From Nitrospirales bacterium (lineage in GTDB: Bacteria; Nitrospirota; Nitrospiria; Nitrospirales; UBA8639), in the NCBI GenBank assembly GCA_963555755.3, contig OY820905.2, forward strand, positions 2,016,001 to 2,080,000: DNA of 64,000 bases, read 5' to 3'. The notes below the pieces were generated by a model. That model was given only the letters and a program-made list of their open reading frames with translations, did not search any database and was not told where the DNA came from. The translations under genes and the position numbers were made by a program. Below are positions 1 to 64,000 of this stretch, one piece after another; within the stretch, counting starts at the first letter, position 1, and each line of letters starts with the position of its first letter.

Positions 1-441
1 CATCCACATCAGCACGGTTTCAGCTTGATCATCGCTCGTATGCCCTAGGGCTACTTTTGTGAGGTCGTGCTCATGGGCCACTTGGGTGAAAGCCGCATAC
101 CGAAGATCACGAGCCACGGACTGGGTCGATTGGCCTTTTCGTGTTTGGATCTCCAGTTGGAGATTGAGTCGTTGCACATGGCACGGCACATCAAGCTGCT
201 GACACAAGGTTTGAACAAAGTCCGCATCGGCTTCGCTTTCGTCGCCTCGTAACCCATGATTCATATGGATCACATGGAGAACCAAATTCAACTGTGACTG
301 CCACGCACACAGGAGGTGCAACAAGGCCACCGAGTCGGGTCCGCCAGATACCGCAACCAAGACCCGGTCGTGTTCGTTGAGTAATTCTTGTTGACGAACC
401 CTCGCCAAGACCTGTTGTTCAAAACGCAGGATGGGTGACAT
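1..441 (-). CDS. tilS: tRNA(Ile)-lysidine synthetase, 5' part (runs off the window start)
   Basis: Not in the ORF track. Manual translation from ATG at 441 gives MSPILRF...VAVSGGPDSVALL...HMNHGLRG...ARDLRY...LGHTSDDQAETVLM, with the PP-loop SGGxDS and other TilS motifs. Confidence 0.93.
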   Translation of the reverse strand, partial: MSPILRFEQQVLARVRQQELLNEHDRVLVAVSGGPDSVALLHLLCAWQSQLNLVLHVIHMNHGLRGDESEADADFVQTLCQQLDVPCHVQRLNLQLEIQTRKGQSTQSVARDLRYAAFTQVAHEHDLTKVALGHTSDDQAETVLMWM

Positions 442-476
442 ACGCACAGCTCACAGGCGGGAAGAAATTTGCAAGG

Positions 477-1415
477 TCAACTCCGGGCTTTCTCTTTCTT
501 AAACACGTCTTGCGCTACATCGATGTCCAAAGCAATTTGAGCGGCTAATTCATCGGACGACTGAAAAACCTCATCACCGCGCACATACGTGAGAAAATCG
601 ACTTGCACGTCTTCTCCATACAATGCACAGTCTTCATCCAGTATATGGACTTCCAGTAATCGGTCGCCCTGCCCAAAAGTCGGGCGCGTCCCAATATAAC
701 TGATCGAATTGAATGACCTCCCTTTCCAATGCAGGTTGGTCACATAGACACCATCAGGCGGAATCACTCGCCCTGCCGGCAAACGAAGATTGGCTGTTCG
801 GCATCCCAGGGCTTGCCCACGCTGATCACCTTCAACCACCAACCCCTGCAATGAATAGGACCTCCCTAAAAATTCCCGAGCTTCTTCTATTTTACATTGC
901 TGAATCAATTTTCGAATATGCGTTGAGCTGGCAACTTTGTCTCCGGATCCGAGCGGCTTCAGGAGATGGACTTGAAAATTTGCACGTTTTCCTAATTGGG
1001 TCAAGGTTGAAGTATTGCCAGCCCGCCCCTGTCCAAAGACAAAATGTTCCCCAACAAAGAGATCACGGACCCCCAACCCATCGCGTAAAATCGACCCCAC
1101 AAACTCTTCGGGACTCAGGGCGGAAAAAGATTTCGTAAACTCGAGAATAACCAAATGTTCCACCCCGACGGATTCAAACCACTTCAGCTTGTCTTCCGGG
1201 GTCGTCAGGAATTGAAAATCGATATTGGGATTCAAGACCTGGACAGGATGAGGATCAAAGGTCAACACCATTGGTGTTCCGCCACACTCGCGAGCCCAAT
1301 TGACCACGGTAGACAGCAGGTAGCGATGACCAAGATGTTGACCATCAAAATTGCCAATGGTTAACACGGGATGAGGAGGGAGGGGAGAGTTCGGGAGTCC
1401 TCGTGAAACCTTCAT
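477..1415 (-). CDS. ribF: Bifunctional riboflavin kinase/FAD synthetase
   Basis: [17 protein letters not shown], GxRTAN, GTRPTF and LEVHI motifs. Confidence 0.96.
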
Positions 1416-2395
1416 GTGCGCCAGCTGTCGAGGGCCTGCGCCGCATCCTTGGCAAAATAGGTGAGAATGAGATCCGCCCCGGCTCGCTTAATGGACAACA
1501 GAGTTTCAAGCATCACACTGGATTCATCGATCCACCCTTGCTGAGAAGCCGCTTTGATCATGCTGTACTCCCCGCTAACTTGATAAGCTGCGATAGGAAC
1601 GGAGACATGTAATCGCGACTGTGCAATCACATCCAGGTAGGGAAGCGCCGGCTTGACCATCACAATGTCGGCCCCCTCCTCCACATCAAGTTCAACTTCG
1701 CGAATGGCTTCACGGACGTTGGCCGGATCCATTTGATACGTTCGCCGATCTCCAAACGCTGGGCTGGAGTCCGCTGCTTCACGAAACGGAGCATATAAAC
1801 TCGACGCATACTTCGCAGCATAGGCCATGATGGGAAGGTCGGGAAACCCCGCTTGATCCAATTCATCGCGGATGGCCCCGACGCGACCATCCATCATGTC
1901 AGACGGGGCAACCATGTCGACACCCGCCTCCGCATGCGTTCGCGCCATTGACCGCAAACATTCAAGCGTTTCATCATTGAGAATCCGGCCATCTTTCACA
2001 ATGCCACAATGCCCATGGTCCGTATATTCATCAATGCACACATCCGTGATGACGAGGAGGTCCGGTATTTGACTTTTGAGTGCCCGAACCGCTTGCTGAA
2101 CAATGCCATCAGGATCATATGCGGAGGTTCCCCGAGCATCTTTTCGATCAGGAATGCCGAAGAGCATGATCGCAAGGATACCTAATTGATGAGCCTCAAA
2201 CGCCTCTTTGACTAGCAAATCAATAGACCACCGGAATTGGCCCGGCATGGAACTGATCGGAATCTGTTGATTTTGGCCGACAGTGACAAACAGCGGATAA
2301 ATAAAATCATCCGGCGACAGACTGGTTTCTCGAACCAGACGACGCATGGATTCATGCTGTCGTAGCCTGCGCATACGCTGTCGAGGAAAGGCCAT
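1412..2395 (-). CDS. hemB: Porphobilinogen synthase (ALA dehydratase)
   Basis: [28 protein letters not shown] and AYQVSGEY motifs. Confidence 0.98.
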
Positions 2396-2491
2396 AATGG
2401 TGTTGTCCTAAGTACGACCGGGATCCGATTGCTATGCGGTTTTTGTATAGAACCACCTTGTGTGGACAGGAGTCCCGATATTATCTGGAGG

Positions 2492-2887
2492 TTATTTCCG
2501 GGGAAGGTTCGTCAGAAACACCACAAGGTCTCGCACAGAAATCATGCCAACTAATTTTCCACCCTGGCCGGAAACCCCTAAATGCCGAACGTGCTCTTTT
2601 GCCATCACATCATTGGCATCGAGGAGCGTTTTATTTTCATCAATGGTCTTGATGGGGGCCGACATAATTTGCTCTACAGTGGTCTGGTTAGGATCCAACC
2701 CGGCGGCGACCAGACGTCTCAGCAAATCAGTATCAGTAAGAATCCCAATAATTTTCCCATCACGGGTGACAAAAATACTCCCAATCCCACTATCACGCAT
2801 GGTTTCCACAGCCTTGCGGACATTCACATCTCGATCAATTGTGATGAACTTCTCAGCCGGAACCATAAAAGATTTCACGGGAACCAT
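2492..2887 (-). CDS. CBS-pair domain protein
   Basis: Two CBS repeats (GILTDTD, VGMISVRD). Confidence 0.88.
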   Translation of the reverse strand: MVPVKSFMVPAEKFITIDRDVNVRKAVETMRDSGIGSIFVTRDGKIIGILTDTDLLRRLVAAGLDPNQTTVEQIMSAPIKTIDENKTLLDANDVMAKEHVRHLGVSGQGGKLVGMISVRDLVVFLTNLPRK

Positions 2888-2975
2888 AGATCTCTCCTTC
2901 GTTTAACCCATAAATGTTTTGCATCCTTCTTTGCCCAGAATGTGACTGCCTACTCCCCACGCGGAAAGCGTGCAA

Positions 2976-4532
2976 TCAAACCGTTGCCTGAACCGACTGT
3001 TGCCGATACGCCACCAGCGCCTCGACCAACGCAGGAATGGTATTTTGCCCGGCAACCACATCAACTTGCAATCCCTGCTCTCGAACGGTTTCGGCGGTAA
3101 TCGGCCCAATACACCCAATCATGGTGTGTTGGAGAATTTTTTTCAATTCCCCGCCTCCTCCAAACAATTCCACAAAATTTCGCACCGTGGATGAACTCGC
3201 AAACGTGACCATCTCGATTCCCTGGGAGAGAAACCGTGCTTTGATGTCATCGATTGCAGAATGAGGAACCACGGTTTGATACACCGGGACAACCTGAACC
3301 TCCGCTCCCACGCAGCGCAACTCTTCAGGCAGAATTTCACGAGCCTGTGCCGCACGAGCAATGAGCACACGTTGGCCAGCCACCCCAGCCTTTTTCATTT
3401 CATCCAGAACCCCCTCGGCTTGATATTGCGAAGGGATCAAGTCGGCTTTCACACCAAATTTTTCCAATTCTTGGGCAGTCCGAGGCCCAATACAACACAC
3501 TCGCACTCCCTGAAGACTTCGGGCATCTCGACCCTTGTACCACAAACGACGCATGAAATGTTGGACTCCATTCACACTCGTCAAGACCAGCCACTGATAG
3601 GTGTCCAGGCATGCAATGGCCTCATCGACATCTTCCCAACTTTCTGGGGGAACAAATTCGATTGTGGGACATTCCACCGGTTCCCCTCCATATGCCAGCA
3701 AGAGCTGAGAAAGCTCAGATGCTTGACTGCGAGCGCGAGTAACCAAAATCCGAGTTCCAAACAAGGGGCGGGATTCAAACCAATTCAGGTTTTTTCGCAA
3801 CGGAACCACGGCCCCAATGACAATAATAGTCGGCGGTTGAATATTCACGGCCTCAGCCCGCTCCACAATATCTGCCAATGTCCCGACCACTGTCCGTTGC
3901 TTGGGATAGGTTCCCCATTGAATAAGCGCCACCGGGGTGTCCGAGGATTTTCCTTCTTCGGTCAACCGGCGAACGATCGTGGGTAAATTCTTCGCCCCCA
4001 TGAGAAACACGAGAGTCCCATCGACAGTGGCTAACCGTGGCCACTCGAGAACACTTCCTCCCTTGCTGGGATCTTCATGACCCGTCACAAAGGTTACCGT
4101 CGAAGCCATGGTGCGATGCGTCACCGGAATCCCTGCATAGGCTGGCACGGCCACCGCTGAGGTAACCCCAGGAACCACTTCAAAGGGCACCGATTGCTCA
4201 GCCATCATCTCAGCTTCTTCCCCCCCTCGTCCGAATATAAATGGGTCTCCGCCCTTCAAGCGAACCACCTGTTTCCCTTCTTGGACTTTCTGAATCAACA
4301 GACGATGAATTTCCTCTTGAGGCCGATACGCCCCACGACCACAGCGTCCCACATAAATTCGCTCCGCATGAGCGGGGGCATAGTCTAAGAGCACAGGATT
4401 GGCTAAATGGTCATAGAGCACGACATCCGCCTGTTCCAGGCAGGTTTTCCCTCTGATAGTCAGTAATCCCGGATCACCAGGCCCTGCCCCAACTAAATAG
4501 ACTTTTCCTTTTTTCATGCCAATCCTGTTCAC
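2976..4532 (-). CDS. cobA/hemD: Fused uroporphyrinogen-III C-methyltransferase / uroporphyrinogen-III synthase
   Basis: N-terminal LVGAGPGDPGLLT and RLKGGDPFIFGRGGEE; C-terminal HemD (VLTSVNGV, CIGPRTA, FASSSTV). Confidence 0.95.
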   Translation of the reverse strand: MNRIGMKKGKVYLVGAGPGDPGLLTIRGKTCLEQADVVLYDHLANPVLLDYAPAHAERIYVGRCGRGAYRPQEEIHRLLIQKVQEGKQVVRLKGGDPFIFGRGGEEAEMMAEQSVPFEVVPGVTSAVAVPAYAGIPVTHRTMASTVTFVTGHEDPSKGGSVLEWPRLATVDGTLVFLMGAKNLPTIVRRLTEEGKSSDTPVALIQWGTYPKQRTVVGTLADIVERAEAVNIQPPTIIVIGAVVPLRKNLNWFESRPLFGTRILVTRARSQASELSQLLLAYGGEPVECPTIEFVPPESWEDVDEAIACLDTYQWLVLTSVNGVQHFMRRLWYKGRDARSLQGVRVCCIGPRTAQELEKFGVKADLIPSQYQAEGVLDEMKKAGVAGQRVLIARAAQAREILPEELRCVGAEVQVVPVYQTVVPHSAIDDIKARFLSQGIEMVTFASSSTVRNFVELFGGGGELKKILQHTMIGCIGPITAETVREQGLQVDVVAGQNTIPALVEALVAYRQQSVQATV

Positions 4533-5476
4533 GCACGACCGTAAATTTCGTTTAAAATTTTATCACCGCCTGCCTCCAAAATTCGCTCTGCTAAGGCAAC
4601 ACCCAAGGACTCAGCCTCATCAACGGAGCCATGAATCACATCACGAATGATCTGTTGCCCATCGACACTGGCGACAAGTCCATGAAGTGTCAACATCGAC
4701 CCTTCCAGGATCGCATGGCCAGCAATGGGAACCTGGCATCCACCTTCCAATCGAGCTAAAAAGGCTCGCTCCGCAGTTACGGTTGAACGCGACGGGGAAT
4801 CATTGAGAGGCTGCAACAGGTTCTGAATAAACGTATCCTCGGACCGCCCTTCAATACCCAGCGCTCCCTGGCCTACAGCCGGAAGACTGATATCCGTGGA
4901 AAGACATTCTGTGATCTGGTCAGCCCATCCCAAACGTTTTAACCCTGAGGCCGCGAGCACGATGGCATCAAATTGACCTTCACGAAGTTTTCGCACTCGG
5001 GTGTCCAGATTGCCACGCAACATCTTAATGGATAAGTCTGGTCGTTGAGCCAGAAACTGAGCTTGCCGTCGAAGACTGCTGGTTCCAACATTCGCTGATG
5101 GTGGGAGCTCGTGAAACGACCGGCCATCACGACTCAATAAGGCATCACGCGGATCTTCACGTTGCGGAACACAGTGGATGGCCAACCCCTCAGGCAAAAC
5201 AGACGGCACATCTTTCATGCTATGGACGGCCAGGTCAATATCCTTTCTCAGTAAGGCTTCTTCAATTTCTTTGATAAATAAGGCTTTTCCACCAATCTTG
5301 GCCAAGGGAACATCCAGGATCTTATCTCCACTGGTTTGAATCCGTTCCAGCCGAATCGAAAGATGTGGCGCAATCTCATGAAGACGGGCCTGCACCCATT
5401 CAGCTTGCCAAACGGCCAGTTGACTGGCCCGTGTCCCAATCACCAACGATGTCCGGGTACCGTTTTCCGAACTCAC
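4529..5476 (-). CDS. hemC: Hydroxymethylbilane synthase (PBG deaminase)
   Basis: IGTRASQLA, AVHSMKD, GTSSLRR, RGNLDTR and LEGGCQVP motifs. Confidence 0.98.
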   Translation of the reverse strand: MSSENGTRTSLVIGTRASQLAVWQAEWVQARLHEIAPHLSIRLERIQTSGDKILDVPLAKIGGKALFIKEIEEALLRKDIDLAVHSMKDVPSVLPEGLAIHCVPQREDPRDALLSRDGRSFHELPPSANVGTSSLRRQAQFLAQRPDLSIKMLRGNLDTRVRKLREGQFDAIVLAASGLKRLGWADQITECLSTDISLPAVGQGALGIEGRSEDTFIQNLLQPLNDSPSRSTVTAERAFLARLEGGCQVPIAGHAILEGSMLTLHGLVASVDGQQIIRDVIHGSVDEAESLGVALAERILEAGGDKILNEIYGRA

Positions 5477-5528
5477 TCATTCTCCTCAGCCAGAACCTCA
5501 TTAACCATTTCAACAGGAATCCTTTTTA

Positions 5529-5669
5529 GGGCACCTCTAAAAACCGTCCTTTTTCGTGATGGCGGCGTCAGTCGCGTGCTCAAATCCTCATGTATTCGCC
5601 CATACACTCCGGTTTTCCGCGCGCGGCTTCCTTGCCCTCACAAAAAATGCCGGGTTTTTAGAGGTGCCC
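5529..5669. mobile_element. MITE family A (141 bp), between hemA and hemC
   Basis: TIR GGGCACCTCTAAAAACC / GGTTTTTAGAGGTGCCC with a 4-bp TSD TTTA. A second copy lies at 22061-22201. Confidence 0.88.
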
Positions 5670-5675
5670 TTTAAT

Positions 5676-7076
5676 CTATCCCTTGGCCTCATGGGAGAAT
5701 TTGGGCTTATCGACATGCTGCACATTCTTTTGATCACTTGCCGATTTCACCGTTTCAGACGCCACACTAGATGAACTCAGTTGATCGTCTTCTTCCGATG
5801 CTTCTTCGCCAGAATCAAGATCATAAAAACGGCGGGCCGCATCAATATAGATCGCGCCATTGGAGGATTGGGCCACGGACTTCAGCGTCACTACCGACCC
5901 ATGAATCAATTTATTCACGATGCTCGAGGCTAACCCTTCAATCGTTTCACGATCTTGATCTGACAATGTACTCAACCGACCGAGGGCTTTATCGAGTTCA
6001 GCCTGCTTAATATCTTCCGCCCGCTTTCGTAAGGCTACAATAGTGGGAGTTGCGACAAGCGTTTGTAGCCACTTTTGGATGACAGCGACTTCTTCTTGTG
6101 CAATGGCCTCGGCTTTGACGGATTCGGCTCGTCGTTCTTCCCTATTCTGCTCCACGTGCATTTCCAGATCATCAATATCAAAGAGAAAGGCGTTATCCAC
6201 CTCACGCACCGCCGGATCGATGTTTCTCGGAACGGACACATCAATGAGAAAAATGGGTCTATTCATCCGCTCACGTACCGCTCGTTGCACATCTTCCGCA
6301 CTAATTAAATAATGAGAGGCTCCCGTGGAACAGATAACGATGTCAGCCTTAGCCATTTCGCTCCGAAACTCTTCAAAAGGAATCGGGGAACCTTGAAACC
6401 GATCGGCCATGGTACGCGCACGAACCGGATCACGTGTCGTGAGCAGAACCTGCCGGACACCATGATTGATTAAATGCTTGGCCGCCAGCTTGGCCATCTC
6501 GCCGGCTCCAACAAGCATCACGGTCCGAGCCGATAAATTCCCAAACACCTTCTTGGCTAACTCGACTGCCGCATAGCTGACGGACACGGCATTTTCTGCA
6601 ATGCGCGTTTCGCTCCGCACTCGCTTGGCAACAGAAATGGCCTTTTGAACGAGTTTATTGAGGATAACTCCACTGGTGTTGTGGGTTAGGGCGGACCGAA
6701 ACGCATCTTTGACTTGCCCCAAAATTTGCGGCTCCCCCACGACCATAGAGTCCAAACTTGCCGTCACGCGAAACAAATGGGCAATAGTCCGATCACCGGA
6801 ATACCAGTACAAATGTGGCAGCAGTTGTTCAGCAGAAAGCGAAAGGTGCGAATTAACAAGAAACTCCTGAACCGCAGAAAACCCTGATTCAACCTGATCG
6901 ACGACTGCATACACTTCAACGCGATTGCAGGTTTGAAGCAACATGCCTTCCTTCACGCCCGAATATGTCATGAGTCTCTTTAACGCTTCACCCATCCGAC
7001 TATCGGGCACAGCCAATAATTCCCGAAGTTCTACGGGCGCCGTTTTGTGGGATAGTCCGACCGTAATGATATGCAT
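5676..7076 (-). CDS. hemA: Glutamyl-tRNA reductase
   Basis: Start MHIITVGLSHKTAP overlaps the ccsA stop (TGATG); TCNRVE, GEPQILGQ and GAGEMA motifs. Confidence 0.97.
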   Translation of the reverse strand: MHIITVGLSHKTAPVELRELLAVPDSRMGEALKRLMTYSGVKEGMLLQTCNRVEVYAVVDQVESGFSAVQEFLVNSHLSLSAEQLLPHLYWYSGDRTIAHLFRVTASLDSMVVGEPQILGQVKDAFRSALTHNTSGVILNKLVQKAISVAKRVRSETRIAENAVSVSYAAVELAKKVFGNLSARTVMLVGAGEMAKLAAKHLINHGVRQVLLTTRDPVRARTMADRFQGSPIPFEEFRSEMAKADIVICSTGASHYLISAEDVQRAVRERMNRPIFLIDVSVPRNIDPAVREVDNAFLFDIDDLEMHVEQNREERRAESVKAEAIAQEEVAVIQKWLQTLVATPTIVALRKRAEDIKQAELDKALGRLSTLSDQDRETIEGLASSIVNKLIHGSVVTLKSVAQSSNGAIYIDAARRFYDLDSGEEASEEDDQLSSSSVASETVKSASDQKNVQHVDKPKFSHEAKG

Positions 7077-7882
7077 CAGCTGACCGAGACCCCGCTGCTT
7101 TTCAGAATGACGCCAAGAAAGGTGAGAAGCACCCCGGCAAACCCGACGATGGTTAAATATGCCGCTTTTTTGGCCCTCCATCCAACGGTCACCCGCCCCA
7201 TTAACACGAATAAATAAAACACCCACGTGACTACAGCCCATGTTTGCTCAGGGTTCCAGCTCAAATAGGCGCCCAACGTAATCTGGGCGGAGATCGCACC
7301 CGTCAAAATGCCAAGTGTTAAAAAGGGAAAGCCAAGTAAAATGGACCGCTGGTTGAGCTTGTCTAAAAAGTCCAAGGGAGGCAGCTTGAAGTACAGCACG
7401 TTAAATTGCTTGGACTTGAGCAATCGTTCTTGCATCAAATACATCAGCCCCGCGACAAAAGCCACCGCAAACCCCACCGTTCCCAACATGCTCAGCGTGA
7501 CATGGACCCATACCGCCTGAAACATGGGATGCAGGACCGGAGCTTCCGTAGGAAGAATCGCAGTAGACACTAACGAGAGAAAAGCCAAGGGCAGGATAAA
7601 CGACCCAAGGACATACAGGTGCTGTCGAATTGCCACAACCAGGAACACCAACACAAGAGACCAGGAAAAAAATGACATAGCCTTGTGAAAGGTCACCCAT
7701 TTCAAATCGTCTCCCGACAACAGTTGAAACGCTAATGCAATCGTATGCGTGAAAAACCCGAGTCCAGCCAAACCTAGGGCGATTTTGGAAAGAACTTCGG
7801 AACGTCGATCCAAGCATACCAAAAACATGACCGTCCCGAGGAAATACAACCCCAAAGTCAGTTGGAAAAATACAACCGTCAT
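7076..7882 (-). CDS. ccsA: Cytochrome c assembly protein (CcsA/HemX-like) membrane protein
   Basis: Multiple TM helices, VHV motif, SWNPEQTW (WWD-like) motif; directly upstream of hemA. Confidence 0.85.
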   Translation of the reverse strand: MTVVFFQLTLGLYFLGTVMFLVCLDRRSEVLSKIALGLAGLGFFTHTIALAFQLLSGDDLKWVTFHKAMSFFSWSLVLVFLVVAIRQHLYVLGSFILPLAFLSLVSTAILPTEAPVLHPMFQAVWVHVTLSMLGTVGFAVAFVAGLMYLMQERLLKSKQFNVLYFKLPPLDFLDKLNQRSILLGFPFLTLGILTGAISAQITLGAYLSWNPEQTWAVVTWVFYLFVLMGRVTVGWRAKKAAYLTIVGFAGVLLTFLGVILKSSGVSVS

Positions 7883-7925
7883 GATTGCGAATACCCTTGA
7901 AAAAGTCCTAAAAACCCAGATTGGA

Positions 7926-7954
7926 AGTATAGATAGGCCTTATAAAGAGGTCAA
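7926..7954 (-). promoter_or_regulatory. sigma70-type promoter of the ccsA-hem operon
   Basis: TTGACC-N17-TATACT on the minus strand. Confidence 0.6.
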
Positions 7955-8039
7955 GGAAATGGCATGTCCGCTAGAGGGTGATGATCGAGAAAAAGAATGG
8001 GAGTGAGGTGTTGCAACGGACCTTGAAATACACAAAGGG

Positions 8040-8178
8040 GAGAAATCCTAAGCACGAAATCCGAAACAAATTCCAATGCTCAAAATCCCAATGTCCCAAA
8101 TTTGACCGAAAGGTTTGGAATTTTGGGCATTTGAATGTTGAATGTGTTTGAGATTTGGTGCTTCGAATTTTGTGTTTT
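8040..8178. repeat. Long imperfect palindrome with ~7-nt periodicity
   Basis: GAAATCC...CGAAATCCGAAACAAATTC arm mirrored by GATTTGGTGCTTCGAATTT. A related copy lies at 37768-37880. Confidence 0.6.
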
Positions 8179-8239
8179 CCGTCATCTGACCCATTTAAGG
8201 CTTTAGACAGATGGACAACATGACCATTCAATTGAAAAA

Positions 8240-9025
8240 CTATCCTCCTGAACCTGCTGTCGCTCCACCACAGACATTAATGGCTTGGCCTGAAATGGCT
8301 GCAGCCATAGGCGAACAAAGAAACAGGACAGTGGATGCTATCTCATCAACCTTCGCCATACGTTTGATTGGCACAGCCGCAATGGCTTGGGTTCGAAAAT
8401 CCTCTATCGACATGCCCAAGACTGCAGCGGTTTCTTCAATTCCTTGACGAGCCATGGCCGTATCCACCCAAGTCGGGCATACCGCATTGACCGTAATCCC
8501 TCGATGAGCCACTTCAAGGGCAATGGCCTTAGTAAAACCAATGATGCCATGTTTGGCCGTGCAATAGGCTGCATAGCCTGGTACACCGAATCGCCCAAGG
8601 ACCGACGAGAGATTGATGATTCGGCCATAGCCAGGGCCTTTCATATGTGGCAACACAATTTTCGAACAAAGGTAGGACCCCGTGAGATTAACTTGAATAA
8701 TGTTGGACCAGCGAGAATCATCAGGATCGTCAATAGGTGTTCGGCCAGACACCCCTGCATTGTTAACAAGAATATCGATCTGCCCCCATTCTGCGACAAT
8801 GGCCGAAACCACTCGTTCCAGATCCTGACGATTGGTCACATCCGCAGTGACGCCCATGGCGGAAGCTCCTAAGGCCTTCAATTCTCCAACCGTTTCTTCA
8901 AGAGGTTCAGCCCGCCGCCCACAAATACCGATGCGAACCCCCTGCCCGGCTAAGGCTTTAGCGATTCCACATCCAATTCCAACTCCCCCTCCTGTTATCA
9001 AAGCCACACGATCCTGTAACAGCAT
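8240..9025 (-). CDS. SDR family NAD(P)-dependent oxidoreductase
   Basis: TGGGVGIG, NNAG and YCTAK motifs. Confidence 0.93.
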   Translation of the reverse strand: MLLQDRVALITGGGVGIGCGIAKALAGQGVRIGICGRRAEPLEETVGELKALGASAMGVTADVTNRQDLERVVSAIVAEWGQIDILVNNAGVSGRTPIDDPDDSRWSNIIQVNLTGSYLCSKIVLPHMKGPGYGRIINLSSVLGRFGVPGYAAYCTAKHGIIGFTKAIALEVAHRGITVNAVCPTWVDTAMARQGIEETAAVLGMSIEDFRTQAIAAVPIKRMAKVDEIASTVLFLCSPMAAAISGQAINVCGGATAGSGG

Positions 9026-9054
9026 TTAGTCTTCCCTTCTGCGTTTCGGCTATT

Positions 9055-9197
9055 GGGGATGTTAAAAAATGGCGTCAGCGGCGTTCTCGGCCCTTTATCG
9101 TGCCCACGTACTCGCGGACCCTCCGCGCGCCAAAGCGCCTGCAGCCTTGCTGATCGCGCCCCCCGCCTCCGCGAGGGCATGCTTTTTGAACATCCCC
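9055..9197. mobile_element. MITE family B copy
   Basis: TIR GGGGATGTTAAAAAA / TTTTTGAACATCCCC; interior shared with other B copies. Confidence 0.8.
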
Positions 9198-9356
9198 AAT
9201 TGTTCGATATGGACGCGCACGGCGATTTTTTCACCCTTCGCTGTCCCTATTCCACTTGATTATTAGGCACCCTCGATAATTATTGGCATCCGTCACATGA
9301 CTTTTTCCTCCAGACCTCAGTAGAATGGGCCAATATCATACAACAAAGGAAAAATA

Positions 9357-10076
9357 ATGAGTGGCACACTGTACATCGTTAGCACCCCAATCGGAAACCT
9401 CGAGGATTTTTCCTATCGGGCACACCGTATTCTCCAAGAAGTCAGCATTATCGCGGCAGAAGACACGAGGCATACTCAAAAACTTTGTGGTCATTATGGA
9501 ATTACGACCACACTGACGAGTTATCACGACTTTAACAAAGAACACAAAACACCGGTGCTTTTGGAAAAACTTCAGGGAGGACAATCAGTCGCGTTAGTTT
9601 CTGATGCAGGAACCCCTTTAATCTCTGATCCGGGATACTACCTCTTGACTCATGCTATTGCCGAAGATATTCCAATTGTGCCAATTCCCGGCCCCTCCGC
9701 TATTCTGGCAGCACTGACCGCATCGGGCTTACCGACAGACGCCTTTCGCTACGAGGGGTTTTTACCCAAAAAATCAGGGGCCCGCTCTCGAATGCTACAA
9801 ACCTTAGCGGAGGAGCCCCGAACCATCATCCTCTTCGAGACACCCCACCGTATTAAAGCGACATTATCTGAAATACAAGAAATTTTTGGAAATCGTCAAT
9901 TAACTATGGCCCGCGAGTTGACCAAAACTTATGAGGAATTTATTCGAGGAAGTGCCGAGGACATTTTGGCAAGGTACGGAACTCAAACGCCTCGAGGGGA
10001 AATAACGCTGGTTATTGCAGGCAGGCCAAAAACGAAAAGGCAATCAAAAAGGAACATGGCCGTTAAGGGCCTGTAA
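9357..10076 (+). CDS. rsmI: 16S rRNA (cytidine1402-2'-O)-methyltransferase
   Basis: LYIVSTPIGNLED, AAEDTR, VSDAGTPLISDPG and RELTKTYEE motifs. Confidence 0.96.
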   Translation: MSGTLYIVSTPIGNLEDFSYRAHRILQEVSIIAAEDTRHTQKLCGHYGITTTLTSYHDFNKEHKTPVLLEKLQGGQSVALVSDAGTPLISDPGYYLLTHAIAEDIPIVPIPGPSAILAALTASGLPTDAFRYEGFLPKKSGARSRMLQTLAEEPRTIILFETPHRIKATLSEIQEIFGNRQLTMARELTKTYEEFIRGSAEDILARYGTQTPRGEITLVIAGRPKTKRQSKRNMAVKGL

Positions 10077-10244
10077 AAAAATAACTTGGACATCTCGCAT
10101 CCCATCTTCGAGCCATCTTTGAACGCGCCTCAATCGAAAAACCTCAACAGAGGCATACTATGCCTCGACTTTTTCTCAATCGTTACGTCCAAATCCAACC
10201 CAAATCTGGGCACGATTTTGTCCAAGATATTTTTTCACAGGCCC
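10067..10244. mobile_element. MITE family H copy (empty)
   Basis: TIR GGGCCTGTAAAAAAATA / TATTTTTTCACAGGCCC with a 3-bp TSD TAA. Homologous to 36504-36682 and 59922-60723. Confidence 0.85.
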
Positions 10245-10489
10245 TAATCCTCACCTTTCTGAATCACCACTCGATAGCTTGCCCCAAGTTGATCCTGAGT
10301 GAGAATGGTATGTCCTTCATTTTTTACGCTTTGAGGAACATTCCTTATTGGTTCCCCATCATCTAAAATCACCGCTAAAATTTCCCCTGCAGACATCGTA
10401 TCCAATTTCAATTTCGTTTTAACAAAATTGTACGGACAAATTACACCCCGCAAGTCTAACTCAACCTGGGCTTCAATCTTTTGATTCAT
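10244..10489 (-). CDS. tusA: TusA family sulfurtransferase
   Basis: LDLRGVICPYNFVK motif, 81 aa. Confidence 0.88.
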   Translation of the reverse strand: MNQKIEAQVELDLRGVICPYNFVKTKLKLDTMSAGEILAVILDDGEPIRNVPQSVKNEGHTILTQDQLGASYRVVIQKGED

Positions 10490-10501
10490 GACTCAGGTTC
10501 C

Positions 10502-10684
10502 GGAACTGTTGAAAAAGACGGTCAGCCTTCGCCGTAGCGGCTTCGCGCAGGCAGGTCGGGGCTTTATCGAGATTCGCGCTCACAAACTTGGCGCTCTTCG
10601 CGCCGTTCGCCCTCACGTACTCCATGTACGCTGCGGGCGCCAAATCCCCTGCGGCCTTGCTGGACAGCCTTTTTCAACAGCCCC
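10502..10684. mobile_element. MITE family B variant with an internal REP-like palindrome
   Basis: CTGTTGAAAAAG ... CTTTTTCAACAG ends; interior CTCACGTAC...GCGGCCTTGCTGGA. Confidence 0.7.
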
Positions 10685-10819
10685 TTTTTCCTCCTGCCAC
10701 CGGCAGAATGTTGGAAAGGTTGTTAGGAATTGAAAAAATTTTTGGAATTATTCAACGGTCCCGTTCCTCAAAACCCACCAAAGAATTATACGATTATTCC
10801 CGGTACCTGCTTTACAAAG

Positions 10820-10858
10820 AAAAGGAGCGTGTCAACTTTACGCTGACACGCTCCTTTT
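10820..10858. terminator. Intrinsic terminator (probably bidirectional)
   Basis: Stem AAAAGGAGCGTGTCA / TGACACGCTCCTTTT downstream of 10887..11642. Confidence 0.8.
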
Positions 10859-10886
10859 TACAAACAACAACAGACTCAACCGCTAA

Positions 10887-11642
10887 TTACTGAACCGTAC
10901 CCTTGTCCATATTGTTCCGATCAGCACCGTAGTCCGTAGCGATGGTTTTACTCGTTCGCTTGTTGACCGTGTCCGGTTGTGGAGCACATTGCCAGCAAGG
11001 ACCGGCACCCGTGATCACGCCGACGGTCGAGGTAATTCCACCCTGGACAACACCTTCTTGCATGCCACCTGCTGGAACACCTGTGTACCCGGCAGTTGCG
11101 GTGCGGATACCACGATATTTATCCGGATCTGGTCTTTGCCCTAACCCACCACCGAAATCTGGATTGTCTGCACCGCCCAACAATTGAGAGCCATCGATGA
11201 CGACCACTCCCTCTACCACTCTACGACCAGTACTAAATTTGTGTGTGGCATCGGTTTCCTGTCTCAGTGTCACCGACACATAGTCCCCTTGTTTGATGGC
11301 CCTTAAATTCTCGTAGTTAGTATTCTCATTAAAATACAGGGTCTGTAAATTGAGACCCCCACGAAGAGTTTGTCGTTCATCGTGAGAACTTCCGCCCATA
11401 TCGATGAACAACCGGCCACTAGATAAATCGACGCCAACAACTTCTCCATGCACAGTTTCTGGTTGTGACAAATATCGTAGCATGTCACCCTGATCCATAA
11501 CCCGAGATCTGTCGCCAACACCTTGTGATTCACCAACACCCGTACCGTAACCAACGTGTTGCGGCGCACGCTCTTGCGCCATTGCCATGCTGACTGAGCC
11601 TGCAAGAATGATAGCTGCTCCAAGATACCCTAACTTCCGCAT
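10887..11642 (-). CDS. Exported hypothetical protein with a C-terminal CWQC
   Basis: AGGAGGAG RBS, signal peptide MRKLGYLGAAIILAGSVSMAMA, own promoter and terminator. Confidence 0.8.
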   Translation of the reverse strand: MRKLGYLGAAIILAGSVSMAMAQERAPQHVGYGTGVGESQGVGDRSRVMDQGDMLRYLSQPETVHGEVVGVDLSSGRLFIDMGGSSHDERQTLRGGLNLQTLYFNENTNYENLRAIKQGDYVSVTLRQETDATHKFSTGRRVVEGVVVIDGSQLLGGADNPDFGGGLGQRPDPDKYRGIRTATAGYTGVPAGGMQEGVVQGGITSTVGVITGAGPCWQCAPQPDTVNKRTSKTIATDYGADRNNMDKGTVQ

Positions 11643-11736
11643 GTGGCTCCTCCTTAGGAAGATGAAGTTAATAATCAAAGATTAATGCCTATGAATGATA
11701 CCCTATTGAACCTTCATGTAAAGCCAAGAGGGGGTA

Positions 11737-11765
11737 ACTATAGTGATGTCTTCAAGCGCTGTCAA
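11737..11765 (-). promoter_or_regulatory. Near-consensus sigma70 promoter
   Basis: TTGACA-N17-TATAGT on the minus strand. Confidence 0.7.
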
Positions 11766-11918
11766 GGGTGTTTTTCCTTAAAAATATCTTGAAACACAGT
11801 AAATTGCCTTGAGAAAACGCCCCACTTTCATTTTGAGGTTATAAACCTATTTTTCTCTTGAGTCCAGCCATCATTATTAATTATTGAAAAATCTAAGCCT
11901 CTGAAATGAAACAACAAA

Positions 11919-12005
11919 TGGTGCCCGGACCGAGGGTCGAACTCGGACTCCCTTGCGAGAACCAGATTTTGAGTCTGGCGCGTCTGCCAGTTCCGCCATC
12001 CGGGC
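11919..12005 (-). tRNA. tRNA-Leu(CAA)
   Basis: GCCCGGA acceptor stem, anticodon arm CCAGA-CTCAAAA-TCTGG, long variable arm, GTTCGA T-loop, encoded CCA. Confidence 0.97.
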
Positions 12006-12166
12006 ATAGGCTAATAACCCACAATTTCTAACATGATCCCCTAGTCACGTCAATGAATGACGCATGAGCTTTTCAGAATTTCTTTTCCCGTGATATGATT
12101 CAGTACATTCCAACCACGAGTCATTATCATGAATCGTTTTTATAGAGTAGAAAAAGGAGATAGTCT

Positions 12167-12439
12167 ATGCCAGAGATTCAATGTTTACGCTGCGAAAAAA
12201 CCGCGGAGATGATGACAGAAAACCTGTTTTTAGGAAAATTGGAAAAAGAAATAAAAAAAAGTGTCTGTGAGGCATGTTGGACTGAATGGGTGAAACCAGG
12301 TGGGGCCAAGACCATGGTCATTAATGAATACCAGCTTAACCTTGGAGATGAAAACGGTCGCGCTACGCTCAAAAAACAATTGCGGGCATTTTTTAAACTC
12401 CCGGATGCCGAGGTTGAGTTTAAAGATTACCGAACCTGA
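12167..12439 (+). CDS. Fe(II)-trafficking / Fe-S protection protein, YggX-like
   Basis: C..C N-terminus, VCEACWTEW and MVINEYQLNL motifs. Confidence 0.8.
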   Translation: MPEIQCLRCEKTAEMMTENLFLGKLEKEIKKSVCEACWTEWVKPGGAKTMVINEYQLNLGDENGRATLKKQLRAFFKLPDAEVEFKDYRT

Positions 12440-12553
12440 TAACAGGTTTGCCCTGGCTACTTTGAGTCAGGAAAAGACTACTTAGACGCGTTTTCTCAAA
12501 CCGAAGAAGGAAGCAGAATTCGTTTCTGCAACCGGGCTAGAAAGTTTTGGCAC

Positions 12554-13114
12554 ATGGACACACCGCTTGGAAAAGGAATTTTTCTTATTGCAACCCCCAG
12601 CCTTCGGGAGCCAAACTTCCGCCAAACGGTGGTGCTGCTCTGTGAGCATGGAGAGGAAGGGGCGCTGGGCGTGGTGATCAACCGCCAAACCGAGATGAAC
12701 ATCACCGAGGTCCTCCCCCAGGTCCCCATTCTCGAAGGCCAAAACCATATGGTGTTTGAGGGTGGCCCAGTCCAACGCAATCATTTATTAATTTTGTACA
12801 AGACCCCGGAGGGTCCAGAAGATACCCATCATGTATTTGATGGCGTGTATCTTGGCGGCAATATGACCGCCCTGGAAGACATCTTAAAGAATCCGTTCAG
12901 CCAGGCTAACTTTCGCGCCTTCATGGGGTACTCAGGCTGGGCACCCGGCCAATTAGAATCCGAAATGGAAATCGGATCCTGGCTCACGCTGCCTGCCGAC
13001 TCTTCCTTTATGTTTGATCGAGATCATACCCGCCTCTGGGGTGACATCTTACGGTCTCTAGGAGATCAATACGCGATCTATACGGATATGCCTACCGACC
13101 CACAGATGAACTAA
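12554..13114 (+). CDS. YqgE/AlgH family protein
   Basis: LIATPSL..PNF, GGPV and GYSGWAPGQLESE motifs. Confidence 0.92.
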   Translation: MDTPLGKGIFLIATPSLREPNFRQTVVLLCEHGEEGALGVVINRQTEMNITEVLPQVPILEGQNHMVFEGGPVQRNHLLILYKTPEGPEDTHHVFDGVYLGGNMTALEDILKNPFSQANFRAFMGYSGWAPGQLESEMEIGSWLTLPADSSFMFDRDHTRLWGDILRSLGDQYAIYTDMPTDPQMN

Positions 13115-13122
13115 CCCGCCAA

Positions 13123-16008
13123 TTAGAGCTTTCTCTTACGCTGCAAAACCAATTCCCCAAGGCAAGGCCGCAAAAATTGCCCTGTGTACGAACGCTTGAT
13201 CCCTACTACATCTTCAGGCCGGCCTTCCGCTACAATCGTCCCCCCCTTATCACCGCCTCCAGGCCCAAGATCAATAATCCAATCCGCTGATTTAATCACA
13301 TCAAGCTGATGTTCCACCACAATGACCGAATTGCCGGCCTCGACCAATCGACCCAGCATCTCCAATAATTTCTGAACATCAGCAAGATGGAGCCCTGTTG
13401 TGGGTTCATCCAGGATATATAGAACACCACGATCAAGTGATGCAGGATCAGGAATGTGAGAAGCATTTTTGGCCTTGCGCTTTTCAGACACCGATGCCAG
13501 CTCGGCAGCCATCTTTAACCGTTGAGCTTCCCCTCCGGACAGGCTAGGGGCAGATTGACCCAATCGGAGGTAGCCAAGCCCAATGTCAAGAAGAAGTCCC
13601 AACACGCGCTGCAAACCCACTGCCGCCCCACGAAATACCTGCTGCGCCTCTTGCACCGTGAGACCAAGGATCTCGTCAATGGAATACCCGCGCCATCGCA
13701 CCTGAAGCACCTCAGGGGTAAAACGACGACCCTCACACGTCTCACACGTCACGTATAAATCCTCGAAAAAATACATTTCGAGCTTTTCCAACCCATTCCC
13801 CTGGCACCGCTGGCACCGGCCCAATCCCGAATTAAAGGAAAAATGCGACGGCGTTAGCCCACGTTGTTTCGCGGCAAAGGTTTCAGCAAACAGTTGCCGG
13901 ATGTGCTGAAAGGCTTTCATATACGTGATGGGATTCGACCGCGGCGTTCGGCCAATCGGTGCCTGATTGATCATCCGAATCGTTCGCAACTGACTCAGAC
14001 CCTCGATTTTATCAAATCGCCCCATCGGCAGAAATTGTACCCCAAAGGCTCGGGCGGCAGCCCGATACAATGTCTGTTCAACCAACGTACTTTTCCCTGA
14101 TCCCGAGACCCCCGTCACACACACAAGCATCCCTAGAGGAAACCGAACCGTCAGGTGTTGCAGATTATTCGCCCGCGCGCCATGAAGGGTCACGAACCGT
14201 CCGCTGTCCGGGCGTCGCACCTGGGGAATAGGAATCTGCTTTTCACCTCGGAGATATTGAGCAGTTAACGCATGAGGATGCATCATGAATTGCTCGCGCG
14301 GAGCCGAGCATACGATCGTCCCGCCTTGCTCACCAGCCAACGGACCAAGCTCAATCACATGATCGGCTTGCTCGATGACCTGACGATCATGCTCCACAAC
14401 CACCACCGTATTCCCGCGATGTGCCAGCTCTTGTAAAATTGTGGCCAACGTGGCCGTGTCCCGCGCATGAAGGCCAATCGTGGGCTCATCCAACACATAC
14501 AGCGTGCCAACAAGATGAGAGCCCAGTTGATTGGCCAGAGAAATGCGTTGGGCTTCACCGCCAGAGAGCGAGCGGGTTTCCCGCAGGAGCGTAAGGTAAT
14601 CCAAACCGACTCGCAAAAGAAATTCGAGTTTATGGCACACACGAGGGAGCAGGTCACGGGTAAGATCAGCTTCAAATGCCGTGAGGGGAAAGTCCTTCAA
14701 CCATTCATCCAATTGCCCCACAGTCCATTGAGAAACTTCATGAATATTTCGACCGTGAATTTTGACATTCAAGGCCTCCGGTTTCAGCCGGCTTCCTTCA
14801 CAAGACGGACACGAAACCGGACTGCGATACCGGCTCAACAACACTCGCACATGAAGTTTATAACGCTTGCCTTCGAGCGTCGAAAAAAACTTGTCGATCC
14901 CCTTGAGCCCCTTCGCCCCCTTCCACAGTAACGCACGATGTTCATCACTCAATTTGTGATACGGTGTCGTGATGTCGATCTCGTACTGCTTGGCCCCACG
15001 CAACAACTGATGCTGCCACCAGAGAGCCGAAGGCTTGGTCCAGGGTTCAATCGCACCCGCAGCCAACGAACGCGAGGGATCAGGCACCACCAACGCCTCG
15101 TCATAGCGCAACACATTGCCAAACCCTTTGCATTTCGGACAGGCGCCTAATGGATGATTGTACGAAAAGAAAACCGGACGTTGAGGCGCCGCTTTGTATC
15201 CACAGGTTTTGCAACGCGCTTCGGCGCTATAAAGGAAGGAGCCTTGGTCAATCACATCGACCCGACACTGGCCCTCACCTTCCCGATACGCTCCTTCCAC
15301 CGCTTCCATCACACGAGAGCGATTATCTGGCCGAAGCACCAATCGATCGAGAACCACATAAAAAAGTTTGGGCCAGCGTTTGGGTAAGGGATCCGAACCA
15401 TCCAAGGACAACACTTTCTCTTTTACAAGGACGCGAACAAATCCTCGACGAAGCAACCAGTCCACAACGGACACATCTTTCGAGATCTTCAATCCCGCAA
15501 GCGGAAATAACACCATGGCCCGGCCTTGTGGAAAGTTATCCAACAACCCGTCCACAACCGCTTCCGGCAAATCCGCGCGAACCTCAACTTGACAGGTAGG
15601 ACAAATAGGTCGGCCCATTGTCGCAAACAAGAGACGGAGATGATCGGCGATCTCAGTGGCCGTCCCGACTGTCGAACGAGCCGTTCGAACGGAGTTCTTC
15701 TGTTCAATCGCAATGGCTGGACGAATGTTCTCGATATGGTCAACCTCGGGCCGGTCTAATCGCTCCACAAACATCCGCGTATACGTCGAGAGTGATTCAA
15801 TAAAACGCCACTGCCCTTCCGCAAACAACGTGTCAAACGCCAGCGACGACTTCCCCGACCCCGACACCCCCGTCACCACCGTCACAGCATTGTGCGGAAT
15901 CGAGACAGAAATATTGCGGAGATTGTTCTGCCGCGCGCCACGAATGATAATTGCGTTTTGAGTTTGTCGTTCTGTCACGACCTGGTATTTCTCATCTCGT
16001 TTGGACAT
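13123..16008 (-). CDS. uvrA: Excinuclease ABC subunit A
   Basis: Two ABC ATPase domains (GVSGSGKS x2, LSGGEAQR x2) and CxxC zinc fingers. Confidence 0.93.
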   Translation of the reverse strand: MSKRDEKYQVVTERQTQNAIIIRGARQNNLRNISVSIPHNAVTVVTGVSGSGKSSLAFDTLFAEGQWRFIESLSTYTRMFVERLDRPEVDHIENIRPAIAIEQKNSVRTARSTVGTATEIADHLRLLFATMGRPICPTCQVEVRADLPEAVVDGLLDNFPQGRAMVLFPLAGLKISKDVSVVDWLLRRGFVRVLVKEKVLSLDGSDPLPKRWPKLFYVVLDRLVLRPDNRSRVMEAVEGAYREGEGQCRVDVIDQGSFLYSAEARCKTCGYKAAPQRPVFFSYNHPLGACPKCKGFGNVLRYDEALVVPDPSRSLAAGAIEPWTKPSALWWQHQLLRGAKQYEIDITTPYHKLSDEHRALLWKGAKGLKGIDKFFSTLEGKRYKLHVRVLLSRYRSPVSCPSCEGSRLKPEALNVKIHGRNIHEVSQWTVGQLDEWLKDFPLTAFEADLTRDLLPRVCHKLEFLLRVGLDYLTLLRETRSLSGGEAQRISLANQLGSHLVGTLYVLDEPTIGLHARDTATLATILQELAHRGNTVVVVEHDRQVIEQADHVIELGPLAGEQGGTIVCSAPREQFMMHPHALTAQYLRGEKQIPIPQVRRPDSGRFVTLHGARANNLQHLTVRFPLGMLVCVTGVSGSGKSTLVEQTLYRAAARAFGVQFLPMGRFDKIEGLSQLRTIRMINQAPIGRTPRSNPITYMKAFQHIRQLFAETFAAKQRGLTPSHFSFNSGLGRCQRCQGNGLEKLEMYFFEDLYVTCETCEGRRFTPEVLQVRWRGYSIDEILGLTVQEAQQVFRGAAVGLQRVLGLLLDIGLGYLRLGQSAPSLSGGEAQRLKMAAELASVSEKRKAKNASHIPDPASLDRGVLYILDEPTTGLHLADVQKLLEMLGRLVEAGNSVIVVEHQLDVIKSADWIIDLGPGGGDKGGTIVAEGRPEDVVGIKRSYTGQFLRPCLGELVLQRKRKL

Positions 16009-16116
16009 ACCACAAGATCTCATACGCTCAGCAGCAATAGATGTAGGAGTTCTTTACAGTTTGAAGGGGGAAATTTCAAAGAGATGGGATTATGGAGGCC
16101 GAGTTTATTATTTCAT

Positions 16117-16196
16117 CCTAGAAACAGCAGTTGGGCGCAAAAAAAGCCGCGTAAGAAATTGGTGTGCATTGTGAAAGAAAAAAGTCGTGGTCACCT
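16117..16196 (-). mobile_element. MITE family D end fragment
   Basis: CCTAGAAACAGCAGTTGGGCGCAAAAAA...GTCGTGGTCACC, the reverse complement of the D right end. Confidence 0.75.
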
Positions 16197-16197
16197 C

Positions 16198-16388
16198 AAT
16201 CTTATCTATGCTCTTAGAAATGCTGGTTTTGAAATCGTGCGGCAAAAGTGTGGTCATGTGAGTCTTCAAAACAGGGCAAACAACTCTGTCGTGCGGCTGC
16301 ACGATGAACTTGCTAAAGGAACGCTTTGGGTATCCTCAACCAATGGGGATTGAGCAAAGAAGATCTTATCGGATTTCTAAAAAAGTGA
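16198..16388 (+). pseudogene. hicA: HicA-type toxin remnant
   Basis: LIYALRNAGFEIVRQKCGHVSL...LHDELAKGTL, then a frameshift to GILNQWGLSKEDLIGFL; the 5' end is replaced by MITE D. Confidence 0.7.
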
Positions 16389-16414
16389 AGCTCCCTGCAC
16401 TTTGGGCGGAGGCT

Positions 16415-16849
16415 TCACTCGAATGGATTTTGGACATCCAGGAAGTCAAATTTTCTAAAGTCCCTATCGGTTGTATACAGCTTCCTCACATCGTGTTGCC
16501 GCAATAGGCTGACTAGATGCGCATCGGGCACCAAATTGCCCCGGACAGGAAAATTACCGGTGACCTCTCCATAGACATCCAGGAATCCGTCGGCCTCGGA
16601 CAAGGGTCGAACATGCGGAACTTGGAGGAGAGTCCGAATATTGGTTAACGCTTCCTGCGCAGATAAGGGATGGGTGAAGATTTTAGGATGAGTGGAAATA
16701 CGAAGGTAAGCCATCAGGGTTGGCCATGCCACATACCACATTTCAGTATGAATAGAACAGGTACGAAGAAATTCTATGGCGGATTCATGAAAAGGACTGG
16801 TGCGATCAGAGGCGTAGAGGAGGACATTGGCGTCAACGGCATAACTCAC
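16415..16849 (-). CDS. vapC: VapC PIN-domain toxin
   Basis: VDANVLLYA, GNLVPDAHL and TDRDF motifs. Confidence 0.9.
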   Translation of the reverse strand: MSYAVDANVLLYASDRTSPFHESAIEFLRTCSIHTEMWYVAWPTLMAYLRISTHPKIFTHPLSAQEALTNIRTLLQVPHVRPLSEADGFLDVYGEVTGNFPVRGNLVPDAHLVSLLRQHDVRKLYTTDRDFRKFDFLDVQNPFE

Positions 16850-17085
16850 TTTTTGCCCTGGTCGAGGACTGAGTAAACTGTCTCTTTGTCAGTTAGGTCA
16901 ATTGTCGCGTTCATGGCACGAGTGACCCATTGGAGTTTGGCCGGCTTGTGGGCTTTAGTTCTCCGGGATAAGGCTTCAGCCAACAATTGGGACATGATTT
17001 GCCCCAACGAGCGTTTCTCCTTTTTTTGGAGAGACTTGAGTTCCTTTAAAATTGGGGCATCGATATCAACGGTGGTTCTAGCCAT
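16846..17085 (-). CDS. vapB: VapB antitoxin (RHH)
   Basis: MARTTVDID RHH start; 4-nt overlap with vapC; TTGACA-N17-TATCAT promoter at 17095-17123. Confidence 0.85.
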   Translation of the reverse strand: MARTTVDIDAPILKELKSLQKKEKRSLGQIMSQLLAEALSRRTKAHKPAKLQWVTRAMNATIDLTDKETVYSVLDQGKK

Positions 17086-17309
17086 GATGCAATGATGATA
17101 GGTCTGGGAACATCTGATGTCAAGAAAAAGAGCACCAAAGCACAGACAACGATTTCGTGACACCGAAAAGTACGAGGACCTGCCCTAGAACGACCAGCGC
17201 CCCCGGCAATTAGCAGGGATCCAGGTTATGAAATAGAGCGAGAAACACGCGAGGTTCCCACCCGCACATCCAGAACAATCTCGCCATACCCTACGCCATC
17301 TCAGCTTCT

Positions 17310-17709
17310 TATTGGTGTGCATGGTGAAATATCGATGGTGATGAGACATTTTTGTATTTTGGCTGGTGCGCCAAGAAGCCTGTCCGAGATTAGGGATCGT
17401 CACGAGGATGTGCTGGTTTGAGTCAGATGTTTCGATCGTTTGAGGCGAATATTGGTGACTATTTAACGAAAACGGGGAATGTTCAAAAAGGCCGTCCAGC
17501 AAGGCCGCAGGGCTTTTGGCGCGCGGAGCGTACACGGAGTACGTGAGCACGCCAAAAGCCCGAGAACGCAGCTGGCGGCCTTTTTCAACATTCCCCGAAA
17601 AGGATCGGAAGATCTGGCCATACCCAGCGTACCCGCAGTAGATCCGTCTAATCTTGGACAGGCTCCTACAGCTTGCGCGGACCTTTGTGATCCAACTGCT
17701 GTTTCTAGG
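17310..17709 (-). mobile_element. Nested MITE: D (partial) containing E (17375-17666) containing B (17474-17596)
   Basis: Reverse-complement homology to 21162-22044; D end GTTTCTAGG followed by TTGAA. Confidence 0.8.
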
Positions 17710-17723
17710 TTGAATGTGGCACC

Positions 17724-17978
17724 CTACCGATAGACATCTTTGCGATCCCCAAATTTTAATACCAGAACAATCAACTGCTTGTCTTGGATTTCATAAATAA
17801 CCCGAAGGTTGCCTGCCCGCCAACGATATAAACCTTTGAATTCCCCGCTCAACGCTTTGCCCTTATAGGGATCTTTGGCTAAATTCCGTTGGATGTTGTC
17901 CAGAACTCGTTTTTGGACAGATTTCGAAAGTTTCTGCAGATCTTTTTTTACAGATTTTTTAAATCGGATCTCAAACAC
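17724..17978 (-). CDS. relE: RelE/ParE family toxin
   Basis: KDLQKL...GKALSGEFKGLYRWRAGNLRVIY. Confidence 0.9.
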   Translation of the reverse strand: MFEIRFKKSVKKDLQKLSKSVQKRVLDNIQRNLAKDPYKGKALSGEFKGLYRWRAGNLRVIYEIQDKQLIVLVLKFGDRKDVYR

Positions 17979-18186
17979 CGAGCGCTTTCCTCATTTGCGC
18001 CATCGTCCAGATTTCATCATCCTTATCAGCCCGACGAGCCAGGGCAATTTGATAATCTTCATATTCCTGAAGGTAGAGTTCCAATGCTTTTTTAATAAAA
18101 TAGCTTTTAGGACGTTCCGTCTCTTTCGCCAATCGTCGAAGTTTACGATCTAATTGGTCTTCTACTCTCACAGTTAAGGTTGCCAT
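17971..18186 (-). CDS. relB: RelB-like RHH antitoxin
   Basis: MATLTVRV..LAKETERPKSYFIKKAL; overlaps the toxin. Confidence 0.88.
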   Translation of the reverse strand: MATLTVRVEDQLDRKLRRLAKETERPKSYFIKKALELYLQEYEDYQIALARRADKDDEIWTMAQMRKALGV

Positions 18187-18306
18187 TATTCCCTCCAGTA
18201 ATATGGACGCATACTTGTAATACTATAGCATACATGACTGTCGGACAAGGGCATTAGAAACATTGGAACACTTCGATGGATGGGACGTGCAGCTTGGTAT
18301 TTTAAA

Positions 18307-18464
18307 AAAATGGGACAGATTAATTTTCCCAGCGAAAACTAACTGGCGATTATGACCTCATTGGATCACATGATGAGGGAAATTTGGGAGAATGATCCGA
18401 GCGTTACGCAGCCTGGGGGGCAAGGCTAGCAAACCTCTGCCAGAAAATAAATCTGTCCCCTTTT
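18307..18464. repeat. 22-bp imperfect inverted-repeat element
   Basis: AAAATGGGACAGATTAATTTTC / GAAAATAAATCTGTCCCCTTTT. Confidence 0.55.
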
Positions 18465-18503
18465 CCTAAGCCCACGAAAGAAATCGAAACTGACCCCATT
18501 TAT

Positions 18504-19299
18504 GGTTCTGTCGCAAATAGCGGAGTGTGTTAACCTGAGGCTATTTGAGGGGGAGCCCATCATGGCAGCCATATCCTTCAAAGGCCGGCATTTTCAGCAA
18601 GACATGATCCTGCAAAGCGTTCGTTGGTATCTCGCATATTCCCTCAGTTACCGGGACATCGAAGAATTGATGCAAGAACGTGGCTTCTCTGTTGATCACA
18701 GCACTATTAATCGCTGGGTCCTTCATTACTCCCCACAACTGGAAGCCGCCTTTCGGCTTAAAAAGAAGCGTGCTGGCACTCGGTGGAGAATGGATGAAAC
18801 CTACATTAAGGTAAAGGGCCAATGGAAATATTATTATCGGGCCATTGATAAGCAAGGGAATACCATCGATTTTCTCTTGACCGCAGCACGAGATACACAG
18901 GCTGCCTTACGCTTTTTGAAGAAAGCCATCAATGAAAACGGTAAACCGAGTCTGGTGAATATCGATCAGAGTGGTGCGAACAAAGCTGGCCTGAAACAGT
19001 TGAATCGAGATTATAATAAACGTATTAAAATCCGTCAGTGCAACTATCTGAACAATATTATCGAGCAAGACCACCGACGCATCAAAAGGCTCACACGACC
19101 GATGTTAGGCTTCAAAAACTTTTATGCGGCCCAACAGACGTTAGCGGGCATTGAAGTCATGGCAATGATCAAGAAAGGTCAGATAAAAACGCCGGCGGGA
19201 GACGCGACCTCTCCTGCCGAACGGTTCTATGCCCTCGCCGCGTAGTGCAGGCCATCCATCAAATGCTTTTCGTCTTGATCGAGTATTTGCGACAGAACC
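18504..19299 (+). mobile_element. IS6 family insertion sequence
   Basis: TIR GGTTCTGTCGCAAATA / TATTTGCGACAGAACC; no flanking TSD. Confidence 0.93.
18562..19245 (+). CDS. IS6 family transposase
   Basis: FKGRHF, WRMDETY, NIDQS and NNIIEQDH: intact DDE triad. Confidence 0.95.
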   Translation: MAAISFKGRHFQQDMILQSVRWYLAYSLSYRDIEELMQERGFSVDHSTINRWVLHYSPQLEAAFRLKKKRAGTRWRMDETYIKVKGQWKYYYRAIDKQGNTIDFLLTAARDTQAALRFLKKAINENGKPSLVNIDQSGANKAGLKQLNRDYNKRIKIRQCNYLNNIIEQDHRRIKRLTRPMLGFKNFYAAQQTLAGIEVMAMIKKGQIKTPAGDATSPAERFYALAA

Positions 19300-19429
19300 A
19301 AATGCCGCGGTGGGTGAAGTAGGAAGGAACGTTCTAAGTGAAACGGTATACGCGGCATAGGATCCGGCTCCAATTCCTTCCCCTCCCAGGGAAGAATTCA
19401 AGTCTGGCCCCAGTTTTTTAAACCAACTG

Positions 19430-19804
19430 CTACGCAGCCGGTTCGTCGGGAGGTGGATCACCAGGAGGCGGCCCGCTTCGATATAAGCGAATTTCGACTT
19501 TTTCTAGCGTGGCGAGGCCATCGGGGATGGCCTCGTCGATAATCGGCAGAAAGGATTCGATCTTGTCTTTGGTATCGACAATTTCGATCAAGATAGGAAG
19601 GTCATCGGTTAAGCGCAGAATTTTGGTGGTATGTAAATGACTGTGGGCGCCAAATCCCTCAATCCCGCGAAACGCAGTGGCTCCCGCCAGCTTTTGTTCT
19701 CTGGCTTGCTGAATGATCCATTGATACAGTGGTAAATGCCCATGCTTATCCCGTTCACCGATAAAAATTCTGAGTAGATATCCATCCCTGGGGAGAAGCA
19801 TCAA
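19430..19804 (-). CDS. DUF190 (PII-like) protein
   Basis: LRIFIGE, GATAFRGIEGFG and DLPILIEIVD; typical crcB partner. Confidence 0.88.
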   Translation of the reverse strand: MMLLPRDGYLLRIFIGERDKHGHLPLYQWIIQQAREQKLAGATAFRGIEGFGAHSHLHTTKILRLTDDLPILIEIVDTKDKIESFLPIIDEAIPDGLATLEKVEIRLYRSGPPPGDPPPDEPAA

Positions 19805-20185
19805 TCACACCACACGGCCAAGCATATCGCCAAGCCATACCGCGAGTAGGCCAAAGAACACGTGCAAGGATACATTGCCCATCGCCCGAAAGACTTCGGC
19901 ATCTCGAATCAGCGCGAGCGTCTCATAGCCAAACGTGGAAAAGGTCGTAAACCCGCCAAGCATCCCGATCATCAAAAAAAGACGAAGTTCCGGACCGATG
20001 ATCTGCCTCGTTTCGGCCACACCATTCAACACGCCAATACACAAACATCCGACCACATTCACGACGAAGGTGCCAAACGGAAATTCCGACAACGGCATCA
20101 GCCGATGCACAAAACCTGATAGGAGAAACCGAAACACGGACCCGATAAACCCGCCAATTCCAACTATAAAAATTTGCGATGCCAT
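19805..20185 (-). CDS. crcB: Fluoride channel Fluc/CrcB
   Basis: GGFIGSVFR, FPFGTFVVN and GGFTTFSTF motifs. Confidence 0.95.
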   Translation of the reverse strand: MASQIFIVGIGGFIGSVFRFLLSGFVHRLMPLSEFPFGTFVVNVVGCLCIGVLNGVAETRQIIGPELRLFLMIGMLGGFTTFSTFGYETLALIRDAEVFRAMGNVSLHVFFGLLAVWLGDMLGRVV

Positions 20186-20952
20186 CAGCGTGCGTGGGAA
20201 GGCCTTTTTGGCGAACGACTGCCATCAATTTTCCAAAAGGCAATTCCGCCCAACAGACCAGCCATATTGGAAATGAGCGTGACATTCTCAGGCAATTCCA
20301 AGGTAACCTTCCTGGCGTTGCCGCCACCAATATACAACCGATCATAATTAAATAACGCTTCGAGAGATTGGATGGCAAACTCGAGACGTGTGTTCCATTT
20401 CTTTTTGCCGATTTTCTTCAGTACAACATCCCCCAGTTCTTGTTCATAAGTCTTGGTACTTCGAAACGGATGATGCGCAATTTCCAAATTCGGCACGAGT
20501 CGTCCATCCACAAACAACGCCGACCCAAAGCCTGTCCCCAACGTGACCACGAGTTCCACCCCCTCGCCGCGAATCGCGCCAAACCCCTGTACGTCGGCAT
20601 CGTTGGCCGCTCGAACCGGCTTTCCTAACCGCTGTTCGAGGTTATGGACCAGATCAAACCCTTTCCAGGATGGATCAAGATTCGGCGCCGTCGAGGTCAC
20701 GCCTTTACGGATGACCCCTGGGAACCCAACGGACACGCGATCACACGCACCTTGGCCCTTAGCCAATTCGTCAATGGTATCCAAAATGGCCTGAGGGGTC
20801 GCAGGCCTTGGAGTTTTGATCCGCCCACGCTCGGTGATGGGATGACCTGTATCGTCTAACACAATGGCCTTGACTCCGGTCCCACCGATATCAATCGCCA
20901 AAGTTCGCACAGACCGCGTGTGGGGTCCCTCACTTTTCTTTGCCTTCTTCAT
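20185..20952 (-). CDS. ppgK: ROK family polyphosphate glucokinase-like protein
   Basis: IDIGGTGVK, ANDAD, TLGTGFGSALF and PNLEIAH motifs. Confidence 0.8.
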   Translation of the reverse strand: MKKAKKSEGPHTRSVRTLAIDIGGTGVKAIVLDDTGHPITERGRIKTPRPATPQAILDTIDELAKGQGACDRVSVGFPGVIRKGVTSTAPNLDPSWKGFDLVHNLEQRLGKPVRAANDADVQGFGAIRGEGVELVVTLGTGFGSALFVDGRLVPNLEIAHHPFRSTKTYEQELGDVVLKKIGKKKWNTRLEFAIQSLEALFNYDRLYIGGGNARKVTLELPENVTLISNMAGLLGGIAFWKIDGSRSPKRPSHAR

Positions 20953-21161
20953 ACTGCCTCCTATCCCATATCGAAAGCCAACCCATGAATCGGCAACCAA
21001 CTTCATTGTTCAAGGTTCGATCGGCCCATTACGCCATGAACCAAAGCCTATAGGCCAACACGATCACGAGAATGATCACAGCGTAATCCCAACCATCAAA
21101 AAAGCCAACATCTTTTGAAACGTGCTTTTTTGTGGTCTCTTAATAGTGTTTTAACCTTCAA

Positions 21162-22044
21162 CCTAGAAACAGCAGTTGGATCACAAAAGTCCGCGCAAGC
21201 TCTTAGGGTCCGTCACGAAATAACCGGGACAATTGGCCGAGACGATTTTGGAGCGAGCCAAGGAGCGAAGAGCGCGCATACCGGGAGTATGGAAGCGATG
21301 AGCGACGCCGGCGGAGCCCAAAAGCGTCCGGCCCTCCGGGGAGGCCCATCTTTGGCCCGGGGCAGCGTTGCTCCTCGGTCACAGAGCCCCGCTCTGCTCC
21401 CTCGTCGCGCCTTGCCTCGATCACAAATCTGGGCCTCCCAATTGTCCCGGTTATTTCGTGACGGACCCTGAGCGCACATAGGAGCCTGGCCCAGATTAGA
21501 CAGATCTACTGCGGGTGCGCTGGAGGTGGCCAGATCTTCCGATCCTTTTCGGGGAATGTTGAAAAAGGCCCCCAGCTGCGTTCTCGGGCTTTTGGCGTGC
21601 TCACGTACTCCGTGTACGCTCCGCGCGCCAAAACCCCTGCGGCCTTGCTGGATGGCCTTTTTGAACATTCCCCGTTTTCGTTAAATAGTCACCACTATTC
21701 GCCTCAAACGATCGAAACATCTGGCTCAACCCAGCACCCCCTCGTCACGATCGCTAATCTCGGCCAGGCTCCTCGCAAAATACAAAAATGTCTTATCACC
21801 ACTAAGGGCTCTCGCAGGAATAACATCCCCTGTTTGGGTGCTGAGACACCTGTCTGGCAAGGCGCGAGGACTGCGCATACTCCTCGTATGGAAAGGACGA
21901 GCAACGCTGCCAGACGGGATGGATCGACGCCCAAACAGGGGATGTTATTCTTGCGCGAGCCCTTGGGTGCCCACGACTTTTTGTATTTCACCATGCACCC
22001 CAATGTCTTACACGGCTTTTTTGCGCCCAACTACTGTTTCTAGG
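21162..22044 (+). mobile_element. Nested MITE: D containing F (21206-21468), E (21481-21772, itself containing B 21551-21673) and G (21806-21962)
   Basis: D TIR CCTAGAAAC/GTTTCTAGG with 5-bp TSD TTCAA. F TIR GGGTCCGTCACGAAATAACCGGGACAATTGG. E TIR GGAGCCTGGCC. G TIR GGGCTCTCGCAGGAATAACATCCCCTGTTTGGG. Confidence 0.88.
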
Positions 22045-22060
22045 TTCAATTAAGACATCT

Positions 22061-22201
22061 GGGCACTTCTAAAAACCAGGCATTTTTTGTGAGGGCAAGG
22101 AAGCCGCGCGCGGAAAACCGGAGTGTATGGGCGAATACATGAGGATGTGAGCACGTGGCTGACGCCGCCATCACGGAAAAGGACGGTTTTTAGAGGTGCC
22201 C
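22061..22201. mobile_element. MITE family A copy (reverse)
   Basis: 141 bp, reverse complement of 5529-5669, TSD ATCT. Confidence 0.88.
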
Positions 22202-22332
22202 ATCTTAAAAATCTCTCGCCCCCATGGAATAGGGGAGAGGGCAAGGGTGAGGGGGTCTTAACGAATGGTTAACACACGATAAACCTAGAAACATGGCTAA
22301 GAGTCACTTGTCTTCGTGACGTTTCGTGGCAT

Positions 22333-22367
22333 AAAAAAAGCCGCCTTCCCCGTTGGGAAGGCGGCTT
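22333..22367 (-). terminator. Intrinsic terminator
   Basis: 13-bp stem AAGCCGCCTTCCC/GGGAAGGCGGCTT followed by a U-tract on the minus strand. Confidence 0.85.
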
Positions 22368-22741
22368 GTCTTTGGCGCCTATAACGCCAGGACCATGATT
22401 GCCTTCTCGTGCATCGACCCGCCGATGATTGGACAGTGGGACCTTTTTGCTGAATGAGGAGCCGGGGTCTGTCTCACGCCACAGAGTGGAAGGGAAATTC
22501 TCCTCTGCGGAGTCGCCTGTTCTTTTATTCGCTCAATGAGCACGTGCTAACGGGCACGACCATAGACAGGCAGCATGAACGCCGACTAGAAGCAAAAAGT
22601 CCGCTGTGAGGAGAAGGCAACCCCAATCACAGGCGAGGCCAACTGGTCAGGTGGAGTATTGTCTTGCATAGCGAGACCCTCCTTATTGTGTGCATCGAGG
22701 GACTGGACTTTCCCTCGGGTGAGACCCCGTTATTCGAGGCA
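22333..22741 (-). ncRNA. Candidate structured RNA (~410 nt) containing a 27-codon ORF (22586-22669)
   Basis: Bounded by a promoter and a terminator; no long ORF; multiple long-range complementarities. Confidence 0.55.
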
Positions 22742-22747
22742 AGGAAA

Positions 22748-22776
22748 ATGCTACGCCTGTTGGATAACGGTGTCAA
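22748..22776 (-). promoter_or_regulatory. sigma70-type promoter
   Basis: TTGACA-N17-TAGCAT on the minus strand. Confidence 0.7.
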
Positions 22777-22803
22777 TTAAAAAAGCAATCCCCTCCAAGC
22801 AGA

Positions 22804-23109
22804 TTATTCCAGGAGGTGATGACTCCGCTGCGGGCGCCGTTGGCGCGGCCGTCGAAATGTTTCACCCGTGGACAGTGACGCGATAGATGATCGAGCCTTA
22901 CGGGTAGCTATTGCGCCCACCCAGGCACAGGACAATCCAAGGAAAACCATACACATCGCAAAAAACGCCTCGGAGGACACGAGCGGCATCGCACTAATCT
23001 TTGCAATAAATGGCGAACCGAACGGTTCACCTTGGGTTTGGAAAAAAGGAATCGTGAGGAAGATTCCGATCATGATTCCACCGAAAAAACGTTTGAAGGG
23101 GTTGGTCAT
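22804..23109 (-). CDS. Small hypothetical membrane protein
   Basis: Two hydrophobic segments; lies downstream of the YtxH-like gene. Confidence 0.45.
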   Translation of the reverse strand: MTNPFKRFFGGIMIGIFLTIPFFQTQGEPFGSPFIAKISAMPLVSSEAFFAMCMVFLGLSCAWVGAIATRKARSSIASLSTGETFRRPRQRRPQRSHHLLE

Positions 23110-23196
23110 GTTATCACTCGTTTCAACACTGACGCTCTTGAACACGCCATTGTTACCTCAAGACATGCAAGAGTCTGCGCCACAAATACAATCTGT

Positions 23197-23439
23197 TTAC
23201 ACCCCTTTGTGATTGCTCAGGACAAGCTTCCCCTTTTCAAGCACTGTGCCAACTTTTTGCATCACTCGGCCGCCCATATGGGTCACCTCGTCTTGGGCTT
23301 TGTGCACGTGCACCTGAATTTGCTCGCGCGTCACACGGCCGGAGTGCGGCGCAAATAATATTCCCAAACCGGCACCTACAGCCATTCCGCCAGCAACCGC
23401 AGCCGACATCGTCAAGACCTGTCGAAGCATAGACATCAT
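23197..23439 (-). CDS. YtxH-like protein
   Basis: GAGLGILFAPHSGRVTRE motif; AAGGAGG RBS. Confidence 0.8.
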   Translation of the reverse strand: MMSMLRQVLTMSAAVAGGMAVGAGLGILFAPHSGRVTREQIQVHVHKAQDEVTHMGGRVMQKVGTVLEKGKLVLSNHKGV

Positions 23440-23666
23440 GAAACCTCCTTGTGTAAGTAAGAGTGGATGAGTAGGGCTTCCCTCCGCTCGTCAAACGAGA
23501 GGAGATGGATTTGATTCCATATTCTGCCCCCATGACAAGAATTCGGTAAATACGCGGTTTGAAGTATCGGGTTCAATTCACCCCAAAAGTCTGATTAGGG
23601 GCCTGTTGAATATTTCATGCCCAGATCCCATAAATGCGCCAGGGAAGACAACCAACATCAGTGAGA

Positions 23667-23865
23667 GGAAATGTTCAAAAAAGCATGCCCTGAGTCTTTC
23701 CGAAGGGTCTATCCAGCAAGGCCGCAGCCCTTTTGACGCGCGAAGCGTACTCTCAGTACGTGAGGACGGCAAAAGGGCGACCAGCCTGCGCCAAGGCTAC
23801 GGTAGGCAGGGAACGCCGCTGGTGCCGTAGCCTTGGCGAAGGCTGGCGGCGTTTTCAACATTCCC
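23667..23865. mobile_element. MITE family B variant with embedded REP-like palindromes
   Basis: AATGTTCAAAAA ... TTTTCAACATTCCC ends; inserts CCCTGAG..CGAAGGG and GCCAAGGCTACGG. Confidence 0.7.
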
Positions 23866-23902
23866 ATTAGAGTTTCGACAGGCTTCTGCCGATACACAGG
23901 AC

Positions 23903-24148
23903 ATGAGCGTATCGATGTTCACGGTCAAGCCTGATCTCACTCCGCATGACCAGCTACGCTTGCTGGAAGCCTGGGATGCCTGGGACATTCCGCGTGACCA
24001 ACAACGGGACTGGCAAATCCAACTCTTTGGCCCTGATTTCCATTCTCATCTTTCCGACTACTTCACGTATGAAACCGTTTTCGCCAAAGACGACCAACTC
24101 GAACTCCCCTTTGACTCCGAGCTTCCAGACCCACCCATTGTTTCCTAA
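23903..24148 (+). CDS. Small acidic hypothetical protein
   Basis: 81-aa ORF with an AGGA RBS; no recognised motif. Confidence 0.4.
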   Translation: MSVSMFTVKPDLTPHDQLRLLEAWDAWDIPRDQQRDWQIQLFGPDFHSHLSDYFTYETVFAKDDQLELPFDSELPDPPIVS

Positions 24149-24656
24149 AAGAGACTGTTGAAATAGTCCCCATTGGTCACTCAGCTGGCACCAGCCTCAT
24201 CTCCGTATTTTTAATAATATTGCGTGGCATCGAACCAGTAAACAATACACGGAACGAACGGCAAGTCACCACAACAGCAACCGCCTCCACCTTCGGAAAG
24301 CGATTCAGTCGACATTTTCAAGGATGCCCAAACCCTTTTTGCTAGTTCAGTGTTAGACACGTAACACTCCTCCCCAGAAGTGGTACGTCAAGGGAAGGCC
24401 GTGCCCCTTACTCCCCAAACACCGTTTTTTGGGTGCTTGATACTTAGAAATTCTTGCCCATTGCACATCCGCTTTTGTGATGTTCTCTTCAACAGGCGTC
24501 CTGTAGAAACCAATGCCCCACAAGGATTCCCTTCAATCTTTCCTACCCAACAAGAAATATTCCTTTTGAGGAATTGACACTTAGGCATCAGGTCACGCAT
24601 CATGAGAAAATGTTCCTACGTCTAAACGCGTACTCGCATCAACCATTGAAAATTCA

Positions 24657-26282
24657 GTGAACACAAAAACCAAATGCCAACAGTTTAGGCAACTCCTCCA
24701 ATCACAGGAGTTGGAATTCATTTGTGAAGCCCATAATGGGCTCAGTGCCAAAATTGTGGAGGAAGCTGGGTTCAAGGGGATTTGGGGCAGTGGCTTGACC
24801 ATTTCCGCTCAGTTCGGGGTTCGAGACAATAATGAAGCGAGCTGGACGCAAATTCTGGACAACCTCGAGTTCATGTCTGATGCCACACATATTCCCATCC
24901 TGCTCGACGGCGATACTGGTTATGGCAATTTCAATAACATGCAACGACTCATTCGCAAACTCGAACAGCGCCAGATCGCCGCCGTCTGCATCGAAGACAA
25001 ACTCTTCCCCAAAACGAATAGTTTCTTGAAGGGCGATGCCCAACCCATGGCGGACATCGATGAATTTTCCGGCAAAATCAAAGCCGGCAAAGATGCGCAA
25101 ACCGATGACGATTTTTGCATCATCGCCCGGGTCGAAGCCTTTATTTGCGGGTGGGGGTTGGCCGAGGCCTTACGACGCGCCGACGCGTATCATCAAGCAG
25201 GCGCCGATGGCATTTTAATTCATAGTGCCCTGGCCGTTCCTGATGAAATCCTGTCATTCAAACGCGAATGGGGTGATCGCTGCCCGGTCGTCATCGTTCC
25301 GACGAAATATTATTCCACGCCGACCGACGTCTTTCGGCATTCCGAGTTCGCCATGGTCATTTGGGCCAACCACCTTCTTCGCACGGCTGTCACGACGATG
25401 CAAAAAACCGCCAAGACGTTGAAAGAACAGGAGCACCTGCTGTCCATCGAAGACCGAATCGCACCGGTATCTGAAATCTTTCGTCTTCAAGGTGCGGCAG
25501 AACTTCAAGAGGCGGAAAAACGGTATCTCCCGCAGAACTCCGAAAACATGGCCGCCATTATCCTGGCCGCTTCCCGAGGGGATGAGCTAGGTGAACTCAC
25601 GGAAGACAAACCCAAAACCATGGTGCATATCCAAGGCACGCCTCTCCTGTCCCACATTGTGGATGCCTACAATGCCGTGGGGATCAAAAATATTACGGTC
25701 GTTCGTGGTTACAAAAAAGAAGCCGTGACGCTGCCGAATCTCACCTATGTGGATAATGATAGGTTCGCCGATACAGGAGAATTGGATTCGCTGCTCAAAG
25801 CGCTTCGCGCAAAAAACGGGGCATTTCAAGACACAATTATTTCTTATGGCGATGTCTTGTTCAATCAATACATTCCACAAACGCTTTTCCAGGAACAAGA
25901 AGATCTGGTCATATTCGTGGATAGCTCATGGGAAGGGAAGACCAGTTATACTCGTCTCGGAGGATTCGCGGAATGCACCCTTCCCAATTCACGGAAAACA
26001 TTCCATTCAAAAGTGTATTTACAACAATTAGGCCAAGATGTGCCGGAAGCCTCCATCCACGGCGTCTGGATGGGATTCCTCAAAGTTTCCTCCAAAGCAT
26101 GTGAACAATTACAAGAAATTTTAGAACACATGCTTGCCGATCCTGCCAACCGGAAAGCCGGCATGTCTCAGTTGTTTCAAGAGTTGCTGCGACGGAAATT
26201 TTCCATCCGGGTCCTGTACACTGTTGGCCATTGGCTGGATATTAATAGCCTCGACGATATCGTCCATGCCGGAGAGTTTTAA
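24657..26282 (+). CDS. pepM: Phosphoenolpyruvate mutase fused to a C-terminal nucleotidyl (cytidylyl)transferase
   Basis: Diagnostic [10 protein letters not shown] (EDKx5NS); C-terminal [18 protein letters not shown]-transferase domain. Confidence 0.95.
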
Positions 26283-26352
26283 AGTCTGAAGGGCCCCGTG
26301 AGTTCCATAGGGATTCCCGCAACTGATTCATCCTTCCAAACAGAAATCCATT

Positions 26353-27477
26353 ATGCTTGACCCCGAACAGTTTTTTGCATGCCTTCAGCAGCATGAGGTG
26401 TCGTTTTTCACAGGAGTCCCGGATTCACTGCTGAAAGATTTTTGTGCTTGCGTGACGCAAAAGGCTCCAGAGAACCAACATATTATCAGTGCCAATGAAG
26501 GCGGGGCCGTTGCCTTGGCGGTTGGCTACCATCTCGCCACAGGGAACATTCCTTTGGTCTATTTACAGAATTCCGGGTTGGGGAACATCATTAATCCCCT
26601 TCTCTCACTGGCCGATCCGGACGTGTATGCCATTCCCATACTGTTCGTCATCGGATGGCGAGGTGAACCGGACGTGCATGATGAACCCCAACATAAAAAG
26701 CAAGGGCGGGTCATGCTGTCCATGCTGGACTCGATGGAAATACCCTATTCCATTGTCAACCCGGAGATGGATCAGGCCGAGGCAACCATTAAACAGGCAC
26801 TTCACACCGCTCGTGAGACTCATGGCCCCTATGCCCTGATCATTCGAAAAGGCACCTTTAGTCCGTTTCAGCTCCAGCAACCGCCCGCCCCGTCTTTTGA
26901 ATTAACAAGGGAAGCAGCCATTCACCATATCCTTGATGAGCTCGGAGATGAGGATATCGTTATCTCCACGACCGGCATGCCCTCTCGCGAAGTCTTTGAA
27001 TATCGAGCGCACAAGAATCAAGGGCATCAACGAGATTTCTTAACGGTGGGTGGAATGGGACATGCGTCACACATCGCCTTGGGCATTGCTCTTCAAAAAC
27101 CCGACCGAAAGGTATTGTGTTTGGATGGCGATGGGGCGGTACTCATGCATTTGGGTGCCCTGGCCATCAATGGGTCTCTCAAACCACAGAATTTTACACA
27201 TATCCTCCTCAACAACGGGGCCCACGATTCCGTGGGCGGACAACCGACCGTTGGGTTTCAAGTAGACTTTTTGACCATGGCTCAAGCGGTAGGCTATAAA
27301 ACAACAGCCCAGGTTCAGACCGCTGAAGGGATCAAACACGAACTCGTGAGGATTCGAAAATCTCAAGGACCAAGCTTACTGGAAATTCGTATCAACAAAG
27401 GGGCAAGAAAAGATTTAGGAAGACCAACATTGACTCCGGTTCAGAATAAACAGGGGTTTATGAAATTTCTTTCCTAA
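26353..27477 (+). CDS. aepY: Phosphonopyruvate decarboxylase
   Basis: FFTGVPDS, ANEGGA, QNSGLGN, TTG..SRE, DGDGA..MH and HDSVGGQ motifs. Confidence 0.95.
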   Translation: MLDPEQFFACLQQHEVSFFTGVPDSLLKDFCACVTQKAPENQHIISANEGGAVALAVGYHLATGNIPLVYLQNSGLGNIINPLLSLADPDVYAIPILFVIGWRGEPDVHDEPQHKKQGRVMLSMLDSMEIPYSIVNPEMDQAEATIKQALHTARETHGPYALIIRKGTFSPFQLQQPPAPSFELTREAAIHHILDELGDEDIVISTTGMPSREVFEYRAHKNQGHQRDFLTVGGMGHASHIALGIALQKPDRKVLCLDGDGAVLMHLGALAINGSLKPQNFTHILLNNGAHDSVGGQPTVGFQVDFLTMAQAVGYKTTAQVQTAEGIKHELVRIRKSQGPSLLEIRINKGARKDLGRPTLTPVQNKQGFMKFLS

Positions 27478-27596
27478 TCTGTTCGGACGTAATGCGTGAA
27501 GCGTAGGGGAAAAAGAGCAACGGTATTTCTTCCACCTATAACGGATCACCCATCACGGATCACGAAACCGGCCAATAATTTTCTGCGCCACCAATC

Positions 27597-28439
27597 ATGA
27601 ACACCCTCACAGCCTATAATGGCATTCACATCCCGGTCTTCATGTATGGCACCGCCTGGAAGAAAGAGGCGACAGACGATCTCGTTCAATTGGCTGTCTC
27701 TTCCGGGTTTACCGCTATCGACACAGCCAATCAACTCATCCATTACAATGAGGCCCTCGTGGGAGAGGCCTTACTCACCCTTGCCAGCCAAGGCACCACG
27801 CGAGAATCCTTATTTCTCCAAACCAAATTCACGTCGGTTTCCGGGCAAGACCATCGCACACCTTACGATCCGATTGCCCCAATTTCCAAACAAGTCGAAC
27901 AATCGTTTGAAAATTCGCTGCAACATCTGCATACCGATTACCTAGACTCCTACGTCTTGCACGGGCCATATTCGCGACATGGTTTAGGAAAGGAAGACCG
28001 GGAAGTCTGGACAGCCTTTGAAGGAATCTATCAGTCAGGCCAGACCAAAATGATTGGCATCAGCAATGTCACGGCAAGCCAACTCCGCCAGCTTTGTGAG
28101 GAAGCCACGGTGAAACCCATGGTCGTCCAGAACCGCTGTTATGCCAGTCATGGGTGGGATCATGAAGTGCGAGAACTCTGCACCGCGCACGACATTATCT
28201 ATCAAGGGTTTTCGCTCTTAACCGCCAACCAAAATGTATTGAGAGACCCGGAAATTGGAAGGATCGCTCATCGTGTGGGGTCAGGGCAGATGCAGGTCAT
28301 CTTTCGGTTTGCCCAGCAAATCGGCATGCTCCCCTTAACCGGCACGACCAACGCACAACATATGAAAGACGATTTACAAATTGAGAACTTCCAACTCACC
28401 TCGGAAGAAATCACGCAGATTGAAAGAATTGGACTATGA
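27597..28439 (+). CDS. Aldo/keto reductase
   Basis: YGTA, IDTA..Y, LQTKF, YLDSYVLH and IGISN motifs. Confidence 0.9.
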   Translation: MNTLTAYNGIHIPVFMYGTAWKKEATDDLVQLAVSSGFTAIDTANQLIHYNEALVGEALLTLASQGTTRESLFLQTKFTSVSGQDHRTPYDPIAPISKQVEQSFENSLQHLHTDYLDSYVLHGPYSRHGLGKEDREVWTAFEGIYQSGQTKMIGISNVTASQLRQLCEEATVKPMVVQNRCYASHGWDHEVRELCTAHDIIYQGFSLLTANQNVLRDPEIGRIAHRVGSGQMQVIFRFAQQIGMLPLTGTTNAQHMKDDLQIENFQLTSEEITQIERIGL

Positions 28440-28979
28440 TGGCGCTGATTCCGTTTGATTGTCCTCTTGATTCTTTGAGCCGCTGACTTCGGAGGTCAAT
28501 GTATCAGATGTCTCCGCCGTTGCCCGGGATAGATCCTTACTCTCAGCCACTGGGCCAAAAGTCTTTTTGGACTTAACCTGGCCTGCTTTACCCTGGCCTA
28601 TTGAGGAGCCCATGGTGATTTTTCCATTAAAAATCACGCCATTGTCCATAGACAGTTTGGGAGTTGTAATCGACGCATCAATGGTCGCCGGCGATTTAAG
28701 CTCGACCCGTTGGACGGCGGTGATTTCTCCCGTGATTCGCCCACTGGCGATCACCGCCCCAGCATGAATCTGAGCTTTCACGTTAGCTTGCTCGCCGATG
28801 AATAAGGTGTCTTCGGTTTCAATTTCGCCTTCGAAAGTTCCATCGATTCGAACATTCCCTTTGTAGGTCAGCACCCCGGAAAATTGTACTTCGTGCCCCA
28901 CAAACGCCACGATGTCTCCCAACTCTGATAACGTTCTCTCCATTGTCCGATTTGAGAATTCGTCTTTTTCCTGGGCCAT
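28434..28979 (-). CDS. Bactofilin (polymer-forming cytoskeletal protein)
   Basis: VRIDGTFEGEI...GRITGEI...GVIFNGKI beta-helix repeats. Confidence 0.88.
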   Translation of the reverse strand: MAQEKDEFSNRTMERTLSELGDIVAFVGHEVQFSGVLTYKGNVRIDGTFEGEIETEDTLFIGEQANVKAQIHAGAVIASGRITGEITAVQRVELKSPATIDASITTPKLSMDNGVIFNGKITMGSSIGQGKAGQVKSKKTFGPVAESKDLSRATAETSDTLTSEVSGSKNQEDNQTESAPS

Positions 28980-29236
28980 AGTTTCACTCCTTCATCACCA
29001 AAGACAAACTTACAAGGCCAATGCCAAGACACCCTACAAGAAATATGGCCTCGCTTCAATGCACAGATACAATTTTCCATGCCTCCCTTTTCATATTGTC
29101 TCTTTTTCAGGTATTTTCTCTTGGTTCACCGATTTAACCTAGACATTATGTATTGACCTGCCCAATCTTCAGGCACGTGGGGTAAGCTACGGGGGAATCA
29201 CCCGGAGTTTACAACCACCATGAAGGAGGACAGGGC

Positions 29237-30361
29237 ATGAACCAGTTTCACAAGTTTGTTGGGTTGGACACACACAAGGACACGATTGCGGTGGCGGTGA
29301 GTGAGGCGAATGGGGGGCCCACCCGGTACTATGGTGAAATTTCAAACACGCCCAAGGCGCTGGCCAAGTTGGTCAAGACCCTGACCGCCCAAGGGGACGC
29401 GGTGTCATTTTGTTATGAGGCCGGCCCGTGTGGCTATGGGATCTATCGACAACTCACGGCGTTGGGCCAGGCTTGCGCGGTGGTGGCGCCGTCCCTGATC
29501 CCCACGAAACCGGGCGACCGAGTGAAGACGGATCGGCGCGACAGTGAATCGCTGTCCCGGTTGCATCGGGCAGGCGAGCTCACAGCCGTCTGGGTGCCGG
29601 ATCAGGAGCAGGAAGCGATGCGGGATCTCACGCGAGCGCGGGAAGATATGAAAGGGCTGGAACGGATCACCAAACAACGGCTCAATGCGTTTCTGCTTCG
29701 GCATGGCCGCAACTATGATCGGGGAAAATGTCGTTGGACCCAGGCGCATAGCCGCTGGTTGGCAGGCCTGAAGTTTGAGAACACGGTGCAACAGATTGTC
29801 TTTCAAGAATATATAGAGGCGGTGAAGCAGGCCGCAGGCCGCGTGTCCGGGTTGGAACACGAGATGGCGCAAGCGCTAAAGACCTGGGAGCTGGCCCCAA
29901 TGGTCGAGGCCCTGATGGCCCTGCGCGGGGTGAAGCTGATCACCGCCATGACCGTGCTGGCAGAACTGGGGGACCTCAGTCGTTTTACCTCCCCGTCGCA
30001 ACTGATGGCCTATCTGGGGCTGGTGCCTCGTGAACACTCCAGTGGCCAGACCCGGCGGCGCGGCGGGATCACCAAGACGGGTAACGGCCATGTGCGGCGG
30101 GTGCTGGTCGAAGCCGCCTGGGGATACCGGTTCCCGGCTCGTAAGACTGCGCATCTGCAACGGCGGGCCACACAGACGTCCGCAGCCGTGCAGGCCATCG
30201 CCTGGAAAGCCCAGAAGCGATTGTGCGGGCGCTATCGGCATCTGCTGGCGGCCGGGAAACTCACGGTGCAGGCTTGTACGGCTGTGGCCCGGGAGTTGGC
30301 GGGGTTTATCTGGGCGATTGCGTGTGAAGTCCTGAACCAACCGGCTGTGAACACTCGGTAA
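29237..30361 (+). CDS. IS110 family DEDD transposase/recombinase
   Basis: GLDTHK, YEAG and KTDRRD (DEDD), plus C-terminal GLVP..HSSG. Confidence 0.96.
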   Translation: MNQFHKFVGLDTHKDTIAVAVSEANGGPTRYYGEISNTPKALAKLVKTLTAQGDAVSFCYEAGPCGYGIYRQLTALGQACAVVAPSLIPTKPGDRVKTDRRDSESLSRLHRAGELTAVWVPDQEQEAMRDLTRAREDMKGLERITKQRLNAFLLRHGRNYDRGKCRWTQAHSRWLAGLKFENTVQQIVFQEYIEAVKQAAGRVSGLEHEMAQALKTWELAPMVEALMALRGVKLITAMTVLAELGDLSRFTSPSQLMAYLGLVPREHSSGQTRRRGGITKTGNGHVRRVLVEAAWGYRFPARKTAHLQRRATQTSAAVQAIAWKAQKRLCGRYRHLLAAGKLTVQACTAVARELAGFIWAIACEVLNQPAVNTR

Positions 30362-30406
30362 GACCTGAGCGAACTGACTGGTTAGCACCACCATGCACAC
30401 AAGGAA

Positions 30407-30618
30407 TATCCAGCCAGTCTTTGGGCCAGGGCAGGGGCGGCCGGTGGGAGAATCCTCGGCGTTTCTATGAGGCGCTCAACAGAACTGAGACGACCCTCGA
30501 TCCTAGAGAGAGGCAGCTCCACGACGAAGAGAGGTCAGGCGGTGTCGACCCGCGTATATCAGAGTGATCCACCGTCGTTGATTGCCACCCCTGCCCTGTG
30601 CCAAGGACTGGCTGGATA
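30407..30618 (+). ncRNA. Putative bridge/seek RNA of the IS1111-type element
   Basis: Long closing stem (30407-30441 with 30584-30618) enclosing segments that match the target and donor junctions. Confidence 0.75.
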
Positions 30619-30680
30619 AAGCCAGAACGGATGCGACATTGAACACTTGATTACCAATAGTTGACAGGTCAATACATATC

Positions 30681-30755
30681 AGAAACGGCAGTTGGGCGCA
30701 AAAAGGCGTGTAAGATATTGGTGTGCATGGTGAAATACAAAAAGTCGTGGTCACC
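30681..30755 (-). mobile_element. Remainder of the MITE D end split by the IS
   Basis: AGAAACGGCAGTTGGGCGCAAAAAGG...GTCGTGGTCACC, matching 16117-16196 and the reverse complement of the D ends. Confidence 0.8.
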
Positions 30756-30836
30756 ATAGGGGTCGGGCAAAATAGTGACCCAGTTGCCCCCCAGCTTAAC
30801 CATAACGTTGATGTCGCCTACATGTTTGAGTCAATC

Positions 30837-31688
30837 ATGAAATTAAAACATGGGAGCTCTCTTGTCCTCATCCTCACGTTGATCATGCCGTGCTTCCCAG
30901 TATTCGGCAAGGACAAGCCTGATATCATGCTGGCTAAAATTTACGAACGCGGCATCGATGTCACCCAGTATTGGGTGAGTGAAAAACTCGATGGAGTCCG
31001 GGCTCGATGGGACGGCACCCAGCTCATCTCCCGAGGGGGCCACACCTTCGCTGCGCCGGAATGGTTCACCCACGGTTTTCCGTCCATACCCTTGGACGGA
31101 GAATTATGGACCGAGAGAAGTCAGTATGAAAACCTGTCTTCGATTGTCAGAAAGCAACAACCCCATAAGGGATGGCGGTCCGTCCGCTTGATGGTATTTG
31201 ATCTTCCCGCTCATGGCGGTAGTTTTGACGAACGAGTCCAGGCCATGAAGCAGATCGTGCTCCAGACCAAATCACCCTACCTGGGGGTCATTGAACAATG
31301 GCGGGTCGGGAACGAAAACGAATTGAAGCAGCGATTGCAATCCGTGATCGATCGAGGCGGCGAGGGGTTGATGCTGCACCGCAACACGGCACGGTACGCG
31401 AGCGGTCGCAGTCACGATTTACTCAAACTCAAACCCTTTTCCGACGCCGAAGCCACGGTGATCGGCTATCGGCCAGGAAAGGGTAAATATCTCGGGCACG
31501 TCGGGTCGCTTAAAGTACAGACGGACGACGGGAGACAATTCTTTATCGGAACCGGACTCAGCGATGAAGAACGACGCCAACCCCCACCTCTGAATAGCAG
31601 AATAACCTTTCGTTTCCAAGGCCGGACAAAAAACGGCATCCCTCGCTTTCCGGTGTTTTTGCGCATCCGCGATGAAGAACCACAATAG
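30837..31688 (+). CDS. Minimal ATP-dependent DNA ligase with signal peptide (LigE-like)
   Basis: SEKLDGVRA (KxDG), LDGELW, EGLM, LLKLK and PRFP motifs; hydrophobic N-terminal signal-like segment. Confidence 0.9.
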   Translation: MKLKHGSSLVLILTLIMPCFPVFGKDKPDIMLAKIYERGIDVTQYWVSEKLDGVRARWDGTQLISRGGHTFAAPEWFTHGFPSIPLDGELWTERSQYENLSSIVRKQQPHKGWRSVRLMVFDLPAHGGSFDERVQAMKQIVLQTKSPYLGVIEQWRVGNENELKQRLQSVIDRGGEGLMLHRNTARYASGRSHDLLKLKPFSDAEATVIGYRPGKGKYLGHVGSLKVQTDDGRQFFIGTGLSDEERRQPPPLNSRITFRFQGRTKNGIPRFPVFLRIRDEEPQ

Positions 31689-31833
31689 GGAATATTGAAA
31701 AAGAGCGTCAACGGCGTTCTCGGCCCTTTGTCGTGCTCACGTACTCCCGTACGCTCCGCGCGCCAAAGCGCCTGCGGCCTTGCTGAGCGCACCTTCCTTC
31801 GGCGTTGGCTCAGGACAGGTTTTGAACATCCCC
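31688..31833. mobile_element. MITE family B copy
   Basis: GGGAATATTGAAAAAG ... TTTTGAACATCCCC; abuts the ligase stop codon. Confidence 0.75.
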
Positions 31834-32030
31834 TCTCGCTCTTGGGGGTTTATGAGATAAATCGGCATTATGGAAGTATTTCAATTATTCAACAGTCCCG
31901 CAATAGGCTCTGGAGGTCGGATCTTCTGGCACTTTCGTGATGTATTAAGCCCATCAGGGAAAATGCCGAATGAGGGAAGACCATCTGCCCTCATCCCCGT
32001 GTTCACAACCATTCCTGCGAGGCAAGGCTT

Positions 32031-33287
32031 ATGCGATGGGTTTTTCGAGCGGTGCTCCTGATCCTGATTCTTATCCCGGTATCCATGGTCGGTGCAGCGT
32101 ATTTGGCCATTGAAGACCAGCCCATGGTCCAGCGAGACGTTCAACTCACGCCCGACGAAGTACAACGAGCCAAAACGCTTTTCCAGGAACACGATCCTCG
32201 CACCTTACAAAATGGCGAAGTCAAAACCATGACGATCAGCCAGCAAGACCTCAGCTTAGCCTCGAATTATTTGGTGCATCTCCTGGGACGCGGCGGGTCA
32301 GTGGTAACGATCACCGATGGCTATCTTGTCAGCAAAACCACCGTCAAGCTCCCTAAGAATCCTGTGGGTGAGTATATCAACGTAGACCTCGGATTGGCGC
32401 AAACACGAGAGCTGCCTCAGTTAGTGCATCTCCGCATTGGACAACTCGAGATTCCCATATGGATCGCGGAAAAAGGACTTCAGCTTGTGCTCAATCAAGC
32501 CTATGCCGAAACAGGATCTCCCGCAGCCAGCGAGGTCATTCACCATGTCGCCATTCACCGCAACGAAATACAGGTCACCTATCAATGGGATACCAACATC
32601 ACCGATATTGTTCGAAACGTGCTGGTCTCACCGGAGGATCAAGAACGCTTGAAAGCCTATCATCAACGACTCACTCAGGTCGCCGCCAATATAGGGTCGC
32701 GCTCCACCGTGTCCCTCGTCAGGCTCATGCAACCGTTATTTGCCTTGGCCCAGGAACGTTCGAAAACCGGGGACGCAGTTCAAGAAAACCGTGCCGTGGT
32801 TCTGGTGCTCTCTGACTACATCAATGGCCGAGGATTGAGGCGGCTTGCGCCCGACTCCGAACATTGGCCACAGCCGGTTCGGCACAAAGTCACGCTCGCC
32901 GGGCGAAAAGACTTTTCGCAACACTTTATTATTTCCGCTGCGCTTTCCATGGAAGGCGGCAATCTGATGTCGAACGCCATCGGATTAATGAAAGAAATAG
33001 ATGATTCCCATGGCGGCAGCGGATTCAGCTTTACCGATTTGGGCGCGGATATGGCCGGCACGCGGTTCGGACTACAAGTCACCACTCCAACTTCTGCCAG
33101 CCATCTGCAACGCCGACTCGCCAACTCCGTTCGTGAACAAGACCTGATGCCGGAGGTCAGTGATTTACCTGAAGGATTGTCAGAACCGGAATTCGTCGAA
33201 CGCTTTGGTGGTGTGGATAGTCCGCGGTATAACCAGCTTGTCGCCAAAATCGATCGACGGGTGGCTGGTCTTAGCCTCTACCAATAA
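32031..33287 (+). CDS. Membrane-anchored hypothetical protein
   Basis: N-terminal TM helix; C-terminal HFIISA..KE..D..GSGFSFTDLGAD motif. Confidence 0.75.
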   Translation: MRWVFRAVLLILILIPVSMVGAAYLAIEDQPMVQRDVQLTPDEVQRAKTLFQEHDPRTLQNGEVKTMTISQQDLSLASNYLVHLLGRGGSVVTITDGYLVSKTTVKLPKNPVGEYINVDLGLAQTRELPQLVHLRIGQLEIPIWIAEKGLQLVLNQAYAETGSPAASEVIHHVAIHRNEIQVTYQWDTNITDIVRNVLVSPEDQERLKAYHQRLTQVAANIGSRSTVSLVRLMQPLFALAQERSKTGDAVQENRAVVLVLSDYINGRGLRRLAPDSEHWPQPVRHKVTLAGRKDFSQHFIISAALSMEGGNLMSNAIGLMKEIDDSHGGSGFSFTDLGADMAGTRFGLQVTTPTSASHLQRRLANSVREQDLMPEVSDLPEGLSEPEFVERFGGVDSPRYNQLVAKIDRRVAGLSLYQ

Positions 33288-33448
33288 TTCTGCTTTGTCT
33301 TCAGAGTAAGGATAGGCCCCAAAGAATCCATTACCCTTTGGCTTGGTTTCTCATTAAACCAGCCCCTTGCTTCCTCGGCATCGATTAACACCACATCCCT
33401 GAATTCCAACCACACGACAGGAGGAGCGGTTTTTTTCTAGATTTCATC

Positions 33449-33600
33449 TTGACACCTCTTTCCCGAGAAGCCTATGATTTTTTTATTACATTAAATTGCG
33501 GGTGTAGCTGATGGGGGTAACGTCTTTACATCCAGTCCCTTGGGTGGTGGAAACAGAGCCAAGCCTTTTTGGTCGTCATGACTGGAAGGGCTTTTTTGTT
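33449..33600 (+). promoter_or_regulatory. Promoter plus terminator-bounded leader or small RNA
   Basis: TTGACA-N18-TATGAT (33449-33478); GU-rich hairpin 33561-33593 followed by a U-tract. Confidence 0.45.
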
Positions 33601-33810
33601 TTCCCTACGTCACCACGAATATCCGGCTCCATCAAAACCCTGGGGGATAAGGAAGTGAAAACACGCAGAAAAGGCTTCCAAGGTCAAACGCTCGGCTCAG
33701 TCTACGATAATCGTATACACGAATCCCCTTTGGGGATATGAGTGTAATTCTGATAGGGTGGGTAAACCCTACAATAAATAGCCATCTTTTTCCTTTCAAG
33801 GAGGTGTTCA

Positions 33811-34611
33811 ATGGCAGGTCCGAAGTCAGGGTCTTTTTTTGGATCGAACGAATCAACGAATGGGTGTGTGATGGTGGTAGAAGATGATCCCGCTGTCCGG
33901 AGTGGAGTCTGTCAGTTCCTTCAAAAAGCGGGATACGACGTCGTTGAAGTGGATGATGGAGCGAAGGCCATCGAAACCATCGGTGCCGGAGAGAATCCCC
34001 TGATGGTCGATGTCGTAATCACGGATATCGACAAACCCACGGGAATGGAGGCTATCAACTTCCTCAAAAAGCAGTATCCCCGCGTGTCGGTAATCGCGCT
34101 CACGGGGTTAGAAGAGAACAAGCCGCCCACTCAGGAACAAACACAAGTGGTCATTCTGGGCGCAGGAAAAGGTGGCACTGCATTCCTTGACCTGTTGAGC
34201 CACCTCCCTGATGTCAAAATTGTGGGCATCACCGACAAAGTCTCGTCTTCACCTGGGTTAACCCGTGCCCGTCAACTTGGAGTCCCCGTTTGGGACAATA
34301 TCACAGACCTCATTGCTCAGGACGGTGTGAATCTGATTGTGGACGTCACCGGCAACCCGGACATGCCTCAGGTTATTGAGAAACATAAGAGTAATAAAGC
34401 CGAAATTCTTGGCGGCGCTGCATCAAAGCTTCTCTGGAATGTAGCGCAGTACGAATCTCAGATGCAGAATCATGTGTTGCAAACGGAGAAAGTCTCCAAC
34501 CTGATGAAAGCAGGATTGATCTTCGATTATCTGGTCAAACCGGTGCGGGAAGATAAGATCAACACCATGATCACCCAGGCCATGGATCATCGGGAAATCG
34601 CCAAGCTCTAA
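33811..34611 (+). CDS. Response regulator receiver domain with an inserted Rossmann-like domain
   Basis: VVEDD, VITD, ALTG ... ILGAGKGG ... DYLVKP. Confidence 0.82.
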   Translation: MAGPKSGSFFGSNESTNGCVMVVEDDPAVRSGVCQFLQKAGYDVVEVDDGAKAIETIGAGENPLMVDVVITDIDKPTGMEAINFLKKQYPRVSVIALTGLEENKPPTQEQTQVVILGAGKGGTAFLDLLSHLPDVKIVGITDKVSSSPGLTRARQLGVPVWDNITDLIAQDGVNLIVDVTGNPDMPQVIEKHKSNKAEILGGAASKLLWNVAQYESQMQNHVLQTEKVSNLMKAGLIFDYLVKPVREDKINTMITQAMDHREIAKL

Positions 34612-34905
34612 ACGACCACCGACTCTCGCAACAGACGTGATGCGAAATTTGTAAACGGAGGCACCATAGGGGAGGACAAAACCTCCGCTGTGGTGCCCTG
34701 GCCCTCCATTTTCAAATTGATGTCAATGAAAATAGGGCTTGTCCGGAAAACACGGCTCCACCCTCTTTCCGTCCTCTTGATAACATTTGGCCCTCACCCC
34801 CGTTCCTGTTTTTTCAGCAGACGCTCACCATTAAACCTAGAAAACACTGCTAGCGAGAACATTCAAGACAACAAGTGCGTCCTCAACAACCTATGAGGTG
34901 TGCTT

Positions 34906-35166
34906 ATGAGTCTTTATCCTTTCTCGCCTTCACGAAAACCTTGGGTGAAACCCACAGCAGCCGCGAACGAACTGGCAGCCCGTTTCCAACTTGGACCATC
35001 GCCAGCCATGATGTTATTCGGCTCCTCCCTTCGGTGCCGAAAATGTCAAGGATTGGTGATGATCCGATTACAAGACTTAGGAACTCTGCCAGAAATTCGG
35101 TGCGTGAATTGTGGATGGCGGCCACAGTATCATGACCGAGTCACGACGGAGTCGGACGCGAGTTGA
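34906..35166 (+). CDS. Small zinc-ribbon protein
   Basis: CRKCQG and CVNCGW pairs; GAGGTG RBS. Confidence 0.55.
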   Translation: MSLYPFSPSRKPWVKPTAAANELAARFQLGPSPAMMLFGSSLRCRKCQGLVMIRLQDLGTLPEIRCVNCGWRPQYHDRVTTESDAS

Positions 35167-35476
35167 TCCATCAGGCCAGCCACGAAGAAATTGTTACACG
35201 ACGATGTCTTCAAAATTCATTAGGGTGGGAACAATTATGACACACAGACTGGTGGGCATCTGCACATACCCGAATGACCGAGTACGTCAACGAGCAGGTC
35301 TTGCCCCTCCGTTCGACGTGGCAACGAAGGTCATAGAAATTTTGACTGTGGTTGCGAGAGGAAAGATCCAAATGTTGCTACATTGGAGAAGAGAGAAGAA
35401 AAATTCCTAGCAGATTCCTATCGCCCTCTGACGGCCACCCTGGCATGAAAAAAAGTAGAGTATCAGCGTAATATCT

Positions 35477-35944
35477 TTATTGGGAGCCAGAAAATTGAAG
35501 CTGCCGCCAGGCTTCATAGGCAATGACGGCGACCGCGTTGTTCAAATTCAGGCTACGGCTATTGGGTTTCATAGGAATGCGCAAGCGATGGATTGATGGC
35601 ACGTTGGCTAAAAAGTCGGCTGGAAGGCCTCTGGTTTCTGGGCCAAAAAACAGAGCATCACCTCGTGCGAAAGACACCTCGTGATACTGGGTTTGGCCTT
35701 TGGTGGTAATCGCAAATACTCGGGCGGGTTTTCTTTCATCGAGATAGGCTTCAAGGTTGGCATGAACGGACATGTTGGCTAACTCATGATAATCCAACCC
35801 TGCACGCCGAGCCTTTCGGTCATCGATTTTAAAACCCAAGGGGCGAATCAAATGCAGTGGGAAACCGGTATTCGCGCACAGCCGAATAATATTCCCGGCG
35901 TTCTGAGGAATTTCCGGTTGATAGAGAACGATATCCAGCATCAA
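35477..35944 (-). CDS. trmL: tRNA (cytidine/uridine34-2'-O)-methyltransferase
   Basis: [25 protein letters not shown] and RSLNL motifs. Confidence 0.95.
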
Positions 35945-35975
35945 CAGGCATCACTACGATAGGCTGTTCCCTTAT

Positions 35976-36461
35976 TTATCCAACACCACAACATTTTTTA
36001 TACTTCTTCCCACTTCCACAGGGGCAGGGATCATTTCGCCCAACCTTGGGTGAAGCACGAACCACGGTTTGGCTTGGTTGCGAGCTATTCGAGTAATACC
36101 ATACTCCGTCCCGTTTATGAAATTGACTCAGCTCATGATGAATTTGTGGCCCTTCTTCGGTGAGAAACGTGGCCTTGAATTCGACTGTGCCGACCTCATC
36201 ATCCACACCACCCTGGGCGGTCTCAATGATTTCTAACCCATCCCAATTGGTCGTCTGGGCCCATTCCCGACTCCCCTGCATATCAATGTCCTGGCTTGTC
36301 TTGGGATCATGCGTCTGCTCAATAAAATCCATCTGAATTTGCGTATAAGCCGTATACCGGGCTCGCATGAGTTGCTCAGCGGTCTCTGCCTGTTTTTTCC
36401 CTATAATCAGAGGCTCGCAACAGTGACTATACTTCACTCCACTTTGACACGGACACTGCAT
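35976..36461 (-). CDS. ychJ: YchJ family protein with SEC-C motif
   Basis: CPCQSG..Y..CC, LMRARY, HELS and [18 protein letters not shown]. Confidence 0.92.
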
Positions 36462-36503
36462 ACCACACTCCATTTTGGATGATTCGAAAAACGTCGCCCT
36501 TTT

Positions 36504-36682
36504 GGACCTGAGAGAAAATAACTTGGACATCTCGCATCCAATCTTCGGGCCATCTTTGAACGGGCCTCAATCGAAACACCCTCAATATAGCTGGGCTATG
36601 CCTCGGGTCCTTCTCAATCGTTCCGTCCAAATCCGACCCAAATCTTGGCGCAATATTGTCCAAGATATTTTCTCTCAGGTCC
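36504..36682. mobile_element. MITE family H copy (empty)
   Basis: TIR GGACCTGAGAGAAAATA / TATTTTCTCTCAGGTCC. Confidence 0.85.
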
Positions 36683-36738
36683 TTGTACGTTCCTCTGACA
36701 AAGAAGTCAAAAGCTCATAACCCATACCCTTATTCTAA

Positions 36739-37638
36739 TCAGCGGTAAACCGAGAGGTAGGCACTATCGGCTTTTTTTCTGACCCAGGGGAATCGGAATA
36801 GCGTCCGAATCTGGCTGGAGTATTGCCCAATGTTGGCGTGTTGCCACAAGCCTTTTTCAAAATAGCGCTCATTCTCGATGTCACTGACAAATCCGGCAAA
36901 CCGTTCTTCCGTAAAAAAACTCACCGCCCAACTATTGGTCCACCTTGGTTGACACTGGCGAACATAGTCATCCACCTGGTAGAGCAGGGCTTGCATCTTT
37001 TCCAAATCAGTCATCACGGATTCACTGGTCAGAAGAAACAGCACATCATGGTCCTCGGGAATGCTGATAAGACCAATGGCCTGTTCTTGTTTTCCGCAGG
37101 CGATATCATCAATGGCATACACATCCCGTTGCCCAAGATCATCTTTGGGAATCGTAATGGTCCGAGGCGCTCCGTTTTTGCATACAAATTTTAGAGAAGG
37201 CGGGGGACAATCCCACTGAAGCTGAACACCGAAACGTTGAATGTCCTCCAACAGAGTCGGCATCCGATGGTTTAACACCAACGTATCTTGCACCGACTCG
37301 CCCGGAAGAAGCCGAATGCGTTGCGAACCGAAATTCCCACGAAAAATGCTTTGCGCAAGAGGACTGTGTGGCGCATCCATGCGAAACGCCAAGAGCCACT
37401 TGGAATCATTCGGAGGAGTCCAGGGCAAGTCATGCACATCCACAGTTAAAGTTTCAGAGCTGATATTGGTCAAATGAATGTGGATTTCATACTGACGGTT
37501 CTGAGGCTTCTTTAAAAAGACTTCCAAAGCCAGGGGCAACCGAGGTTCTGCTTCAGGCTCTTCGGCTTGGCCGATTGAGGCCGACATAACGGCCAGGACT
37601 CCAAAGCAAAATAATGTCGGCCATAACAATCTCTTCAT
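36739..37638 (-). CDS. Exported hypothetical protein
   Basis: Signal peptide MKRLLWPTLFCFGVLAVM; 299-aa ORF. Confidence 0.7.
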   Translation of the reverse strand: MKRLLWPTLFCFGVLAVMSASIGQAEEPEAEPRLPLALEVFLKKPQNRQYEIHIHLTNISSETLTVDVHDLPWTPPNDSKWLLAFRMDAPHSPLAQSIFRGNFGSQRIRLLPGESVQDTLVLNHRMPTLLEDIQRFGVQLQWDCPPPSLKFVCKNGAPRTITIPKDDLGQRDVYAIDDIACGKQEQAIGLISIPEDHDVLFLLTSESVMTDLEKMQALLYQVDDYVRQCQPRWTNSWAVSFFTEERFAGFVSDIENERYFEKGLWQHANIGQYSSQIRTLFRFPWVRKKADSAYLSVYR

Positions 37639-37767
37639 GTGATTTTCAGGGAACACGTGATGGCAAATAGCAGATCGTGGGATTTGACCTCCCTCCAATA
37701 ACAAGATAGGTCTATTCCAAGTGAATGGTCAAATCAAATTCAATTCGCTATGGTATACTCAATAGAG

Positions 37768-37880
37768 GAAATCCAAAACTCGAATATCGAAATCCGAAAC
37801 AATTTCAAACGTCCCGTTTGAAGCATTCTAAGTTTGGCATTTCAGATTTGTTTCGAATTTCGATATTCGTATTTCGAGTG
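37768..37880. repeat. Imperfect palindrome with heptad periodicity
   Basis: CTCGAATATCGAAATCCGAAACAA / TTGTTTCGAATTTCGATATTCG; related to 8040-8178. Confidence 0.6.
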
Positions 37881-37935
37881 TATGGAACGTATTGTAAAAC
37901 GACTAAATTTTACGAATGCACGCTCAGGATCGCCA

Positions 37936-39651
37936 ATGAAGACATCCTTTGTCCAACGTAAGGGCCGATGCAAGATTGCAGGTATTCTGGGAACCACCCT
38001 TCTCATGATTGTATGTGCGAGTCCCTCGGTGCTCAGCGATGATCAGCCCATAGACATGATTGCCGATCAGGCAACAACCGAGTGGTGGAATGGTGCCACA
38101 ACCCGTGCGCTGGATATTCTTGACCAAGGGATTCGAGACTATCCTCACGCTCCCACGCTCCACAAATTGCGAGGTGATGTCCTCGCAACCTCCCGCCGTG
38201 AGCATGACGCCGTGAAGGCCTATGAGACTGCACTGAAACACGCACCTGACGCGTTGGATGTCCGATGGGCGAAATGGAGTGTGTTACTTCGATCGGGGCA
38301 GGGCGAAAAAGCCATCGCCGAGCTTCAACATATTGCCCAACTCGATGCCAACAATCCCCTAGTGCCCTTACGGTTGGCGCAAGACCTCCGCAAACTCGAT
38401 CGTCTGGAGGAATCCCTGGAGTGGTATACCAAAGCGGTAGAACTGGTTCCGGACATGCCGGGTTGGCGGTTGGCGATGGCCCGGGCACAGTTTGATACCT
38501 TGGATGGCCGGGGCGCACGCGACGAAGTCAAACGCGTCCTAACAATGGTGAAACCTGGTTCGCCCGAGGAGATCGCAGCCCGCAGTCTGTTGTTGGTGGT
38601 CTATGGAGCCACCAAAGAACGAGGCCGACGCCATCAATATATTTTCAGTCCGGAAGGGACGTCGGCAGAGCGTAAGGAATGGGCCATGATTCGCGCAGAA
38701 TCATGGAGACTTGTCGAGGCGGAACGCTATGAGGAGGCCGAAACACTTTTGCGAAAAGTGCTCGTCCTCAAGCCCAATGACTACCGCGCAACGCATGACC
38801 TCGGAAGGGCCTTAATAGGCTTAGATCGGTGCCAGGATGCCGTGGATGTATTTGAAAAAATGTCAGGCCTGAGTCCCTCTGACGAAGTCTATGCCGACAC
38901 GTTTTTTCGGATAGGCCGATGTCTGATGAAGTTGGAACAATGGTCGGAAGCTCTTCTTTATTTTGAAGTACTGCATGACGCCGCCGTGGAGTTTGACCTC
39001 TCCACCAAGGACGCTCCAACCAAAGAGGGGCTGACCGTGTTGGATGCAGAGAAACTGGCCTGGTGGATCAAGAAAGTGAAACAACATCTTCCCGATCAGG
39101 CAAATGAGCGCACACCCCCCATCGATCCTAATAGCCCTACCCCCATGACTGAGGAAGAACTCTACGACCAACTTGCCAAAGAGAGGCTGGAACCCGAGAT
39201 CCCGATTTTCACACGGGCAGCGCTGATGGGGCGAGACGCTGATTTCAGTTTATTTCGATATGTCATTCCCGCCAACCGCGTCATGCGGGATGATCGACCA
39301 ACAGGCGCCCACGATTTTATCCCCATCGATCCACACGATACCTTTCCCACCACCCAGGGAGAAATCCACTTGGTATTTGGACTCGTCACCGCCTCCAACG
39401 ATGAGGTGCCACTCATCGCCGAATGTTATCTTGAAACCTCCAAAATCACCGGGGACCAACACGCCCTAGCCCAAGACCATATCGTCATGAGCATGAGTGA
39501 ACAAACCGGCTACTTTCTTTTATCCCCACCCGACACAGGATGGCCCCTCGGCCTTCACCGTTGCGGATTGTTTTTAGGCAATGAAGTGTCCGCCTACACC
39601 CACGCCGACGAAGTCCGGTTTCGAATCGTTGAACCCACCCCGTCGTCCTAA
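37936..39651 (+). CDS. Tetratricopeptide repeat protein, probably exported
   Basis: Repeated A..Y..AL...P TPR patterns after a hydrophobic N-terminal segment. Confidence 0.8.
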   Translation: MKTSFVQRKGRCKIAGILGTTLLMIVCASPSVLSDDQPIDMIADQATTEWWNGATTRALDILDQGIRDYPHAPTLHKLRGDVLATSRREHDAVKAYETALKHAPDALDVRWAKWSVLLRSGQGEKAIAELQHIAQLDANNPLVPLRLAQDLRKLDRLEESLEWYTKAVELVPDMPGWRLAMARAQFDTLDGRGARDEVKRVLTMVKPGSPEEIAARSLLLVVYGATKERGRRHQYIFSPEGTSAERKEWAMIRAESWRLVEAERYEEAETLLRKVLVLKPNDYRATHDLGRALIGLDRCQDAVDVFEKMSGLSPSDEVYADTFFRIGRCLMKLEQWSEALLYFEVLHDAAVEFDLSTKDAPTKEGLTVLDAEKLAWWIKKVKQHLPDQANERTPPIDPNSPTPMTEEELYDQLAKERLEPEIPIFTRAALMGRDADFSLFRYVIPANRVMRDDRPTGAHDFIPIDPHDTFPTTQGEIHLVFGLVTASNDEVPLIAECYLETSKITGDQHALAQDHIVMSMSEQTGYFLLSPPDTGWPLGLHRCGLFLGNEVSAYTHADEVRFRIVEPTPSS

Positions 39652-40274
39652 CACACCTGATAGGATGCTAAAAAAGCACGCCCTTCGACTGCCGGGGTGA
39701 CCGCGGCGCTCATGGCGAACGAACTCTCACCCAACGGGTGACGGCCACGGCACCCCAGTCGTGCTGAGCCCTGAGCTTGTCGAAGGGTCGAAGTATAAAC
39801 GGGAAAGTGTCATGTACCAGTTGTTTTTAGGACTATATTCTGGTGTACTGCTAAAAAATTTGCATTTATCAACAGCCCCATAATATTACCGATGTGTGTT
39901 TCTGCGCCAGTAGGGGATCATTGAGGCTCTTGCTCCCTGACCTGAGGCAGCCCAGAGGCTGAATTGTCATCTGCGGGATGAGACTGAGAGTGTTCAACCC
40001 TCCTTAGGGTTTGTGTCCCACCTATCTGCATCAAAACCTGTATTGAGAACTATTTAGGAGCTCCTTCAATAAGATGACCATATGGGTTTGTTGACAAGAC
40101 CCGAAGTTAAAACCCATTTCAATTTACATTGACCTAGTTGGGTAAGGTGATACAATCCAAGTAGAGATACAAGGTGTGTGGAAATTTTCCTAGTTGGACT
40201 CGACAAACATATAAGGGTATTCGCTCCTATCGCCTTCTTAACATTCTTTTGACTTTCAACACGGAGGAATCCTC

Positions 40275-40691
40275 ATGTCAGACTTAGCTGAGATCATCCG
40301 AAAAAATATCAAATCAATTGCTGCTGACCAGACTGCACTTGAGGCAGCTCGTCGAATGCGGGATGAACGAATTGGTTCACTGCTCGTCACAAAAAATGAT
40401 GAATATGTGGGCATTCTCACTGAGACTGATTTCGTACGAAAAGCTGCCGCCGAGGGGAAAAATGTTTCAACGCTTTCTGTCGAAGCTTTAATGAATCAGC
40501 CCGTTATAAGCATTGAATCAACGAAGACGGTACGGGATGCTATCGACAGGATGGGTGACTTTGGGATTCGCCATTTGGTGGTACGTGAAGCGGGGAAGGT
40601 CGTTGGGATGGTCTCTGTCCGGGATATTCTGATGTATTTTAAAAGTTTCACTAAACCAAGTTACTCCGAACCAAACATTACCCAAGACTAA
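40275..40691 (+). CDS. CBS-pair domain protein
   Basis: IGSLLV..VGILTETD and IRHLVV..VGMVSVRD. Confidence 0.88.
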   Translation: MSDLAEIIRKNIKSIAADQTALEAARRMRDERIGSLLVTKNDEYVGILTETDFVRKAAAEGKNVSTLSVEALMNQPVISIESTKTVRDAIDRMGDFGIRHLVVREAGKVVGMVSVRDILMYFKSFTKPSYSEPNITQD

Positions 40692-40828
40692 TTCCTAACA
40701 GGAATCCCGACAAAATATTTCAGTAATCTCGCAGGGTCAAAAAACTCGACACACCAGTTTCAGGTCTTCTGCCAAACCAACATCACACCATCAACCTTGG
40801 AGGGAACGAGAAGCCTTGGGATGGTTTA

Positions 40829-41169
40829 GGAGCCTGTCCGAGATTCGCGATCGTCACGAGGATGTGCTGGTTTGAGTCAGATGTTTTGATCATTTGAAGC
40901 GAATAGTGGGAATATTCAAAAAGGCCGTCCACCAAGACCGCAGAGCTTCCCGGCCTTCGTAGCCAAAGGCTACTTCGGCGGAGTAGGCTTAGCGCGCGGA
41001 GCGTACACGGAGTACGTGAGCACGCCAAAACCCCGAGAACGCAGCTGACTTGTCTGCCGTAGCCTTGGCGAAGGCTGGTGGCCTTTTTCAACATTCCCCG
41101 AAAAGGATCGGAAGATCTGGCCACTTCCAGCACATCCGCAGTAGATTCGGCTAATCTGGGACAGGCTCC
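40829..41169 (-). mobile_element. MITE E containing B (40908-41099) with REP-like inserts
   Basis: TIR GGAGCCTGTCC / GGACAGGCTCC, flanked by TA on both sides. Confidence 0.82.
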
Positions 41170-41304
41170 TAGAGCAACCAACAGTCGATCAGAGGGCCAT
41201 GGCCCAAAGAAGCCTGATGTTCTGTCGAGTTGCGCTGTGCCTTGAGAAATAATGTCAGATTCGATTAAAAGAAACCCAGCCCCTGTTTAAAGAGAGGTGA
41301 ATCC

Positions 41305-41387
41305 ACGAGAATCGACATTTTATTCGAGTCTGACCCCATTTAATTACGAGAATCGACATTTTATTCGAGTCTGACCCCTTTTAATTA
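41305..41387 (+). repeat. 41-bp tandem duplication
   Basis: ACGAGAATCGACATTTTATTCGAGTCTGACCCC(A/T)TTTAATT x2. Confidence 0.9.
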
Positions 41388-41407
41388 ACAATTATGAGCA
41401 AGCCGCT

Positions 41408-42523
41408 TTAATCGGGTAGTGTGTTTCCTTCCTCGGTAAACAGATGTAACTTTTTCAAATCAAATACACAGTTTAAAATTTCGCTTTTTCTGACCCTGAG
41501 ATCTTTATTAAATCGAGATGTAAAACTCCCCATATCGCCCTCAAGATGAACGATAGTCGAATCGCCTAGGTATTCAACCATTTTCACTTGAGCCGCCATC
41601 TTGGGACTCGGTGCGACGGCATGGCTATAGTGTTCATCAAGATAGATATCTTCTGGTCGAACACCTAAAATCAGTCCGCCAAAATTTTTCGAGCAGTCTA
41701 AATGATAATCCGTACAGATATGACTCAAATCAATTTTATAGGAGCCCAACTGAAAAAACGACCTCCCCTCCTGTAGAATGGCACGTCCATGGATAAAATT
41801 CATGGGTAGAGACCCCACAAATCCTGCAACAAACTGATCAACAGGATTATTATAGACCTCTTCCGGTGTTCCTGTCTGGCAGGCTACGCCTTGGTTTAAG
41901 ATGACCACCCGATCTGCCATGGTCATGGCTTCATGCTGATCATGAGTGACATAGATCGAAATAGCTCCGCATTGTTCATGGAATTTCAAAATTTCTTGGC
42001 GCATCTCAATTCGCAATTGGGCATCTAAATTTGATAGTGGTTCGTCAAATAAAATAACTTTCGGTTTGCGAACAAACGCTCGTCCCAAAGCCACTCGCTG
42101 CCGTTGGCCGCCACTGAGAGCTCCTGGTTTTTTGTCCAGTAAGTCTTGAAGATGCAAAATCTTTGCCGCGTCCGTCACGGTTTTTTCGATTTTCCGAGCT
42201 GGCTCCTTGCGAATCCTCATTCCAAAGGCGAGATTTTCATAGACATTCATATGGGGAAACAGTGCATAATTTTGAAAAACCATGGAGATATTTCGTAAAT
42301 TAGACTCCACGTTGGTGATATCCTGGCCATCAAGATTGATCGCACCATGTGATACGGGAACAAGACCGGCAATCATCCGCAATACGGTCGATTTACCGCA
42401 ACCGGACGGTCCCACTAATACGACAAACTCCCCCGGTTTAAATTTCGCGGAAAGCTGCCGAATCGTTGGGTGTTCATTTCCTGAATAATGTTTTTCTAGA
42501 TTCTTTAGTTCTAGTCCTTCCAT
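41408..42523 (-). CDS. Sugar ABC transporter ATP-binding protein (MalK/MsmX-like)
   Basis: GPSGCGKS, VFQNYALFPH, LSGGQRQR and DEPLSNLD motifs. Confidence 0.95.
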   Translation of the reverse strand: MEGLELKNLEKHYSGNEHPTIRQLSAKFKPGEFVVLVGPSGCGKSTVLRMIAGLVPVSHGAINLDGQDITNVESNLRNISMVFQNYALFPHMNVYENLAFGMRIRKEPARKIEKTVTDAAKILHLQDLLDKKPGALSGGQRQRVALGRAFVRKPKVILFDEPLSNLDAQLRIEMRQEILKFHEQCGAISIYVTHDQHEAMTMADRVVILNQGVACQTGTPEEVYNNPVDQFVAGFVGSLPMNFIHGRAILQEGRSFFQLGSYKIDLSHICTDYHLDCSKNFGGLILGVRPEDIYLDEHYSHAVAPSPKMAAQVKMVEYLGDSTIVHLEGDMGSFTSRFNKDLRVRKSEILNCVFDLKKLHLFTEEGNTLPD

Positions 42524-42527
42524 CGTG

Positions 42528-43343
42528 TTAACCTTTTATCCCGCTTGAAGCCAAAGCCTCGACGAAATATTTTTGAAAGAAGCAATAGCTGATAATAATC
42601 GGCAAGACCAACATCATATTCGCGGCCATTTCAATTCCGAATTGACCACCTGATTCGCCGCCCTTGGTGAATAACACCACCATTTGCGGCAACGTCATCA
42701 TGGCTTTTTCGTGCACAACGATCATGGGCCATAACACTTCATTCCACGATCCCATAAAGGTTAATATTCCAATTGTGACAATGGCGGGCTTTGCCAAGGG
42801 CCAAAATATCTTGCGCAATATCTGGAATTCGCTGGCTCCTTCCATGCGGGCCGCTTCCATGAGTTCATAGGGAATTGTCATAAATGTTTGCCGGAAAATA
42901 AGAATACCCAGTCCACTCATCAATGACGGCACGATGAGTCCCAGATAGGAATCCGCCCAACCAAAATAGACGATGAGTTGATACAGCGGGATCAATGTCA
43001 ATTGGCCAGGTATCATCATGCTGATCATCACGATGGCCATGATGGCTCCTTGACCCTTGAACTGTAGTTTGGCCAATGAATAGCCCACGAGAGAGGAAAA
43101 GAAAATAACCGAACAGGTCACCGTTCCTGCAATGAAACAACTATTGATCAATGCCCGACCTATGGGAATCCGATCAAAAACGGCTTGATAATTTGCTAGG
43201 GTAAAATTTTCTGAGAACAAACCTAGATCTTGAAATTCTGAAATAGGCCGTAGAGAGATCGAACCCATCCATAAAAACGGATAGATAAACGAAACTGCAC
43301 CGGCAATTAATATCACGTAGACTAGTAATCTTCTCATGCTCAT
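42528..43343 (-). CDS. Carbohydrate ABC transporter permease (MalG-like)
   Basis: EAARMEGAS loop, WNE..WP. Confidence 0.93.
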   Translation of the reverse strand: MSMRRLLVYVILIAGAVSFIYPFLWMGSISLRPISEFQDLGLFSENFTLANYQAVFDRIPIGRALINSCFIAGTVTCSVIFFSSLVGYSLAKLQFKGQGAIMAIVMISMMIPGQLTLIPLYQLIVYFGWADSYLGLIVPSLMSGLGILIFRQTFMTIPYELMEAARMEGASEFQILRKIFWPLAKPAIVTIGILTFMGSWNEVLWPMIVVHEKAMMTLPQMVVLFTKGGESGGQFGIEMAANMMLVLPIIISYCFFQKYFVEALASSGIKG

Positions 43344-44227
43344 TAGTAATAACGTTCTGAATCGAGGTATTGCTTTTGTATAAAAACACACACCATAATA
43401 ATCAAGGCGAGGGCAAATCCCAATGTCGCAGCATAGCCCATATGCTGAAATGAAAACGCCTGCTTATACATATACAGAACGACTGACATCGTACTCCCTT
43501 GAGGCCCACCGCCCGTCATCACATACGGCTCAATAAATAAGTTAAACCCACCTAGTGTCGACATCACCACAACCAATAACATCGTTGGCTTTAACAGTGG
43601 CAGAGTGATGTAGCGGAATTCATGCCACGAAGAAGCCCCTTCCATTTTTGCGGCTTCGTAGACCGGTTGTGGGATCGCTAAAATACCGGCAAGAAAAAAA
43701 ACGATATAGAGACCAAGATTTTTCCATGTGGCCATAATGGCAATCGCTGGCATGGCAATTCCTGGGTCTGTAAGCCACGGCACCGCATCAATCCCTGCCA
43801 GCGATAAGACATAATTAATGAGACCACCTTCTGTTGAATAGAGCCGTTGCCACAGTATGGTCACGGCAGCACCAGAAATCACCACAGGCAGGAAAAATGT
43901 CGCGCGGAAAAACACTCGGCCTTTTAAGGGTTTCGCGAGGGCGACAGCAAGGGCAAGCGCTATTATAATTTGCAGCGGAATGTGTATCGCTAAAAAATAT
44001 AGGGTATTCGTCAAGGCCTGCCAGAATAAATGGTCTGACATAAGATATTTGAAATTTCTTAATCCGACGTATTGAGGGTCCGTAATCAGATCCCAGCGAT
44101 GAACAACTAGATACAGAGAAAACCCGACTGGATAAAGAAAAAAAACCAAAAGATGGATCACATAAGGACTCGTAAATACAAGTCCGGCTTTTGAATTTGA
44201 TTGTTCAAATTGCATCGGGTTCACCAA
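43343..44227 (-). CDS. Carbohydrate ABC transporter permease (MalF-like)
   Basis: VGLRNF, YEAAKMEGAS and MTGGGP motifs. Confidence 0.93.
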   Translation of the reverse strand: MVNPMQFEQSNSKAGLVFTSPYVIHLLVFFLYPVGFSLYLVVHRWDLITDPQYVGLRNFKYLMSDHLFWQALTNTLYFLAIHIPLQIIIALALAVALAKPLKGRVFFRATFFLPVVISGAAVTILWQRLYSTEGGLINYVLSLAGIDAVPWLTDPGIAMPAIAIMATWKNLGLYIVFFLAGILAIPQPVYEAAKMEGASSWHEFRYITLPLLKPTMLLVVVMSTLGGFNLFIEPYVMTGGGPQGSTMSVVLYMYKQAFSFQHMGYAATLGFALALIIMVCVFIQKQYLDSERYY

Positions 44228-45477
44228 TTTCGATAAATATGTTCAACATGGTTTGCGGCATTTTCGATGGCTTTTTTTGCCGGGATAGTTCCATATACGG
44301 CGGCCGCCTCATATTGCTGCCCCAAAAAATCAAGGATTTCGACGATATGTTCCGAATTATCACCGGGCTTGGTAAAGGGGACTTGCGAGGCAAATGGAAC
44401 CAGATCCTTCCTTCTGACAAAAACCTCCTTATAATAGCTGTCAGTGATTAATCCTTTGCGAACTGGAATTTGACCGGTTATATCGAGTAATAATTTATCT
44501 GCCTTCTTAGACGTCATGAATTTGACGAACTCCCATGCCGCCTCAGGATGCTGAGTATTTTTAAAAACCACAAAGGATTTGGGATCCCCAAATGTATAGG
44601 CTGGCCCAGTATGGCCATCGGGAACCGGGATGGGAATCGTTTTGAAATTAAATTTTTGTGGCATCGACCGTTCAAACATTTTAAGAGCCCAAGGGCCAAC
44701 GATAGTCATGCCAACTGTTTGTTGGACAAATAGATTCGACACCGTACCGGATTTAGGGAAATACCCGCGGGCAAAACCCCTCTGGAAAAAATCCATCACC
44801 GCGATAGCCGAGACGTTATTAAAATCAGCCCGGCCTTGGTTTAATAGAGAGCGACCATTTGTGGCCGCCATGTAAAATGGCAGAAAATCATATAAACGCT
44901 GCCACCAAAGAACCGTCGTCGACGGACTCATCGCCCATCGATCAATTCGCCCGTCCCCATCGGTGTCAGCCGTCAGCTTCTTCGCGGCCGTCCAAAATTC
45001 ACCATAGGTTCTTGGGGGTTTGATTTTGAGCTTTTGAAAGAGATCGATATTATACACCAGCATGACTGGATTCAATTTCCATGGTAACTGATGGTAATGG
45101 CCGTCTGGCGAGCGGTAGTCTTTCAAGATAGTGGCGCCGATCCGTGTCTCTGTTTCTTTGGCAAAGTTTTTTAAGCCTTCCAATCTTAACAGGCTATCGG
45201 CCTTCACAAATCTATTCAGCATGGCCGGCAGCATATTGGAATAAATATCAGGATTGGTTTTCGCAACAATGGCGGCTAACAAGACCTCTTCGCTACTCGC
45301 ACCAGCTGGGACGGGTTGTAATTTTATAGGGGTTTCAGCATGGGTATGATTCCACTCTTTCACCAGGCGTTTGGCGAGTTCAATTTCCTCGGGGTTGGTG
45401 GCGCACCAATAGATGAGCGGCGCACCGACACTAATTTCAGCATATAATAAAAGGATAGCTAGAAGTATGATCCTCAT
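44221..45477 (-). CDS. Carbohydrate ABC transporter substrate-binding protein
   Basis: Signal peptide; YNIDLF..PPRTY.E, GPW and AAWEFVKF motifs. Confidence 0.9.
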   Translation of the reverse strand: MRIILLAILLLYAEISVGAPLIYWCATNPEEIELAKRLVKEWNHTHAETPIKLQPVPAGASSEEVLLAAIVAKTNPDIYSNMLPAMLNRFVKADSLLRLEGLKNFAKETETRIGATILKDYRSPDGHYHQLPWKLNPVMLVYNIDLFQKLKIKPPRTYGEFWTAAKKLTADTDGDGRIDRWAMSPSTTVLWWQRLYDFLPFYMAATNGRSLLNQGRADFNNVSAIAVMDFFQRGFARGYFPKSGTVSNLFVQQTVGMTIVGPWALKMFERSMPQKFNFKTIPIPVPDGHTGPAYTFGDPKSFVVFKNTQHPEAAWEFVKFMTSKKADKLLLDITGQIPVRKGLITDSYYKEVFVRRKDLVPFASQVPFTKPGDNSEHIVEILDFLGQQYEAAAVYGTIPAKKAIENAANHVEHIYRNW

Positions 45478-45539
45478 TATGGCTCGATATAAGAGACTCC
45501 CACATTCAAACATGAAGTGCACCCCGTGTTTCCCGAAAG

Positions 45540-45900
45540 ACTATCGTACGGGGTACGATAGTCTAAACACTTCCGCGGTCGATTGTTCAATAAATTTTCG
45601 ATGCGATGGATCTCCCTCTGCCCCAGCGCATGAAAATTGGTTCCCTTGGGGAAGAACCGTCGGATCAACCCATTGACCTGTTCCACACTGCCTTTCTCCC
45701 AACTGTGATCGGGGGCACAAAACAATGACTCGGTGCCCAAGGTCTTATTCATCCCTTCATGCAATGTGTTTTCACTACCAGTATCAGCAGTTCGCGACTG
45801 ATGCTGGAAGGACTGCGCTGTACGCGTTGGGCGATTGCTCTTCGGCTGAGGTTTTCCTTCTGCCACCAATAGATTAAGGTTCGTTCTTTGTGATCACAAC
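45540..45900 (-). pseudogene. IS30 family transposase C-terminal remnant
   Basis: SWEKGSVEQVNGLIRRFFPKG and LNNRPRKCLDYRTP. Confidence 0.82.
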
Positions 45901-45940
45901 GCTAGCAGCCCTTTGTCATGCGCCACCTCCTGATTACTTA

Positions 45941-46097
45941 GGGTTCGCGCAAGAATAACTTCCCCTGTTTGGGTGCTGAGACGCCTGTCTGGCAAGGCGC
46001 GAGGACTGCGCATACTCCTCGTATGGAAAGGACGAGCAACGCCGCCAGGCGGGATGGATCGACGCTCAAACAGGGGAAGTTATTCTTGCGCGAACCC
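45941..46097. mobile_element. MITE family G (157 bp), free-standing
   Basis: TIR GGGTTCGCGCAAGAATAACTTCCCCTGTTTG with TSD TTA. Confidence 0.9.
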
Positions 46098-46122
46098 TTA
46101 GGATACGGTGGTGCACTTCGTT

Positions 46123-46710
46123 TTAAAATATGGGACGCTCGTGGGACGGCACGAGGAAGACAGAGAGGACAGGAACGGTGGCAGTGGCGGGAAAGAAATC
46201 AATCGAGACTAGGTCGAGAAGGTGATGATTGAGAAAGGTCCGCCACGATTGTGACGGAGGCTTCCGGTCCCGCCTCATATATTTTGATACCGTAGCCTGT
46301 GAGACTTGGATGTCGAGTGTGAGCCGTTCCCCGTGAATCCGTGGTGCTCCCCACAATGGATTGGCCCGGCACAGATTTCGGATGAGATTCCGTACTGCGG
46401 GATCAATGGCGAGACGTCCGAGTCTCTGGCCGTGGCTTTTCCACGCGCCATACTGTCGGAAGCCCTGCCGGTGCCAAGAGACGACGGTCTCGGGTTGCAC
46501 AATGAGGAGAATTTCGGACCAGTGCCTCCAGATTCGTGACAGCACTATCCAAAACATCCGATCAGAGGGTATGAGTGGTGGCCTTTTGGCCGAACGGTTC
46601 AAGACCGCGAGCGGTTACCGAAGGGTGAGATTCTCAAGGATGAGTGGCTATCGCGTCTTGAAAGTCGAGAGAAGGGTTTTGACCGTCAACTGGAGCAAAG
46701 TAATCATGGC
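46123..46710 (-). pseudogene. Integrase-core transposase remnant
   Basis: IVQPETVVSWHR, NPLWGAPRIHGE, SQSWRTFL..H..SIDFF; frameshifted and truncated. Confidence 0.75.
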
Positions 46711-46754
46711 CAGCAAGGGTGCCTGGGTTGGCTGAAAGATTCCAGGGCCCTCAA

Positions 46755-47798
46755 TTAATTCAATACGGATGAATGAATAGAAGGGACAGGAATAAAAATT
46801 TCGTTACGGTCGCTATACGACCCACCAGGGGTTGGACCGCCACTGATGACGTAGAAGCGCTGATCCAGGACCGCCGACCCAAGCCCATGACGGGCCGTGG
46901 GCATGGGAGGCATAGCTTGCCAGGTATTCAGTCGAGGAGAATACCTTTCATTGGTATTAAAGGTCCCCCCCACCGACTCACCGCCTACGACATAGATCCA
47001 CGCATCGATCACCCCAGCCGTTATGCCGCTTCGGGCGGTTGGCATGCCGGCCCTTGTTTCCCATTGATCGCGCACCGGGTCATACTCTTCCACCGTTGTT
47101 AAATTATCCCGGTAATTCAAGCCAACCCGGCCACCAATGGCATATATACGTCCTCCCACAGATACCGCCGTCAAGTGATCGCGTGGGGTGGGAAGGGGTG
47201 CCACGGATGCCCAGGCATCATCTACTGGATCATAGACCTCGACCACCCTGGGATTACTTTCCCCATCGTATCCCCCAAGGGCATACAATTTGTTTTCGAA
47301 ATTAACGACAGCCAGCCCTCCTCGTGCCGTAGGCATACCAGCGCGCGCTATCCACTCATCACGGCCAGGATCATATGCGAACACATGGTTGACCGGATTC
47401 CAGATTGAAAAGCCGGCAGCGGTAAAACCACCAACAACATATAATTTCCCATTCAGCTCCGCTGCTCCGGCATGATGGAGGCCAAGTGGGAGTGGGGCCT
47501 TGGTCGTCCATTTGTCTTTGGTCGGGTTATACGCTTCAACACTTTTGCTCACAGTTAAGCCCAAAAGATTTGAAAAACTTGGCGCACTGAATCCCCCCAC
47601 CACATAGATGATTCCGTTCACTGCTGCCACAGCTACTTCCGTCCGCTTCGTGGAAGCAGGAGCACCCGTAATCCAATGCCCTTGATCCGGGATCGCCCCC
47701 AGTCCTCCATTGGCCCAGCTCAGCCAGAGAACCATGAGAAGACTGAGAACCACCGATCTTTTTATTCCCCTCACCCCACCTACCAACATTTTACGCAT
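46755..47798 (-). CDS. Kelch repeat protein, probably exported
   Basis: Six IYVxGG...YDP..W..MPTAR repeats. Confidence 0.92.
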   Translation of the reverse strand: MRKMLVGGVRGIKRSVVLSLLMVLWLSWANGGLGAIPDQGHWITGAPASTKRTEVAVAAVNGIIYVVGGFSAPSFSNLLGLTVSKSVEAYNPTKDKWTTKAPLPLGLHHAGAAELNGKLYVVGGFTAAGFSIWNPVNHVFAYDPGRDEWIARAGMPTARGGLAVVNFENKLYALGGYDGESNPRVVEVYDPVDDAWASVAPLPTPRDHLTAVSVGGRIYAIGGRVGLNYRDNLTTVEEYDPVRDQWETRAGMPTARSGITAGVIDAWIYVVGGESVGGTFNTNERYSPRLNTWQAMPPMPTARHGLGSAVLDQRFYVISGGPTPGGSYSDRNEIFIPVPSIHSSVLN

Positions 47799-47957
47799 CC
47801 CTCAATGATGAAAAACCTCCATTGATCCCTGCCTTTCTGTGGTAAACCTCTAACACCCTATCCCTTCTATACATTCAACCGCATTGAACTACTTGCGTGT
47901 TGTAGATACGGCAAGGCGGGATGCGTATTGTGACCATACGACTTTTCCACCTTAAAC

Positions 47958-48257
47958 TTATTTGCTGGGACGCGCTTTACCGGCCATAGCCTTTAATTCT
48001 GATCCGCATTTAAACGTCACCGTCTTCGAGGCTTTAATCTTAATGACCTCGCCAGTCCCAGGATTGCGGCCTTTTCTCGCGGGACGGGATTTGATGGTAA
48101 AGGTTCCAAACCCAACTAACCGAACTTCCCCGTCTTTCTTAATGCCGGTTTCAATCGCGGATAGTACGGCCTGAAGCGCGCGGGTTGCTGCCGCCTTGGA
48201 TTCTAAACCAGAAGCCTTATTGGATACTAGTTGTTCTACGAGACTTTCTTTTCTCAT
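47958..48257 (-). CDS. hup: HU family DNA-binding protein
   Basis: VRLVGFGTF..RPARKGRNPGTGE motif. Confidence 0.93.
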   Translation of the reverse strand: MRKESLVEQLVSNKASGLESKAAATRALQAVLSAIETGIKKDGEVRLVGFGTFTIKSRPARKGRNPGTGEVIKIKASKTVTFKCGSELKAMAGKARPSK

Positions 48258-48464
48258 AACCCTTTTCCCTCCTTCTAAGGTGAGTCTTTGACAATCGCTG
48301 TACAAGATATAGGTTTTTCCAATGACTTTTCAAGAAATTTTTGAAAAAAACATTTGGATAAAATGTTTTGCACTCTAGTCATCGTAGGGGTTTGATGGCG
48401 CTGTGCATGGCGAATTCCTCATCGCTCCTGCCTGAGGCTCATTTATCCGCTCATGACCGTACTG

Positions 48465-48731
48465 TCACCATGGATGAGTTTTTTGACCATACGGATAGAG
48501 CCAAATCCAAAACAGGCGTGCGCGCATGCCGAATCGGAGACGTTTCGGTGGTATTTGGTTCACCATGGCTACCTGTTGGCGAAGCGCAAAGATTTCAGGG
48601 TGAAGGACGGTACGGCTTCGGGCTAGCCCACCGAGTGTCGCCGTGACGGGGAGGAAGATTGTTGTCATGCGTGCGACGCTATAGCGAGAAGTCAACGAAT
48701 TCAACAAGGATGAGGATTTTGGTAGGGACAC
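48465..48731 (-). pseudogene. Integrase-core transposase 5' remnant
   Basis: RSRTVLHPEIFALRQQ resembles the N-terminus of the 46123-46710 element. Confidence 0.55.
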
Positions 48732-48734
48732 GTC

Positions 48735-48848
48735 CTAAAGCCAGATGGCATGGCTAATGATCTCGGGTGGGAACCGGTAACCGTGGTAGTTGGGCGTGTT
48801 GTTTTCCATCCACCCAGTCTGCCAACCTTCATTCAACTTGACAACATC
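48735..48848 (-). pseudogene. IS6 left end and transposase N-terminal fragment
   Basis: MENNTPNYHGYRFPPEIISHAIWL* downstream of an IR-like TGTTGTCAAGTTGA; paralogous to 58106-58844. Confidence 0.75.
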
Positions 48849-48902
48849 TACCTTCAGCCTCCAAAGAGAGCCAAACTATCTTAGGAACGGAAGGACGATG
48901 AA

Positions 48903-49157
48903 ATGGATTTCATAACGATTTTGGGTTATGTGGCAGGGGCATGTACCACCTCGGCGTTTTTTCCGCAGGCGATAAAGATTGTCAAAACAAAGCATACCAA
49001 AGATATCTCCTTGAGTATGTATTCCGTTTTAAACACAGGTGTGTTGCTGTGGTGTGTGTATGCCCTGATCAACCATGATTGGCCCTTGGCCCTCGCGAAT
49101 GCCGTGACCTTGTTCTTGGCCGGATGGATCCTCCTACTCAAAATTCGGTATGGGTAA
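48903..49157 (+). CDS. SemiSWEET (PQ-loop) transporter
   Basis: TTSAFFPQ..K..KT..TKDIS, 3 TM helices, 84 aa. Confidence 0.9.
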   Translation: MDFITILGYVAGACTTSAFFPQAIKIVKTKHTKDISLSMYSVLNTGVLLWCVYALINHDWPLALANAVTLFLAGWILLLKIRYG

Positions 49158-49624
49158 CCTGTGGATCTTGCATTCGTAATGATCCCCCACTATTCATGTA
49201 TTTCAATACGGATGAATGAATAGAAGGGAAAGGGGGAAATTCAGCCCATGAGCCAGGTGAGGATACACTGCGGGGGCAAGCAGGGAAGGGCCTCCGTCAA
49301 CTGCTCACCTGTATTCATTCCCTGATTGGCGCGATTGACACCGCGCTGCTCCTTCGATACTTTTCTGGTTTCCCAAAAAGGGCGTGTATTTTTCCTATTC
49401 TCCCAAAAACCCGTTTAATTTTCCTATTCTCAAAGGGAAGATGACCAGAAATTTTTGAGAGACTCTCAAAGCTTGATAAAAATGAATCGCTCTTTCTTTC
49501 AAAGAAGTTTGCTGGAAATCTTGATGAATTCAGTGACGTGACTGAATAGGGATACCCCGTTTTGAAAAAGTTCCTGTTGTGAAATCTGGATTCCAAGATG
49601 TTTTTTTTGATGAAGGAGGACAAG

Positions 49625-50338
49625 ATGCATACAGAAAAAGTTGAATATACCGACAATGGCGTGACCCTCGAAGGCTATCTGGCGTATGACGAAAGTATCC
49701 AGGGAAAGCGGCCGACTGTGTTGATTTCTCATGCCTGGGCCGGGCGAGCGGCGTTTGAATGCCAGAAAGCAGAAGCTTTGGCAGAATTAGGCTATGCGGG
49801 ATTTGCCCTGGATATGTATGGCAAGGGAAAACTCGGCACCACTAAGGAGGAAAATACGGCATTGATGATGCCTTTCCTCGAAGACCGCGCTTTGCTGAGA
49901 AGACGAATCACCGCCGGGTTGAAGAAAGCCCGTGAATTAGAGGTAGTGGATACGGAAAAGATAGGCGCCATGGGTTTTTGTTTTGGAGGATTGTGTGTGC
50001 TCGATTTGGCCCGCAGCGGCGCTGATGTGAAAGGAGTGATCAGCTTTCACGGTTTATTCAATGCTCCTGAAAATTTGCCCAACGAGCCCATTAAAGCGAA
50101 AGTATTGGCCCTGCATGGACAGGATGATCCGATGGTTCCTCCGGAGCAAGTGGCCGCTCTTCAAAAAGAAATGACGAATGCCGAAGTCGACTGGCAGATT
50201 CATGCTTATGGCAATACCATGCATGCATTTACCAATCCGGAAGCAAACGATCCCGGTTTCGGCACCGTTTATAATGCTGATGCTGATAAACGTTCCTGGA
50301 TAGCCATGAAAAACTTTTTCGAGGAAATTTTTGCTTAG
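49625..50338 (+). CDS. Dienelactone hydrolase family protein
   Basis: GFCFGG nucleophile motif, HGQDD and HAFTNP. Confidence 0.93.
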   Translation: MHTEKVEYTDNGVTLEGYLAYDESIQGKRPTVLISHAWAGRAAFECQKAEALAELGYAGFALDMYGKGKLGTTKEENTALMMPFLEDRALLRRRITAGLKKARELEVVDTEKIGAMGFCFGGLCVLDLARSGADVKGVISFHGLFNAPENLPNEPIKAKVLALHGQDDPMVPPEQVAALQKEMTNAEVDWQIHAYGNTMHAFTNPEANDPGFGTVYNADADKRSWIAMKNFFEEIFA

Positions 50339-50607
50339 GCCATGTCAGGCGTTGTTGCATAATGGTTGTTACCTCATTGAATTGGTTACATTTTCAGGTG
50401 TGTGACGCTGAAGCCAAATTTCTATGCAGGACTAATGAAAAAGAATTCCAGAACCTACCCTCTGATTGGGTTAACTTCCGCTGAATTGGAATGAATGGAA
50501 CGCGGATACTGAAAAGCAGCAGAAACCTACCATGAGTGGGGAACCTAAAATTTCTCCCCCGTGTTAAGCTTCGAAAGGTGTTGGAAGTCTCACACCGATT
50601 CAGAACC

Positions 50608-51606
50608 ATGAAGGATATTTTCTTCGCTGTATTATTAATTATCCCCTTTTCCATGGATGTCAGCTTCGGAGCCACCTGTCAACAATGGGGCCCTGGCACA
50701 CCCTTTGGTCGCCTGGATACTTCAAAAATTTCCGAGGCTAGTGGCCTATCCGCCTCTCAAAGGTTTCCTAACCGCCTGTACCATATCAATGATTCGGGAG
50801 GGGGAGCCTATTTCTATCTCACAGACTTATATGGGAATAACACTCAGTCCGTTCGCATTGCTGGGTTTCCCAACAGTGATACCGATTTCGAAGATATTGG
50901 AGTAGGGCCCTGCGACACACATTCACATTGCGTATTTATCGGGGATATTGGAGACAATAGTAAATTCGATGAATCACCTACAAGGAAAAACATTGTTATT
51001 CTGATTATTGAGGAAGAGAAAAAATTCTCCAAAGTCGTCGTTCCCAAACACCGTATCACTGTGGTCTATCCCGATGGGCCGCATAATGCCGAGGGTTTAG
51101 CTGTCCATCCTAATGGAGATCTGTTCATTATGACCAAGGAGTTTGATTTACTAGAATGGGAATCTTCCTCCGCAAAATTGTTTAAACTGCATCGTACCCA
51201 GTGGGAAAAGAACCAGAACCAAGTTCAATCCCTAACTTTTGTTGGGGAAATCGATGTCCCCGCTCTGATGGGACCGGATTCTGCCTTATGGGATGGAATG
51301 GTGACGGCCTTCGATATTGCTTCGGATGGCAACTCTTTTTTGCTCCTGACCTACGGTGGCGCTATTGAGTTTTTCATTGATTTGTCCACACCGGATCTGA
51401 GTCTGCCCCAGAAATTTATGGAGGGACGGGATTACAGGCTCCTAGATCTCAAGGTGCTTCCTCAGCAGGAAGGGATTGGATACCTGCCTGGGTCGAGGAG
51501 TTTTATTTATGGGACGGAACTCAGTAGTCGACTCTTTCGTCTCCTTCGAGGTCACAGTGCATTTGACCGGAAAGCAACCCTGATAAGAGTTGACTGTTTA
51601 AAATAG
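50608..51606 (+). CDS. Exported beta-propeller-like hypothetical protein
   Basis: Signal peptide; EASGL, NDSG, DFEDI, GDIGDN, HNAEGL and QEGI motifs. Confidence 0.7.
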   Translation: MKDIFFAVLLIIPFSMDVSFGATCQQWGPGTPFGRLDTSKISEASGLSASQRFPNRLYHINDSGGGAYFYLTDLYGNNTQSVRIAGFPNSDTDFEDIGVGPCDTHSHCVFIGDIGDNSKFDESPTRKNIVILIIEEEKKFSKVVVPKHRITVVYPDGPHNAEGLAVHPNGDLFIMTKEFDLLEWESSSAKLFKLHRTQWEKNQNQVQSLTFVGEIDVPALMGPDSALWDGMVTAFDIASDGNSFLLLTYGGAIEFFIDLSTPDLSLPQKFMEGRDYRLLDLKVLPQQEGIGYLPGSRSFIYGTELSSRLFRLLRGHSAFDRKATLIRVDCLK

Positions 51607-51625
51607 GGTATTGTTAATTTGATAG

Positions 51626-51755
51626 GGTATTGTCAACTTAAGCCAAATTTGGCTCCGTCTCCGCGTGGAGCCGGTAACCTGTTCCCTGAAATCAATGGAT
51701 TATAGCCAGGTGAATTGTCTGTTCAGTGTCAAATTTTTGTTAAGTTGACAATACC
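51626..51755. mobile_element. Mini-IS6 (non-autonomous, 130 bp)
   Basis: TIR GGTATTGTCAACTTAA / TTAAGTTGACAATACC, identical to the IR at 58052. Confidence 0.85.
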
Positions 51756-51757
51756 CC

Positions 51758-51903
51758 TCAGAGACACTTGATCCAGGTGTCGTCTTCACAATATCCAAGA
51801 TTTCCCGTCTGACCGGGTGAGCCAATGCCTGAAACAGCGCATCAAGTTGCGGTTCTTTCATACGTAACTAAATGGTTACGTAATTGATTCTGAAACGTCA
51901 ACC
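51758..51903 (-). pseudogene. Truncated duplicate of the ArsR 5' end and its operator
   Basis: Near-identical to 54811-54953; cut by the mini-IS6. Confidence 0.88.
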
Positions 51904-52343
51904 GTATCGTCCTGCGGGTGTAAAGGAAAAGTTTCCTGACACCTTTTCCCTCAATTTATGTTACATAGCAAGGACGAAGCTTTGAATTTTAGTTAACAAA
52001 GGGCTTGACCCCTATTCCTAGCCCCCCTTACTTTTTCTGGAAAGCTTGGACCTCAGAATGGTTGAGACCAAAAAATCCAATGGGTGAGTGACAGCCTTCC
52101 AGAGTGTGTTTCGATAAAAGGGTAGTGCCCTCTTTTTCCCATTTTGATTTTGTAGTTTTTTTAATGGGTAGGGTTGGATACAGTAAGTCTAACACCAATT
52201 GTGTTACGTGAGGGAGGGCAGACGGAATCCACTGATGGCATGTGGAAAAGTGAAACTTTGGAAGGTTCCGGCGACCGGTAGTTATAAAAGGATGCGCATC
52301 TGGATATGTTTTTCACCACTTAAGACTAGCCATTGAGTTCACT

Positions 52344-53366
52344 ATGAATCGTGCAACAGTACAGTGGGCTGATTTGTCGGATGAGCACATTTTGGATCTT
52401 CGTTTTGGTGACCTGGGGCTCAAAATTCCGGGTAGCCCTATCGCACCTTTTATTCGGCAACTTAGCCATGAGTTGAAGCAACGGGGGCTGGTGTTTCGTC
52501 CGCATTGCTGGTTGTCTGACGATTGGTTTTCTCCCGATGGTATTCCCGGGATCGCATTACCGTTTTATATGGCCCACCCGCGGTTGCAACGTCTGGAACT
52601 CAACCAAATGTTGGAAGTCGAAGGGGGAACGGCAGAATGGTGTATGCGAATCCTCCGACATGAAACTGGTCACGCTATTGAAAATGCCTATCGGCTTCGG
52701 AGACTCCGCCGTCGGCAAGAGCTGTTTGGGAAATCATCCAAGGCCTATCCCGATTGGTATACACCACAACCCTACAGTAAGCGATATGTCGTCCATTTGG
52801 ACATGTGGTATGCCCAAAGTCATCCGGACGAGGACTTCGCTGAAACCTTCGCCGTCTGGTTAGATCCTGATTCCAATTGGAAGCTACGCTATGCCGAGTG
52901 GCCCGCGTTTCGAAAACTTCAGTATGTTGATGAACTCATGCAGAGTCTGGAGGGGAAGCCTCCGCCGGTCATCAATACACAACGTGTCGATCCCATCGGG
53001 AGTCTGAAGAAGACCCTTCGCCAACATTATCATGAAAAGCGAGATCGTTATGGGCTCGATTACCCAGACTTTTATGAGCGGGATTTGCGCCGATTATTTT
53101 CCGACCATCCCGACTACAGCCAAAACCCACGAGCAGACCAGTATTTGTCGAAAATCCGAAAAGACGTGAGAAGGAAGGTCACCTATTGGACCGGCGAGTA
53201 CCAATACACCATTGATCAGCTCCTGAAGGAGATGATTGCCTATTGCCGCAAGCATAAGTTGAAATTGATGGGAACCGAGGAGCAAACCAAACTGGACTTC
53301 ATGGTTTTGTTAACGGTTCAAACCATGAACTATTTGCACAATGGCCATCATCGAGTCGCCTTATGA
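52344..53366 (+). CDS. Putative zinc-binding metallopeptidase
   Basis: HETGH (HExxH) and YAQSHPDEDFAETFA. Confidence 0.85.
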   Translation: MNRATVQWADLSDEHILDLRFGDLGLKIPGSPIAPFIRQLSHELKQRGLVFRPHCWLSDDWFSPDGIPGIALPFYMAHPRLQRLELNQMLEVEGGTAEWCMRILRHETGHAIENAYRLRRLRRRQELFGKSSKAYPDWYTPQPYSKRYVVHLDMWYAQSHPDEDFAETFAVWLDPDSNWKLRYAEWPAFRKLQYVDELMQSLEGKPPPVINTQRVDPIGSLKKTLRQHYHEKRDRYGLDYPDFYERDLRRLFSDHPDYSQNPRADQYLSKIRKDVRRKVTYWTGEYQYTIDQLLKEMIAYCRKHKLKLMGTEEQTKLDFMVLLTVQTMNYLHNGHHRVAL

Positions 53367-54391
53367 GAAAACTCCGTATTCTGGCCCTCATGCATGTAGA
53401 CCTTGTCCCGCCGAAAGATGTGAAAGGTGTTGATCTTTCCACGGTGAGTTGGAAAACCGAGTTTGATGTGTTGGAGACCTTGAAAGGTCTGGGTCACCAA
53501 GTGTTTCCGGTGGGGGTGTGGAATGATTTGGGGGTGATTCGAGATGCCATCGAAACCTTGAAGCCGCATATTGCGTTTAATTTGCTGGAGGAGTTCGCGA
53601 GCCAGTCGACCTACGATCAGAACGTGGTGTCCTATTTGGAGCTACTCGGTTTGCCGTACACGGGCTGTAATCCGCGAGGGCTCATGTTGGCTCGGGATAA
53701 AGGATGGACGAAAAAGATTTTATCCTATCATCGAATTTCCGTGCCGGAGTTTTTGGTGGTGCCGATCCGGAGGACCGTGAAACGGCCAAAACGTTTGGCG
53801 TTTCCATTGATTGTCAAATCTATGACCGAAGAGGCGTCATTAGGGATATCGCAGGCATCCATTGTTGAAGATGATGAAAAGTTACGGGAACGGGTGGCGT
53901 TCATTCACCACAGTAATACCGTGGGGACCCCTGCCTTGGTGGAACGGTATATTGAAGGGCGTGAGCTCTATGTCGGGGTGTTGGGGAATACTCGTCTTCA
54001 GGTACTCCCGATTTGGGAGCTGGTGCTGGATGATATGCCAGAGGCTGCCAAGAAAATTGCCACAGCCAGAGTGAAATGGAGCGACAAGTACCAAAAAAAA
54101 TATCGCATTCGCTCACAAGAGGCCAAGGGGTTGTCCCCTGAACTCCAGCACAAAATTCAAAATGTGGCCAAACGGGTGTATCGTCACTTGGCGCTCTCAG
54201 GGTACGCCCGAATCGATTTGCGGCTTGCGGAAAACGATCAGAATAAGATCTATATCTTGGAGGCCAATCCGAATGCGCAATTGGCCTATGGGGAAGATTT
54301 AGCTGACTCCGCAGAGCGTGCGGGACTCTCCTACTCAGACCTTCTTCAACGAATCCTCAATCTTGGATTACGGTTCCAGGGTGATCTATAA
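53363..54391 (+). CDS. ATP-grasp ligase (D-Ala-D-Ala ligase-like)
   Basis: LPYTG, DK, PLIVK, ERYIEGRE, YARIDLR and LEANPN; ATGA overlap with the peptidase. Confidence 0.88.
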   Translation: MRKLRILALMHVDLVPPKDVKGVDLSTVSWKTEFDVLETLKGLGHQVFPVGVWNDLGVIRDAIETLKPHIAFNLLEEFASQSTYDQNVVSYLELLGLPYTGCNPRGLMLARDKGWTKKILSYHRISVPEFLVVPIRRTVKRPKRLAFPLIVKSMTEEASLGISQASIVEDDEKLRERVAFIHHSNTVGTPALVERYIEGRELYVGVLGNTRLQVLPIWELVLDDMPEAAKKIATARVKWSDKYQKKYRIRSQEAKGLSPELQHKIQNVAKRVYRHLALSGYARIDLRLAENDQNKIYILEANPNAQLAYGEDLADSAERAGLSYSDLLQRILNLGLRFQGDL

Positions 54392-54439
54392 CTCAATCTT
54401 CCTTCCCGACGGTAAAAATTTTATTTGTGGCTGTGTGCG

Positions 54440-54583
54440 GTGAGTGCAAAAGCTGTCTGTGAGCAGTCTTGGATACTGTCCGTTCCACTTGGTGAAGGGG
54501 TGTATTTTGGTGAGTCATTCTCACACTTGTTCGATGGGGGCGGCGATCGTGACCTTAAAGATGGCTTTTTCTTTTTCGCTCAT
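54440..54583 (-). pseudogene. SRPBCC-like remnant downstream of ArsR
   Basis: MSEKEKAIFKVTIAAPIEQV*E*LTK: premature stops where VW.ALT is expected. Confidence 0.6.
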
Positions 54584-54914
54584 GCGGTGTGACCTTTCGT
54601 TCAAGGTCTTTCTTAAAGGTAGAGAGACTGCGAGCCCAGGCACTGTCATATTGAGTCGTCCAGCGATCGTAGATCGCTTGAATGGGCATGATGTTGAAAT
54701 ACAGCAAGCGGCTTCGTCCTGATTTTTCCGACACGAGCATGCCCGCAGTCTCCAGCAACCCAAGATGTTTCATGACAGCAATACGGCTCATGCTGAAATG
54801 TCCACACACGTCAGAGACACTTGATCCAGGTGTCGTCTTCACAATATCCAAGATTTCCCGTCTGACCGGGTGAGCCAATGCCTGAAACAGCGCATCAAGT
54901 TGTTGCTCTTTCAT
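54555..54914 (-). CDS. ArsR/SmtB family transcriptional regulator
   Basis: FQALAHPVRREIL, MSRIAVMKHL..LE and KSGR; palindrome TATGTAAC-N6-GTTACATA at the start codon. Confidence 0.9.
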   Translation of the reverse strand: MKEQQLDALFQALAHPVRREILDIVKTTPGSSVSDVCGHFSMSRIAVMKHLGLLETAGMLVSEKSGRSRLLYFNIMPIQAIYDRWTTQYDSAWARSLSTFKKDLERKVTPHERKRKSHL

Positions 54915-55213
54915 ATGTAACTAAAAAGTTACATAAAAATTTAAAAAAGTCAACGGGAAAAGACCATAAGTTAGTGAGAAAAAGGTTCCTGAAACCTTTT
55001 TTATTCAACTGTCCGAAAATGTTTAAAATACGTGTTCATGTCTAGTTTCCTTTATGTGTCACGCTGGGAGTATTCCCTTGGCGCGTAGATTTTGGTTCCA
55101 TTCCTTAACAGTTATCTCCGTGTGCTCGTCCTTGGACAAGCCGTCGACGGATCGGCAAACAGCGTGCCTGCATGTGCTCCGATCATCTGCCAGAGCACAA
55201 TCCAGGCCGCCGG

Positions 55214-55807
55214 TTATGCATTACTTACAAGTTGCAATGTCGCTACCGAAGCGGGTTGAAGCATCAACTCCGCCAATTTCTCCTGCACTGAAAACGCTGG
55301 AAAATGTCCAGACTTTAGATCATGAACGGTTTCGACTTTCCAGTTAGCAATCATCGTGTCCTGCAGTGCGGGCGAAGTAACTTTATCGATGCTGGTGCGA
55401 AGGTACGTCTTTGGCACGGACCCGAAGTTTTCGTCGCTTACCATTACCTTGGCCATAAATGGTTCAGTCGCCTGTTTTTCCGCCATCAGTGGCAACACAC
55501 GTTGGATGACTTTTTCATCAACGTCATGAAAACCAATGCTGCGCAGTGTTTGCTCTGAAACCGATGCGTAGGTTTGATCGTCTGAAAACACGATTTCCGG
55601 AAGGAACTCGTTAGCGGCGTCGCTTTGCATGGCTTCCAAAACAGTTCCACCGTCTTTCAACAAGAATGCGGCGACGTAGATCAGTCGTTCAATCTTCTCA
55701 GGTATCTGTTCAGCCACCTGAGAGATAACCGCACCGGTCATGCTGTGACCCACCAAAATCACCTGATGGTCAAGCGGCTTGATGACATCGACAACGGATT
55801 GTATATA
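55214..55807 (-). pseudogene. Alpha/beta hydrolase, 5'-truncated by IS630
   Basis: VILVGHSMTG nucleophile and SGHFP; reading frame broken at the IS630 boundary. Confidence 0.8.
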
Positions 55808-56925
55808 TTAATCCGGCAATACTAGACCGTGCATCCTATGCAGCATAAGCAATCTTGGGATGGTTGAAGTACTTTTTCACCCTATTCGGCAACTTCTGCA
55901 ATTTCGTCATGTGCGAGCGCACCTTTTTCTTGAGCCCCGCTGCATCGCGAGCCGGGGAGCGTGAATGCACTCCGGCCTTCAGATCGCCATTCAAATATTC
56001 GTCAGGATTCAACTCCGGGGAATAGGCGGGGAGAAAGAACAGTTCGAGGGCCTTCGTGTAATCCTTCAACCAGTCCTTGACCACTCGGGCATGATGGACC
56101 CGCAGATTGTCTAGAATCAGAAAGATCTTCCGATCCGCCTCCTTGAGCAATTGCTTGATGAATTTGATAAACATCTTCGCGTTCAGGGTCTCCTGGTACA
56201 GCATGAACCGCACCTTCCCCTGGTTGGTGATCGACGAAATCATGGTGATCGAAGCCCGCTTGGCCGATAACCGGATCACCGGCGTCTTGCCTTGGGGCGC
56301 GTACCCTCGTCCATGCTGGCAGTCACTCCGAACGCCCGTCTCATCCCCCCAATGAATCTCAGCCCCTTCTTGCTTGGCCCGTTTGGCAATTGCCGGGTAG
56401 GCTTCATCCAGCCACTTCCGGACTGCAGCCGGGCGTTGTTCATATGCCTGTTTCAACGGCTTTTGCGGCGTAAAGCCCCACCGCTTCAGATACTCCCCGA
56501 CCGTCCGAATCGGCATGGTGATGCCCAAGCGAATCTTCATGAGTTCTTGCACCGCCTGGCGGGTCCAGAGTGCAAAGACCAACTGCAACTGATCCGGGGT
56601 CTTCTCCACAATCACCCCTTGAATCTCTTGTTCCTGGGACGCGGTGAGCGTGCGCCAGTGGCCGGGCTCAAAGCCGCGCGGCTTGGAGTGCAAGCCTTTG
56701 AGCCCTTCCCGTTCATAGACCTGCCACCAGTTGGAGACGGTGTTCCGGTGGACCCCCACGATTTCGGCAATCTCCACATACCGGTGGCCCTTCTTCTTCA
56801 GGCGGATCGCTTGTCGGCGTAATTGTTCCTGTGTCTCGGGTGTGAACGTGCGTGCGTCGTCTTTTTTCATGGGGCAGTATACCAGCATTCAACGCTTAAT
56901 GCAATCTATAGTATTGCCAGGTTAA
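55808..56925 (-). mobile_element. IS630 family insertion sequence
   Basis: IR TTAATCCGGCAATACTA / TAGTATTGCCAGGTTAA flanked by TA on both sides. Confidence 0.9.
55836..56888 (-). CDS. IS630 family transposase
   Basis: WGDETG, ILDNLRVH and YSPELNPDE motifs. Confidence 0.95.
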   Translation of the reverse strand: MLVYCPMKKDDARTFTPETQEQLRRQAIRLKKKGHRYVEIAEIVGVHRNTVSNWWQVYEREGLKGLHSKPRGFEPGHWRTLTASQEQEIQGVIVEKTPDQLQLVFALWTRQAVQELMKIRLGITMPIRTVGEYLKRWGFTPQKPLKQAYEQRPAAVRKWLDEAYPAIAKRAKQEGAEIHWGDETGVRSDCQHGRGYAPQGKTPVIRLSAKRASITMISSITNQGKVRFMLYQETLNAKMFIKFIKQLLKEADRKIFLILDNLRVHHARVVKDWLKDYTKALELFFLPAYSPELNPDEYLNGDLKAGVHSRSPARDAAGLKKKVRSHMTKLQKLPNRVKKYFNHPKIAYAA

Positions 56926-57014
56926 TAGTCTGCATATAAGTGGAATTAGGGCCGGGCATGAGTATTGAGTTTTAAGGAATCTCTTTTAAAGGTGATTTTA
57001 ATAAAGTTGAAGAG

Positions 57015-57452
57015 TTATCCAACCCAAATTGTATCCAGCCTGAGGTGAACCGCTGCCTCCCGTTGTTTTGAATCCCCTGTAATGATTGGTATCTGAATGC
57101 CTGAGGCTGCTTGAAAGGTCAGTATCGAGGCAAGATGAATGGCATCCAACGTTCGGAGTTCCGTTTTAAGAATCACCTCGTCTGCCTTCTTGAGAACTAA
57201 GGCACTCACTTCTACGAGCTCCCAGAAAGCGTGGTCGGCTTTGATCCTGCTTAGGATTTCTGCAAAATGTTTTGCAGTCAATTCTCCCAAGGTTCGTCGT
57301 CGAGACAATGCGGATATGGCCTCGGTTGGGGCAATGGCCGATGTCAGAATACGATGGGTTTTTAAAAGATGACGGGCATCGGTAGAACCCTCTTCCCGGA
57401 CATACCGTTTCACGAGCACACTCGTATCGAAATAGGCCCAAGAGGTCGACAC
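57015..57452 (-). CDS. vapC: VapC PIN-domain toxin
   Basis: YFDTSVLVKRY, LRTLDAIHLAS and TGD motifs. Confidence 0.9.
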   Translation of the reverse strand: MSTSWAYFDTSVLVKRYVREEGSTDARHLLKTHRILTSAIAPTEAISALSRRRTLGELTAKHFAEILSRIKADHAFWELVEVSALVLKKADEVILKTELRTLDAIHLASILTFQAASGIQIPIITGDSKQREAAVHLRLDTIWVG

Positions 57453-57730
57453 TAGGAGCGATCGCGCTCCTCTCGCAAAGTCCGAGACAAAGGGACCCCC
57501 TTTAGGGGACGAGGAGCCCAGGCGGGGAAAGGAGACTTCTTTTGAGCTGGCCGGAGTAACCCTGCTTCTTCAAGGCGTCTTACAGCCGCGTCACCATTTT
57601 GCCGTTCCTTGAGGGGTTTAATCGTGGCAATCGGCTTCCCACGCTCTGTCAACACGACTTCTTGCCCGGCTTTCACCGCCTTGATCGCTTTGGAAAAATT
57701 TTGATTGGCTTCCCTTAAGCCCATTTCCAT
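57452..57730 (-). CDS. Phd/YefM family antitoxin
   Basis: GLREANQNFS..VKAGQEVVLTERGKPIA. Confidence 0.88.
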   Translation of the reverse strand: MEMGLREANQNFSKAIKAVKAGQEVVLTERGKPIATIKPLKERQNGDAAVRRLEEAGLLRPAQKKSPFPAWAPRPLKGVPLSRTLREERDRS

Positions 57731-58051
57731 GGTTTGCTCTCCGTAATGTAGTAATGTCACTACATTAACTGACTTGTTCTTTTCTGTCAATCTTTCTCTT
57801 CTTTTTCCTGCGCTATGAAATTGAAACCTGAGGCTACTTTTTCCATTCGCAAAGATATAGCTCGGTTTAGTTGGGCGGCGACTTGGTCGCCGCCCACGCT
57901 GAGTGTTTCAATGGAAGTCCATGGGAAGACGTCACCTAGGACCTCTCTACGATGTCCTTCTGCAAGGAGCCGATTATTCCCAAGAGTTCTTTCTGTTCCT
58001 GTTTGGGGACCTTGAATTTTCTCAAGGTGGCTTTCAGGTGCCCCGCGACGA

Positions 58052-58844
58052 GGTATTGTCAACTTAACGATCGATGGGCAAATTGAACCAGCTAAGTCAA
58101 GCTGCTTATGCGCACACCGCTTCCTCCCAGACCTGAAAGGCCTGGGTGCGCAACAGTCGATAATGGACCGCCTGCATGAGGTGGCGGCCAAGACGAAAGA
58201 GGTTCTGGGTGAGTCCGTGTAACGTCAAAAACCGTTGAGCGTGAGTTGCTGAAGAAAACCCTCGCATATGATATTCTTGTTGCCGCGTGGGTTGGTGTGA
58301 CACTTCAACGCGGTTATTCGCGTAGACCGCATTGATATGCTCGACGGTCGGCATGGCGACCCGGTGTGCGGCGCCGTAGCTTTTGAGTGTGTTGGTAATC
58401 ATCCAGCGCGGCTCCCGGCCTTGGCCTTTCAGTAAGCGGCGGAAGAAGCGCACCGCCGCGTGTTTATTGCGTCGGCGTTGCACCAACATATCAATGGTAT
58501 CGCCGTCTTGATCCACGGCTCGCCAGAGATACTGCTGTTCGCCTTGGATGGACACAAACACTTCATCAAGATGCCACGTCTCACCGAGACGACCTTGTCG
58601 CTTCTTCAATTTCCGTGCATAGGCTGGCCCAAACTTTCGGCACCATTGACGAACGGTTTCATAGGTGACGGTGATGCCACGTTCGGCCAGCAATTCTTCG
58701 ACTGCACGGAAACTGAGGCAGAAACGATGGTACAACCAAACGGCATGGCTAATAATTTCAGAGGGAAAACGGTGACGTTGGTAGCTGGGTGGTTTATTGT
58801 TCATACAGCCCAGTCTGCCAAGTGCAACTTAAATTGACAATACC
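58052..58844 (-). mobile_element. IS6 family insertion sequence
   Basis: IR GGTATTGTCAACTTAA / TTAAATTGACAATACC. Confidence 0.9.
58106..58804 (-). CDS. IS6 family transposase (second catalytic Asp appears to be Asn)
   Basis: YQRHRFP, WHLDEV, MITNTLKSY and NNRVE. Confidence 0.9.
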   Translation of the reverse strand: MNNKPPSYQRHRFPSEIISHAVWLYHRFCLSFRAVEELLAERGITVTYETVRQWCRKFGPAYARKLKKRQGRLGETWHLDEVFVSIQGEQQYLWRAVDQDGDTIDMLVQRRRNKHAAVRFFRRLLKGQGREPRWMITNTLKSYGAAHRVAMPTVEHINAVYANNRVEVSHQPTRQQEYHMRGFSSATHAQRFLTLHGLTQNLFRLGRHLMQAVHYRLLRTQAFQVWEEAVCA

Positions 58845-58856
58845 GGAAAGGGAGCA

Positions 58857-58996
58857 CCCCTCACCCTACCCTCTCCCCACAGGGGCGAGGGGAAGATAGG
58901 GGTTTTTTCGTTCAAGATCTTTGTAATTTCCACTGTGGGTTTTGATTTGGTTGAACGCCTTTACCTCCCCTAGCCCCTCCTTACAAAGGAGGGGAA
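58857..58996. repeat. REP-like GC-rich palindromes
   Basis: CCCTCACCCTACCCTCTCCCC..GGGGCGAGGG and CCCCTCCTT..AAGGAGGGG; an inverse copy lies at ~22212-22255. Confidence 0.6.
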
Positions 58997-59027
58997 CTTT
59001 TAGCCTCATTCTTTGAAAAGTATCGTT

Positions 59028-59912
59028 TCAATCACACGGTAGTTTTTCTTGGGAGGTGTCTTGGGTTTCTTTGATGACAAAGCCACCTTCGTCGATGACA
59101 TCCGTCGGCTCTTCTAAGATGACTTCGAGTAATAGTTTGGTTCCTTTGGGTGTTAACCCATGGGAGGGGGCAATGAAATGTTTACGCGCAATTCGTCGTT
59201 CGTCCGGATCGTCCGGCTCGTAATATCCCAGCAACTCTCCACTGGTATTCGCCGCGGTCAGGCGGGTGGCCCAATCTTCCAGTAGGGGTTCGGTCCAAGT
59301 ACCTATGCGCTGGGGTTCTCGATGCTGTTCTAATTTCGTCCAGATGTGCCAACCGATAAACACGGCCCAGGTTTCGTTGATGACTTCCCAGGCATCTTCT
59401 TTGGAAAGAAATCGCATCTCGGTGGCATCCCGTCGCTGCCGTACCGGATTGATTCGCACAAATCGATAATGACAACGAAGCTGCTCATTGGCGAAGGTGA
59501 GCACACGGTTGGCGTTGGCGCTCAACCCCTCGGGTCCAGGCCCATTGAAAATGTAATCGAGATACGCATGCAAGAGTTCATGGTACAGCAAGCTGACATC
59601 ATGGTGGGTCATGCGGTCTAACGACTTCAGCACCCCGCCGGCGCTATTAAACGACAACCGCATGTTTAAGATCATCCGGTGATCCTCGGGATGATATTCT
59701 GCGGCATAGGTGCGAAGGTCTTCGAATACGACTGTGACAAAATTCGGGTCGATCTCGTTGAGGAATTGGGTGGGCAAGCCTAAGCCTTCGGCTTGTTTGA
59801 CTAAATTCGGCCAGGCATTCGTACCTTCGGCACTCTGAGCAAACCGCGTCATTCCTAACACGACGCCCAATAACAGAATCGCCAAGACCCATTTTAACGT
59901 TCCCTGCATCAT
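59028..59912 (-). CDS. Exported hypothetical protein with HExxH motif
   Basis: Signal peptide; YHELLHA ... INETWA. Confidence 0.75.
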   Translation of the reverse strand: MMQGTLKWVLAILLLGVVLGMTRFAQSAEGTNAWPNLVKQAEGLGLPTQFLNEIDPNFVTVVFEDLRTYAAEYHPEDHRMILNMRLSFNSAGGVLKSLDRMTHHDVSLLYHELLHAYLDYIFNGPGPEGLSANANRVLTFANEQLRCHYRFVRINPVRQRRDATEMRFLSKEDAWEVINETWAVFIGWHIWTKLEQHREPQRIGTWTEPLLEDWATRLTAANTSGELLGYYEPDDPDERRIARKHFIAPSHGLTPKGTKLLLEVILEEPTDVIDEGGFVIKETQDTSQEKLPCD

Positions 59913-59921
59913 GTCGTCTTA

Positions 59922-60723
59922 GGACCTGAGAGAAAATAACTTGATCAATCTCAAATCCAATCTTCGGGCCATCTTTGAACCTAGAAGCAGCAGTTGGATC
60001 ACCAAAGTCCGCGCAAGCTCTTGGCGCACATAGGAGCCTGGCCCAGATTAGACAGATCTACTGCGGGGGCGCTGGATGTGGCCAGATCTTCCGATCCTTT
60101 TCGGGGAATGTTGAAAAAGGCCCCCAGCTGCGTTCTCGGGCTTTTGGCGTGCTCACGTACTCCGTGTACGCTCCGCGCGCCAAAACCCCTGCGGCCTTGC
60201 TGGATGGCCTTTTTGAACATTTCCCGTTTTCGTTAAATAGTCACCACTATTCGCCTCAAACGATCGAAACATCTGGCTCAACCCAGCACCCCCTCGTCAC
60301 GATCGCTAATCTCGGCCAGGCTCCTCGCACAATACAAAAAGGTCTCATCACCACTAAGGGTTCGTGCAACAATAACTTTCCCTGTTTGGGTGCTGAGACA
60401 CCTGTCTGGCAAGGCGCGAGGACTGCGCATACTCCTCGTATGGAAAGGACGAGCAACGCCGCCAGACGGGATGGATCGACGCCCAAACAGGGAAAGTTAT
60501 TGTTGCGCGAGCCCTAAGGTGACCACGACTTTTTGTATTGCACCATGCACACCAATTTCTTACCCGTCTTTTTTGCGCCCACCTGCCGTTTCTAGGTTGA
60601 ACGGGCCTCAATCGAAACACCCTCAACATCGCTGTGCTATGCCTCGGGTTTTTCTCAATCGTTCCGTCCAAATCCAACCCAAATCTTGGCGCGAAATTGT
60701 TCAAGTTATTTTCTCTCAGATCC
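59922..60723 (+). mobile_element. Four-level nested MITE: H > D (59980-60596) > [E (60033-60324) > B (60103-60225)] + G (60358-60514)
   Basis: TSDs: H TTA, D TTGAA, G TAA. Removing D regenerates a close match to the empty H copy at 36504-36682. Confidence 0.9.
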
Positions 60724-62739
60724 TTACCTCCAGCGATAAGGCTCCCCTTCATCCACCACACTCCACGCCTCGACAAGATCCGCTGGCACTTCGTCCAAAA
60801 ATCTCGACGGCTTGGAGAGCACCGACCCTGTCACTTTATCATACACATTTATCGGGAAGGTCAGGTAGAGATGTTGTTTGGCTCGGGTTACCGCCACATA
60901 GAGCAGCCGACGTTCTTCTTCTACATCATCTTCGGTGAGAAACGAATAGGAAGAGGGGAATCGGCCATCCACCAGCCAAATCACAAACACGCACCGCCAT
61001 TCCAGCCCCTTGGCTGAATGAATGGTTGAGAGAATGAGCCGTTCATCATCACGGTCGGGCGCATCAATATCCACCACGCTTTCATTCGGGGGCTCAAGGG
61101 TCAGATCCGCAAGAAAGTCCCCTAAACTACTATAGCGCTCGGCCATCACCTGAAGATGTTCCAAGTCTCGAATGCGCTTGGGGTAGTCGTCATACTGGTC
61201 TTTCAAAATCGGGAAATAATATTCGAGCATCTGTTGGATTTGATCCGTCGGCAGCCCATCCTCCGCGTGGCCGACCGCATCAAGCGCTGCCGCTAAATTC
61301 CGCAACCCGTAAGACGACCGCCCTGTGATGTCTCGCAACACGTCACAGGGTGTGTCTGTATTGACTAAGCGAGCGATTACGTCCTTTGCCCGTTTCTGGC
61401 CAACGCCATCGATTAGCAGCAGCACGCGATGCCAACTCACGGTATCCAGCGGATTGTGTATCACCCGAAGATGGGCCAAGAGATCCTTGACATGCGCGGT
61501 CTCGATAAACTTAAACCCACCTCGTTTGATAAACGGGATATCTCTCTTCGAAAGCTCCACCTCTAAGTCAAACGCATGAAAACTCGAGCGAAACAGCACC
61601 GCGATGTCATTCAACGGTACGCCTTCGTCCCGCAATTCTAAAATCTTTTGTGCCACGAAACGAGATTGCGGATTTTCTCCCGCAGCTTGTACCAATGCCG
61701 GTCGCTCGCCACCTTTTTTTTTCGTAAACAAGGTCTTGCTGTATTTTTCCGTTGAGCCTTCGATGATGGCATTGGCCAACTCCAACACGGATTGTGTGCT
61801 GCGGTAATTTTCCTCTAACTTGAAAATCTGCGTGCCCGGGAACAATGTCGGAAAATCCATGATGTTGCGGAACGTCGCCCCACGAAACGCATAGATGGAC
61901 TGCGAGTCGTCCCCGACCACCATCACGTTGTCGTGCGTCGAAGCCAGTTTACGCACGACCTCGGATTGCAATCGATTGGTATCCTGATACTCGTCCACCA
62001 ATAGATAGCGGTAGGTTTCGGAAATCATGCGCCTCGCGGATTCATCCACTGTTAACAATTCACGAAGGCGTAGCAGGAGATCGTCATAATCGACTAATTG
62101 CCGTTGCCGTTTGGTGGACTCATACCCCTCCTGCAACTTCGTCAGATCGGTCAGGTATTCTCCAAAATGGCTGTACTCATTGAGCAAGACATCATCCAGC
62201 GATTGAAGAGTATTCGCACATTTGCTGAACATGTCGGCAATCGTTTTTTTGCGCGGGAACCGTTTACCTGTGTCGATCGGGCCAATTTGCCCACGCACCA
62301 TATTGACCAAATCTTCGGAATCCCCACGGTCTAAAATGGTGAAGCCCGGCTCTAAGCCAATGACCCGGCCAAAGCGTCGAAGCAGGATATTCGCCACGGA
62401 GTGGAAGGTCCCGCCCATGACTCGATCACTTTGAGGACCGATCAACAGCCCAACCCGGCCCAACATTTCCTGTGCAGATCTGCGCGTAAAAGTCAGCAGG
62501 AGGATCGAGGCTGGATCTACTCCCATATCAATCAGCCGAGCCACGCGATACACCAATACCCGTGTTTTGCCACTCCCCGCCCCGGCAATCACCAACGCGG
62601 GGCCGTTGACCTTTTCCACAGCGGCTAACTGTTGCGGGTTGAGTTCTCGGGCATAGTCTCGGGAGAGGGGCCGAACCGGCGTATCGGCGCTCGGCCGATT
62701 GAGCACATAGACTTTGGATTCAGGTTTCAGGGTATCCAT
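60724..62739 (-). CDS. UvrD/PcrA-like ATP-dependent helicase
   Basis: AGAGSGKT, VDEYQD, VGDDSQSIYAFRGA, NYRST, TIHSAKGLE and EERRLLYVAVTRA. Confidence 0.94.
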   Translation of the reverse strand: MDTLKPESKVYVLNRPSADTPVRPLSRDYARELNPQQLAAVEKVNGPALVIAGAGSGKTRVLVYRVARLIDMGVDPASILLLTFTRRSAQEMLGRVGLLIGPQSDRVMGGTFHSVANILLRRFGRVIGLEPGFTILDRGDSEDLVNMVRGQIGPIDTGKRFPRKKTIADMFSKCANTLQSLDDVLLNEYSHFGEYLTDLTKLQEGYESTKRQRQLVDYDDLLLRLRELLTVDESARRMISETYRYLLVDEYQDTNRLQSEVVRKLASTHDNVMVVGDDSQSIYAFRGATFRNIMDFPTLFPGTQIFKLEENYRSTQSVLELANAIIEGSTEKYSKTLFTKKKGGERPALVQAAGENPQSRFVAQKILELRDEGVPLNDIAVLFRSSFHAFDLEVELSKRDIPFIKRGGFKFIETAHVKDLLAHLRVIHNPLDTVSWHRVLLLIDGVGQKRAKDVIARLVNTDTPCDVLRDITGRSSYGLRNLAAALDAVGHAEDGLPTDQIQQMLEYYFPILKDQYDDYPKRIRDLEHLQVMAERYSSLGDFLADLTLEPPNESVVDIDAPDRDDERLILSTIHSAKGLEWRCVFVIWLVDGRFPSSYSFLTEDDVEEERRLLYVAVTRAKQHLYLTFPINVYDKVTGSVLSKPSRFLDEVPADLVEAWSVVDEGEPYRWR

Positions 62740-62934
62740 TGATTCAAAACCGGAAGGTCGTCGGGAGGGGGCCGTCTTGTAATACTGAGCCGTGTATAGC
62801 ATACGAGCAGGAGGGTGTTCAACGACAGGCCTACGATATCTGTCCATCCCCCAAATGGCCGTAAGGTGGCGCACTTGCACCACCTTTTCCGCATTTGTTT
62901 ATAATAACAACTTCACACTAAATCTGGAAACACT

Positions 62935-63804
62935 ATGGACGTTAAAAAAGAGCACGAAACCATTCTCAAAAACTTAGCGGACACCATGCTGGGTATCGCG
63001 CGTGAATCCGTTTCGATGGTGAAACGGAGTGATCAAGAAGTTTCCACCAGATTGAGCCGTGAACAGGAATGGGAAATTTATCTTGAATTTCTGAAAGTCA
63101 TGTTCAACCTTGCCGACCGTGTGTCCGCCTTTTACATCCCGCTTCAACAACAGCCGCAATTCATGGACAGTCTTGAAGACCACGTGAGCGATCGCCTGAC
63201 AACCCTCCTCGCCCCTTCCATGAGTTCGTCTGAGATTGATGATCAAGAATTGATGCTCTCCATGGGAAAAGCCGTTGCGGAAAGCCGGGAGATTTATGAA
63301 AAATACAAGTTTGTGTACTCAGAAGATACCAAAGCGCGGAATGCCTTTTTCCAACATGCAGCGGAACGTGTGGCCGGGAGCGCAGGCTCCTCTAACAATC
63401 AAGCCATTATTTCAGCGTCAACCTTATGTACCAGTGCAGTCATTCCTGCTATGACGGCCCTTTTTGAGGGCAAAACTGGGCAAGAATCTTCGGAGCCTGC
63501 TCCCTCTCAAACGGAGACTCCTCCCACCAGCTCTGACACTACCACTTCGGGGCCGGGAACCTCAGAGCCCTCCACCCCTGGACCGCAAGCCATCAAGCTC
63601 ATTAGTGTGATCTCAAGTATCTCAGGGGAGGAATTCGAAACACGCTGGGGACTGTTTCCTCAATTTCGACAAGACCTACGGCCGGAACACGTGAAGGAAT
63701 TAACCACGCATATGAACCGGGTTGCTCAAATCCTGGGGGATCGATTTGCCGTGCTCTCATCAAAGCTTTCTGAAGAATCAAACCAGCCATCTGGCAATGC
63801 CTAA
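62935..63804 (+). CDS. Hypothetical protein
   Basis: 289-aa ORF, two domains joined by a S/T/P-rich linker. Confidence 0.7.
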   Translation: MDVKKEHETILKNLADTMLGIARESVSMVKRSDQEVSTRLSREQEWEIYLEFLKVMFNLADRVSAFYIPLQQQPQFMDSLEDHVSDRLTTLLAPSMSSSEIDDQELMLSMGKAVAESREIYEKYKFVYSEDTKARNAFFQHAAERVAGSAGSSNNQAIISASTLCTSAVIPAMTALFEGKTGQESSEPAPSQTETPPTSSDTTTSGPGTSEPSTPGPQAIKLISVISSISGEEFETRWGLFPQFRQDLRPEHVKELTTHMNRVAQILGDRFAVLSSKLSEESNQPSGNA

Positions 63805-63876
63805 ACAACCGCCTTCCTCACCTTAAGTCTCCTTGTGAATGTAACGAATTTCTTCTGTAGCGGGGAACATTTGACT

Positions 63877-64000
63877 ATGCACCACACCACACAACCGCAC
63901 GCAACGGATTCTAACACTGACTTTTCTCGCTTACACGAGCTCTCCATGAACGTCTGGTGGAGTTGGACACCTGTCGTACGTCAGGTCTTTCAAAACCTGG
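63877..64000 (+). CDS. glgP: Alpha-glucan (glycogen) phosphorylase, 5' part (runs off the window end)
   Basis: Manual translation gives ...RLHELSMNVWWSWTPVVRQVFQNL, the typical L.EL..N.WWSW N-terminus. Confidence 0.7.
   Translation, partial: MHHTTQPHATDSNTDFSRLHELSMNVWWSWTPVVRQVFQNL

Follow-up and report, generated by a model that had tools for sequence, protein, structure and literature searches.

A conserved structured RNA family carrying a short Pro-Pro reading frame in fixed register with a long-range helix

Analysis of a 64,000-nucleotide stretch of DNA (the window) identified the gene of a folded RNA of approximately 410 nt, on the minus strand at 22333..22776, with its own promoter and terminator. 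A promoter-to-terminator unit conserved in relatives, covariation in its helices, cover in RNA runs and the lack of an Rfam match supported the assignment of this RNA to a new family. Its conserved core has a fixed order, SD-AUG-x4-Pro-Pro-(Asp/Gly/Asn), then helix A without indels, a small hairpin and the terminator. Judging from this arrangement, we see an even chance that a ribosome is loaded onto the RNA and kept at the Pro-Pro codons against a clamp of RNA, for parking or sensing rather than for making a peptide. A preliminary description of this DNA had placed a promoter, a terminator, a Shine-Dalgarno sequence (SD) and a 27-codon ORF on the minus strand, and all four were found where it put them (Table 1). 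Its proposal of a new non-coding RNA class held as regards the unit, the covariation, the lack of an Rfam family and the RNA cover, but the element is not purely non-coding, as its codons 1–8 have a coding signature.

Table 1. Features of the RNA gene, in window coordinates
Feature	Coordinates	Strand	Details or basis
Sigma-70-type promoter	22748..22776	−	TTGACA 22776-22771, 17 nt, TAGCAT 22753-22748; 10/12 consensus matches
5' leader, hairpins 22740-22725 and 22717-22696	22696..22740	−	Outside the conserved core
Strong Shine-Dalgarno sequence UAAGGAGGG	22677..22685	−	Predicted to pair with codons 2–6 in a weak local hairpin
Mini-ORF, 27 aa, MQDNTPPDQLASPVIGVAFSSQRTFCF then stop	22586..22669	−	Conserved part is M-x-D-x-T-P-P-D only
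Pro-Pro-Asp, codons 6–8 (CCA CCT GAC), predicted pause site	22646..22654	−	Conservation in relatives
Helix A, 5' strand	22624..22637	−	From ORF nt 33; 15 nt from first base of the Pro7 codon
Helix B, 5' strand	22611..22621	−	Crosses helix A; also complementary to the SD
Folded inner domain	22433..22607	−	Helix C (22607-22590 with 22452-22433) and further stems
Inner-domain hairpins, UGCC..GGCA-type and second	22557-22544; 22541-22531	−	Kept in the inner domain
Helix A, 3' strand (..CGGGU)	22418..22431	−	Closes the ~200-nt folded domain
Helix B, 3' strand, SD-like GAAGGC	22397..22408	−	Partner of helix B 5' strand
Small GGCG..CGCC hairpin before the terminator	22375..22389	−	Present in both phyla
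Intrinsic terminator, 13 pairs (22367-22338) and U run	22333..22367	−	Sequence

Transcription was predicted to start at about 22740, and TAAGGAGG begins at 22685, before the ORF (both on the minus strand). The promoter is kept in relatives, with a sense-strand score of at least 9 of 12 in 65 of 69 representatives, and the distance from the −35 element to the terminator was 400–471 nt in 87 copies and 412–495 nt in 15 distant ones. The unit folded better than its shuffles (z −3.5), none of 100 being as good. The leader is merely about 15 nt long in family f3, so that it is dispensable, and in deltaproteobacterial members an H-type pseudoknot takes its place. In L013, L017 and their relatives this 5' pseudoknot is strongly conserved, has an inner GC hairpin, precedes the SD and is aptamer-like in appearance; it has no Rfam match. 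The preliminary description had also reported that TCGATGCAC occurs twice, which it does (22698 and 22417), but a repeated 9-mer arose in 110 of 500 dinucleotide shuffles and the repeat is not kept in relatives, so that we regard it as a chance occurrence.

Contigs from environmental RNA runs cover the element, and 12 runs on record as RNA contain part of the stretch. In run X2, a difference-free contig over 22439–22729 had a depth of 3268, with depths of 2–6 for difference-free pieces of the flanking genes and 2335 for a difference-free RNase P contig. In run X8, the one compared of eleven small-share runs (X8–X18), which came from a different study and a related strain, the depth was 368–565 over the element, about 2 over the flanks and 553 over RNase P. 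By this crude measure, the element is as deep as RNase P RNA in one metatranscriptome. In runs X4 and X5, both of one sample, the element was thinly covered and the flanking genes not at all. These depths point to an RNA well above its neighbours but do not measure its level, contig depth being a poor and strandless measure of expression and the runs having been selected for holding the element. RNA contigs from two studies stop at 22729, which is 11 nt downstream of the predicted start, and with one of these ends being loose this is at most a weak hint.

The ORF was compared among 69 representatives, obtained by collapsing at 90% the 87 distinct starts that were found by BLAST, synteny and profile. 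The pattern that collected these representatives demanded PP or SP, so that the number with PP in this set is by construction. The unbiased test was provided by the members found by synteny, in a search that did not require PP, and here all 21 of 21 had PP at codons 6–7. Codon 8 was Asp, Gly or Asn in 64 of the 69 representatives, compared with 15.8% after PP in the long ORFs of the host genome, and codon 3 was Asp in 55 of 69. The Pro7 codon varied at its third base only (entropy 0, 0 and 1.43 bits), and the third position was free at Thr5 as well. Across the RNA family the ORF ranged from 8 to 61 codons with unrelated tails; it had only 8–9 codons in 6 of the 69 representatives, a form that includes both paralogues in the host genome. 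Because Pro-Pro and codon 8 are conserved, the third base is free and the lengths beyond run from 8 to 61 codons, codons 1–8 appear to be under coding-type constraint and the codons after them do not. Conservation of the ORF, in other words, extended to its first eight codons but not to the rest. Indels occurred between the SD and the AUG and none were present between the AUG, PP and helix A in alignments of 22 and 40 sequences. Rare exceptions to this fixed register were an extra codon before PP in L120 and L225 and the loss of one base in L203.

The three long-range complements of the preliminary description, of which the first two cross, had duplex energies of −15.1, −17.1 and −16.4 kcal/mol. 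Compensatory changes supported both crossing helices, strongly for helix A and within the host's family for helix B. Helix A, which joins ORF nt 33–46 to a partner about 200 nt downstream, had changes on both sides in 10 of 12 pairs among 22 members of the host's family, and its own partner gave −18.6 kcal/mol versus −13.0 for swapped partners, a difference reached in 0 of 5000 permutations (22 sequences). Among 68 members from both phyla, the best own partner had a mean of −21.9 versus −18.1 ± 3.8 for the best window in the region of another member, the latter being the fair control as the partners were themselves chosen as best windows. For helix B the corresponding values were −10.7 for the own partner versus −8.3 for swapped ones (0 of 5000 permutations; the same 22 members). 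The alignment of its columns is poor (61% paired in the 22 members), no double change was present in 8 close sequences, and the deltaproteobacterial alignment did not show it as a conserved helix. As judged from these alignments, the crossing helix B appears to be kept across the host's family of the order only. Its 5' strand matches the SD in 91% of cells (22 sequences).

The structure as a whole exceeded 500 of 500 shuffles both in the deltaproteobacterial set, with a double change in 40 of 75 pairs, and in 8 close relatives, with a double change in 21 of 101 pairs; these controls leave the relatedness among the sequences in place. A mutual-information analysis of 71 sequences gave noise only, and a distal anti-SD pairing in the deltaproteobacterial members, although 89% paired, was not above shuffles. 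The alternative pairings proposed earlier for 22463–22477 do exist (−15.4 with 22719–22729 and −13.2 with the SD region) but only within the host's genus.

A profile spanning 72 positions of the start region had matches in 128 of the 151 genomes of the host's order at E ≤ 0.05 (50/66 in family f1, 63/67 in f2, 12/14 in f3 and 2/3 in f4), with 1–3 copies per carrier genome. Inspection of 35 profile-matched places and two in the host genome showed that all except L220 had a promoter or leader, an SD, M-x-D-x-x-P-P and a helix A strand. The f2 copies L202, L207, L209, L211 and L218 had no clear 3' end, and the two weak matches inspected in g4 were both real. The two paralogues in the host genome, at C1 3034672–3035177 and C1 3072884–3073328 (both plus strand; ORFs MNDLNPPNQ and MEDLSPPKN, each followed by a stop), have a promoter, an SD, a 9-codon Pro-Pro ORF, both helix A strands and a terminator, and lie beyond BLAST range. 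In the same phylum outside the order, 0 of 113 genomes matched at E ≤ 0.001. In the other phylum the profile matched 3 of 151 genomes at the same threshold, namely a known carrier, a short relative and a match inside an ordinary gene, and two patterns found no match in viral contigs.

With the host copy as query, BLAST recovered the unit over its full length, promoter through terminator, in 4 of 60 relatives. With one deltaproteobacterial copy as query, 34 of the 90 genomes in its family had a match, and five of these had two. An exact-motif scan identified three deltaproteobacterial genomes and 67 metagenome loci, of which 61 were homologues by promoter and SD context, five were chance matches and one (L055) was a doubtful short relative. 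Synteny identified 27 ROK-gene loci in other genomes of the host's family, 21 with a promoter, SD and AUG upstream and six with none within the flank. Exact-motif scans undercount the RNA family (BLAST, 5/61 relatives; pattern, 5/115 and 2/301 genomes; other class, 2/301), and the reading of a single-copy element conserved at the nucleotide level was an artefact of narrow queries that was overturned by the profile and synteny sets. The deltaproteobacterial carriers are, by inference and partly on gene content, Binatia-like.

Shortened and incomplete forms were also observed. The short relatives L223 (G808:C4 near 60997; MTDETPPG..) and L055 (MQDETPPE..) have an SD and share an upstream promoter-like stretch; in L223 a terminator follows about 130 nt on and the large domain is absent. 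The mini-gene module may thus reach wider than the full RNA. The copy L018 (G404:C521) ends after about 150 nt, where it is fused to the start of a downstream gene without a terminator, and the same genome carries a second, whole copy.

Rfam at gathering score identified nothing in the whole window except one tRNA, and at E ≤ 10 the only matches on the element were over its terminator end. The homologues likewise gave 0 matches, in 10 loci at E ≤ 0.05 and at 13 further loci. In agreement with the preliminary description, the RNA is not tmRNA, RNase P or SRP RNA, whose host copies lie elsewhere (C1:3121381, C1:3837413 and C1:2764919, respectively), and it is not 6S RNA, a rod of about 190 nt with a central bubble, as it has no match to RF00013. 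No 6S RNA was found in the host genome or in five other carriers (L131–L133 are among the loci concerned), and the zapA-rny gap of the host consists of an insertion element and an AT-rich spacer. A replacement of 6S RNA was rejected, as 4 of 4 tested f2 genomes have both a sub-threshold 6S-like rod and the core of this RNA.

Large, folded, lineage-wide RNAs with their own promoter and terminator include OLE, the raiA motif, ROOL and GOLLD. Unlike these, the present RNA has a translation start and Pro-Pro that are conserved, and no scanned member matches Rfam. It resembles tmRNA, a structured and abundant RNA that is similar in size and engages the ribosome with an internal short ORF, but it has no tRNA-like domain, has its own SD and AUG, and is accompanied by a normal tmRNA elsewhere in the genome. 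A full-text literature search found no description of the family; the supplements of motif-discovery papers lay outside its scope and may list it, and the main text of PMC11109978 has no occurrence of 'Nitrospir'.

Based on the order and spacing of the conserved elements, we propose that the strong SD and AUG would load a ribosome, which would stop after seven codons at Pro-Pro-(Asp/Gly/Asn), coinciding with the helix A clamp where the mRNA enters. When Pro7 (first base 22651) occupies the P site, helix A would begin at +15 (22637), or at +14 where the preceding G pairs, and one step later the clamp would be at +11/+12, the tunnel mouth. In ribosome complexes (PMC8861025), the last base within the tunnel is +11 and its entrance is at +12, and for this reason helix A would still be intact at the Pro-Pro-X pause and would be at the entrance at the next step. 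The domain of about 200 nt would rest on the small subunit, and EF-P or a similar factor would govern release. In the host's family there may be a further switch in helix B, the 5' strand of which would pair either with the SD or with the SD-like stretch near the 3' end. Frameshift and pausing signals such as the dnaX stem-loop (PMC8861025) have a similar arrangement, with a stable structure at the mRNA tunnel mouth near slow codons; those signals differ in having a slippery sequence and a second frame, and the slow site here would be Pro-Pro-X. A −1 frameshift signal was rejected, as the conserved site contained no X XXY YYZ heptamer in alignments examined by eye and there was no conserved long inner ORF.

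The identity of codon 8 is consistent with a pause. In E. coli without EF-P, PPD and PPN fell exclusively among the pausing motifs, and PPG paused while the P site contained peptidyl-tRNA-Pro and the A site Gly-tRNA (PMC4140641). The presence of two putative in-register barriers without indels in two phyla, with no regulated gene and no product past residue 8, led us to propose that holding would be the selected act. Some observations count against this. EF-P is encoded in the host genome and would be expected to relieve an ordinary PPX pause. In E. coli a Thr preceding the prolines weakened stalling at PPP (PMC4176338). The SD was predicted to be mostly paired (median unpaired probability 0.22 in 67 members). 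Finally, the RNA coexists with HPF and 6S RNA in many carriers.

A stronger form of this proposal, which we consider tentative and rather doubtful, is RNA-based storage of ribosomes, in which an RNA at the level of RNase P would recruit the 70S ribosome through its strong start site and lock it at codon 7–8 by a chemical stall and a mechanical clamp, with the domain lying over the entrance. Slow-growing nitrifiers would in this way park ribosomes until EF-P or energy status frees them. The RNA would then possibly share with HPF/RaiA (PF02482) the job of keeping ribosomes unused, but one is a protein and the other an RNA. Strong HPF matches accompany the RNA in 10 of 10 cases in family f2, and 19 of 34 deltaproteobacterial carriers have a strong HPF. 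The idea that the RNA stands in for HPF was not supported. A strong HPF match was missing in 15 of 34 deltaproteobacterial carriers versus 11 of 56 non-carriers (Fisher p 0.017, a value obtained with kin that are not independent and with incomplete genomes). Family f1 has a weak HPF/RaiA match only (45–54 bits), f2 has a strong one (72–83 bits) and a weak one, and the weak match of the host (C1 3061569–3061853) sits between its two paralogues.

Of the other explanations, a translation-gated regulator is possible, if unlikely. Here the ribosome would serve as the sensor alone; pausing at Pro-Pro would keep helix A shut, and read-through would free or destroy an inner domain whose target would be a protein or other RNAs. 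In many members the 5' strand of helix A can pair locally with another partner, anti-SD/SD-mimic pairs occur in both phyla, and the two hairpins listed in Table 1 are kept within the domain. There is also a precedent in MgtL of Salmonella mgtA, in which proline and acidic residues act as the sensor; leaders of this type (PMC12856214) likewise have a short ORF whose early acidic residues and prolines, taken to sense pausing or destabilisation, are followed by alternative RNA structure. Unlike MgtL, this RNA has no fixed downstream gene, has its own terminator and a clamped domain of about 200 nt, and often has a convergent neighbour. Moreover, ORFs of 8–9 codons cannot be translated through the clamp, the sequence of the inner domain is poorly kept (mean column identity 52%), and the alternative pairings have no covariation of their own.

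We find it quite improbable that the element is a structured non-coding RNA that mimics a start site and, with no elongation taking place, binds an RNA-binding protein or the 30S subunit, its codons being kept for pairing or recognition. CCACCU is an imperfect anti-SD, so that part of the codon conservation may reflect RNA pairing. The predicted pairing of the SD with codons 2–6, the use of CCA for Pro6 in 60 of 68 members and the preference for GAC/GAA at codons 2–3 all fit such a mimic. It is countered by the freedom of the third position at Pro7 and Thr5 and by a register tied to the AUG rather than the SD. In addition CCU, a better anti-SD than CCA, never occurred at codon 6 in the representative set.

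It seems to us very unlikely that the product is the short, acidic peptide with Pro-Pro (or the corresponding peptidyl-tRNA) and that the structure just controls its synthesis. The N-terminal eight residues are conserved, ORF forms of 33 aa recur in deltaproteobacterial members and are annotated as genes, and the short relative L223 lacks the large domain. A protein profile search identified 47 proteins at E ≤ 0.001, of which the 39 examined were all of the deltaproteobacterial type and the others were 8 long repeat proteins. Set against a peptide product are the range of ORF lengths with unrelated tails and, in the runs compared, an RNA level far above that of the neighbouring mRNAs.

There is still less to recommend a leader-peptide attenuator of a downstream gene, as downstream genes vary and are often convergent. 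Its usual parts (an SD, a short ORF, alternative helices and a terminator) are all present, and the RNA is upstream of the ROK gene in most of family f1. At 54 loci, however, the downstream gene was on the same strand in 23, on the opposite strand in 17 and not called in 14, with unrelated products. The one candidate antiterminator pairing gave no signal (312 of 5000 permutations as good; 22 sequences), the terminator persisted when the ORF was blocked in silico, and the tandem copies L212 and L213 (genus g17) each have a separate promoter and terminator.

We give hardly any credence to the type I toxin-like mRNA of the preliminary description, silenced by long-range folding, for although PMC5416894 describes aapA1/IsoA1 as a similar stand-alone RNA of a few hundred bases with a sequestered SD and long-range pairing, and the 5' pseudoknot of the deltaproteobacterial members recalls timP of timP/TimR (PMC11228461 and PMC13000454), the peptide is unconserved past residue 8, can end after 8–9 codons and is not hydrophobic (a 15-residue hydropathy of 1.6 was reached by 1 of 56 peptides long enough to score), and no conserved antisense sigma-70 promoter was seen (score of at least 10 of 12 in 0 of 69, with scattered score-9 sites).

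Several neighbouring features of the window were recorded. Short repeats lie between the RNA and the ROK gene (21006–22330), where close relatives have a membrane-protein gene. On the plus strand, 24657–27477 encodes a PEP mutase-NTP transferase fusion and then a TPP enzyme, likely for phosphonate biosynthesis, and on the minus strand 16415–18186 contains type II toxin-antitoxin genes, of the PIN-domain and ParE/RHH kinds, next to a transposase of the IS6 type.

Abundant structured RNAs that span an order are rare, and those known, such as tmRNA, RNase P, SRP and 6S RNA, have central jobs. The carriers of the present RNA are most genomes of its order, including the main nitrite oxidisers (taxon inferred), with 1–3 copies each. 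Its design is unusually readable, as start site, pause motif and helix follow one another at fixed spacing, and it bears on whether idle ribosomes are held or sensed by RNAs in bacteria. If the storage proposal is true, a ribosome-storage RNA would be a new class of ribosome-binding RNA beside tmRNA and SRP RNA.

Follow-up and report, generated by a model that had tools for sequence, protein, structure and literature searches.

The element and its insertion site

The DNA analysed here, referred to as the window, is a 64,000-nt stretch from a Nitrospirales bacterium (assembly GCA_963555755.3, contig OY820905.2, positions 2,016,001-2,080,000 of the forward strand), and all coordinates are positions in this window unless another contig is named. 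The genome is designated G000, other genomes carry G-labels and homologue loci carry L-labels. The locus consists of an insertion sequence (IS) that interrupts the end of a MITE, with the following features:

29133-29137, + strand: TTTAA, the 5-bp TTNAA-type target duplication of the host MITE
29138-29140, + strand: CCT, outer tip of the MITE terminal repeat, split off by the IS
29141-30680, + strand: IS element of 1,540 bp, delimited by the 7+3 rule for IS1111-type ends (PMC11187229, consulted in part)
29141-29142, + strand: left copy of the AG core, conserved at homologue junctions
29148-29160, + strand: left subterminal inverted repeat, 13 bp
29237-30361, + strand: 374-aa DEDD recombinase/transposase, from PF01548, PF02371, NF033542 and catalytic motifs
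30665-30677, + strand: right subterminal inverted repeat, 13 bp
30681-30755, + strand: right copy of the AG core, followed by the remainder of the MITE "A" end, with the MITE sequence cut short after about 30755

The recombinase matched PF01548 (3e-16) and PF02371 (3.8e-23), representing RuvC-like DEDD and Transposase_20 domains, and scored 273 bits against NF033542, the NCBIfam model for IS110 RNA-guided transposases (cut-off 140). Alignment with the motifs of ISCro4 placed the catalytic residues at D11, E61, D99 and D102 and an SG serine motif at residues 269-270. The subterminal inverted repeats are perfect over 13 bp, with 7 bp outside the left repeat (AGACATT) and 3 bp outside the right repeat (ATC), and the non-coding region 3′ of the gene spans 319 bp, compared with 96 bp on the 5′ side. 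IS1111-type ends, in the part of the published description consulted, carry 11-13-bp subterminal repeats with 7-bp and 3-bp extensions (PMC11187229). Judged by its domains and DNA layout the element is thus a member of the IS110 family with an IS1111-type organization; a preliminary description of this DNA had also assigned it to the IS1111 type, and the subterminal repeats, the 7+3 extensions and the long 3′ non-coding region bear this out. Both junctions read as that description gave them. The element itself ends at 29141 and 30680, rather than extending over 29139-30755 as proposed there, and the sequence beyond it is a remnant of the host repeat.

Elsewhere in the genome, a lone 39-bp remnant resembling the right end of this IS family lies at G000:C1:2801318-2801355; it has a different flank, and no transposase beside it was found in the search.

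A conserved two-loop RNA is predicted downstream of the recombinase gene

The 3′ non-coding region contains the following predicted elements:

30407-30618, + strand: predicted bridge/seek RNA, closed by a 35-bp stem (30407-30441 with 30584-30618)
30459-30467, + strand: target guide 1, forming the 5′ strand of the target loop and covarying with the site; corresponds to the reverse complement of core and right flank
30502-30506, + strand: target guide 2, forming the 3′ strand of the target loop; corresponds to left flank and core
30530-30536, + strand: likely 5′-strand guide of the donor loop; contains an invariant GTC, a tentative assignment
30538-30553, + strand: hairpin in the donor loop, containing GGTGTC
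30556-30562, + strand: conserved 3′-strand donor guide, ATATCAG, matching right IS end and core

The closing stem and three guide-like segments, CGTTTCTA (30460-30467), CCTAGA (30502-30507) and ATATCAGA (30556-30563), had been named in the preliminary description, and all are present where it placed them. The two arms of the stem are 89% complementary, with a fold z of -5.5. Folding the single sequence did not display the two loops correctly; they were displayed by a consensus fold built from an alignment of 37 distinct 3′ regions, which contains two internal loops, each lying between a closing stem and a capping hairpin, with guides 1 and 2 forming the two strands of the first loop. In this consensus 95.8% of cells are paired, a figure scored on the same alignment from which the structure was derived, and 106 cells changed on both sides, compared with 32.5 after shuffling and at most 24 with slid partners. 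A search of Rfam returned no match to the predicted RNA at E-values up to 1.

Guide 1 of this IS matches five of the six flank bases. The top-strand match (30459-30467) precedes the bottom-strand match (30502-30506), which is the IS1111 order.

In the donor loop, the preliminary description had considered GGTGTC at 30541 as a possible guide. This motif straddles the stem and the loop of a conserved hairpin and varies regardless of the donor, rather than being conserved as a donor match, and is therefore not regarded as a guide. The likelier guide on the 5′ strand may instead end at 30534-30536, where GTC is invariant in 37/37 aligned rows and can pair with the left IS end; these three bases, usually followed by an A, are the only part of 30530-30536 that matches the left end here. 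Covariation of the handshake bases, looked for by eye in both homologue sets, was not convincing outside one clade.

These features raise the question of how much of the RNA acts as a guide. In ISEc11 an 82-nt RNA sufficed, according to the part of the report consulted (PMC11187229), and it is conceivable that here, too, a short seekRNA guides through the target loop only (about 30447-30520), with the protein recognising the IS ends at their subterminal repeats and the donor loop having a secondary role. The three-base match of the 5′ donor guide fits such an arrangement, and donor ends hardly vary, which leaves almost no room for a covariation signal there. Against it, the two loops are equally conserved in the 37-row alignment, and the 3′ donor guide ATATCAG matches the right IS end at 7/7 positions and changes together with that end in one locus (L107); this donor match is in turn countered by six genome-set rows and several metagenome rows that read ATCTCAG next to an unchanged or missing end. 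On balance we consider guidance by the target loop only to be unlikely, and favour an RNA in which both loops pair with DNA.

Guides and targets change together among homologues

Homologue loci were taken from named genomes (79 loci) and metagenomes (80 loci), together with loci from relatives. Conservation of IS ends and 3′ regions extends to homologues with about 55% protein identity, and the junctions read NNAG-ACA on the left, nearly always with TAG, and ATC-AG-N on the right. The final base of the right junction was A in only 5/57 cases, four of which were this IS or a 91% relative, indicating that the core is AG and not the AGA of the preliminary description.

For the genome set, 70/87 loci could be parsed (17/87 could not), and 57 had an AG right flank; the 13 dropped had no flank or a short one, AA at the core, or a tandem arrangement. 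Across 40 distinct pairs, 190/240 bases of guide 1 (the six bases before CT) matched the flank, with agreement at positions +1 to +6 of the right flank in 37, 38, 39, 34, 25 and 17 of the 40. The mean over 26 guides was 4.81/6, compared with 2.03 after permutation, a value reached in 0/20,000 permutations. Guide 2 agreed with the left flank at positions -1 to -5 in 43, 39, 20, 15 and 9 of 44 cases. The metagenome set (54/80 loci parsed, 26/80 unparsed, 40 with a right flank, giving 36 distinct pairs and 21 guides) behaved likewise, with a mean for guide 1 of 4.34/6 versus 1.72 permuted (0/10,000) and matches of guide 2 at successive positions from -1 in 36, 34 and 18 of 38; both permutation tests ignore kinship, and the two sets overlap slightly (L191 repeats L036). 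On a quick tree of 76 proteins, guide and target change jointly on many branches. Misfits occur in L173 (1/6), L221 (2/6), and L039 and L095 (3/6 each), and L054 and L055 read AA at the core.

The agreement shows that about four bases to the right and two bases to the left of the AG core carry most of the predicted specificity. Covariation of guides with targets among homologues, which the preliminary description had anticipated, is thus evident for the right-flank guide in both sets, and its proposal of a 3′ guide RNA whose guides match the MITE end is supported by this covariation together with the two-loop fold. Site choice by the protein or by the MITE hairpin, with incidental RNA matches, is very improbable: the 163-bp MITE does fold into one long hairpin, but elements whose proteins are nearly identical occupy different sites when their loop letters differ, and the letters follow the site.

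Three copies occupy one position in an abundant MITE

The MITE terminal repeat has 347 matches in the genome within three mismatches, comprising 154 ends of inner type A, 141 of type B and 52 others. These ends form 144 facing pairs, 88 of which have a perfect 5-bp duplication, of the form TTNAA in 78/88, and the commonest unit is 163 bp long (49 are exactly 163 bp), larger units carrying inserts. On the evidence of its inverted repeats, its duplication, its copies and the lack of a transposase of its own, the family is a MITE with about 140 copies. The window holds seven matches to the repeat end (0.02 expected), including the six other ends listed in the preliminary description, all found where it placed them.

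Size classes of 328, 429, 488, 589 and 772 bp recur among the MITEs. The interiors of some hold other elements (G000:C1:3598950-3601057, 27566-29258 and 3591525-3593120), which from their motifs we take to be a 407-aa IS110-like ORF, an IS91-like fragment and an IS1595-like ORF. At 16117-17709 of the window, two MITE ends lie 1.6 kb apart with an unmatched duplication (TTCAT/TTGAA) and enclose a 108-aa ORF, presumably a PIN/VapC-like protein by its motif.

The chromosome contains 158 exact copies of the 10-bp site CCTAGAAACG, of which 154 are in MITE-type ends (about 9 expected from composition), so that the predicted guide alone explains the specificity of insertion. Only 5/88 reconstructed MITE sites fall within a 600-bp open frame, compared with 365/1000 random positions. 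Landing sites are therefore plentiful and mostly intergenic, in line with the preliminary description.

The genome contains three copies of the IS, 100% identical over 1,545 bp. All three are located at one base inside a MITE A end with identical flanks (3/3), and none is at an unrelated site, which agrees with the fixed flanks expected from the preliminary description; site, orientation and dinucleotide core are the same in 3/3 copies, and there is no true duplication. The host MITE bodies measure 163 bp and 429 bp in two cases and are truncated in the third, and these three different bodies point to three separate insertions. The host in the window is the truncated one in the sense that it is a remnant of one end, with similarity to the family stopping near 30755 and no partner end found within 4 kb. 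It is scarcely credible that one insertion was followed by copying of a MITE-plus-IS unit by an IS1380-like transposase, which would suit the identity of the three copies and the intact far end and perfect TTCAA duplication of two of them, given that neither length nor junction-adjacent sequence is shared by the three host MITEs, that no intact cognate transposase was found in G000 and that independent junctions exist in G006 and in metagenomes.

An ORF for an ATP-dependent DNA ligase lies at 30723-31688. Its GTG at 30723 lies inside the MITE remnant, and an ATG at 30838 would give a hydrophobic, signal-peptide-like N-terminus, resembling that of periplasmic Lig E ligases.

Three exact sites are filled by the IS and 158 are empty, about 2%, so these counts give no support to a brake on the MITE or to the effect on the MITE family implied in the preliminary description. 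The location of 3/3 copies in A ends is not a significant preference over B ends, given that 92 A and 33 B ends have the same 12-mer. Moreover, the element at L172 sits in a B-type end despite a guide mismatch, which argues against B ends escaping by that change.

The MITE resembles an IS1380-like element

In another genome (G143), a 1.64-kb element that carries a DDE_Tnp_1_4 transposase has a left end sharing 17/18 bases with the MITE end. The transposase scores above the cut-off for PF13701 and reaches 130 bits against NF033539, below the NCBIfam IS1380 cut-off of 180, so the element is termed IS1380-like; 2/2 copies have 5-bp duplications. The single base that differs between the two ends removes the AG core, and CCTAT, CCTAA or CCTAC, which likewise lack it, stand at the ends of the autonomous IS1380-like element (L164, G143:C2) and at many related ends elsewhere, so that none of these would be targets of the IS. 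In G000 itself no intact cognate IS1380-like transposase was found, and the relic of this transposase type there covers only 72 aa, beside a MITE-like end. A resident IS1380-type element (G000:C1:706533 and seven more, eight full-length matches) was rejected as the parent of the MITE, having a different terminal repeat of its own.

Targeting habit of the lineage

Every element that has this guide and a readable right flank occupies this MITE end (7/7: three in G000, and L034, L172, L176 and L179), and three further single junctions in G006 agree with it. L171, whose guide reads AGGTTT, nests among elements with other targets yet occupies the same MITE end, and on the quick tree it is probably a second arrival there. 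Where the guide is different, relatives occupy other multicopy ends, with 252, 29 and 39 copies of the target pattern in G338, G340 and G343. Over the nine genomes of such relatives, the pattern occurs 252, 29, 39 and 11 times in four and 0-4 times in five, including three with 0 or 1 (G341, G344 and G346). A further group of relatives is inserted after GTAG, in sequences that we take to be REPs from their appearance. Judged by their guides and sites, the relatives are directed to the ends of other MITEs, to IS ends and to REP-like repeats, and the lineage has, on this comparison, been reprogrammed often, among repeats with NTAG at the tip.

Three homologue loci have unusual structures. L034 is a 1.8-kb contig binned as an alphaproteobacterium whose element is 91% identical and occupies the same MITE end, reflecting either mis-binning or transfer. 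L073 contains, at 2586-3925, four tandem copies of a 335-bp unit (transposase gene tail, whole predicted RNA and right end) joined at AG inside the gene, which may be a guide-cassette amplification made by the recombinase or an assembly artefact. L057 has a single partial transposase between inverted copies of the right end and RNA region, as in a rearranged or head-to-head element.

One could view the lineage as a standing predator of non-autonomous elements, with a guide that is repeatedly rewritten to track whichever NTAG-tipped MITE is abundant and that reached this MITE end twice independently (GCGTTT and AGGTTT, on separate branches). It would disable MITE copies by splitting their ends and spare the autonomous IS1380-like parent, whose ends have no AG core, and guide and MITE tip would co-evolve. 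We regard this broader scenario as decidedly doubtful.

A putative promoter would form when the IS ends are joined

One further element lies near the right end:

30661-30666, + strand: TTGACA -35 box, which end joining would place 17 bp from a -10-like hexamer in the left end

Joining of the IS ends would place TTGACA 17 bp before CATTAT. The -35 box is kept in 44/51 homologues, with a correctly spaced -10 in 38, and a promoter scan of the inserted form of the IS found none. Neither a circle joint nor a re-joined empty site was present in assembled contigs of four sequencing runs, a form of data that drops rare forms. In one study, two RNA libraries gave contigs over 29859-30637 and 30275-30649, with little or no cover over the 5′ half of the recombinase gene; being assembled contigs, these cannot show transcription.

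Discussion

The locus combines the anatomy of an IS110-family element of IS1111-type layout with three copies in as many MITE bodies, a two-loop fold that is conserved, and target strands that covary with the insertion site. We place at roughly 0.9 the probability that the three copies came to lie at one base inside the MITE terminal repeat by RNA-guided recombination, in which the predicted two-loop 3′ RNA would pair both with the MITE end and with the joined ends of the IS itself. By analogy with IS621 and ISEc11, the IS would excise as a circle, the junction promoter would drive the recombinase and the RNA, and strands would be exchanged at the AG core, the target loop opening about 10 bp of the MITE tip. 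Insertion separates the outermost 3-5 bp of the MITE end from the remainder by 1.5 kb and would be expected to spoil that end.

A comparable habit is said to have been described by Partridge and Hall in 2003 for IS4321/IS5075, IS1111-type elements whose reported target is the terminal inverted repeat of the Tn21 family. The ends recognised differ, being those of Tn21-family elements in one case and of an IS1380-like MITE in the other, and the IS4321/IS5075 protein shares only 25% identity with our recombinase over residues 7-294. Among named elements, the closest relationships are instead to transposases of the ISSfr2 (57%), ISEc45 (51%) and ISSso6 (48%) families. By protein sequence the recombinase therefore falls on a separate branch and is not filed as a core IS1111 member.

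Within this branch, our IS shares its RNA scaffold and AG junctions with the ISSfr2-family locus L167, whereas the ISCARN28/ISSfr2/ISEc45/ISSso6 group differs from our IS in guide letters, target and subterminal repeat. In the parts of two published studies consulted, ISCARN28 is among six predicted bridge RNAs annotated with LTG, RTG, LDG and RDG (Durrant 2024, Fig. 6d, PMC11208160), and ISSfr2 is labelled IS1111, with ISCARN28 listed beside its neighbours (Siddiquee 2024, source data). In the ISSfr2 row of these source data, ten neighbours stand at 45-60% and the remaining columns shown at 26.4% or less, and the domain rows of the ISCARN28 cluster, compared by eye over one domain row of the portion consulted, match our recombinase at 56/74 positions of the C-terminal domain.

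Published seekRNA and bridge RNA systems share some of these features, as far as the consulted parts of their reports describe them. ISEc11, ISKpn4 and ISPa11 have in common with this IS a 3′ non-coding region, 11-13-bp subterminal repeats with 7+3 extensions, a top-strand match that comes first, a junction promoter (a predicted one here) and natural reprogramming; their transposases are 330-350 aa long, compared with 374 aa here, and their targets are a linear site, attC and REP, unlike the MITE end (PMC11187229). ISPpu9 shares the AG core and also targets a repeat (REP), and its modular circles include an RNA-only module that resembles the tandem RNA cassette of L073, but it belongs to the IS110 group without subterminal repeats and, in the part consulted, has no hybrid promoter (PMC12288879). 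IS621 shares the two internal loops, the dinucleotide core, the DEDD plus serine residues and a repeat as target (PMC11208160, PMC11208158, PMC13626964, each in part); as described there its RNA lies 5′ of the gene and not 3′. The IS621 protein is only weakly similar to ours (E 5e-7), and we count the short subterminal repeats as a further difference.

IS621 has a CT core and a left donor guide that stops one base short and is followed by A, in the portion of the structural report consulted (PMC11208158). Its core and guide lengths agree with those of our IS when the latter is read on the opposite strand. In that orientation our IS would mirror IS621, with a CT core, the long guide first and the short guide second, and a donor guide whose final C precedes an unpaired A; such an inverted geometry agrees with the reversed guide order reported for IS1111 types.

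The literature searched, in which most subscription journals were outside coverage, yielded no report of an IS110 element that targets a MITE end. Both the mechanism and the targeting of other mobile elements' ends by IS110/IS1111-type elements are already known: according to the parts of the sources consulted, ISEc21 targets IS3-family genes (PMC11187229), and REPs are targeted by IS621 (PMC11208160), ISPa11 (PMC11187229) and ISPpu9 (PMC12288879). The IS described here adds a clear natural example and leaves this knowledge of mechanism and targeting unchanged. In the little-studied ISCARN28/ISSfr2 branch both target guides can now be located from dozens of natural guide-target pairs, and the IS could be used as a starting scaffold for testing a new programmable recombinase. 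Finally, the comparison suggests that the "reversed guide order" of IS1111-type elements may be the IS621 geometry on the other strand.

Follow-up and report, generated by a model that had tools for sequence, protein, structure and literature searches.

The window analysed here is a stretch of 64,000 nucleotides (C1:2016001-2080000) of a 4.62-Mb, two-contig Nitrospirales genome, and at 59922-60723 it holds a nest built from five small non-autonomous elements. Profile searches alternating with excision give the architecture as H[D[E[B],G]], a nest of four levels, and self-comparison combined with an inverted-repeat search finds that each layer has its own terminal inverted repeat. The features of the locus are:

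59028..59912, minus strand: 294-aa ORF of no known family (no Pfam), with its start 9 bp beyond the left end of H
59922..60723, plus strand: MITE H, the outer layer; 180-bp core split at a TTGAA slot; target duplication TTA at 59919-59921 and 60724-60726
59980..60596, plus strand: MITE D; 163-bp core with CCTAG ends; target duplication TTGAA at 59975-59979 and 60597-60601
60033..60324, plus strand: MITE E; 163-bp core with GGAGCCTG ends, IS1182-like; flanks TA/TC, imperfect
60102..60226, plus strand: hairpin element B, 125 bp, in a fixed slot of E; TTTT on both sides
60358..60514, plus strand: MITE G, 157 bp; occupies the central loop of D and has TAA at either end
60724..62883, minus strand: UvrD/PcrA-like helicase gene, below the curated cut-offs of pcrA/uvrD

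This arrangement of layers had been proposed in the initial annotation and is confirmed, with the duplications given for each layer. H, D, E and G, with cores of 157-180 bp, are MITEs in that they have terminal inverted repeats, are shorter than 300 bp and carry no transposase. H was inserted at the TAA stop codon of the helicase gene, which forms its right target duplication. The nest folds into nested hairpins (z = -20), as expected from its inverted repeats, and an Rfam search of its elements returned no matches at E ≤ 1. Nests of four levels are rare, being found in 3 of 819 top-level elements on contig C1. The adjacency of the 294-aa ORF to the helicase gene is conserved in relatives; another ORF of about 290 aa, also without a Pfam family, lies at 62935-63804, and the region just left of the nest (55836-58804) contains IS630 and IS6 transposases together with a toxin-antitoxin pair of the PIN / Phd-YefM type (57015-57790).

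The empty H, free G, E with B and free B copies that the initial annotation had named elsewhere in the window are all present, and two further composites were found:

9055, 23667 and 31688: free B-type copies
10067..10244, plus strand: empty H; target duplication TAA
17336..17714, minus strand: truncated D carrying E[B] (E at 17375-17666) in the other E slot of D
21162..22044, plus strand: second composite, D[J,E[B],G]; target duplication TTCAA; layers J 21206-21468, E 21481-21772, B 21550-21674, G 21806-21962
36504..36682, plus strand: empty H; flanks TTT/TTG, imperfect
40829..41169, minus strand: free-standing E[B], with B lengthened by small hairpins
45941..46097, plus strand: free G; target duplication TTA

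An assembly chimera, raised earlier as a possible objection to the nest, is not borne out. Contigs from four sequencing runs that are 100% identical to the window cover 59860-59950, 59921-59986 and 59973-60098 at approximately single-copy depth, although these runs may themselves be the source of the assembly and the evidence consists of contigs, with no spanning molecule. Together, the contigs across 59860-60098 cross the flank/H, H/D and D/E junctions, and cover is found in 30 of 30 bins. The same junctions occur in two relatives (G005 and G006) and every layer has a clean duplication, so that an artefact of collapsed repeats is scarcely credible even though no single contig spans the whole nest.

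Repeat families and candidate transposases

Profiles built from natural empty copies of 13 repeat families, applied in rounds of search and excision of complete elements, recovered 988 full elements on C1; C2 and partial copies were left out, and at least one H was missed. Full copies number 118 for H, 118 for D, 88 for E and 168 for G, with an exact target duplication at 73, 79, 41 and 93 of them, respectively. Of the 121 copies of family A, 97 show a duplication of 4 bp. Overlaps at orthologous empty sites are mostly of 3 bases for H, 5 for D, 2 for E, 3 for G and 4 for A (one of two sites). The 79 anchored free copies of B show no consistent target duplication, and TTTT flanks are found only inside E. 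The outermost arm bases of free B co-vary between left and right, a pattern in the sequences that suggests selection or repair acting on the hairpin rather than fixed transposase ends.

In total, 92% of MITE bases are intergenic. The chromosome is very repeat-rich, with 14% of C1 in 16-mers present four or more times, and it carries further MITE families (K, M, N, O and P); matches to DDE_Tnp_1 number 70. Although their ends are unrelated, B, G, H and J have a common central dyad around a variable 5-base spacer (approximately GCGTAC-N5-GTACG or GCATA-N-TATG; in the window at 60140-60185, 60415-60460, 60615-60655 and 21270-21320), which may resemble the ERIC core, Rickettsia palindromic elements and dif sites and might be a dif-like recombinase site. 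When H, G or J inserts, the CTWAG target is restored on either side, so that tandem arrays with a triplet in common can form. Sixteen adjacent pairs of top-level elements are of this kind, and each of the 10 H copies within D has J (or G) as its neighbour. An E[B] composite with 89% identity is also present in the genome of another genus of the family (G018:C41:8208-8499).

Duplications of 2, 3, 4 and 5 bp, together with the match of E to an IS1182 element, support the earlier suggestion that several transposase families are involved. The specific partners proposed at the time were not recovered: on C1, neither the PF01609 and PF13701 hits nor an end-based scan provided an IS5-like element with 3-bp TWA targets for H, G or J, and no close match to the ends of D was found among the IS1380 and IS1634 elements examined. 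The ends of D, which may resemble that of ISEcp1, agree with the IS1380 ends of this genome (CCCAAGATCC) at 8 of 16 bases and with those of one IS1634 (CCTACATTCC) at 11 of 16, the duplication being 5 bp for D and 6 bp for that IS1634. End scans on C1 likewise gave no close autonomous partner for D, G, J, A or B. For E, the candidate is an IS1182-family element (C1:1335227-1336892; two copies) with GGAGCCTG ends and a TA duplication within CTAG; the match is limited to the outer 8-13 bases, from which mobilisation of E by this element can be proposed on sequence grounds. H has the 11 bases CTGAGAGAAAA in common with the ends of an ISNCY element (four copies), of which the duplication is 2 bp. 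An IS1634 gene between H ends (C1:2549815-2551856) was rejected as the autonomous partner of H, as it belongs to a separate element (C1:2549953-2551809) inside an H copy, with its own ends and a 5-bp duplication. Separately, an IS110-family RNA-guided transposase occupies one site in the B2 repeat in about 12 copies that are 92-100% identical (for example C1:2353081-2354440); this is a natural repeat-targeting IS110, and its guide RNA could be compared with the B2 target.

Nesting is concentrated in a few reused slots

Nested elements make up 169 of the 988 (17%), against approximately 141 expected from the 14.3% MITE share of intergenic DNA under an upper-bound null of uniform intergenic insertion with the present MITE share and a crude ORF mask. 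Nesting is enriched for B1 (47/152), J (29/37) and E (22/88), and depleted for A (3/121), B2 and K. When sorted by inner family, host, site and orientation, the 169 elements fall into 29 classes, which is near the roughly 37 founder nestings predicted for six families by target-motif weighting (summed rows). The general preference of non-autonomous elements for one another, as put forward in the initial annotation, is not supported by this overall count, by the depletion of A or by the number of classes.

The excess is confined to a few slots that are reused, mostly 10-38 times, in one orientation: E holds B 38 times, D holds J 28 times, G 27 times and H 10 times, H holds D 18 times, and two further slots of D hold E 12 and 4 times. 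Occupancy reaches 38 of 88 E and 28 of 118 D. D lies in H in one orientation at a ratio of 18:1, whereas free D has no polarity (TTCAA 20, TTGAA 17). Almost every combination of present and absent layers is seen, a pattern that a single nested genealogy could not generate.

Such slots could be hot spots into which free copies transpose independently and target-specifically. The H slot is indeed a perfect D target, in which a D of opposite orientation sits with a clean duplication (C1:3644194), and H and G also land beside other elements on a shared triplet, but target weighting predicts 0.4-3.5 events per pair where 10-29 are observed. The inserts furthermore have one orientation, belong to inner clades and lie between flanking bases that have been replaced rather than duplicated. 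Independent insertion is therefore largely refuted for the bulk of the nestings, for which it is very improbable, and explains the founders.

Related inserts lie in unrelated hosts

The nearest neighbour of an insert lies in the same slot far more often than after shuffling, with frequencies of 0.70 versus 0.14 for D in H, 0.99 versus 0.24 for B in E, 0.78 versus 0.16 for G in D and 0.81 versus 0.13 for E in D (p = 0.0005 for five slots); by this measure J is not significant, since 28 of the 37 J are nested in D. The hosts do not behave in this way: the corresponding frequencies are 0.12 versus 0.14 for hosts of D in H, 0.40 versus 0.42 for B in E, 0.33 versus 0.22 for G in D and 0.22 versus 0.09 for E in D (all p > 0.06). 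The hosts of H in D do cluster by this measure (0.42 versus 0.08, p = 0.001). On trees of the inserts, slot labels change less often than on shuffled trees (B 3 versus 34, D 10 versus 17, E 4 versus 11, G 13 versus 25, H 6 versus 10), whereas on host trees, once the slot columns are masked, none of six slots can be told from shuffled labels (all p ≥ 0.14). An apparent clustering of D hosts for G (p = 0.005) was discarded because it vanished with the slot columns masked (p = 0.14).

Filled hosts also seldom have a filled near-identical twin (0/20 for H, and 8/52 and 2/44 in the other two comparisons), in contrast to empty ones (27/98, 36/66 and 13/44; p = 0.006, 2e-5 and 0.003), a difference to which age may contribute. 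D and H distances do correlate among H[D] copies (Mantel 0.47, p = 0.002; 0.41 far from the slot), D in H being the only case with a significant host-insert correlation, and three D[J] composites at different sites are 98.1-99.1% identical. The pair C1:68940/75153 was rejected as a case of composite transposition, given that the outer flanks are shared, as in a segmental duplication. Proximity of donor and recipient is not borne out as a rule: sequence distance and chromosomal distance are unlinked in four slots, and E in D alone gives a significant correlation (rho 0.68, p = 0.002).

The site and its junctions in relatives

Thirty relatives were searched for the locus, and loci were obtained from 11. 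In G005 and G006 the same 180-bp H is present but empty, with one TTGAA, and in G001-G004 H is absent, with a single TTA or TCA at the site. G005 and G006 are 94.9% and 90.0% identical to this genome and 89.8% identical to each other; as this genome and G005 are closer to each other than to G006, H was at the site before filling, which took place in this lineage. Of the insertion order that the initial annotation had regarded as readable, the first step thus holds (H came first here), whereas the topology gives no order of arrival for E, B and G, because E[B] and G have different closest relatives. The two copies nearest to the H of the nest are empty, and the six nearest to its D all lie in H, this D belonging to a lineage found mainly inside H. 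The nearest E, 1.3% different, is that at 21481 in the window, in a D of another haplotype, and the composite at 21162..22044 is a likely exchange partner for the E[B] of the nest. The copies nearest to its G lie in other D.

A wider comparison covered 311 loci of G005 and G006 (1.2 Mb, overlapping), which are the only two usable relatives and are fragmented; comparisons with G005 alone are not polarised. At H[D] loci the H of the relative is empty in 6 of 6 clear cases, with one further locus ambiguous and one in the reverse direction. Of the E[B] loci, 2 of 2 have an empty E in G006 and 4 of 4 a filled one in G005, and one D[G] is common to this genome and G005. The host is wholly absent in relatives at 8 filled E and 3 filled D loci, and these 11 are compatible both with gene conversion and with composite transposition. 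Two loci were left out of the count, C1:4188424, for which the two flanks disagree in G006, and C1:718922, where this genome has a deletion. Among 61 genomes the exact H[D] pattern was found only in this genome and G005, the pattern being strict and many of the genomes fragmented.

The bases at the slot junctions differ between filled and empty hosts. Of the 18 filled H, 6 have an A just before the D slot, and all 6 contain one and the same D variant; this A is seen in none of the 100 other H. At 4 of 4 orthologous pairs it is found in the filled and not in the empty partner (C1:1396547, 3935197 and 4569641; in the reverse direction, 4487424). At C1:3087474 a variant left duplication arrived with the insert. 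At C1:4437559 a private D haplotype is common to G005, G006 and this genome. It is unfilled in the two relatives, with TTG and AAA at the two slots, and filled here, J being flanked by TCA and TTA and G by TAA on either side. More generally, the J slot of unfilled D reads TTG in 55 of 66 copies (11 not parsed), and all 28 J-filled D have TTA/TCA/TAA and TGA/TTA/TAA at the junctions; TAA at the G slot is seen in 0 of 60 parsed unfilled D and on the right in 21 of 27 G-filled ones. A DDE transposase duplicates its target and cannot replace junction bases, and after plain excision they would still be found in the emptied host. Both the replaced bases of filled hosts and their absence from empty ones would be explained if the insert was copied from a filled paralogue.

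The conversion tracts look short. At C1:1396547 a private G three bases further out was kept while the donor A was taken, and allele sharing with the likely donor, 0.30 against 0.04 within 3 nt (n = 27), drops almost to background at distances above 25 nt, on a decay curve that is noisy owing to small counts. Of 172 differences between orthologous MITE copies, 67 correspond to alleles that are common in paralogues, where 27 were expected, in a test that ignores transition bias and hairpin self-correction. Transfer is non-reciprocal, flanking alleles are co-converted and outer flanks are unchanged, as in ectopic gene conversion. Both recA and mutS are present in the genome.

Transposition of composites as units by their outer ends, with mosaics arising later through loss or recombination, has several observations in its favour, namely the D/H correlation, the clustering of H-in-D hosts, the near-identical D[J] trio, the 11 filled D and E loci wholly absent in relatives, and the four E[B] and one D[G] common to G005. 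As a general account it is quite unlikely, given that hosts are unclustered on trees, that filled twins are scarce and that orthologous hosts are empty and without the junction base that plain excision would leave. Whole-composite transposition therefore looks minor, but the first three of these observations indicate that some composite transposition, or some long tracts, probably occur. Of the earlier claim that nested elements move as composites, what stands is that inner sub-assemblies travel together, probably by host-to-host copying; movement of whole nests is mostly unsupported, given unrelated filled hosts, few twins and empty relatives.

Discussion

On the evidence of sequence comparison, the outer H was resident and empty, and the inner layers were probably copied into it later by short-tract homologous recombination. 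For the chromosome as a whole, the founder nestings are likely to be chance insertions that then spread from host to host by short-tract gene conversion. Composite transposition predicts related hosts and independent insertion predicts inserts that are unrelated and lie in both orientations, and neither holds; between transposition and recombination, the junction bases are decisive. Each slot would go back to a single ordinary transposition, or very few, at a site of suitable sequence (for H, TTGAA; for D, TA or TWA; for E, TTTT), after which the host arms of 40-125 bp flanking the slot could serve as homology for copying the insert and its junction bases into other resident hosts, possibly with RecA, a candidate participant of which the gene is present. 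Hosts would transpose mostly when empty. In the nest, D would have come from another H[D] and G from another D[G], and E[B] would have been exchanged with the D at 21162 in the window. A further point against conversion is that these arms are 5-13% divergent and short for RecA, in a genome with mutS.

A more far-reaching reading is that non-coding MITEs home, with breaks at empty slots repaired from filled paralogues, so that an insert lacking any enzyme sweeps through its host family and layered hyperparasites accumulate. We regard this as doubtful. True homing, in which a transposase or a hairpin-cutting nuclease breaks the empty slot, repair proceeds from a filled copy and filling is favoured over emptying, is unlikely. 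It would fit the very short left tracts (as at C1:1396547), the high occupancy of slots in E and D and the fact that the polarised changes are all gains, but the empty J and G slots (TTG; CGA/CAA/AAA) are off the CTWAG target and should not be cut by the cognate transposase. Moreover, the same behaviour is seen in six families whose ends differ, the elements are non-coding, and loss by conversion is traceless, which makes a filling bias unmeasurable. If homing were true, bacterial MITEs would have a second, transposase-independent route of multiplication and nesting order would be useless for dating insertions.

Gene conversion from founder nestings would have practical consequences. About one in six copies lies in the slot of another element, and most of these seem to derive from copying between resident repeats and not from transposition; the multiplication of bacterial MITEs has so far mostly been inferred from element ends. 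Nests are thus unsafe as insertion chronologies or as composite transposons. They also provide a natural marked assay for ectopic conversion, with junction bases, five slots and hundreds of loci, covering arms of only 40-125 bp in a mismatch-repair-proficient bacterium. Our literature search found no report of host-to-host copying of nested prokaryotic MITEs, which does not by itself establish absence from print. The process is not described in the available portions of PMC2703918, PMC11602168, PMC7002104, PMC2884548, PMC3184786, PMC2229807 and PMC10969869, and the words 'nested', 'mosaic' and 'conversion' are absent from the last.

Several known systems bear comparison with these slots. In intron and intein homing, and in ectopic gene conversion between transposon copies, an insert is copied from a filled to an empty allele and flanks are co-converted. 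Unlike in intron and intein homing, there is no endonuclease or reverse transcriptase in the element here, copying would take place between paralogues scattered over the chromosome, over arms of 40-125 bp, and any bias towards filling is putative, as losses are invisible in sequence. The nearest precedent is ERIC, in which fixed positions reportedly hold short inserts whose evolution is separate from that of the surrounding ERIC copy (Wilson and Sharp 2006). Those inserts would show the same discordance between inner element and host, but here the inserts are free-living MITE families in several layers, and orthologous empty hosts with imported junction bases point to conversion.

Prokaryotic MITEs such as RUP, Correia and ERIC are described, in the portions available of PMC10969869 and PMC2229807, as intergenic, hairpin-folding elements of 100-200 bp with terminal inverted repeats and target duplications, and the partner of RUP, IS630-Spn1, was inferred from shared ends. 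The elements studied here resemble these accounts in size, inverted repeats, duplications, intergenic location, hairpins and a partner IS proposed from the ends, and differ in that at least six families lie in one another up to four deep and in fixed slots. The insertion sequences IS1397, IS621 and IS1594 target REP repeats (PMC3184786, in the part available), and as here, including IS110 in B2, one site in a repeat is occupied again and again. However, going by that account, REP-targeting insertion sequences encode the enzyme that does the targeting, whereas the MITE inserts described here are non-coding and bring host flank bases with them.
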